From Hormiphora californensis (Eukaryota; Animalia; Ctenophora): 64,000 nucleotides of DNA. This document shows, in pieces, positions 1-64,000 of this stretch (position 1 is its first letter; every line of letters begins with the position of its first letter). The notes below the pieces were generated by a model. That model did no database searches. It saw only the letters and a program-made list of their open reading frames with translations, and had not been told where the DNA came from. The position numbers were made by a program, and so were the translations under genes. Location of the stretch: positions 8,432,001-8,496,000 of the forward strand of contig CM035355.1 of the NCBI GenBank assembly GCA_020137815.1, read 5' to 3'.

Positions 1-794
1 GAGAAAACTTGCAATTCTTCAAGAGTGTTGCAGCATCTTCGAAGTGCGATTACTAAATTTAAGGGTGCAAAACAATTAATTTTAAGGGATCTTATTGGAC
101 TGTTATTTAAAGACAAGGCAATGGATTTCCACACTTTTCGAACGCGTGAGTTTCCATTATGACGTCTATAAGATAAAATGATCTCTAGGTCGATCAATTT
201 AGGCAAAGTGACAAGCATATCTCTTAACCATGTTTCATCCAAGTCACATTTTACGATACTGAACGTCTCTAGAGTGGGCGGGATGTTGGCAGAAACTGTA
301 TTCAATCTCCTCAAACTGAGATGGGTAAAACTGAGATGGGTAAGGCTCCTGCACAATCCAACCGCAGTGAAAATTTCACAATTCATTTCAAATCTTGAGA
401 GATGGATATTGCACAGGTTTTCCTGGGCGGACTGTATTACTTGGGTCAGTTTCTTGGTCAAATACATATCAACCGGTATTAAATTACCATCGATGTACGA
501 CCATTGTCCGGGAATAAGAAGGTTGTTGATGTGATCAGAATGAAGATACTGAAGCGACGAAACGGCTGACCAGAAAATATTGTACCACCTCCTGCACACC
601 ATACTACACTCCGACTGATCCTTGTGATCTAGGAGTTTGAAAATAGAGAAGAGGTCATCATCAGATAGCCGGTGAATAGTAGGTTCCCCCTCCCTCTCTG
701 GGTCGGTAGACCACTCCTCGAATAGTGGGTGGAAATGTTGAACACTATTGTCCGGAATTTCTTCGACTTTACCATCGTCCCCTGATTCTGTCAT
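1..794 (-). CDS. F-box/leucine-rich repeat protein, 3' end outside window
   Basis: Hand translation from ATG 794 is open to the window edge (absent from the ORF track because there is no stop). F-box motif IHRLSDDDLFSIFKLLDHKDQSECSMVCRRWYNI, then LRR-like segments (CRSLTHLSF, PPTLETFSIVKC, LPKLIDLEI, CCNTLEELQV). A pyrimidine-rich TAG acceptor lies 2 nt before the ATG. Confidence 0.85.
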   Translation of the reverse strand, partial: MTESGDDGKVEEIPDNSVQHFHPLFEEWSTDPEREGEPTIHRLSDDDLFSIFKLLDHKDQSECSMVCRRWYNIFWSAVSSLQYLHSDHINNLLIPGQWSYIDGNLIPVDMYLTKKLTQVIQSAQENLCNIHLSRFEMNCEIFTAVGLCRSLTHLSFTHLSLRRLNTVSANIPPTLETFSIVKCDLDETWLRDMLVTLPKLIDLEIILSYRRHNGNSRVRKVWKSIALSLNNSPIRSLKINCFAPLNLVIALRRCCNTLEELQVF

Positions 795-1403
795 TGCTAC
801 AGAGGGGAATGAGGAAAAGTTTTGACAAGTTTTACGGTTCATTTTATTTTAGTGAGGGCTAAGTATGCTGTCTTTGTAGAGCAATATAACCGGGATATTA
901 CAACCCCGTCATTAAAATTCACTGTGATCATCTTTTCAAACCTGGCCCGTTTTGTGTGTAAATTGTTGCTATAAGATATAGTACTGGTGGGTGCGGTACC
1001 TTCTATCACTGTACTACTCGCCCCCTCTAACATCCTCTAACAGACATCTAGCTAGGGGGCTGTAAACCTAGTATCAGCAAAAAAGAGGGGGGGGGGCGCT
1101 TATTGTCACTTTGTTGTAGATCACTCACTTTATAACAGCTATAGTAGTTGTTTTCGGGTATCATATAAGGGTATCTGTGACTGTGTGATTTCAGACCTGT
1201 TTAGTTCTTAGAAAAGTCTCCTGGTCTCTAATTGGTGATATAACATGATGCTGTACAGTAAAATTGTGCTGCTACCAAGTACCAATTTCCAGTGACTGTT
1301 GTCAGATTTGGTGTTTTGATCTCTCTCCTAATTGTTTTTAATTTCTTTATAGAATTGAACAAGTTTATTAACGCCTAATTTTATTTAGCTAACTGTTGCA
1401 GCT

Positions 1404-1919
1404 ATGAGGACTGTTTTGGTCGTTCTACTTTTTCTAGGGGTTGTCTGTGCTCTTTCAGAAAAGAAAAACCTTCGGAGGACTCTTGGAGTAGAAAAGAAAA
1501 ACCTAAGGAGGACTCTTGGAGTAGAGAAGAAAAACCTAAGGAGGACTCTTGGAGTGGAAAAGAAAAACCTAAGGAGGACTCTTGGAGTAGAGAAGAAAAA
1601 CCTAAGGAGGACTTTGGGGCTGGAAAAGAAAAACCTAAGGAGAACTCTTGGAGTGGAAAAGAAAAACCTAAGGAGAACTCTTGGAGTGGAAAAGAAAAAC
1701 CTTAGGAGGACTTTGGGGCTGGAGAAGAAAAACCTTAGGAGGACTCTTGGAGTAGAAAAGAAAAACCTTAGGAGGACTCTTGGAGTGGAAAAGAAAAACC
1801 TCAGGAGGACTTTGGGAGTAGAAAAGAAAAACCTTAGGAGGACTCTTGGACTGGAAAAGAAAAACCTCAGGAGGACTCTTGGAGTGGAAAAGAAAAACCT
1901 CAGGAGGACTCTTGGATAA
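1404..1919 (+). CDS. Secreted repetitive peptide precursor (candidate neuropeptide prohormone), 14 x NLRRTLG separated by [V/L]EKK
   Basis: Signal peptide MRTVLVVLLFLGVVCA; 33-nt repeat whose variation is almost all synonymous; dibasic KK/RR sites; ends Gly-stop; AATAAA at 1927 and 1950; CAG acceptor just before the ATG. Confidence 0.8.
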   Translation: MRTVLVVLLFLGVVCALSEKKNLRRTLGVEKKNLRRTLGVEKKNLRRTLGVEKKNLRRTLGVEKKNLRRTLGLEKKNLRRTLGVEKKNLRRTLGVEKKNLRRTLGLEKKNLRRTLGVEKKNLRRTLGVEKKNLRRTLGVEKKNLRRTLGLEKKNLRRTLGVEKKNLRRTLG

Positions 1920-2113
1920 AACTTAGAATAAAACTCCGATATGAAAAGGAATAAATTAAATTTAAAACTTTTGTTCCATAAAAACTGTTTCAATAGAAAA
2001 CGATAAAAAGTCCTAAACACTAAACGTTCATTATGTGCCCCGCCACACTCTGCGTGCTAAATCAGATTTAGCACGCAGAGTGCAGAGTATAATACGTTTT
2101 TCTAAACACTAAA

Positions 2114-20819
<18,706 letters not shown>

Positions 20820-21072
20820 TATTGTAAGGTATGAAATCGGCAGTTCTTTCAATTCGACACAAATGAAAACTCAGAACTTCATAAAATATTTGTAATTTGA
20901 TAGAAATACTAGGCTGTCCAGTAAATAATTTCGTTGGGCTTTTCTGGGAAAATGGTTTAAGATAGAGCAAAATGGACTTCACCACTGTTTTTAGCACTCG
21001 ATTTTGAACCGGAATACAATGCCTGATATCGGTATGTGGTTGTTCTCGGTTCCCAGCAGGCTATTTTCGATG

Positions 21073-21658
21073 CCCCACTTTTGTTGCTGCTGCACGGGGT
21101 TACCAAAGTTTTCTAAACGCTGCCCTATGAAAACTGGTTCAGTCTTTTTAGCTCCTATGGTGCTTAATCGATAGCAAATTGTCTAAGGATGAGCTATGTT
21201 TGCGATTTTAGGCTCTAGGTGTTGACTTATAACCTCTAGAACAGTTAATGTAACATGAAAAAGCGCCAAAGTGCAAAAAAATTGGGCCTGTTTTACGGGT
21301 ATTTTTAAAAAACATCAATAACTCACTTTTTAAGTCAACCAATCACATAATTGGGTTCACTACGTCTTAGAACTGACTTAAAACTAACTTTTACTGCAGA
21401 GTTTTTGATTATAAGCCAATCCTGATAAGACCCGGAAGTGAAAGTTTCTAACTTTGACCAAACATTTTTGGAAGCCCATTGCTCAGTGAAAAATAAAGAT
21501 AGGATCTTTTATTACATCTCAAACGAAAGATAATTGTCTCATGAACAAGCTTGATGCAACAAAACATCACTCATGTACAATTTTTAAGAAGTACAGCAGG
21601 TTTAGTACTAAAACTTGAAAATCGTGATTTTCCATATGCAGCAGCAACGAGAGTGGGG
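21073..21658. mobile_element. Probable MITE
   Basis: Imperfect ~22-bp inverted ends CCCCACTTTTGTTGCTGCTGCA / TGCAGCAGCAACGAGAGTGGGG; AT-rich interior. Confidence 0.5.
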
Positions 21659-21835
21659 TATAGAAAGTTAAAGATCAACAGTGTACGTTGAAAAATAGAA
21701 AATATTGTGCGGTAAAAAGTATAAAAATGTCCATCGTCTACAAAATGTGTGGTATACATATTAAGTTCGTTGATTAATTGAATAAGTTAATAAGTTTATA
21801 AATTGATGATTAGTTGGAATCAATCTCGAAGAACT

Positions 21836-24800
21836 AATCCACGATTTGATTATCCCAGAACTTCTTAATCCACGATTTGATTATCCTAGAACTTCTTAAT
21901 CCTCGATTTGATTATCCTAGAACTTCTTAATCCACGATTTGATTATCCTAGAACTTCTTAATCCTCGATTTGATTATCCTAGAACTTCTTAATCCACGAT
22001 TTGATTATCCTAGAACTTCTTAATCCACGATTTGATTATCCTAGAACTTCTTAATCCACGATTTGATTATCCTAGAACTTCTTAATCCTCGATTTGATTA
22101 TCCTAGAACTTCTTAATCCTCGGGTTAGATTATCCCAGAACTTCTTAATCCACGATTTGATTATCCTAGAACTTCTTAATCCTCGATTTGATTATCCTAG
22201 AACTTCTTAATCCACGATTTGATTATCCTAGAACTTCTTAATCCTCGATTTGATTATCCTAGAACTTCTTAATCCACGATTTGATTATCCTAGAACTTCT
22301 TAATCCACGATTTGATTATCCTAGAACTTCTTAATCCACGATTTGATTATCCTAGAACTTCTTAATCCACGATTTGATTATCCTAGAACTTCTTAATCCA
22401 CGATTTGATTATCCTAGAACTTCTTAATCCACGATTTGATTATCCTAGAACTTCTTAATCCTCGATTTGATTATCCTAGAACTTCTTAATCCTCGGGTTA
22501 GATTATCCCAGAACTTCTTAATCCTCGGGTTAGATTATCCCAGAACTTCTTAATCCACGATTTGATTATCCCAGAACTTCTTAATCCACGATTTGATTAT
22601 CCCAGAACTTCTTAATCCTCGGGTTAGATTATCCCAGAACTTCTTAATCCTCGGGTTAGATTATCCCAGAACTTCTTAATCCTCGGGTTAGATTATCCCA
22701 GAACTTCTTAATCCTCGGGTTAGATTATCCCAGAACTTCTTAATCCTCGGGTTAGATTATCCTAGAACTTCTTAATCCTCGGGTTAGATTATCCTAGAAC
22801 TTCTTAATCCTCGGGTTAGATTATCCTAGAACTTCTTAATCCACGATTTGATTATCCTAGAACTTCTTAATCCTCGGGTTAGATTATCCCAGAACTTCTT
22901 AATCCTCGGGTTAGATTATCCCAGAACTTCTTAATCCACGATTTGATTATCCTAGAACTTCTTAATCCACGATTAGATTATCCTAGAACTTCTTAATCCT
23001 CGGGTTTGATTATCCCAGAACTTCTTAATCCTCGGGTTAGATTATCCTAGAACTTCTTAATCCTCGGGTTAGATTATCCCAGAACTTCTTAATCCACGAT
23101 TTGATTATCCCAGAACTTCTTAATCCTCGGGTTAGATTATCCTAGAACTTCTTAATCCTCGGGTTAGATTATCCCAGAACTTCTTAATCCTCGGGTTAGA
23201 TTATCCTAGAACTTCTTAATCCTCGGGTTAGATTATCCTAGAACTTCTTAATCCACGATTTGATTATCCTAGAACTTCTTAATCCTCGGGTTAGATTATC
23301 CTAGAACTTCTTAATCCTCGGGTTAGATTATCCTAGAACTTCTTAATCCTCGGGTTTGATTATCCCAGAACTTCTTAATCCTCGGGTTAGATTATCCTAG
23401 AACTTCTTAATCCTCGGGTTAGATTATCCCAGAACTTCTTAATCCTCGGGTTAGATTATCCCAGAACTTCCTCGGGTTAGATTATCCCAGAACTTCTTAA
23501 TCCACGATTTGATTATCCTAGAACTTCTTAATCCACGATTTGATTATCCCAGAACTTCTTAATCCTCGGGTTAGATTATCCCAGAACTTCTTAATCCACG
23601 ATTTGATTATCCCAGAACTTCTTAATCCTCGGGTTAGATTATCCCAGAACTTCTTAATCCTCGGGTTTGATTATCCTAGAACTTCTTAATCCTCGAGTTA
23701 GATTATCCCAGAACTTCTTAATCCTCGGGTTAGATTATCCTAGAACTTCTTAATCCTCGGGTTAGATTATCCCAGAACTTCTTAATCCTCGGGTTAGATT
23801 ATCCCAGAACTTCTTAATCCTCGGGTTAGATTATCCTAGAACTTCTTAATCCTCGGGTTAGATTATCCCAGAACTTCTTAATCCTCGGGTTTGATTATCC
23901 TAGAACTTCTTAATCCTCGAGTTAGATTATCCCAGAACTTCTTAATCCTCGGGTTAGATTATCCTAGAACTTCTTAATCCTCGGGTTAGATTATCCCAGA
24001 ACTTCTTAATCCTCGGGTTAGATTATCCCAGAACTTCTTAATCCTCGGGTTAGATTATCCTAGAACTTCTTAATCCACGATTTGATTATCCTAGAACTTC
24101 TTAATCCACGATTTGATTATCCTAGAACTTCTTAATCCTCGGGTTAGATTATCCCAGAACTTCTTAATCCACGATTTGATTATCCCAGAACTTCTTAATC
24201 CACGATTTGATTATCCTAGAACTTCTTAATCCTCGGGTTTGATTATCCCAGAACTTCTTAATCCTCGGGTTAGATTATCCCAGAACTTCTTAATCCACGA
24301 TTTGATTATCCTAGAACTTCTTAATCCTCGGGTTAGATTATCCCAGAACTTCTTAATCCACGATTTGATTATCCCAGAACTTCTTAATCCACGATTTGAT
24401 TATCCTAGAACTTCTTAATCCTCGGGTTAGATTATCCTAGAACTTCTTAATCCTCGGGTTAGATTATCCTAGAACTTCTTAATCCTCGATTTGATTATCC
24501 CAGAACTTCTTAATCCACGATTTGATTATCCCAGAACTTCTTAATCCTCGGGTTAGATTATCCCAGAACTTCTTAATCCACGATTTGATTATCCCAGAAC
24601 TTCTTAATCCTCGGGTTAGATTATCCCAGAACTTCTTAATCCACGATTTGATTATCCTAGAACTTCTTAATCCACGATTTGATTATCCTAGAACTTCTTA
24701 ATCCACGATTTGATTATCCTAGAACTTCTTAATCCACGATTTGATTATCCCAGAACTTCTTAATCCTCGGGTTAGATTATCCTAGAACTTCTTAATCCTC

Positions 24801-25504
24801 GGGTTAGATTATCCTAGAACTTCTTAATCCACGATTTGATTATCCCAGAACTTCTTAATCCACGATTTGATTATCCTAGAACTTCTTAATCCACGATTTG
24901 ATTATCCCAGAACTTCTTAATCCTCGGGTTAGATTATCCCAGAACTTCTTAATCCTCGGGTTAGATTATCCCAGAACTTCTTAATCCTCGGGTTAGATTA
25001 TCCCAGAACTTCTTAATCCTCGGGTTAGATTATCCCAGAACTTCTTAATCCTCGGTTAGATTATCCCAGAACTTCTTAATCCTCGGGTTAGATTATCCTA
25101 GAACTTCTTAATCCACGATTTGATTATCCCAGAACTTCTTAATCCACGATTTGATTATCCTAGAACTTCTTAATCCACGATTTGATTATCCCAGAACTTC
25201 TTAATCCTCGGGTTAGATTATCCCAGAACTTCTTAATCCTCGGGTTAGATTATCCCAGAACTTCTTAATCCTCGGGTTAGATTATCCCAGAACTTCTTAA
25301 TCCTCGGGTTAGATTATCCCAGAACTTCTTAATCCTCGGGTTAGATTATCCCAGAACTTCTTAATCCTCGGGTTAGATTATCCCAGAACTTCTTAATCCA
25401 CGATTTGATTATCCTAGAACTTCTTAATCCTCGGGTTAGATTATCCTAGAACTTCTTAATCCACGGGTTAGATTATCCCAGAACTTCTTAATCCTCGGGT
25501 TAGA
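21836..25504. repeat. 31-bp satellite, ~118 copies
   Basis: Unit aatcc[a/t]cg[at/gg]t[t/a]gattatcc[t/c]agaacttctt type, head-to-tail with no spacers. Confidence 0.95.
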
Positions 25505-28500
25505 CTCGTCCCCGTTCAGCACAATAACTGGCTTGCTGCCTATCTTCCTGGCCGCTGTCCTCTTCGTCCCCCATAGTTTTTAGCAAAAGACCCGAGATAG
25601 GATCCCAAATGTGAGCAGTCGCTGCATGTTCGTTTTTGATGAGGATTAGTCCGTCATTTCCTGCAGCTTCAAAGCCAGCTCCTCCGAATTCACAAGTCTG
25701 GGGAACTAAATCAAACACACTAATCTCTCTCAGTTTCACCAGTGAGAGATCAAATTCGAGGATTGAATCTCTCCAGGGGCAAACATAAACACGATTCTCA
25801 ATGTGCGTGAATATTTTTACCTCATAAGCCTCACATTCCAAATGGACCTTAATCGGCTTTCCTTCGAACGTAAAAGTCTTGTCAATTTCCTTGGCATCAA
25901 AATCACCACCCTTAGCCTTAATAACTTGTCTGGAGAGAGCGTTATCTTGGTACTTGTGGTAGCTGATCAACAATTTCTTTCCCGATACTTTATCATCAGC
26001 AACTGCATAACAGTCATACAGACATTCTTCCATCATCTTTACCAAGGGTTACTCTCTTGCTAGTGACTATGGAGCAAACATGAAAATTTGACTGCACCAT
26101 CAGCAACGTATAGGCTCCCAACCAGACTGGTGGGGCTGACAATTCTTCTCCACGAATTGCTATCTTTCTAACGAGGTCAAATGAAGGCAGACCGTACACT
26201 GTAATACACCGGTTGCGAGCTGGTTCATAATGTTTTCCCTTCTGGCTGATAATAATAAAGTATTCCTCTGTCTTATTAAACATGGTTAAAGCCTCTCGTT
26301 CGGGTCTCCAACCTTCAAAATCTGGAAGCAGTTCAATGGATTTCTCATTCAGATCTCTCTCGTCTTCCAAATCTACCACATGGATCTCATATTGCATACG
26401 CCTGTTCATCAAACCAGTCTTTGCGACAAGATACCGTCCACTTGGAGAAGTCTCGCACTGAGAGCAGTTAAAGTGAGAGTGGACCGACACAGAATTTGAC
26501 AAGGTTGATGTAGGTACTTAGTAGAGATTATTTCTCTGAGCATTTTGCTTTTTTCCCGCTTAAAATTGACCCCTCCATCACTGAGATACTTTTGTTATGT
26601 TGGGAGCATGACGTCACACATATATCTCTGTATTCTCTCTGTACATCGAACATGCCTGGGCGCGCACACATACAGAATACAAGAGATAGATGCGTGACGT
26701 CATTAAGGTGTGACAAACGCCCCATCATTTTTTCAAATTCATCCAATCACTCCAAATAATTTTTTGGGTGTGAGGTTCGACTTGAAATGAAATAGTATGA
26801 AGTTTGAAGTCAATCGGATGTAATTAAGAGGTCGCCGATAATTAATTATGATTTTACCTGTTGCGCGAGTGAAATTCACCGTTTAAGTGACTTCCGGGAA
26901 GTTTTGGCGTTCCTCTCTAACACAATCCGATCCGGAATGGCCATGTTTATATAATACGACTTATGAAGCAACATATATGGTCTAAAATGCTCAGTTTTAG
27001 AGTTATGGGCGAATTAGTGAATTATGACGTCACGCGTGTAGGCCAAGATGGTTATGCTGATTGTGGCTAATCGGGTGGCCCAAATTGTATTTTGACTAAA
27101 GGATCCGCTCCGGAATGGCCATGTTTATATATGACTTATGAAGCAACATATATGGCCTAAAATGCTTAGTTTTGGCGCTATGGGCGATTTTATGTCCACT
27201 GGTGTGCTATTTTTCCCAACTCATAAATCAAATCCAATTTTCACATAGTTTACCCCTAGAATGAGTTCCTACGATCATTCTAAAACATTTGGTAAAAAAA
27301 TTTTAGTCCTACCCTGGCCCAATTACGTGGGCCGATGTATGCCCATATATGGGCATATTCATATCAAAAAATGTTTTTTGGGGCGTTATTTCGAAAAAAC
27401 CACACATATGAATCGCCTCATGAGACTCAGTACAACCATTATTTCCAGTCTGAACCTTCAGAACTCCATTTTATAATGAAAAATTTATTTTTTTTCATCT
27501 TTTTTTCTTGCACATTTTCCTACTTTGCAGTATTAGTGGAGACGAATTTTAACTTTTTGAGATTTTGTTTGTCGGAATGCAAATTCCGGTTGTAACCGAC
27601 TAATTTTGACCTGCTGAACACGATCCCGTTCATGAAAAAGCTCTCAAAATGGAAGAAAATGACCAAAATGAACATTTTTAGTCAAAAATGAACATTTTTG
27701 GTCCAAAATGAACATTTTCAGGTCAAAAATGAACTCTGGCTAATTTTCATGATACACATCCATTCTGATCGGTATCAAACCGCTGAACACGACCCTGTCT
27801 ATAAAAAGTTGATATCAAGAACATGCCAAACACTGGTGTAAAACACACATATTTTCCTTTTTTCGGTAAAAAAGTAAACTTTTTTAATCGCCTGGCCCAC
27901 GTAATTGACATACACTACCCCGATTCCGTTTTCAGGATTTAGTAGACAATTGTCCATAGTTTCATATCTACCCTTAACCTATTGGCCAAGTCGACAAAAT
28001 TTTCACTTAGCACACCCTAATGTCCAGTAAGCTACATGTCACGTGACTAAGTTATCAAACAGAAAATCGCTCCTAGCTCCAAAACTAAGCATTTTAGACC
28101 ATATGTTGCTTCATAAGTCGTATATACATGGCCATTCCGGATCGGATGGTGTTCGAGAGAAACGCCAAAACTTCCCGGAAGTCACTTACACGGTGAATTT
28201 CACTCGTGCAACAGGTAAAATCATAATTAATTATCGGCGACCCCTTAATTACATCCGATTGACTTCAAACTTCTTATTATTTCATTTTAAGTCGAACCTC
28301 ACACCCAAAAAATTATTTGGAGCAATTGAATAAGGTCGGGGCGTTTGTCACACCCTAGACGTCATGCTCCCAACATAACAAAAGTATCTCAGTGATGGAG
28401 GGGTCAATTTTAAGCGGGAAAAAAGCAAAATGCTCATATCAGAGAAATAATCTCTACTACCTACAACAACCTTGTCAAATTCTGTGTCTGTCCACTCTCA

Positions 28501-28668
28501 CTTTAACGACATTGTGAATGGCCGACTCTTGTTTATAAACGTCAATTTGCTTCCCGAACTCCTGACAGACTGTGTAGTCATCTTGGAAGGAGCTAGTTCG
28601 AGGTGGTTGGGTACTGGATGGGTTTCGATTGTAGTTTAGAAACAGTAAATCCTTCCAAAACTCGTCAT
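25500..28668 (-). pseudogene. Large exon of a beta-propeller-like (possibly F-box/WD-type) protein, interrupted by a TTAA element and one frameshift
   Basis: Acceptor at 28669; removing 26472-28506 joins ORF 28475-28690 to ORF 26014-26502 in frame (...SAIHNVVNCSQCETSPSGRYLVAK...). Continues after a frameshift near 26045 into ORF 25500-26045 (AHIWDPISGLLLKTM is WD-like). Upstream exons not found. Confidence 0.6.
26472..28502. mobile_element. Non-autonomous DNA transposon, TTAA target duplication, AG...CT termini (Kolobok-like), long imperfect TIRs
   Basis: TTAA at 26468-26471 and 28503-28506; ends AGTGAGAGTGGAC / GTCCACTCTCACT; inverted similarity extends ~500 bp; removal restores the host reading frame. 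Confidence 0.85.
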
Positions 28669-29134
28669 CTGAAAAATAAGTCAAAATCATGAATGAAGAG
28701 AAACAAATTGCAATTCAATTGATGTGTAATAAACCTTCAAATCAAATCAAATCAAATCAAATTTACACACAATCTTAACGCGTGCGGATTTCCCAGCGAG
28801 TGGGTCCTCCTTGTCAAGTCTTAACTCAAAATATTAAAATCAAATCGCCCCGTCAGTCATCAGCAGCAGCAAAAACAGCAAAACCTTTGATAGTGCTGTG
28901 CCATTTCTGGGATACACAGGCGATCTCTAGTAAATCTGCAACTCCTAGTTGAGAGGCGATCTTCGTGAATATCTCATATGGCAGGGTACTTAACATATCC
29001 TGCAGTGTCAAATCAAATCAAATCAAATTCATAAATTTGCGTAACACACAGGATATTTAAAAAAATAAACCTCCTAAAAAGAGTCAATACTCAGTACACT
29101 CACAGCACAGCGACACATAACACACTAACACGCA

Positions 29135-32066
29135 TCATGGACACCACTCTAGTATTGAGTTACTGTTTGCTTGAGCAGGATAACCGCTGATGGGGGGTGT
29201 ATCCGGAATGGTAGAGAGGAAACTACCTAGCTGAGATTTGAACTGATAAAGAGTTGGGGCCTCCTTTACAGATCGAGGCAAAGTGTTCCACAACCTTGCC
29301 CCCAGTACCGCAAATGATTGTTCATATAGCGACAGGTTAGATCGTTGAGCCTCGTACGAGTATCGAGGGACGACAGCACTAGGGCCAGAGCGGTGCCTGT
29401 CGACGAAACACATGTCAGTACTGTTGGGTATCTCATTGTTGTACACTTTCCACACAAGAATCATAGTGTACCTCTCACGTCGGCGCTGAAGCGACAAAAG
29501 TCCCAGGGTTTGAAGACGTTGCCAGTAGTTCAGCCCCTTGAGACCAACGATCTTACGGGTGTACGATCGTTGAATATCCTCAACACGACTAATATCCCCA
29601 TTTTTGGAAGGTGACCACAGTGTGCAACAGTAGTCAAGATGGGGACGCACCAGTGACTTGTAAAGAGTCATCATGGTGCGGCGAGTTCTGGATCTAAATG
29701 CACTTAATGTCCATCCAGCAACCCGACTAGCCGTGGTAACAACTCGAGATATTTGGGCCGACCATTGACCATCACTCGAGAGTAGAACACCTAAGTCTCG
29801 GACAGTGTCTGTTGGATCGATGAACCTCCCATCAGAGAGTTGATAGGAATAGTTCTCAGCACTGAACGGTACTTCTCTAAGCGAACTGGTGTGATTCAGG
29901 GTGAAATTCATGACCTCGAACTTTGACTGGTGCAAGGACATATTGTTAGCGTCAGCCCAGGTTATCACACTGTTCAGATCCTCCTGTAGGTTCAATTTGT
30001 CAACCATAGTACGGATAGCAGAGAAGATTTTAGTGTCATCAGCGAACGACAAAGAAGAACCGTGTTTGATTACGGATTCCAGGTCAATTACATAGATCAG
30101 AAATAAAAGTGGACCGAGAACAGTCCCTTGTGGGACCCCACTTCTGACTTCTGCAAAAGAAGACGCTACGCCGTCGACTAAGACCGTTTGTTTCCGGTCT
30201 AGTAGGAAGCTGCGGATCCATTCAAGGAGTTTGCCCTTAACTCCATATCTCTGCAGCTTTTCGAGAAGTATACCGATGTCAACTTTATCAAACGCCTTCT
30301 CGAAGTCCAAGTAGATTACATCCACTTCAAGAAGGTCGTTGAGATTGTTCAGAATATTGTCAATGTGACGAGTGAGTTGGGATAAGCAGCTCCTCTTGCT
30401 TCTAAACCCATGCTGAGACTCGTTAAACAAGTTCTCTGATTCAAAGTATGACACCATTTGAGATCTTACAACCCGTTCAAATGTCTTGGCAATGTGACTG
30501 GTGAGGGAGATCGGGCGGTAATTTTCAGCTTTCATTTTAGGACCCTTTTTGTAGAGGGGTGTAATGTACTGAAGTTTCAGACAGGGTGGTACAATTATAC
30601 CAGAATCAAACGATTTGGCCCATAAGATGGATAGGGGGTAGGACAGCGATGATCGGCAGTCACGTAAAATTCTGGCAGGTACATCTCCTGGAGGGCCGGC
30701 TGAATAGGGATTGAGGTCATGTAGTGCCTTTTCAATATCAGCGGTGGAGAAAACGATGTCTGAAAGGCTGCATGTAGAAGGAATGATGTTGTCTGCAGCT
30801 GTTGAGGAAGAGTTTGAAGGAGTGCTGAAAACAGATGTGAATTGTGATTGAAACAGTTCTGCCTTCATAGCGGGAACGTCAGTGAGTGAACCATCACTTG
30901 TCTGTAAAGGAGGTATACGTGACCGGGTCTTCCTCTTTCGGTTGGCGTATGACCAGAAGAATTTTGGGTTAGCTTTGAGTTTTGTCAACGCCTCGTTCTC
31001 ATCACTGTCAAGTCGCTGAGAAATGTGGCACAAAATTTCCCAAGTAATTCTGGAAACACCAATCTCGAGCTGTGGCAAAAGGTGAGGTTTATTCTGCCGT
31101 GCAAGAGCAATCCGTTTATTCAAACTCCGCTGTTTCACTTTCAATTTCCTGAGAACAGGGTCCCTTCTTTTTTTACGGGCCTTCTTCTTACGAGAGTGGT
31201 GAGATAAGACCTGTAGAACAGTCAGGGTGAAAAGTTGAACGAAATCAGAACCATCACCGTCATCGCAGATGTCGGCGAGTGCTAGCCAATCGATCTGGTC
31301 CAACTCCCTACACATTTCAGGGAAGTTAGCCTCATGAAAGTTGTAAATATCAAAGTCCGTGAATCGATGGTCTGATTGACGAGTGGGTAAGATACCAAAC
31401 CCAAGTGTAGAGCTGATCATATTATGGTCAGAAATACACGACTCCGATACCTCAGTTTTGAAGACATAGTCTGGCCGGTTGGTGAGAACGAGGTCTAGAA
31501 TATTCAAGCCCCGTGTTGGGGAGTCAACAAGCTGAGTGAGAAAATATGAGTTCACAAATTTTAGTAGCATCTGTGAGCAAGGGTTAGGTCCTCCAGTGAG
31601 TGTTCCCCAGTCTATGTCTGGCATATTGAAGTCGCCCATAACATAGATGTCAGGACAACCCTTGTCGAGTTCGCACTGATCAATGAAACGGGATAGATCA
31701 TCAAAAAGGTCATTCGCAGGGGAAGATGGCGCCCTGTACACAACACAGAAAACCGAGTGGGTCTCCTTGATGTATACAGCAGCCGCACTATTGGACGTGT
31801 CTGAGAATCTGAACTCAGAGGAAGGGGTCAGTTGATTGTTAATGTAGAGTGCACAACCGCCACCTCTTCTACCCGCTCTGTCACAACGAGTTAGGTGAAA
31901 GCCTTCAATCTCCAATTGGGCATCAGAGAAATCATCATGCCACCAGGTCTCCGTAATACCGGTGCAAAGGATGGGTATTGACGGATTCTCCAATGAGTCC
32001 TTGATAAAAGAAAACTTCCACCGGCAGTCACTAGCCGCGGAAGGCGTTAAACTGCGGGCGTTGATG
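29135..32066 (-). CDS. LINE ORF2: apurinic endonuclease + reverse transcriptase (uninterrupted)
   Basis: LINARSL, ITETW, RxDR..GGG, GDFN, LDLVLTN, SDH; NYRPISLTS, QHGFR, YLDFEKAFDKV, GVPQGTVLGPLLF, FADDTK, RDLGV, LYKSLVRPHLDY. The ORF-track start (32098) lies inside the inserted TIR. Confidence 0.96.
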
Positions 32067-35000
32067 AGGACACGGCGTGCCCGAGGGTAGTTTAACATTT
32101 GTTTCGGTGTCCATCTCCAATTCCGGTTGTAACGGTTGGGGAAGACCTTCCTGAAGGTCGTAGCGGAGCGGGAATAATCATGTAGACCCGCTCCGGCTTC
32201 AGAAAATTGAGAAAAAGATAGCTATCTTTTTTTTCACTTTGAAAATAAGACGTTTTTTATTAAACGATTCTTGATCAGTAAGATACGGTTGTCCCCCACC
32301 TATTTTTTGACGTAGAATCGAATGCCGTTGAAGTCAAATCTCTAAAATGTTGGAAAAATGGAGAAAATCACATTTTTAGGTATTTTTTGTCGAAAAAAGC
32401 GTTCAAACTGGTAGTAGATGATGAGATAGAGTCCCAACAAGAATTATTGCATTATGTATTCATAATGCGGTGTTTCCCTGCCCCAGATGGGTGTAAAATT
32501 GATGAATGAGCTTCAAATTCAGATTTTCCGATGAATTTTGCACTATAAGAGCAATTTTTGGCTGATACGATGTTAGTTGCTATGGTAACCAGGGTGGTTG
32601 CTATGGTAACCAAGGCAGTTGCTATGGTAACCAAGACAGTTGCTTAGGAGACCCTAGTTGGTGACCAAGCGCTTCACCTTTACCCTCAGGCCTCAGTCAT
32701 CTTAGCACCAGTCACTTGCAATTATTGTGTGATAGTAGTTTCATGCTTGGAAGACTTGCTACCACGTCATGGTACGGCTGTAGGGTACCCAAAGTGATTT
32801 CAGGTGAAAGTAGGAAGTGATACGAGTGAGTAAATGCGCGCCACAATGCGTATTAATCATTTCCTTTGTTGCATCAACAAAGTGTGAGTTGAAAGATTTA
32901 TGAAGGAGCAGACTTTGTTGCTATGTGTAACGGTGGACAGACGGACGGACGGACATTTTAGTTAACTACACAATCTGCTGATTTCTAAACCCTGAATGAT
33001 CTTTTTAGCACGTGCGTGCTAAAAACATCATCCCGGGTGATTGCCTTCGGCAATCACCCGGGCAGGGAAAAAATATCACAAATCTATTTTTTGGGTCTTC
33101 TTCGCCCTAGGAACAGAGTTTCATGAAAATCTGGTACAACGCCTACTTTCCGTTTGCTTTCAAAGAAGGTGAATATTGCTCTAATTTAGCTAATTTTGAA
33201 GAAAAGGCGTCCAAAATGATACTAGTTGACAGGATAGAGTCCCAAAAACGTGAAAATCATCAATTTTAGGCATTTTCTACCCTAGAAACAAATGGACAAG
33301 GTGGTCGGATGATATTTATTATCTCGGTATGCCTCTGAAGTAGGTGGAAATAGCCACAATGTAGAGATTGTGGTAAATGAATGTGAATAAACGTTTACCA
33401 AACCCACTTTAGTGGGCTTCTGGATTATGCAAGAGCCACTCTTCAACTTAGCAGGTGCTAAAGTGGGTTTGGTAAACGTTTATTCACATTCATTTTCCAC
33501 AATGTCTACATTGTGGCTATTTCCACCTACTTCAGAGGCATACCGAGATAATAAATATCATCCGACCACCTTGTCCATTTGTTTCTAGGGTAGAAAATGC
33601 CTAAAATTGATGATTTTCACGTTTTTGGGACTCTATCCTGTCAACTAGTATCATTTTGGACGCCTTTTCTTCAAAATTAGCTAAATTAGAGCAATATTCA
33701 CCTTCTTTGAAAGCAAACGGAAAATAGGCGTTGTACCAGATTTTCATGAAACTCTGTTCCTAGGGCGAAAAAGACCCAAAAAATCGATTTGTGATATTTT
33801 TGGGACTCTATCTCATCATCTACTACCAGTTTGAACGCTTTTTCACCAAAAAATACCTAAAAATGTGATTTTTTCCATTTTGCCAACATTTTAGAGATTT
33901 GACTTCAACGGCATTCAATTCTACGTCAAAAAATAGGTGGGGGACAACCGTATCTTACTGATCAAGGATCTTTTAATAAAAAACGTCTTATTTTCAAAGT
34001 GAAAAAAAAGATAGCTATCTTTTTCTCAATTTTCTGAAGCCGGAGCGGGTCTACATGATTATTCCCGCTCCGCCACGACCTTCAGGAAGGTCTTCCCCAA
34101 CCGTTACAATCGGAATTGGAGATGGACACCGAAACAAATGTTAAACTACCCTCGGGCACGCCGTGAGGAGTAATTCCGAAACCGTTCCAGAACCCCTTGG
34201 TAGTTGGTCGGGGTGTTCAGGCCTGGTTGTGTGAGTGTCAGATGTTTGGGCCGGGGTGTGTGTTCCCTCGTCATCTCTTCCCTGAAGGACTGTAGAGATG
34301 AGTTCAGTGACGTCTTTACTTCTCGAAGAATCTCGTCCCTCACTGAGGCCATCAATGCCATGAGAAAATCCTCTTGTGAACGGATGTCATTGGTCGCGGC
34401 ACGGGGATCGGTCTCAGTTTTGTTAATCTTCTTCTTCTTCTTCTTTGGGTTTGGAGGAGCTGAGCGACGGGGCTCTTTCTGCTCCACTTTCTGAGAGAGA
34501 TCACTGGTTTTGTTACCAGTACTCTTCAATGAATTACCCTTAGCAGGGGCTACTTCACTTCTCCGAGTGTTCTTCAAATGTGTGTCTTTACATTCTTTGT
34601 CGGTACAGACTCGGGAGATCTCAGAATTATGGCAGAGAGGTGGGTGAAAGTTCTGACACTTATCACCAAAGTTACACCCAGAACGAGTTGCCGTTCCGTA
34701 CTGACAATAACGGATGCATTTCTGGGGATGTTCCTTGCTGCAAGGCTTACCACTAATCAACTTGTCACCATTTGGACCATGAGGACAGTCTCTCAGTAGA
34801 TAACGTTCACAAACATTGCTGAATTTGGGAACACCCTGCTGTTTCACCTCTCCATCAGAAGATACGTCTCCAAGATCCACATCTTTTAGAACTGTCACTC
34901 CACCAACAGGAGTTACCAGATCATCAGGATCTTTCTTGACAGGAGCTTGTTTCTTCTTCCTCTTCTTCTTACCGCTACGGCCTGCCTTCGGACTGATTTT

Positions 35001-36848
35001 GAACTCGTATTCCTCATCAGATAACACTGATTCTGGATCTTCAGCACTTCGGTTGCACATGAAGGTTTCAATTTTGTTGTTTTTGTCCTTGCACGGCAGA
35101 CACAACCAGACCGACCCCGTCAAGGACCCAAGGGTGCCATCCATAGCCTCGCAATCATGAGACCCCTGCTGGCAAAGAAAACAGCGGACACGAGGAGATT
35201 CGCCTAGTTTAACTGCATATCCTTCTCCGCAGCCCTCACAATCACAGGGAAAATGACATTCCAGCTGAATGATGATGTAGTCAGCTAGTGTAGTGCGGTT
35301 CTGGTACCGCTTAGTTTTATCCGCATGTGAGCCGGGGGATGCACCGAAGAAAGATGCAGCGGCTTCCAGGTGGGCACAATTGAATTATTATTATTATTAA
35401 ATCTAAAATTATACATTGAATTACATTCAACATATACGCCCCTTTTTGCGGGCAAAAACGGATAGTCTATTAAATAAGAAGTCCCTTAATCAAGTCCTTT
35501 AAGTGAACAAGTCACTGATTAGTCAGCCACATTTAATTACCCCCCTGCTTATCCAATATCGTCCATTCGGATTGTCTCGCCTCAGTCCTTTCACTGTATC
35601 AACGAGAGTTTTCCGTTCTCGTTGTTCTATCGGTGTTAGGTCGGGGGAGAGAAACACCGAGGAAAATTTCTCTGAATCCCGGAGCTGCTTTGCTTTCCTG
35701 AGAAGCTGCAACAAGGTTTCCCTCCTTTCAAGGGTAACGATTACTGGTCTCGGCCGGTTATCAGTCCTTTCGCCGACACGCTTTGTGGAAGATACGACCG
35801 GTTTTTCATTCAGCTCTGCAAAAATATCTTGAACCTCATGCTCAGTAGCCCTTGCAGTAGTTTCTGGAAGCCCAAACAAAACCAGATTCAGCTTTCGATC
35901 AGGAGTTGCTTCTTCTGATACACTGGAAGGGGGTACAGTTGCTTTTTTCCACGCTGCTTGGAGGCGGGATGGTGCAATAGCCGCTGCACAGTTCTGTACA
36001 AGGACTTTGGAGTAGCCCTGTAATTGCTTCTGAACCGACTCCGATACCGAATTTAGTTTCCGACCTTGTACTTCAATCAAACTATTCTGTGCTGCAATCA
36101 ACTTCTCTTGCAATTCGATTCTTGATACCCGATGTTTGTCGACCTCTTCCTTGAATGTGCCAAGCTCTTCTTGTACCTCCTTGAGTTTCCGATTACACTC
36201 CTCTAGTTCCAGGCGTTCTTTCATACGGACAATTTCATCATTCTTACGTTCGGTTTCATACAGACGTTTCTCCTTCATTAAAGTTCCTGCTTCTCTTGCT
36301 ATCAGAAGAATATCACGACAGAGGTTCTCTGTGAAAGTCATGAATTGTTTAACCATGTACGTTTTCGTTGTGTAGTCTGCTGGCAGTGATTCCTCAATGA
36401 ATCGATCATCGTTCCGACTGGAATCCAAGAATAACATACGCAGCTGTCCATCAACCTGTTCATCACTCGGTGGTACAGTTCCCATCTTGATAAACAAAAC
36501 GTCCCTTACTGCACAACGAAGTTTATCCATCATCGAAGAATCCAAACCTTCTAGTGGATCGGCATCTGCATCAGTGGTCTTGTGTTTCTCCGTCATAACT
36601 TCTTCCTGCCCCTACGGGCGGTCTTACCATCCTGCGAACATATCTCAAATTAATTTGTTTAAAGTAGTGTTGAAAAGTTTGAATGTGCGGATGATGTCCA
36701 GATTCTTGGTGTAATCCACATCATGGCGGTAGGCAGACAGGACCTTTTTGGTGAGAGGATCTGCTGCGTTTACAAGATTTCCAACGGCAAGGGCATTGCC
36801 ATCACTTTTGTCATCAGTAGGTGTAGCCATATTTGTCATATCTGGCAT
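32047..36848 (-). CDS. LINE ORF1 (PHD-like + CCCH-like Zn fingers), split by two insertions
   Basis: Joining 36848-36679, 35379-34166 and 32066-32047 gives one frame: MPDMTN...IIRTFNCAHLEAAA...CEGC...CFLCQQGSHDC...WLCLPC...CERYLLRDCPHG...CNFGDKCQNFHP...NYSSSTPAV*. Confidence 0.88.
32071..34165. mobile_element. Non-autonomous foldback DNA transposon, CACGG...CCGTG termini, 4-bp target duplication (Chapaev-like)
   Basis: AGGA at 32067-32070 and 34166-34169; ~365-bp TIRs; second ~345-bp internal inverted repeat (about 33068-33411 / 33458-33801); no transposase. Confidence 0.88.
35523..36596 (-). CDS. LINE ORF1-like protein (coiled coil + RRM/CTD-type region)
   Basis: Heptad-rich middle, then DRKLNLVLFGLPE...RVG...RPRPVIVTL...LLRKAKQLR...VFLSPDLTPIEQRERKTL, typical of CR1/L2 ORF1p. 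Confidence 0.85.
   Translation of the reverse strand: MTEKHKTTDADADPLEGLDSSMMDKLRCAVRDVLFIKMGTVPPSDEQVDGQLRMLFLDSSRNDDRFIEESLPADYTTKTYMVKQFMTFTENLCRDILLIAREAGTLMKEKRLYETERKNDEIVRMKERLELEECNRKLKEVQEELGTFKEEVDKHRVSRIELQEKLIAAQNSLIEVQGRKLNSVSESVQKQLQGYSKVLVQNCAAAIAPSRLQAAWKKATVPPSSVSEEATPDRKLNLVLFGLPETTARATEHEVQDIFAELNEKPVVSSTKRVGERTDNRPRPVIVTLERRETLLQLLRKAKQLRDSEKFSSVFLSPDLTPIEQRERKTLVDTVKGLRRDNPNGRYWISRGVIKCG
36644..36683 (-). other. Genomic copy of spliced-leader exon (no SL intron)
   Basis: TTCAAACTTTTCAACACTACTTTAAACAAATTAATTTGAG followed by ATATG, not GT. Match to the ctenophore SL is from recall. Confidence 0.85.
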
Positions 36849-36857
36849 GGCTAGAGC

Positions 36858-36897
36858 CTCAAATTAATTTGTTTAAAGTAGTGTTGAAAAGTTTGAA
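36858..36897 (-). other. Genomic copy of spliced-leader exon (no SL intron)
   Basis: Identical 40-mer followed by GCTCTAGCC-ATG of LINE ORF1. Confidence 0.85.
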
Positions 36898-37952
36898 CAG
36901 TGTGATATGTGATATGCATTAGTAAATAGTAGAACACGTCAACACTCAACAAGTACAAATATTAATTTCACTTGTTAGGTGTGATATTTTACCGATACAA
37001 TATGCACCTCCTTTTGATCCAGTATTTTCTCAGAAAGTTTTGACCTTTTGACAGGATTTTCCTCTACTGTGGCCATGCTAAAGTAAGAACGTGTTTAGAA
37101 ATCAGGGTCAAAACGTTTTAGCTCGGGGAAAGATAAATGCCAGAGTGTGGTCTTGGCCCTTGAACGGTCCGCGGTGCATGGCTCTCGCCTCTCGGACGCC
37201 CAAAATCAAATGTGTCCAGGGTCTGGACTCTTGGGCGGAACCCCGGGGTTTTCGGGGTGCAGAACCCGCCCAAGCGGGGTCCAGGGGTTGTAAGCCCCGT
37301 TATGGTCTCGTCGAGAGGACGAAACCCCGGAGATTTTGAGCGTTTTTAGGGCCTTTTTGCAAACTTTTTAGCGTGTTTGGAGCATTTTGAAATTACAACC
37401 TGAAAGGATTTTTTATCGCGCGCACAAACAAAGTTTGTATTTATGCGCCGCAATTAATGTAACGCGCGAATTATGCCCTGAACAACTGGACTCCAAAAAA
37501 TGGGCCAGCGCGCTGCAGCGTTGAAGGCCAGCGTTTTTTTTAAATCTGGGTGTCCATTTTTATTCAACTGTTCACCCCTCAACTCATGCGCGTGCGATAT
37601 TTTAATTTACACTGTGCGCGCTACACGTTAACATGTGATAAACGCGCAAAACAATTCCGCGCACGACTTTGGGGGGTGAAGGAGGAAGATCGTGCCCATC
37701 AATATGCACGAAGTTGAACTTTTAACGTAAAATGATGAGATTTTAGTTACTATTTATTTATTTATTTATTTATGTTTATAAGTCGCATGGGACGTGCGTG
37801 GTGTACCAGGAGTGGTGGATTGTGAAGCCACTCTTGTTGTGTCCCTCTCCCACCTTCTCCGTGTGCCAACACAACACTATACTGGTACACCCGCACAGTC
37901 GTGTTCCATTTTTTCCTTTGGGGGGTGAACAGTTGAAAAAAAATGGAGTATA

Positions 37953-38498
37953 AGGAACCATAATAAAGTCGGATTTTTTGAAACTGTCACCCCCCTTTTC
38001 GTGCGCGGAATGTTTTTGCGCGTCACATCACATGTTAACGTGTGGTGTGCGCGTCGAAATTGATAAATTTCACATGCGCGGTCGTTTTGGGGTGACAGTT
38101 TCAAAAAATCCGACTTTAAAGTTCAAGAGCCTCCAAGAGCGCACCAGGTCCAAGAGCACACCAGGACCAGGAGAGCACCCCATCCAAAAGAGACCGTGTG
38201 CAAGGGATACCACGCGCAGAAGAGGCCGCACGCGCAAATACAACGCCGCGCTGGTCTCTTCTGCGCGTGGTGTCCCCTGCGCGTGGTATCTTCTGGATGG
38301 GGAGCTCTCTTTGATGTGGTGCGCTCTTGGAGTGGTCTCTTCTGGATGTGGTACGCTCTTGGTTGTGGTCTCTTTTGGGTGTGGTGCGCTCTCAGGTGTG
38401 GTCTCTCTTCGATAGGGTGCGCTCTCAGGTGTGGTCTCTCTTCGATGGGGTGCGCTCTTGGGTGCTCTTGGAGGCTCTTGAACTTTATTATGGTTCCT
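37953..38498. mobile_element. MITE with TA flanks and two internal inverted repeats
   Basis: Ends AGGAACCATAATAAAGT / ACTTTATTATGGTTCCT; internal IR pairs at about 37965/38117 and 38118/38486. Confidence 0.7.
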
Positions 38499-39485
38499 TA
38501 TGCGTGAGTGATTTTAAGATTTATTTATTACTAAAACCCCAACACCGGGGGCAAATGATCGAACCCAATGTGAATGAGACTCATCGCGATTAACTCTTCA
38601 TACGGTTACCCCCTTTCTCTCTTCGGCAGCTTCTCTTCGGCTGTTGGAAAGTGATACCAATCGGTGTTGGGGTTAGTGAATTTTTTATTTGGCTTTTTCC
38701 AGTTGGAATGCGCTGCAGCCCCCTCATGCGCGCACCCCCGCAACGAGGGGCCTGCAGCGTATGCCAAGGTGTTTGGTGAGTGCTGACAAACGGTTTTTAG
38801 GGTTAGGGCTAAAGTGGGGTTAGGGTTAGGGTTGGGGTTTGGGTTGGGGTTACGCCTTGACATTTCCAACCAGATAAACTTTGAATTAGCCAAAACGGTT
38901 GAGTGGTTTGGCGGTTAGAGTCATTTTAGTGAATCAAATGCATCTCCGCAACGTAGAGGGGCCTGTAGTGTATGCCAACTCGTGTGTGTAATTTCCATAT
39001 GGAAATCCTTGGTATAAAACAAACCGCTTTTGAAACGAGAGTTAGTGAGACGAAGTCCGCACCAAGTGATGCTAGTAGTCAAGACCTAACAGAACTTGTG
39101 TTGTTCTTTAAAATATGAACAATTAAAAGCGGACAATAAATGTATATTTGTATTTGTATTTGTAAACAAATTAACTTTGCGAAATTCAAGGGGGTGGGGG
39201 ACCGAGGAGAACATGAAAATGGACTTTAAAGTCCACGTGATGCCCATATATGGTGTTGTGTGTCACGTGACTTTAAAGTCCTGAGGAAGAAGGCACTGTG
39301 GATTGTTTGTTAGTGGAGCCATTCATTCATTCATTCAAACACCGGTATGTTATCTGCAATGAACTGCACTTGGTGTATGCCATATGATATTATCTGTGAT
39401 GGCTGTGCGTTGTAATGCACCGAGTCTCTGCACAATTCTTCCATTGTGATTTATTGGTTAAACTTGTTTCCACTCCTCCTTAGCT

Positions 39486-42400
39486 ATGGGAAAATCACCG
39501 AGATTACAAAGATCAAACATCTTGGTCACCATCCTATCCTGGCTGGGTCTGGCCAGTATGATAATGCTAGGACGAAATGACAGGATCCTTTACCTATACA
39601 TTGTATTGTCCGTACTGGGCGTTCTCCTTCTTAACACCATACTGTTCAAGCTGGTGAAAACACGGAACTTTGGACTTGACTTCATGATACACCATTACAT
39701 CAGTAGTCTGTGTTTCGCTTCTGCTCTCTTCGTTTCCAATCTGAAACTAGCACCCTTCCATAGGGTAATGCCAGGTAGAGAGCACCCTTCAACTGCACCT
39801 AACCACGTGATATGCCCATATATGGTGTTGATAACCACGTGATTCATCTGCACATTTCTTTTTTCACCCCACTTCATAAAGCCCCGGAAGCCACTGCCAC
39901 AACGTTGTTAACTATCCCTAAGATATCCCTAAGATATGCTACGAAGCTAACATAACCCCACTATCTCTCTAGGTATACAGAACAACGTGCAAGTTGTACC
40001 ATCTGATACCTTGTTGGCACTCTTGTCCCATGAGAACACAGCTGATAGAGGATGTACCAGTTAGAATATATTCCCCAACAACTATCTCGACAGACGCTGT
40101 TATCGTCTACTTTCATGGGGGTTAGTGTGATAATGGGCTAATGCGCTAACTATTGGTTGATTATAATGATACAGTGATGATAAGGATTCATCCTCTTAGA
40201 ACTAAACAACACACAGACTCCTGTCTAGCTCGACCCCGCAAACACAACACACAAACTCGGTGTTATAATATTCAAAATGCAGGTTTCCAAGTTCCCCTCC
40301 CCTCCTGTCATTACCATCCCCTCCCCTCCAGTAATACAATACTAAGTATATTCCTCATGTTTCAGGTTTGTTTTGTTACCACAATCAGGCGCTCTATCAC
40401 ACTCTGATGTGTCGTATAGCTAACCAGAATGGTTGTAAGGTAGTGTTGTGTGGTCAGAAACTGGCTCCTGAGTTTCCCTTTCCCAATGCAGTCATAGAGG
40501 CATATCAGGTTAGTGTGTTCTAACTCTCCTTTACATTTTACTGTGGGGGGCAGTGAGACAGGGCCGAACAGTACTAAGAGGTTGTTCCTCAATAGTTCTC
40601 AGTTCACACCCAATTCTGCAGGTAGTTAACTGGGTCCAGAGGAAGGCAGGTGAGCTGGGTGTTAACCCCAAGAGAGTTATTGTAATGGGAGACACTAGTG
40701 GAGGAGCGCTAGCCGCTGCTACAACTCTCCTGCACAAGAAACAACAGGGAACTTCCCTTATCCCAGATAGTGCTGATTCTACCTCCACAGATATCCAACC
40801 TCCCATACTAGCACAGGTATCTTGCACTATAACAGGGGGGTTTGGACTGTGTGGGGACTATCTAGGGGGAACCTTTGGGTGTGATATGTGCACTATAACA
40901 ACAGGGGGTGTTTCCACTGAATAACATTTACCAGGGGGTACATTCACATTATTAATAAATTAGGGGCTATGTGACTAGTTCATTCCTCTTAATAGTGCGA
41001 GCAGTTCAAGTATAGGGGTCTATCTATCTATGTATTATAGATAGTATATTATAGATAGTATAGGGGTGTTTTATTGCGGTATTTGATGACATGATATCCT
41101 CCACCCGTCATTGTTATTATTATTATTACATATCTCCTGCACCCGTCAGGTTCTCATCGCACCTCTACTACAAGCCTTTAGCTATGGTGTGGATTCCTCT
41201 CTCAACGATTGTTCTAAAGCCTCTGCTGAATTCAAATCCACCTTTCTGTCGTACTACTTGGGAGGAAATATAACTTTCTCATCAGTACTAGGTAATTGGA
41301 AACACACATACTCTCTACACATGTACTGCATAACTTTCTCATCAGTGCTAGGTTTGGAAACACTCTCTCTCTCTCTCTACACATACTGCATAACTTTCTC
41401 ATCAGTACTAGGTTTGGAAACACACTCTCTGAGCTAGCTCTCTCTACACATACTACATAACTTTCTCATCAGTGCTAGGTTTGGAAACACTCTCTCTCTC
41501 TCTCTACACATACTGCATAACTTTCTCATCAGTACTAGGTTTGGAAACACACTCTCTGAGCTAGCTCTCTCTAGCTCTCTCTCTCTCTACACATACTGCA
41601 TAACTTATCCCTCACCCCACATTCTATCGCTTCTCTCCCTTTCTCCCTATACATACAGCCGGATGTAATGGTTTTATTAAACAATGTGTCGCATGTATTT
41701 CTCTTTTTCTCACAACCCCTCCTCACAACCCCCTTCCCCCCCCCCCCTCTCAAACCCCCCCTCCTCCAGGAACCCTGGAGTCAGGTGACCAGTCCCCCCC
41801 CCCCCCTCTCAAACCCCCTCCATCCATCAGGAACCCTGGAGTCTGGTGACCAGTTTCCCCCCCCCCCCCCTCTCAAACCCCCCCTCCTCCAGGAACCCTG
41901 GAGTCAGGTGACCAGTCCCCCCCCCTCTCAAACCCCCTCCATCCATCAGGAACCCTGGAGTCTGGTGACCAGTTTCCCCCCCCCCCTCTCACACACCCCT
42001 CCCTCCATCAGGAACCCTGGAGTCAGGTGACCAGTTTCCCCCTCTCTCACACAACCCATCCCTCCTTCAGGAACCCTGTCCAGTCTGGTGACCAGTTCCC
42101 CCCTCCTCCCCCCACCCCCCTCTCACAGGAGCCCCCCCTCTCAAACCCCCTCCTTCAGGAACCCTGGAGTCCGGTGACCAATTCCCCCCCCCCCCTCTCA
42201 CAACCCCTCCCTCCTCTCACACCCCATTCCTCCCTCTCCTTCAGGCACTCCCTCTCACACCCCCCTCCCTCCAGGCACCCTGGAGTCAGGTGACCAGTTT
42301 CCCCTCTCTCTCACAACCCATCCCTCCTCCAGTTCCCCCCTCTCACCCCCCCTCTCCTTCAGGAACCCCCTCTCAAACCCCCTCCATCAGGCACCCTGGA

Positions 42401-43095
42401 GTCCGGTGACCAGTTTCCCCCGTTCTGGAAGGAGTTAATTGACGATGCTGTTAAAACAAGAGATCCCCTCTCTGAACTAAAACCATCTCTTGATGGAGTT
42501 TGGAATGAACTAGCCTTCCCTCTCATGTCTAAAGATCTCAGAGGACTACCACAGTCTCTCATCGTGGGATATATTGAGGATGATAGCTTCGAGGACGGCA
42601 GGTTGGTAATGCCCATATATGGTGTTGTTAACCACGTGATGACCATATATGGTGTTGTTAACCACGTGATGCCCATATATGGTGTTGTTAACCACGTGAT
42701 GCCCAAATATGGTGTTGTTAACCACGTGATGCCCATGTATGGTGTTGTTAACCACGTGATGCCCAAATATGGTGTTGTTAACCACGTGATGCCCATGTAT
42801 GGTGTTGTTAACCACGTGATGCCCAAATATGGTGTTGTTAACCACGTGATGCCCATGTATGGTGTTGTTAACCACGTGATGCCCATGTATGGTCTTGTTA
42901 ACCACGTGACAGTACATAACCCCTTCTCTCCACCGCAGACTGTATGGCGAGTGGCTGCAACATTTTGAGGTTCCGTGTCGCTTTATTTCCGACTACTCTG
43001 GTTTCCATGACAACTTGTTACTACATTCCATATCTCCAAGCGTTAAAACCACACTAAACGAGGTGTCGCAGTGGATTGAGGAAATTACTAGTTAG
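39486..43095 (+). CDS. Membrane-anchored HSL-family alpha/beta hydrolase (AADAC/NCEH1-like), multi-exon
   Basis: Hydrophobic N-terminus; spliced motifs VPVRIYSP, VIVYFHGG, KLAPEFPFP, GVNPKRVIVMGDTSGGALA, QVLIAPLLQ, LPQSLIVGYIEDDSFEDG, SGFHD; stop 43093-43095. Confidence 0.88.
42608..42909. repeat. 30-bp intronic minisatellite
   Basis: Unit atgcccatatatggtgttgttaaccacgtg x10; single related copies at ~39235 and ~39805. Confidence 0.9.
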
Positions 43096-43185
43096 AACAC
43101 AAGTCATGAACGATGGAGGATATTACTAGTTAGAACAATCGAGGATGTGCTAGAACACATGAACTGTAAACAATCGAGGGTATTA

Positions 43186-43357
43186 CGGTTGGACCCCGAT
43201 TTACCGGGATGCTCGGGGGAAAGGGTTTTGCCCGGTAAATCGGGGTGCCCGGTATATCGGGGTCAAATTCCGTTATTTTCCCATATCGGGGGAAGTTTAT
43301 CCTCCCGGTAAATCGGGGTTCCGGTAAATCGGGGCCCGGTAAATCGGGGTCCGACTG
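43186..43357. mobile_element. 172-bp MITE with TA duplication (Tc1/pogo-type)
   Basis: CGGTTGGACCCCGATTTACCGG / CCGGTAAATCGGGGTCCGACTG; internal repeats of CCGGTAAATCGGGG. Confidence 0.8.
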
Positions 43358-43593
43358 TATATACAGGACAGTTAGAATGTGCCTTTATATTTAGGGGAAT
43401 GGCTAGTTCGTACAAGAAAAGAACAGCTTATGATGTATTTATTTTGCAAGTGTGAATTCAGTATTATGTTTTCAGATGACAATTGAATGATATTCTAATG
43501 TATTATAAAGGCACTTCCCCACTAACACTTTATAATAACGTTCCCACCCCTTCCTAAAGCAATAATGTAACACAAGTAACACAAGGATTTAAC

Positions 43594-44351
43594 ATGGACT
43601 TTGAGGCGTTGATGGCTCAGGCGGAGCGGAACAAGGAAAAAGCTAACAAGAAGAGAGCCGCTGTGGAGCCATCTCGTCATGGCGGTGAGAAGGTTAGGGC
43701 GGCCCTGGTCAGAAAGCAGAAAGAGGAAAGGAGGAGGAAAGTGGAGGAAGAAGGTGAGTGAGGTGGGTTTTATAAAGTGGGGGGGTCAATATGACGAGAA
43801 TGAACCTGATCTAATTCATCATGTGTCCAGAGAGACTGGCAAGATCACAGAGAGATCAGTTGAGAAAGATGGAGGAAGCGATGGCAGAACACGAGCGAAA
43901 GGAAAGAGAGGAAAAGGAGAAAGAGGAACGTGTGAGCCGCATGCTAAAGGTATATATAGAGGGATAAGTTGGTTAGAGCCATCTCCAATCTTGGTTCTGC
44001 AGTTTCAACTCCTTTGTTACAAATTATTTCAAATCGTCATATCATGAATCATCACTTGTTTGATAATGTACAACCTTGATCAGGAAGCCCAAGAACGAAA
44101 GGCTAGGATGGAAGCAGAGCAAGATGCTAAACGGGCAGAGAAGGAGGCTGAGAGAAGAGCTGAAAAAGAGAGGAAGATGCGGAGTCAGGAGGGAAGAAGG
44201 GCTGACCAGGAAGGGAGAAGGAGAAGGAGAAGTAGTGATGATATATGGGCGAGGAGACAAATGACTCTTGATAGTAGGAGTCTGGATCGAATCAGAGCAC
44301 AAGCAAAACAACTTGCCAAGACAATGGACTGTAAGTAGACCACCATCCACT

Positions 44352-44407
<56 letters not shown>

Positions 44408-47400
44408 GTTAAAGTACCAATCTCTCCTCTCTACAGGTGATAGGGAGCTGATGGATCTTGAGACTGCTGCAAAACATAACCGGCAACAGGTAACTGGTAG
44501 TTTGGGTAATAGAGAATATTTTATATTGGGATAACACTTTCTAGCATGAAGAGAAAGAGAATCTCCATTGGAGATACGCCGAGAAGTATCCTCATGTGTC
44601 CTTTGTTACATTAAGAGATGGAAAAGTTTCCTCGACCACTTTCTATAGCATGAAGTAACTGTAACTTTCCAGGCGAGGCATGAAGTATCCTCAATTGTAA
44701 CTTTCCAGGCGAGGCATGACGACTACAAGAAGAAAAAGAAGGAACTGAGAGAGAGAAGGGCCTCAGAGATAGAGTGCAAGGGCAACTCTAGTGATAGCAG
44801 TGAAGAGGAACATCCAATCAGCCAGCCTAAAAGCTTAGCGGTAAGAGATCCCTCCCTATTTCTCTCTATCCCTCCCATGTCCCTCCCTCCCTTCCCATCT
44901 CGCTCCCTCCCCAGCCCCCTATAAATTGAACTAAACCCCTATAGGAAGGGCAAAGAGGTCACACAGGGTTGATGCAAGTGGTGAACATGTTTGAACGGTA
45001 CCCAGATGTTCCTGTTGAGGTTAGGAAACAACTTGTCAACATCCCCCCCCTCTCTCTCTCCCTCTCTCTCTCTTTCTCCCTTTTTCTTTGTGTTTCTGAA
45101 ACTAAGATATTACATACATGACTATTTTTCTCTCGAATTTTTCAAAGATGCATCCCGTCTCTGAGAGTTTGTTTCTCTCTCTCCCTCTCTCTATCTATCT
45201 TTGTTTGAGAGTCTGTCTCTCTCTCTCCCTCTCTCTATCTATCTATCTTTGTTTGAGAGTCTGTCTCTCTCCTTCAGGTGCTGAGCAGTGCAGAATACGA
45301 CAGTCACCCAGAGGCAGCCCAGAACACTCAAACCAAACCCACCAATCATACCCAATTTAGTCCAAAATGTACTGTACAGTCTGAGGAACAATACATTCCA
45401 AAATGTACATTACAATCAGAGGAACAATACAGTCCAAAATGTACATTACAATCAGAGGAACAATACATTCCAAAATGTATAGTTGAATCGGAGGAACAAT
45501 ACAGTCCAAAATGTACAGTACAGTCTGAGGAACAATACAGTCCAAAATGTATAGTTGAATCGGAGGAACATTACAGTCCAAAATGTACAATTCAATCGGA
45601 GGAACAATACAGTCCAAAATGTATAGTTGAATCAGAGGAACAATACAGCCCAAAATGTATAGTTGAATCAGAGGAACAATACAGTCCAAAATGTACAATT
45701 CAATCAGAGGAACAATACAGTCCAAAATGTATAGTTGAATCAGAGGAACAATACAGTCCAAAATGTACAGTACAGTCTGAGGAACAATACAGTCCAAAAT
45801 GTACAATACAGTCGGAGGAACAATACAGTCCAAAATGTATAGTTGAATCAGAGGAACAATACAGTCCAAAATGTACAATTCAATCAGCGGAACAAAACAG
45901 TCCAAAATGTACAATACAGTCGGAGGAACAATACAGTCCAAAATGTATAGTTGAATCAGAGGAACAATACAGTCCAAAATGTACAATTCAATCAGAGGAA
46001 CAAAACAGTCCAAAATGTACAATACAGTCGGAGGAACAATACAGTCCAAAATGTATAGTTGAATCAGAGGAACAATACAGTCCAAAATGTATAGTTGAAT
46101 CGGAGGAACAATACAGTCCAAAATGTACAATTCAATCAGAGGAACAATACAGTCCAAAATGTACAATACAATCCGAGGAACAATACAGTCCAAAATGTAT
46201 AGTTGAATCAGAGGAACAATACAGTCCAAAATGTACAGTACAGTCTGAGGAACAATACAGTCCAAAATGTTCAATTCAGACAGAGGAACAATACAGTCCA
46301 AAATGTACAATACAATCCGAGGAACAATACAGTCCAAAATGTATAGTTGAATCGGAGGAACAATACAGTCCAAAATGTACAATACAGTCTGAGGAACAAT
46401 ACAGTCCAAAATGTACAATTCAGACAGAGGAACAATACAGTCCAAAATGTACAATACAATCCGAGGAACAATACAGTCCAAAATGTACAATACAATCGGA
46501 GGAACAATACAGTCCAAAATGTACAATACAATCGGAGGAACAATACAGTCCAAAATGTACCCTAGAATCGGAGGGACAAATCATTTCAAAGCCCTCCCAA
46601 TTCACTCCAGACTCCTTCATTAATTCAGAGATAGGGACACCCGCATCCTCTCTAAATTCATCTCAGGGTGTCGGCGGTATACAGACACCAGTTGCAGACC
46701 ACTTTACAGCGTGGCCTAACTCTGTGAGTGTAACTAGTGCTGCTCAGCACCGCTCTTAACAAATTAAATAGATATTGGTATCCCATAGTCATAGCTCCGT
46801 CTCTTGGTAAGTTAGGAAAATCCACTTCTTATCTTATCTTGATTTTATTGCTCGTTTCACCTGATCTTGCTTTGTTCTGATTAGCAGTGTGAGTATCTCA
46901 ATAACGCATTTCCAAGTTTTAACTTATCAGGAGGCGGTACTATGACTATGGGACTCTGAGTGAGGGCTGTTTGATATGAGGTTTACTTTACACTTTCTGC
47001 TCCGATTTCAATAACTGTAACGCGCGATACCAGAGATCTAGGTAACTGCGCGCAACACCCCTCGCCACCTCACACTCTACCTCCCTCTATCAGGATAATG
47101 AGGTTGATAGTGATGTTGAGGTGCAAACTCCAAACTCTGCAGCTGGGGACCAAGATGAGGAGGAGGAGGAGGTGAGGGATAATAGAGAGGAGCAGCAATC
47201 AAGGAAAGAGAAGTTAAAGGTACATGTTTGAGGAAGTGTGTTGCACACGTGTAAACCTGGATTTAACCCTACCACGTCGACAGTAAAACGTCTCTCACTT
47301 TACTCTCTCCCCTTACTTAATACTACAAACTCTCTTTTCCCTACACGCACACTCTCTTACACAAACTGTCAAGTAGCACCTGTGCAAACACATTGTATCT

Positions 47401-49137
47401 TACTAGCTAACTAATATAGGCCCAATAACTTCACTAATTCCCTCCTATCTAGACCATGTATCTAATCAGATTTCATCATATCTAGAATCCCGCTCTAATC
47501 AGTTCCCCACTCCCATCTAGGCGCTGACAAAGAAAAGAAGAAAGAGGAGTGATAGTGATGAAGACGATGCCTTTAATTTTAGGGAGGTCCGCAGAGAGCA
47601 GCAGACTACCCCACCTCCCCCTGGTGGAGCCCCCAAAACATTTAGTGAAATTATGGCTCTTGCTAACAAACAAACCAGAGACAACGCTGAGGCGCTCAAA
47701 GTGAAAAAACAGGTTTGTTGATAATAATTTCACCACAATACATCACCAAATAACAAAATTGGGTAGCTTCTTTCATACATACGGGTATAGAAATGTCACT
47801 CATTCTAATACATTTTATTGTTCTCAGAGTTCATATAGTCCTTTGTCGGATATAGCCCAACCCTTGCCGGACGATGATTGATAGTTGTACTGCACATTAA
47901 CCATGTACCACTCATCTCGTCAGTGAGATCCTCACCATAATGTTACTATTATTTCTTGCTCGACCATCTCTCACTGCCCCCTGGTTACAGAGGGTTGGAG
48001 GGCAATAAAGTTTCCATCAGCTAGTAGCAACTCTAGAGTCTGTATCACTCGAATGGTTACCATGGTTATCACTCGAATGGTTACCATGGTTATCTCTAGA
48101 ATGGTTACCATGGTTATCACTCGAATGCGCTCTTCGTATCGCCTGTTCATAACTGGGAGGCATCTCTCTGTCGAACCCTTCCTCACATATATCTGAATAG
48201 TCCGGGGGTCTCTCCTCCTCCTCCATTCCCTGTGTATCAGTAGTGGTTTCATCTGATGACCCCCCTCTCCCACATGTATTCTTATACACAGCTCTACAAG
48301 GGGTGAATAGAATGCACAGCCAGCTGTTAGGTTGGCATGTCGCCAGACCCAGACCAACCAGTACCAGGATACCAGGTCCCGCTATACCAATCACTGCCTT
48401 CTCTAGGGAATAGTTGTCAGTGAAATATATCCTTCCCTCGTGTCCATAGCAAATAAACTCTGTCTCCATCGCCATTCTAGTATCAAGAGAGTTCCTTTCA
48501 TAGGCATCTATAATGTTGATGTTCCGGTTGTAACTTGTCTCACAGAATCCTGGTTTGTACGTGCACTCAGTGAGTAGAGAGGCATAATCCTGGTAGAAGA
48601 CGCCCTCCCAGACCCCCTCATTGTTAGATCGGAATGTTCCGGTTGCCTGGAGACAGGGGAATGATGCTTTACACCGCGATCCACAACTACACTCCCCCAT
48701 CCCTGACTCCACTACCTCAGTCAGATTGCACAGCCCCACTTTGAATGGCACACCGTGAAGGTTAGGACGTACAATGTAGAGACAAGAGAATACTAGGGAG
48801 ATAATGCCCCCTGCGAAGATATAGAAACTGGAGTGTCCTCCCTCTGACATGATATCACAAACAGAGAGTTTAGCAGGATATCAGGACCTTAGCAGGATCT
48901 TCACAAACAGAGTTTAACAGGATCTTTAGTAATTTACAATCAGAGTTTAGCAGGATATTCAGTAATTTACAAACAGAGAGTTTAGCAGGATATTCAGTAA
49001 TTTACAATCAGAGTTTAGAGATTCAGTAATCGAAGGTTCCCAGGGTAGATTAGAAGTAGCAAAAAGTTGAATAATTGCACGGTGTTGAATTTGGTGAAAA
49101 AGCAATTGGTTGGAAGACAGTCGGAAGTTTCAAAGTG

Positions 49138-49218
<81 letters not shown>

Positions 49219-52200
49219 GGAACCCCCTTTTTTGGTTCCCCTCGCTCCTATTCGTGCGGCCTCTCTTCTCTCTCCCTTCTCCTCTCGCCCCCCTCTCTTG
49301 CTCTCTCTCTCCTTTCCCCCCTCGCCCTCTCTCTCGCCTTTTCCGCCTCGCTTCCTCTCGCCGCTCTCTTCTTCGCCCCTTCTCATCTCTCCGCTCTCTC
49401 TCCTCCTTATCTTCGGCCTCTCTTTTCGTCCGCGCCCCCCCAAAATCCTCACCCTGGGAGATAGCCTATTCCTAGGATTTGTTTGTTTTTTTTGTACCGC
49501 CCTGTTGTGACACATGTTGTTGAGTAAGACAACATGTGTAATGGTCCGGGTTATGACAACAACTGCATCTAACAATCATGAGCACGTGTGTACACATGAA
49601 GTTGTATAATTTCAAACTAACTATCCCCCATCACCCATCGAGCTACCTTTACTATAACCAAGTACCATGTACCCGGCCCAAACTTTCTAAGGGAGGGGGA
49701 CTGGCTGGGTGCTAAATTTTACATCCTCATCCCCTACCTTCCCGTCCCCTTTTTCCCTTTCCCAGTCCTAACACCTTGGGGGGGCCGGCTGGGATCCACG
49801 CTGGTGCTAATGTCACCCTTCTAGGGGGGAAACCCGGGTGCTCCTTTGATCCTCATCCCCCTTCCCTCTTTCTTCCTGTCCCAAGTAATGGGGGGGGTCC
49901 CTGGACCTCCGCTGGGTTTCTAGGCCCTCCTATATGCTCTTGGAAATTTCTCCTCTCTTTTACTGCTTCCAAATGTCACCTTCTTCCCCATTGAACTGGC
50001 TGGTGCTAAATTACTCCTAAAATTGGCTGGGTGCTAAATGTCACTATCCTAATAATGACTGCGCTGGGTGCTAAATGTCACCTCCTAATATGACTGGCTG
50101 GGTGCTAAATGTGTCACCTCCTAATATGACTGGCTGGGTGCTAAATGTGTCACCTCCTAATATGACTGGCTGGGTGCTAAATGTGTCACCTCCTAATATG
50201 ACTGGCTGGGTGCTAAATGTCACCTCCTAATATGACTGGCTGGGTGCTAAATGTCACCTCCTAATATGACTGGCTGGGTGCTAAATGTGTCACCTCCTAA
50301 TATGACTGGCTGGGTGCTAAATGTCACCTCCTAATATGACTGGCTGGGTGCTAAATGTCACCTCCTAATATGACTGGCTGGGTGCTAAATGTGTCACCTC
50401 CTAATATGACTGGCTGGGTGCTAAATGTCACCTCCTAATATGACTGGCTGGGTGCTAAATGTGTCACCTCCTAATATGACTGGCTGGGTGCTAAATGTCA
50501 CCTCCTAATATGACTGGCTGGGTGCTAAATGTCACCTCCTAATATGACTGGCTGGGTGCTAAATGTCACCTCCTAATATGACTGGCTGGGTGCTAAATGT
50601 CACCTCCTAATATGACTGGCTGGGTGCTAAATGTGTCACCTCCTAATATGACTGGCTGGGTGCTAAATGTGTCACCTCCTAATATGACTGGCTGGGTGCT
50701 AAATGTGTCACCTCCTAATATGACTGGCTGGGTGCTAAATGTGTCACCTCCTAATATGACTGGCTGGGTGCTAAATGTGTCACCTCCTAATATGACTGGC
50801 TGGGTGCTAAATGTGTCACCTCCTAATATGACTGGCTGGGTGCTAAATGTGTCACCTCCTAATATGACTGGCTGGGTGCTAAATGTCACCTCCTAATATG
50901 ACTGGCTGGGTGCTAAATGTCACCTCCTAATATGACTGGCTGGGTGCTAAATGTGTCACCTCCTAATATGACTGGCTGGGTGCTAAATGTGTCACCTCCT
51001 AATATGACTGGCTGGGTGCTAAATGTGTCACCTCCTAATATGACTGGCTGGGTGCTAAATGTGTCACCTCCTAATATGACTGGCTGGGTGCTAAATGTCA
51101 CCTCCTAATATGACTGGCTGGGTGCTAAATGTCACCTCCTAATATGACTGGCTGGGTGCTAAATGTCACCTCCTAATATGACTGGCTGGGTGCTAAATGT
51201 GTCACCTTCCTAATATGACTGGCTGGGTGCTAAATGTGTCACCTCCTAATATGACTGGCTGGGTGCTAAATGTCACCTCCTAATATGACTGGCTGGGTGC
51301 TAAATGTCACCTCCTAATATGACTGGCTGGGTGCTAAATGTGTCACCTCCTAATATGACTGGCTGGGTGCTAAATGTGTCACCTCCTAATATGACTGGCT
51401 GGGTGCTAAATGTGACATCCTAATATGACTGGCTGGGTGCTAAATGTCACCTCCTAATATGACTGGCTGGGTGCTAAATGTCACCTCCTAATATGACTGG
51501 CTGGGTGCTAAATGTGTCACCTCCTAATATGACTGGCTGGGTGCTAAATGTGTCACCTCCTAATATGACTGGCTGGGTGCTAAATGTCACCTCCTAATAT
51601 GACTGGCTGGGTGCTAATTGTCACCTCCTAATATGACTGGCTGGGTGCTAAATGTCACCTCCTAATATGACTGGCTGGGTGCTAAATGTCACCTCCTAAT
51701 ATGACTGGCTGGGTGCTAAATGTGTCACCTCCTAATATGACTGGCTGGGTGCTAAATGTCACCTCCTAATATGACTGGCTGGGTGCTAAATGTCACCTCC
51801 TAATATGACTGGCTGGGTGCTAAATGTCACCTCCTAATATGACTGGCTGGGTGCTAAATGTCACCTCCTAATATGACTGGCTGGGTGCTAAATGTCACCT
51901 CCTAATATGACTGGCTGGGTGCTAAATGTCACCTCCTAATGTGACTGGCTGGGTGCTAAATGTCACCTCCTAATATGACTGGCTGGGTGCTAAATGTGTC
52001 ACCTCCTAATATGACTGGCTGGGTGCTAAATGTCACCTCCTAATATGACTGGCTGGGTGCTAAATGTCACCTCCTAATATGACTGGCTGGGTGCTAAATG
52101 TGTCACATCCTTTCAGAACGAGAAAGCAGCGGCTGAAGAGAGAAAAGCGAAGGAGAAGGAGCGGAAAGAGAGGATGCAGCAGATGGAGAAGAGAAAGGTT

Positions 52201-55200
52201 GAACGGGAGCTTGAACTAGGTACATTCAGTTTATAGTATTCGGTGTTTAGTAGTCCTGTATTTGGTGTGTAGGTTGTCATGGTACCACTGTGTTGAATCT
52301 ATAAAAGCAGTATATCGCGAGATATTATGTTTTCACGTTTTGTGTTTGAGGGTTTGGCTGGCAAGTTTATAAACCCTTATATGACTATGTTTGGCTGACA
52401 TTATGTTATGACCATTGACCGAATCCAATATATTCTGCAGAACTAGAGAGGAAGCGTAAAGCGGAGGCAAGAGCTAAAATCCCAAAAAAGATCCCGACAA
52501 AAGAGGCATCACCCACGAAGTCCATTGCTAAAGTACCCAAGATTTCTAAATCATCTTCAAGTAGTTATCAGACTGGGGAGTCAGAGAAAAACAAGAGAAG
52601 AAAATTGGGCAGTTCTATTGTCAGTAAATCTAGTAAGTGATCGATGTTTCACACCCTGTTCACTGTTCAGTGTTCACTGTTCAGTTCAAAATGGGAGAGT
52701 CAAGAGAATTGAATCTCGACTCCCCCTTGAGCCGAGTCACCCCCACCCAACACGGCTCTATCCTTGCTATAATATGACAGGTTATTTATAACTTTAACTT
52801 ATATTTTCAGCCTCATCGTTTGATGATCTGATGAGGAAAGCCTCTGAGAATTCTGTGAAAGGTAGTTTTGGAGCGAACCTAAAGCGACCAGAGGATGCGT
52901 TACGGGAGAAGAAGAGAAAGGAGGCAGCTGAAAAGCGGTCAGAGCGATACACAGTGAGTAGCATTTCATTATGGTTACCATGGTTACCACTTTTACAATT
53001 CTAGAATTTTATTTCTCATCACCCCGCCAGGTATCACCTGTTAAAATGGGACAGAAGCAGCCGTCTACTTTGGGTCAACCCCAGAAATCCCAGAAAGGAC
53101 AACGACCTAAATCTGCACCATCTTCAGCAACTGCCTCAAAACATTGTTCTACCTCCTCCGCAAAGTTATCTTCATCCACCGCAAAGTTATCTTCCTCCAC
53201 CGCAAAGTTATCTTCCTCCACCGCAAAGTTATCTTCCTCCACCGCAAAGTTATCTTCCTCCACCGCATCTTCAAATCAACAGAGATACCGGGATGGGGAA
53301 ACCAGACATGATAGTCAGTCGAGGAAGCAGAAGAAACACCCATCTGAAAAAAATTTTTAGAATCAGTTTAAAAGAAAGGAGGAGGGGAGAGAAGAGAGAG
53401 AGGGAAAGGGAGGAAGGGGGGGAGAGAGGGGGGGAGAGAGGGAAGAGGGGGGAAAAAGGAGGGGGGGAAACCAATGGGGGAAGAGAGACCGGAAGAGTAG
53501 GGCCCCGAAGGGTCCCCCAAACCCGAAAAAAACACCCCCGAAACTTCAGGCCCGCCGGAAAACCCCGCGGGGAACCAAGGGTAACGGGGAAAGAAGGGAT
53601 TGACATAAGAAAAAGACGAAGACCCCCAAACCGGGGGGCCCCCCCCCCCAAAGGGGGGGGGGAAAAACCAAAGGGGGGAAAGGGGGGGAAAGGACCCGGG
53701 GGGGGGGGGAAAGGGGAAAAAGGGGGAAAAAAACCCGGGCCCCCAAAAAAACCGGCCAACCCCCCAAAAAACCGAAGAATCCAGAAAATCCTCGAAAATC
53801 CCCAAAAGCCAGAAGAGAACACCGAACCAGGAAGTACAAGAAAGAAAACGAATCACCTTAAGTTCTCCGATTTAAAAGATCGAGAGGAAAAGGGATAGTA
53901 GTAGGAGAGACAGATGACGAGGTTAGACATAGAGTAGAGAAGAAGACTCGAGAGACAGACAAGAGAGAGGGAAAAGAGAACCCAAAAGAGTGCGAGCTCA
54001 GCGACGGACAGAGATCGCAGAGAGAGGAGAGAGAAGAGGACAGAGAGAGGAGGGAGCGCAGATAGCAGTACATTGCAAACAGACCTCCCAAACACTCACG
54101 GAGACGGACGAAAAGAATACAGAGAAGATTAGAGCGACTGTATCTGTGAAAAGAATATGAGACTCTAGCAGAACATATCGAGAGATATGGCGGAAATACC
54201 GGCATGTATCAGACTTAACTTTGCACATATTCCCTATATACATGACAACTACCTCTAGCACAATATTCCTAACGTAGTACCTGATCCTTCACTAAAGGAT
54301 TTGTCTATACCTATTAACCTCGAACTCCATATTGTCAGAAAATTTCACATGACTTATTTGAGACCATTAAAGATGCCATTTAATAGAGTGATTTCACAAA
54401 TCCCCTAACGTATTTCATTGACAAGTGCCTAAGGTCACTGACTCTAGAAAAATACCCAATCTGGGCTAATTGCCATACTAGACCCACTTATAATTTCACA
54501 AAAAAAAGTTCCACCCAAACCCGTACATGGAGGACACATACGAGGATGATGGTTTTGTTGTAGGATGACGATGAAGAATTCGATCACTCTCGTGAAATTA
54601 GGTGAGCACAAGACCTTGACTTGTTATGTTCCCTTTACCCTCCCGAAACACAGTCAGGCAAACCTTGACCCTGTTATTCTTATGGGAATCATCTAAAACC
54701 ACCCTCTGGGAATCCTCAAGGAATCTATTTGGGTCTGTAACCCCCCCCCCCCCCCCCCACACACACAGGAATTTGTTTGGGTACGACAAGAGAAAGTACC
54801 AGGATGAGGATGACGATTGTGCGGATATGGAGGCGGACTACAGAACCATCCAGAGAGAAGAGGCAAAGAGGTAACTTGGGGTCGAGTGAGATTATTTAGA
54901 AATTCAGAGAGAGAAGAGGTAATTGTGCCTCCCAGAAGCAGGGAATTGTAACCGAGGTAGAGTTAGTATAACTTGGTTACAACACAAATCACAACAGAAC
55001 TCACAACATAACCCCGTCACAAGTCACAACATAACTCACAACATAACCCCGTCACAAGTCACAACACAAATCACAACATAACTCACAACATAACCACGTC
55101 ACAAATCTCAACAGAACTCACAACATAACCACGTCACAAGTCACAACACAAATCACAACATTTAACTCACAACATAACCCCGTCACAAATCACAACAGAA

Positions 55201-55352
55201 CTCACAACATAACCCCGTCACAAATCACAACATAACCCCGTTCTTGCAGTGCCAAGATAGCTCTGAGGGAAGACGCTGAAGAATACAAGAAGATTCTGTT
55301 GGAAGAGGAAATGGAACGGAAGAGAAAGATGAAGAAACTTAATAAGAGGTAG
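43594..55352 (+). CDS. SPTY2D1: SPT2 histone chaperone homolog, multi-exon
   Basis: N-terminus MDFEALMAQAERN, charged exons, C-terminal SPT2 domain NLFGYDKRKYQDEDDDCADMEADYRTIQREEAKSAKIALREDAEE...KKLNKR*. Internal exon structure only partly resolved because of noisy sequence. Confidence 0.85.
45278..46723 (+). CDS. Repeat exon of SPT2: ~34 x 12-aa (YSPKCTIQSEEQ)
   Basis: Acceptor ccttcag at 45277 and donor TCT|gtgagt at 46724 are both phase 0 with the flanking exons; 36-nt unit with no stops or indels. Confidence 0.65.
48017..48850 (-). CDS. Two-TM protein with Cys-rich loop, KCNMB (BK beta)/TipE-like; nested antisense in an SPT2 intron
   Basis: TM1 near the N-terminus, loop CNLTEV...ECSCGSRCKASFPCLQ...ECTYKPGFC...EFICY, TM2, tail with PPDY and PPSY motifs; single exon. 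Confidence 0.7.
   Translation of the reverse strand: MSEGGHSSFYIFAGGIISLVFSCLYIVRPNLHGVPFKVGLCNLTEVVESGMGECSCGSRCKASFPCLQATGTFRSNNEGVWEGVFYQDYASLLTECTYKPGFCETSYNRNINIIDAYERNSLDTRMAMETEFICYGHEGRIYFTDNYSLEKAVIGIAGPGILVLVGLGLATCQPNSWLCILFTPCRAVYKNTCGRGGSSDETTTDTQGMEEEERPPDYSDICEEGFDREMPPSYEQAIRRAHSSDNHGNHSRDNHGNHSSDNHGNHSSDTDSRVATS
50060..52108. repeat. 34/36-bp intronic minisatellite
   Basis: Unit gtcacctcctaatatgactggctgggtgctaaat(gt), running up to an SPT2 acceptor. Confidence 0.95.
54978..55241. repeat. CA-rich intronic minisatellite
   Basis: Repeats of cacaacataaccccgt / tcacaac. Confidence 0.8.
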
Positions 55353-56108
55353 GGAGATTTATCTGGCGCCACTGCTATCTTGGGGACTGATCTACGAAAT
55401 GAAAGACACTGGGTGTTTGCAATGGACAATTCTTTTAATATCGAGATATACACCTGGGATTTAGTAAGGATACTTCCTCCATAATATCGAGATATATACA
55501 TCAGGGATTTAGTAAGAATATACTCCCTCTACTTCTCTCTCCTGTAGAGAGAAGGGGGACTGAGGGAGACTCGGAGAAGATGGGAGGGTTTGCTGTCAGA
55601 TCACTGCTATGTAGTGGAATACTGTTTCAGCAGCCCTCCTCCACCCCTCCTGAGATGTTTCCCTTATATACACTGCAGTCAGATGTTCCCTGCACCTCTT
55701 TACTGCAGTGAGATGTTTCCCTGGTGCACCATGGTGGACTGACTGCCAAGCAGCCAACCCTTTATAAAAGGATTGATTATCCCTTTTATAATTGCAAAAT
55801 TAAAATATCTCTCTCCAAATATAGCGAATATCCTATTGGGTAACTCTATAGATCTCCTAAAACTCTCGCCATATAGGATTTGTGATTGTCTATCAATTCA
55901 CAGTACAATTCTCGTGGCAGGGTTACCATGGTAACTTCTTTCTCGTTGCAGGGTTACCATGGTAACTCCTTTCTAAAACAGGGAAACATTATGGGGCATC
56001 ATAGTGCGAGCAGAAAGAGTTTATTAAACACGAGTCAGGGAAATGATAATATGACAATACACGTTGTCATGGTTGTCATGGTAACAAGAAGTGCATGTTT
56101 TACAGATT

Positions 56109-58837
56109 TTATTGTTTTTTTAAGTAATCAATAAACTCATTTTGGTTAATCAAGCCGTCTCCGTTCTGATCCGCATTGACAATGAAATTATTTATCTCTT
56201 CCTCAGTCATGGTTGCGTTGAGAGAGTTGCACAATTCTCTAACTTCCTCTGCTGTTATCTCACCTGTGAAGAGAGAGAGGGGAATGGAAGATATATAGAG
56301 ATGGAAGATAGAGAGAGATGGGAAATCAAGAGACGGAGAGGGAGAGAGGTGGATGCGTTAACCGGGGGTATAACTGTGGGCATTATATACGTCTCAATGA
56401 TGACGTGTGTGTATGACGTAATAACGATACTTGACAGATCTACTACTACCTATATGACCAATGAGCAATAGTTATAGTACTGTACTATTCATTACTCCAC
56501 GTTAATACTGCAGCAGCCAGCAGTGCACCCTACCCCACGTCACTTCCTCACTTGTTGTAGCACACGTCATTACTTGTTGAGGGCCGTTACTACAAGTCTA
56601 CACCTGTGTGTGACGTCATCTTTCGTAACGGCCCAACTCAACAAGCACTCTAGTAGTAGTGATCTATTATTGTAAGGGGCAATATTACTTATACATTACT
56701 TATAGTCTGTTGTAACTAGTTGTAAATCAATCAATCTACAGTCTCATCCAGCAAGAAATACTACTACTACTTTAGTACAGCGAGGATGCTGATCTCTTTC
56801 AACTAATGATGTCCTGTCGTATCATGACAAAGTGCTTTTGAATAATGAATGACTGGCGAAATGAACTGTGGACTATGGAAATGATTGATTACTTTTGGGT
56901 AGTATGATATGCATTTGAAGAAAGCTATATTGCTTTGCTTTCTCACTCAATGTATGCTCTCACTGTACGCCGTACAGTGTACGGCCTACGCACCGAAATT
57001 CAACATGGAAGCCGGAAGGGGTAAAAAAGAATGGTTAGAACTAAGAACAGAAAGGTAAAAAACACGGAATATATTTACCTGAACCGTCGGTGTCGAACTT
57101 CCTAAACACTTCCCTCAGATAGTTTTCATCCTTACTCTTTGTCTTCGGGACGTCCTTCTCTAGTTCCACTGAATACTGGGATTGGAGGTAACCATGGTAA
57201 CATGGGGGTAACCATGGTAACATGAGGCATGGGGGTAACCATGGTAACCATGGGAGTGGAGGTAAACATGGTAATATGGGGGTTAACCATGGTAACATGA
57301 GGCATGGGGGTAACCATGGTAACCATGGGAGTGGAGGTAAACATGGTAACATGGGGGTAACCATGGTAACATGAGGCATGGGAGTAACCATGGTAACCAT
57401 GGGAGTGGAGGTAAACATGGTAATATGGGGGTTAACCATGGTAACATGAGGCATGGGGGTAACCATGGTAACCATGGGAGTGGAGGTAAACATGGTAATA
57501 TGGGGGTTAACCATGGTAACATGGTCGGTGGGGGGTTGCCATGGTAACGATGAAGATTGAAGGTTACATGGATGAAGATTGAAGGTTACATGGATGAAGA
57601 TTGAAGGTTACATGGATGAAGATTGAAGGTTACATGGATGAAGATTGAAGGTTACATGGATGAAGATTGAAGGTTACATGGATGAAGATTGAAGGTTACA
57701 TGGATGAAGATTGAAGGTTACATGGATGAAGATTGAAGGTTACATGGATGAAGATTGAAGGTTACATGGATGAAGATTGAAGGTTACATGGATGAAGATT
57801 GAAGGTTACATGGATGAAGATTGAAGGTTACATGGATGAAGATTGAAGGTTACATGGATGAAGATTGAAGGTTACATGGATGAAGATTGAAGGTTACATG
57901 GATGAAGATTGAAGGTTACATGGATGAAGATTGAAGGTTACATGGATGAAGATTGAAGGTTACATGGATGAAGATTGAAGGTTACATGGATGAAGATTGA
58001 AGGTTACATGGATGAAGATTGAAGGTTACATGGATGAAGATTGAAGGTTACATGGATGAAGATTGAAGGTTACATGGATGAAGATTGAAGGTTACATGGA
58101 TGAAGATTGAAGGTTACATGGATGAAGATTGAAGGTTACATGGATGAAGATTGAAGGTTACATGGATGAAGATTGAAGGTTACATGGATGAAGATTGAAG
58201 GTTACATGGATGAAGATTGAAGGTTACATGGATGAAGATTGAAGGTTACATGGATGAAGATTGAAGGTTACATGGATGAAGATTGAAGGTTACATGGATG
58301 AAGATTGAAGGTTACATGGATGAAGATTGAAGGTTACATGGATGAAGATTGAAGGTTACATGGATGAAGATTGAAGGTTACATGGATGAAGATTGAAGGT
58401 TACATGGATGAAGATTGAAGGTTACATGGATGAAGATTGAAGGTTACATGGATGAAGATTGAAGGTTACATGGATGAAGATTGAAGGTTACATGGATGAA
58501 GATTGAAGGTTACATGGATGAAGATTGAAGGTTACATGGATGAAGATTGAAGGTTACATGGATGAAGATTGAAGGTTACATGGATGAAGATTGAAGGTTA
58601 CATGGAATAGCTGGTTTAGCGGGTGGAAACATGGATCGAGAAAGATGGAGAGAGAGATAGGGAAGCAGAGTATGTCCAATCTAAATATAAGCTCTCCTGA
58701 GATCCTTTTTGACATCCAGTTCCACTAGTACCCCGAATTTTAATCTCTCTGCCTGGTTTTGCAGGGCGTGAGACATGTCAAAATTGTCCCTGGTAGATCA
58801 AAATGAGAAAAGGCAGAGTGAGAGAGAGAGAGAGAGA

Positions 58838-58889
<52 letters not shown>

Positions 58890-60076
58890 CAGAGGGGTAG
58901 TCAGAGCAAGTTTCCTTGAAGAAGGAAAATAAAGGGGAGGATATCAGACAAAACTCAATTTGAGATGAAAGATAAATTATCTTTGACCTCAAATAGTTCG
59001 ATCTCTAGTTTTTACTGCCAGCACAATATATCGGACAGTTTTGTCGGACCTAATAACCTCATCAAAAAGGTATACAAGAAGACTGGACGGGTGGTAACCA
59101 TGTTACCAAAGAGGGTAACCATGTTAACAAGGAGGGTAACCATGTTAACAATGGGGTAACCATGGTAACAAGGAGGGTAACCATGGTAACAAGAGGGATA
59201 ACCATGATAACAAGGATGTTAACTATGTTAAGAATGGGGTAACCATGGTGAAAAGGAGGGTAACCATGGTAACAAGGGGTAACCATGGTAACAAGGGGGT
59301 AACTATGGTAACAAGGGGGTTATCATGGCAATAGGGGGGTAACCATGGTAATAAGGGGGTTGTACCTTGACAGGATCAAGTAGTCCAGATGTAAACACTT
59401 CCGTTACTATTTGGAGGAATAAACCAAGATCTAAAACTGATGCCTTATCATCGTACACTCTGATCAATCTCTTGCACACCTGATGATCAGTGGAATATAG
59501 GTACCGAGAGAATTATACCCTCTCTATAACCTAGAAAATGCCCCACCTCTCTGTCTCTCTATAAACCCCAACAATGTCCCTCCATTTCACCTGTTGACTT
59601 GCCACAATGTTCATCTGCTTGAAGGCCTTGCTAAGCTGACTCGCTGTTATCTTCCCGTCCATATTGATATCAAACCTCTGAGAGAATTGTATGGGTTGTC
59701 TGGTGGTAACCATGGTAACAAGGAGGGTAACCATGGTGACAAGGAGGGTCACCATGGTCCATATTGATATCAAACCTCTGAGAGAATTGTTCATTGTATG
59801 GGGTATAAACTGATAATTCTTCATTTCCCTCTTTCTCTGGATTTAAAAGCATTGTGAGCTGCCATGAACCATTGGCCTGACCTTGGTGACATATAGACAC
59901 CTGGCGCGACCCCCGCACAGCTTAATCTTGGTCGCGCACGGTGTCTATGTCACCATTGTCATGGCATGTCAATAGACAAAGCTAAACCAACTCTTGAATT
60001 GTACCTGGAAAAGATTTTCGAATTTCTCTATCTGTCTCTCAGAGAACAATCTCTCTGCGTCAGTATCATTCTCCAT
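56109..60076 (-). CDS. Calmodulin-like 4-EF-hand protein, 5 exons
   Basis: MENDTDAERLFSERQIEKFENLFQ|RFDINMDGKITASQL...|VCKRLIRVYDDK (degenerate EF2)|...LREVFRKFDTDGSG|EITAEEV...NADQNGDGLINQNEFIDYLKKQ*; GT-AG boundaries in phase. Confidence 0.9.
57549..58605. repeat. 22-bp satellite, ~48 copies
   Basis: Unit gatgaagattgaaggttacatg. Confidence 0.95.
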
Positions 60077-60730
60077 GATGAGGCGATCTGTGGGAGACTT
60101 GATCCTACTGAACCTACGCCCTGGGTCAACTGTGTATACCCACATGATAAGACAGGTTACACAGTCAATTGAGGAACTTTACACAGGATTTACAGAGAGG
60201 TGGGTCTGATATACAACAAGTAGTATGTGTGAGGGTATGTTAGTGGTAGCGGGAAGTATAATAGGCCTCATGGAGTGCAGCCCAAATTGTACTAATTGTA
60301 CTAATTGTACTAATTTACTGATTGTACTAATTGTACTAATTGATGTACTAATCGTGCTACTGGGTCTATTGCAACTATAGATCCTCTCCCGCAAAACACC
60401 CTAAGTTTTGTACCACTACAAAGCCTAACACCCAGAGATAGAAACCCAGTGTTGGCCAACACAGGGCTGTCAGGCCAATTACAGATACAGGGTGGCCCAA
60501 CAAATGTGTGTTTGAAGGAGACAAGTAAAGGCAGGATTCATATTGGGTAAATCTCGAAATAAACAGGTTATATAGTACACACTGAATACACAAATTGGTG
60601 GCAAAGACATAGAATGAATCTGATATAATGGTTCTTCCTCAAAGACTTTCAATCTTGTTTCTCTGCCTCTTCTTCTCTCGCTCTGGTCTCTCCCCCTTCA
60701 TAGGGGCTAGCTCCCTCATCACGTGTCAAG

Positions 60731-60773
<43 letters not shown>

Positions 60774-60800
60774 ACCTACACAAAGTGTACAAGACAATGT

Positions 60801-61833
60801 TTATTTGTGTTGTGGCATGGTGGAAGGACCGGCCGGTGGTTGCTGGCTGCTGAGTCCCGCTGTGCTTGCAACAGACTCGTGAATACTGGAGGCGAGGTGG
60901 GTCGGGGTAGCGTGGAACTTCTCCCGGCTACTACTGGCCTTATTCACCTTGTTCTGGAGGAAGGAGTCAAAGTCCAGGAAAGTGTTCATCTCATATGACT
61001 GAGTGATGTGATCCGACAGGTCCAACAGACTCTCCATGTACACAGACAAATCCTTCATCTTCCTTTTAGCGTTTCTCTCATTCTCTCCCCTCAACATCCC
61101 TCTGTGGGAGCTGGGGGAACTTCTCTTTAGGGAACTTGTTGCACAACGCCCTGTGATTCTCTACAAACTCATCGAATGTTTTGTAAATGTAGATCTTTTC
61201 ACAGTCCACTTGGCACTCCATCTCATACTTGTAGAACTTCCTGGTCTCCTCATAACACTTCCTGTACCCACTTACCCTGATCTGGATACAGATGGCGGTC
61301 TTTGTTATGGGAGGTTTGTCCCTGATGGGGTCTGCATACCTGCTCTTAACAAAGAATGGTACAACCTCCTTGTTGATGTATCTCTCTACATAGCTGTGGG
61401 CTGAGGCCATGACCTCCTTAGAGATCCCCTGAGATTTCTGGAGTTGTTTGAAGAATGTTTTAGGGAGGGCCTTGGAGGGAATCTGCACGTGATATTCAGT
61501 GTTTGTGTCGAGATACTTTGTTAGGATTTTAACGTTCCGAAACTGATGTCCCCTAGACAAGGGGTCAGTCTTCAGAGAATACTCAATATTCAGCCAAAAC
61601 AATAGTTCATTAATGAAGGATGATTTGATGCAGTACTGTACAAAGTGTTCCATGGCCCTCTCATTTTGAGATATCTCCACCAGGGTGACTGTATCAGCCA
61701 CAGTTGACTCCACAGATTTGTCTGACCTGGCTGATTTGGGCCCCCCACTAATAACACTTGTGACGTCATCTGTCACCAGCAGATCTTTCTCTGAAGTCTG
61801 TCCAGACATAACCTGGAAGTTGATTAGGGCCAC
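60801..61833 (-). CDS. 3' part of an RGS + PX domain protein (one apparent frameshift near 61087; 5' part in noisy sequence)
   Basis: RGS: MEHFVQYC...NELLFWLNIE...ILTKYLD...VQIP...VVPFFVKS. PX: FYKYEM...IYKTFDEFVENHRALCNKFP...PQLP / RKMKDLSVYMESLLDL...ITQS..MNTFL. Confidence 0.75.
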
Positions 61834-64000
61834 TCCACTGTTGTGGTTCTGCTGACATTTAAAAATCCCACCCCCCCCAGCCCTTTCCCTTTTAAAAAAC
61901 TGGGGTTAAGGTCAGAGAGGGCCCCTCGGGGGATTTGGGTATCATTTTGAGGAAAATAGTCTTTTGAAGGTTTTATTTTGCTACGAAAATTTTTTTCCCC
62001 CCTTTCAAAAAATTCTCCCCGGGGGCCCCCTTTATCCCCCTTTTACCCCCCCCCTTTGGGGCCCTTTACCGGCTTTTCCCCCCTTTAAAAAAATTTTTGG
62101 AAGTATTGCCACCCATTTTTTTTTTAAAAACCCCCCCAAAAACCCCGAATTTAACCCCCCTTTTTTGGGCCAAAAAATTTTTGGGGGGGCCCCGAAAAAA
62201 ACCCCCCCAAAAGAAACAAATTTTTCAGCTCCCCGAATTTTTGGGGAGGGAGTTTTTTTTATGAAAGGGGAGGGGGGGAAAATGGGGGAACCCGTGTTTG
62301 TCGGGGGAAAATTTTGGTTGCCCCCATTTAAAAATTTTTTTTCATTAATTAAAAAATTTAAAAATTAAAAGGAGGTTTTTTGGGGTTTTTCCCATTTCCA
62401 TGGTTTTTTCCCCCGGGGTTTTGATTCCCCCCCCCCCCCAAAAATAAAAACGGGTTTTTCTTTGGCCCCCCTTAGGGGTATTTAGGAAAATTTTATGGTC
62501 CGCCATCAGGGTTTTTGGGTTAATTTAAAATTTTTTTGGGGGAGGGAGGAAGAACAATTGAGGGGGGGAAATGGAAGTTTCCCTGAATTTTTAACCCCGC
62601 TGAAGTTTTTCGGGGTGGCTTTTAAAAAAAAAGGGGGTTTTAAACCATGGGGGGGGTTTTGTGATTTACAAGGGGAAGGGAAAAAAAATAAAATTAAAAA
62701 AAATTTGGGGGAAAAAAAAAAAGGGGGAAAATGAAAAAAAGGGGGGGGAAAAAAACCCCCCTGAAAAAAAGGGAAAAACGGGGCCGGGTTGGGGGGGGGG
62801 GGGGAAAGGGGGGGGGAAAAAAAAAGGGGGGAGGTGGAAAGGGGGGGGGTTTTTTAAAAGGGGGACGGTAAAAGGGGTAACGGAGGGGAAAATAAAAAGG
62901 GGGGGAAATAAAAAAGGAGGGGGGGAAATGGAAAAAGGGGAGGGGGGCTGGAAAAGGGGGGGAACCAGGGGAAAAGGGGGGGGGGAAAAGGGAAAAGGAG
63001 GGGGAACCGGAAAAGGGGGGGGAAAAAAAGGGGGGAAAGGAAAAGGGGGGAAACCATGTCGGGGGTGGGGGGGGAAAGGGGGGGTTTTATTTGGTGGAGG
63101 TAAACCCTAACCTTTTACCATGGACCCCCTCCTTGTTATAACCGCGGGACCCCTTTTGGTTACAACCACCCACTATCATGGCAATAAATGCTCGCTGATT
63201 GTATGGTCCAAATAAAACATGTCCAATTAACACTGCTTGTGACCCCGTTTTGGAGAGAGGGTCGAGTGCAGCCCCCTCTGCAAACTTTTCAAAGACCCAA
63301 TCTTCGTTTTTAATCATTCAGAAATCGCCAACCCCCAAAAAAGAGGGAAAAAAAAAACCCCCAAAAACCCCACCCCCCCCCTTTTTTTTTTTTCCCCCCC
63401 GGTTTTTTTTTTTTTTTTTTTTTTTTTGGGGGGGGGGGGGGGAAAAAAAACCCCCCCCCCCCCCCCCCCCCCCTTTCCTCCCCCCTCCCCTCTCCCATCT
63501 ACCTAAAAAAAAGGGGGGTTTTTCATTTTTTAAAAAACTCCCCCAAAACCTCAAAATTTTTAACCCCTTTCCGCCCCCTCCCTTTTTTTAAAAAATTTTT
63601 TTCCCCTTCCCAAAATTTTTAAAAAAAAGGGTTTTTTTTTAAAATGGGGGTTTTTTTTGGGGGGGTTTTATGGGGGGGGGTTTTAAAACCCCCAAAGTTC
63701 CCCCCTTGTTTTGGAACAAACAAAACCAGGCTTTGAAAAATAAAAGAAAAAAAATTTTAAAAAAAAAAATTAAAAAAAAAAAAAACATCCCACTAAAAAC
63801 CAAAACCCCGCCACTAAAAAACTCATTTTTAATCAAAACAAAATTCCAACCTGCCATTTCACCTCACAAAAACAGGAATCAATTTACAAAAAAAAAAACA
63901 AATTTTTTTCCCCTTTTTTTCACACCAACCCTTTTAAACCCTTTCCCTTTTAAACTTTTAAATGCTTTCAATTTTTTTTAAATTTTAAAAACCCCCCGGG

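Follow-up and report, generated by a model that had tools for sequence, protein, structure and literature searches.

The window, the whole 64,000-nucleotide stretch of Hormiphora californensis DNA that was analysed, holds a LINE on the minus strand whose 5′ end is the spliced leader (SL) of the host. Reading along the element, a target site duplication (TSD) is followed by 40 nt of SL, 9 nt, the ATG of ORF1, ORF2 with APE endonuclease and reverse transcriptase (RT), a 3′ UTR, a (TTTGA)4 tail and the second TSD. An earlier reading made from the sequence alone had proposed this order (6-bp TSD, SL(40), 9 nt, ATG-ORF1, ORF2, (TTTGA)n), and the coordinates below bear it out on the minus strand.

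36898..36903, unstranded: LINE TSD, 5′ side, 6 bp, cagtgt; the adjacent bases hold a 7-bp duplication that is missing in the empty allele
36858..36897, minus strand: SL exon heading the LINE, identical to the final 40 nt of the 44-nt SL as published, with no GT after it
36849..36857, minus strand: leader from the SL to the ORF1 ATG, 9 nt, containing a TAG 7 nt past the SL
36685..36848, minus strand: first part of ORF1, 55 codons, ATG at 36848
34166..35384, minus strand: second part of ORF1, its sequence shows Cys-rich and CCCH-like motifs
29135..32070, minus strand: ORF2, APE endonuclease and reverse transcriptase, open to the stop; its start is overlapped by the last codons of ORF1
29009..29134, minus strand: 3′ UTR and (TTTGA)4 tail, the four TTTGA units lying at 29008-29027
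29003..29008, unstranded: LINE TSD, 3′ side, 6 bp, cagtgt; the empty allele is known

With its ORF1, an ORF2 carrying APE and RT, a TSD, a simple-repeat tail and an empty site, the element is an APE-type LINE; by its motifs we take it, like its homolog L009 described below, to be CR1-like. A Pfam search on ORF2 returned RVT_1 (E 6.5e-30) and Exo_endo_phos_2 (E 6.1e-11), while the second part of ORF1 gave no Pfam match. An Atlas look-up with the LINE ORF1 reached a cluster at 0.88 in which 10% of members have zf-CCCH, which serves as a lead only. The seven ORF1 homologs found cover two separate stretches of the LINE, 36848-36681 and 35384-34164, and the peptide MPEMTNMATP also begins the close ORF1 relatives P0042 and P0044, in agreement with a LINE ORF1 start at 36848. 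The ORF2 frame that overlaps the second part of ORF1 is open from ~34386 and has no ATG. A 987-aa ORF considered as the start of ORF2 was rejected, its start falling within the DNA transposon listed in the next section.

Nested insertions and the host gene

Two insertions lie inside the LINE.

36679-36684 and 35380..35385, unstranded: TSD of insert B, 6 bp, overlapping the first 5 nt of the SL of insert B; a 1299-nt skip in contigs
35386..36683, minus strand: insert B, an SL-headed ORF1-only retroelement inside the LINE ORF1, with a (TAA)n tail
32071..34165, unstranded: non-autonomous DNA transposon, 2095 bp, with CAC...GTG ends and a TIR that is perfect over 55 bp and 97% over 370 bp
32067-32070 and 34166-34169, unstranded: TSD of the DNA transposon, 4 bp; the transposon splits the ORF1/ORF2 overlap

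Insert B consists of an SL (36644-36683), a 47-nt leader with a short uORF and a hairpin, and a 357-aa ORF (35523-36596), which we take to be ORF1-like from its motifs. For its protein 33 homologs were found, most of them on contigs of 1.0-2.2 kb, about the size of the element, and its best matches in the Atlas are Ctenophora clusters at 0.90-0.92; Pfam gave nothing above the cut-off for this protein. On its single ORF, tail, TSD, lack of RT and multi-copy family, insert B is a non-autonomous ORF1-only element, with the likeness to ORF1 presumed from those same motifs. The sequence-only reading had placed a second, unrelated retro-insertion with the same 40-mer 214 bp away from the first; the identical 40-mer is indeed present at 36644-36683, and what that reading missed is that the insertion sits inside ORF1. 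Its description of a full-length LINE likewise holds for the time of insertion and no longer for the present copy, which was later inactivated by the two nested insertions. With ORF1 broken by insert B and the ORF1/ORF2 junction by the DNA transposon, the LINE copy is now non-autonomous, and it cannot itself serve as a source element.

The LINE lies beside a host gene encoding an F-box protein.

28885-28999, minus strand: host F-box exon, ATG at 28996, CAG acceptor at 29000-29002 (Pfam F-box, E 3.5e-08)
28738..28880, minus strand: retro-fragment of 143 bp with a (TTTGA)5 tail and no SL, situated at the F-box intron's donor site
28731-28737 and 28881-28887: TSD of the retro-fragment, 7 bp

The CAG acceptor directly abuts the 3′ TSD of the LINE, and the LINE and the F-box exon, which is probably the first coding exon, are co-oriented. 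An exon at 28668 had been named as the gene exon co-oriented with the LINE; the nearest such exon is instead the F-box exon at 28885-28999. All three retro-insertions at the F-box gene lie in the sense of the gene, a count drawn from one locus only. A homolog search with the body of the F-box gene found none, and the gene may be damaged, with a TIR element in exon 2 and frames that overlap near 26030.

Identity of the leader and alleles of the site

The 40-mer agrees at 40 of 40 positions with the 3′-terminal part of the H. californensis SL (44 nt) as printed in PMC8527503, whose available passages report that 56% of Iso-Seq reads carry this leader and that it occurs at 718 places in the genome. 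Across the 64 kb of the window, a search allowing one mismatch within the final 12 or 15 nt of the SL, or three within the final 20 nt, found two matches only (36858-36897 and 36644-36683). The letters that directly follow them are GC and AT, not GT, in keeping with the earlier observation that the SL here is not followed by the GT intron of an SL RNA gene. Genuine SL RNA genes were found on one metagenome contig, L010, where two copies (SL followed by GTAAG) lie in a 778-bp unit together with 5S rRNA; read from such a gene, the SL has 43 nt, with AG at its two ends only and no ATG. The two window SLs were rejected as SL RNA genes, as they have no GT or SL intron and a 5′ flank unlike the region upstream of the SL in L010. 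The same SL also stands at the 5′ ends of the unrelated mRNA-like contigs L001, L005 and L011, and less surely of L006. The identification of the 40-mer as the ctenophore SL is thus confirmed by the published leader, by mRNA-like contigs and by an SL RNA gene.

Contigs of four public DNA runs (X1 and X2 from one sample, X5 and X9) were placed on positions 28300-37300. An empty-site joint (29005>36908), with zero letters between the two sides, is present in X1, X2 and X5, that is, in three of the four runs and in two samples, and not in X9. The empty allele has no SL and also does not have the 7-bp duplication beside the 5′ TSD, with a skip of 7902 against the 7895 expected. Since the empty allele is free of the SL, the SL came in with the LINE, and the SL of insert B came in with insert B. 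Copies of the LINE free of the DNA transposon (joint 32064>34164) were found in X1, X2 and X5, and copies free of insert B (joint 35379>36679) in X1 and X2. At the transposon-free joint, depth was 3576 against ~185 at the unique flanks in X1, 483 against 63 in X2 and 4116 against 243 in X5. In all, joints without the nested inserts have ~8-19x the depth of the unique flanks, which suggests that the LINE is a multi-copy family, depth not being equal to copy number.

SL-headed elements in other samples

An exact 38-nt SL used as a query against metagenome contigs gave 15 matches at 14 loci, and the same scan gave no match in the genome contig and viral contig sets. The loci comprise eight (probably nine) retroelements of three kinds, four mRNA-like contigs and one SL RNA gene array. 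The retroelements are as follows.

L002, L003, L004, L007 and L014: five mutually related two-ORF LINEs, which we take from their motifs to be L2-like
L009: LINE homologous to the window LINE (ORF1 33% and ORF2 32% identical)
L008 and L013: ORF1-only elements homologous to insert B
L012: probable ORF1-only element, with the leader motif of insert B; it gave no protein match

SL-headed retroelements are a real feature, wider than one copy and partly anticipated in print. The finding that ctenophore retroelements commonly carry SL heads is supported by these loci, read with the design of the scan in mind: it picks perfect SLs and is blind to decayed or SL-less copies, and so speaks for existence, not frequency. 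A search for TSDs at the metagenome retroelement loci found none, only short chance matches.

The head itself is uniform. In all 11 element heads (the nine loci and the two in the window) the SL is joined exactly at its exon end, upstream of ORF1, and is short of only 0-5 nt of the 5′ end of the 43-nt SL. Among the L2-like elements, all five families have a perfect SL that meets the start of the UTR at one and the same point to within 1 nt, while the UTRs are 48-80% and the ORF1s 43-61% identical. No second SL relic was found above shuffles within 160-200 nt after the SL in any of 16 sequences. Compared with the region upstream of the SL gene, the 5′ flanks of five of the six elements are unremarkable (L003 reaches 1 in 200 shuffles on only 36 nt), and for the window LINE the score of the true flank is matched by 101 of 200 shuffles. 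Past the SL, possible acceptor motifs are kept in the DNA copies: a YAG stands 6-12 nt downstream in five of six CR1-like or ORF1-only leaders, and TTTTAG or TTACAG directly precedes the ORF1 ATG in all five L2-like leaders, four of which are T-rich (37-41%).

HAL1 is a LINE type that is non-autonomous and has ORF1 only. Insert B, L008 and L013 resemble it in that their one ORF is ORF1-like, they end in a simple-repeat tail and RT is absent, and differ from it in their SL head and in a leader with uORF and hairpin.

Origin and renewal of the leader

The SL of the window LINE lies within the TSD, is absent from the empty allele and meets the element exactly at its exon end. The earlier proposal that the element RNA was trans-spliced before reverse transcription is well supported by these observations, and the window copy very probably derives from an SL-capped RNA. 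The SL-headed retroelements from other samples were likely copied from leader-spliced RNA in the same manner.

LINEs have to rebuild a complete 5′ end in each cycle, and are known to do so by way of internal promoters or, in the case of R2, by co-transcription with ribozyme cleavage. SL trans-splicing, if true, would be a further route to a 5′ end, and would tie retrotransposon activity to the host SL machinery. Judged from sequence comparison, the best explanation, at about even odds, is that the SL-headed LINE arises from SL trans-spliced RNA and also has SL-headed copies that seed later copies, with the SL renewed in each cycle. In such a cycle the host spliceosome would add the SL to the element RNA, reverse transcription would reach within 0-5 nt of the RNA 5′ end, and some SL-headed daughters would be transcribed from a neighbouring host promoter, since families whose daughters all lose their promoter could not persist. 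A fresh SL added at the same junction would keep the SL perfect and unstacked. Indeed, the perfect SL across diverged L2-like families implies that it is renewed or selected, as a passive relic would decay, and with AG confined to the two ends of the SL, no trace would remain of an exchange at the terminal AG. The position of the LINE right at the acceptor of the co-oriented F-box exon, the shared sense of the three retro-insertions at that gene and the SL on TE transcripts of Hydra also count in favour of the cycle. Against a simple cycle stand the smallness of the sense count, the possible damage to the F-box gene and two points of splicing. The terminal AG of the SL is read as GAG, and GAG is usually a weak or poor splice acceptor. 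Moreover, the YAG and TTTTAG or TTACAG sites, which look like stronger acceptors, persist in the leaders, and repeated trans-splicing, if it used them, should remove them. Only tentatively, and with rather more doubt than belief, can the pattern of sequences be extended to a broader proposal, in which several clades of ctenophore LINEs, together with the ORF1-only elements that parasitise them, would have dispensed with promoters of their own, would bear the host SL at the head of every new copy, would be transcribed from host promoters and would trade the old SL for a fresh, capped SL at its terminal AG; most of the ~700 Hormiphora ‘SL copies’ would then be retroelement heads and not SL genes.

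The fixed junction and the perfect SL could also be accounted for if rare master copies keep a promoter and an outron, the junction being the acceptor of the master. Their RNA would be mostly trans-spliced, SL-headed daughters would mostly be dead ends, and new masters would come from occasional unspliced RNA. This arrangement does not require the weak GAG acceptor, and the window copy is dead, as most daughters would be. We nevertheless consider it rather unlikely: the SL core starts no more than ~100 nt from the contig end in seven of the nine retroelement loci, which would make the SL the usual family boundary if the contigs are collapsed repeat consensuses, and all of the long-lived, diverged families would have to retain the rare route.

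It is unlikely, too, that trans-splicing supplied the SL just once and that the elements now encode this head themselves, under selection as, for example, an internal promoter or translation element, with transcription starting at the head and no trans-splicing needed per cycle. Conservation of the junction across families and the strong downstream acceptors left unused would be in line with such a head, and in the SL RNA gene of Ascaris the SL sequence itself serves as a promoter element. A promoter role has also been proposed for the SL relics of dinoflagellate retrogenes in the available passages of PMC5585692. Against this, each unrelated LINE group and the ORF1-only kind would need a capture of its own followed by conservation at 38 of 38 positions, a head that is never renewed should be eroded by the loss of 0-5 nt from the 5′ end per copy, and the SL gene's own upstream region is missing from the elements.

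Template switching is known in the form of the U6-L1-type chimera. A source of the SL other than trans-splicing of element RNA, be it insertion, NeSL-like or donor-targeting, into an SL already present in the genome, or an RT template switch to SL RNA, is highly improbable: the TTTGA tail unit does resemble the SL 3′ end, but the empty allele has no SL, the TSDs lie outside it, no SL intron follows the tail, the 5′ flank is unlike the SL gene upstream region by the shuffles given above, and the exact exon-end joins of the 11 heads are not random truncation points. Insertion into a genomic SL is refuted for both window insertions.

Non-LTR elements of the SLACS/CRE kind are specific for the SL exon and insert into SL genes. 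NeSL elements, which are SL-specific and belong to the RLE group of non-LTR elements according to the available text of PMC4640811, have a restriction-like endonuclease and insert into the SL gene, whereas the window LINE has an N-terminal APE domain by Pfam and entered a target without SL; the distinction from NeSL-type elements drawn in the sequence-only reading stands on these two features.

Closer parallels are found in flatworms, where the available part of section 6 of PMC12582326 reports 597 SL loci near LTR and LINE elements, and that of PMC5832876 describes S. mansoni, with six SL exons joined to transposons. As in the ctenophore LINEs, a genomic SL exon without SL RNA features lies by retrotransposons and is read as the integrated RNA of a trans-spliced element. 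In those passages the flatworm loci receive a passing mention, with partial leaders and no analysis of TSDs, empty alleles or families, whereas the ctenophore elements have a near-complete SL inside the TSD and a junction conserved across diverged families. Retrogenes of dinoflagellates carry stacked SL relics, up to eight, in the available passages of PMC5585692 and PMC3942190. In both groups the SL tags DNA that derives from a mature, trans-spliced RNA and raises the same question of promoterless expression; the dinoflagellate cargo, as described there, is host genes with stacked relics, whereas in ctenophores the cargo is the retroelement itself and stacking was seen in 0 of 16 sequences. 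In Hydra, ~30% of TE Iso-Seq reads carry an SL (PMC12220107, available text), and these TE RNAs use the host SL pathway as is proposed for the ctenophore LINEs, the Hydra case being described there at the level of RNA only, with no mention of SL-headed copies in the genome. The available parts of PMC7986045, PMC4558846, PMC2566580 and PMC5240408 describe no SL-headed LINEs, and our literature search, which ran largely outside subscription papers and repeat databases, returned neither SL-headed retroelements in ctenophores nor a test of a self-renewing cycle.

The proposed cycle can be put to the test with public long-read cDNA and chromosome-scale assemblies, and the SL head can be used as a tag for locating full-length elements. 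Annotation of ctenophore SL genes and first exons is confounded by retroelements, and the pattern could directly account for the 718 SL-like loci of H. californensis given in the available passages of PMC8527503.

Leaders and 3′ ends of spliced leader-headed elements

The metagenome locus L010 is built of a tandemly repeated 778-bp unit, with ctenophore spliced leader (SL) RNA genes and 5S rRNA genes in alternation at the following positions.

L010 263–381, 698–735, 1041–1159 and 1476–1513: SL RNA / 5S rRNA gene array

The five mutually related L2-like LINEs that carry the exact SL (L002, L003, L004, L007 and L014) have leaders of 145–188 nt between the SL and ORF1, T-rich in four of the five. 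A GT lies at or adjoining the SL end, and where ORF1 starts the leader closes with TTTTAG or TTACAG, which resembles a splice acceptor. Such a leader may represent an outron, or else a cis-intron, the excision of which would give a product resembling a trans-spliced mRNA.

A leader of 38–48 nt is common to the ORF1-only elements, namely insert B nested in ORF1 of the window LINE (leader at 36597–36643), its relatives L008 and L013, and the probable ORF1-only element L012. In all four, an upstream ORF (uORF) of 1–5 codons precedes a GCCC...GGGC hairpin. The leader of L009, a LINE homologous to the window LINE, resembles these in part, having a uORF and a weaker hairpin. Insert B and L013 additionally share a 3′ UTR motif ahead of the (TAA)n tail. 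The uORF/hairpin leader and the 3′ UTR motif possibly act in translational control and RT recognition.

ORF1/ORF2 junction of the window LINE

At 34168–34386, the end of ORF1 is overlapped by ORF2 in a different frame, and ORF2 of this copy has no ATG ahead of the endonuclease start; the junction in L009 has a similar overlap. Translation of ORF2 via frameshifting or non-AUG initiation is possible on this arrangement.

Insertions and frames in the F-box gene

The 115-bp F-box exon, probably the first coding exon of the host gene downstream of the window LINE, lies between two TTTGA-tailed insertions, and exon 2 holds a third element.

28731–28887: TTTGA-tailed insertion, donor side
28885–28999 (–): F-box exon
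29000–29008: acceptor of the F-box exon and 3′-side target duplication of the window LINE, the TTTGA-tailed insertion on the acceptor side
26472–28502: 2-kb TIR element in F-box exon 2, TTAA duplication, AG...CT ends

Contigs of the public DNA runs X1 and X5, from different samples, depart from the window at 28730, as would be expected if the small donor-side insert were absent there. Both also cross the boundary of the TIR element at 28507, which is therefore common to the two samples. We take this element to be Kolobok-like. With a donor-like site at one end and a host CAG close to the other, it might be spliced out of exon 2 in frame.

Further downstream, two ORFs of the F-box gene overlap in different frames (26014–26048), an arrangement that a frameshift, a misassembly or a very small intron would explain. 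From about 61900 to 64000, the window is of low complexity and rich in homopolymers, and looks like uncorrected long-read assembly.
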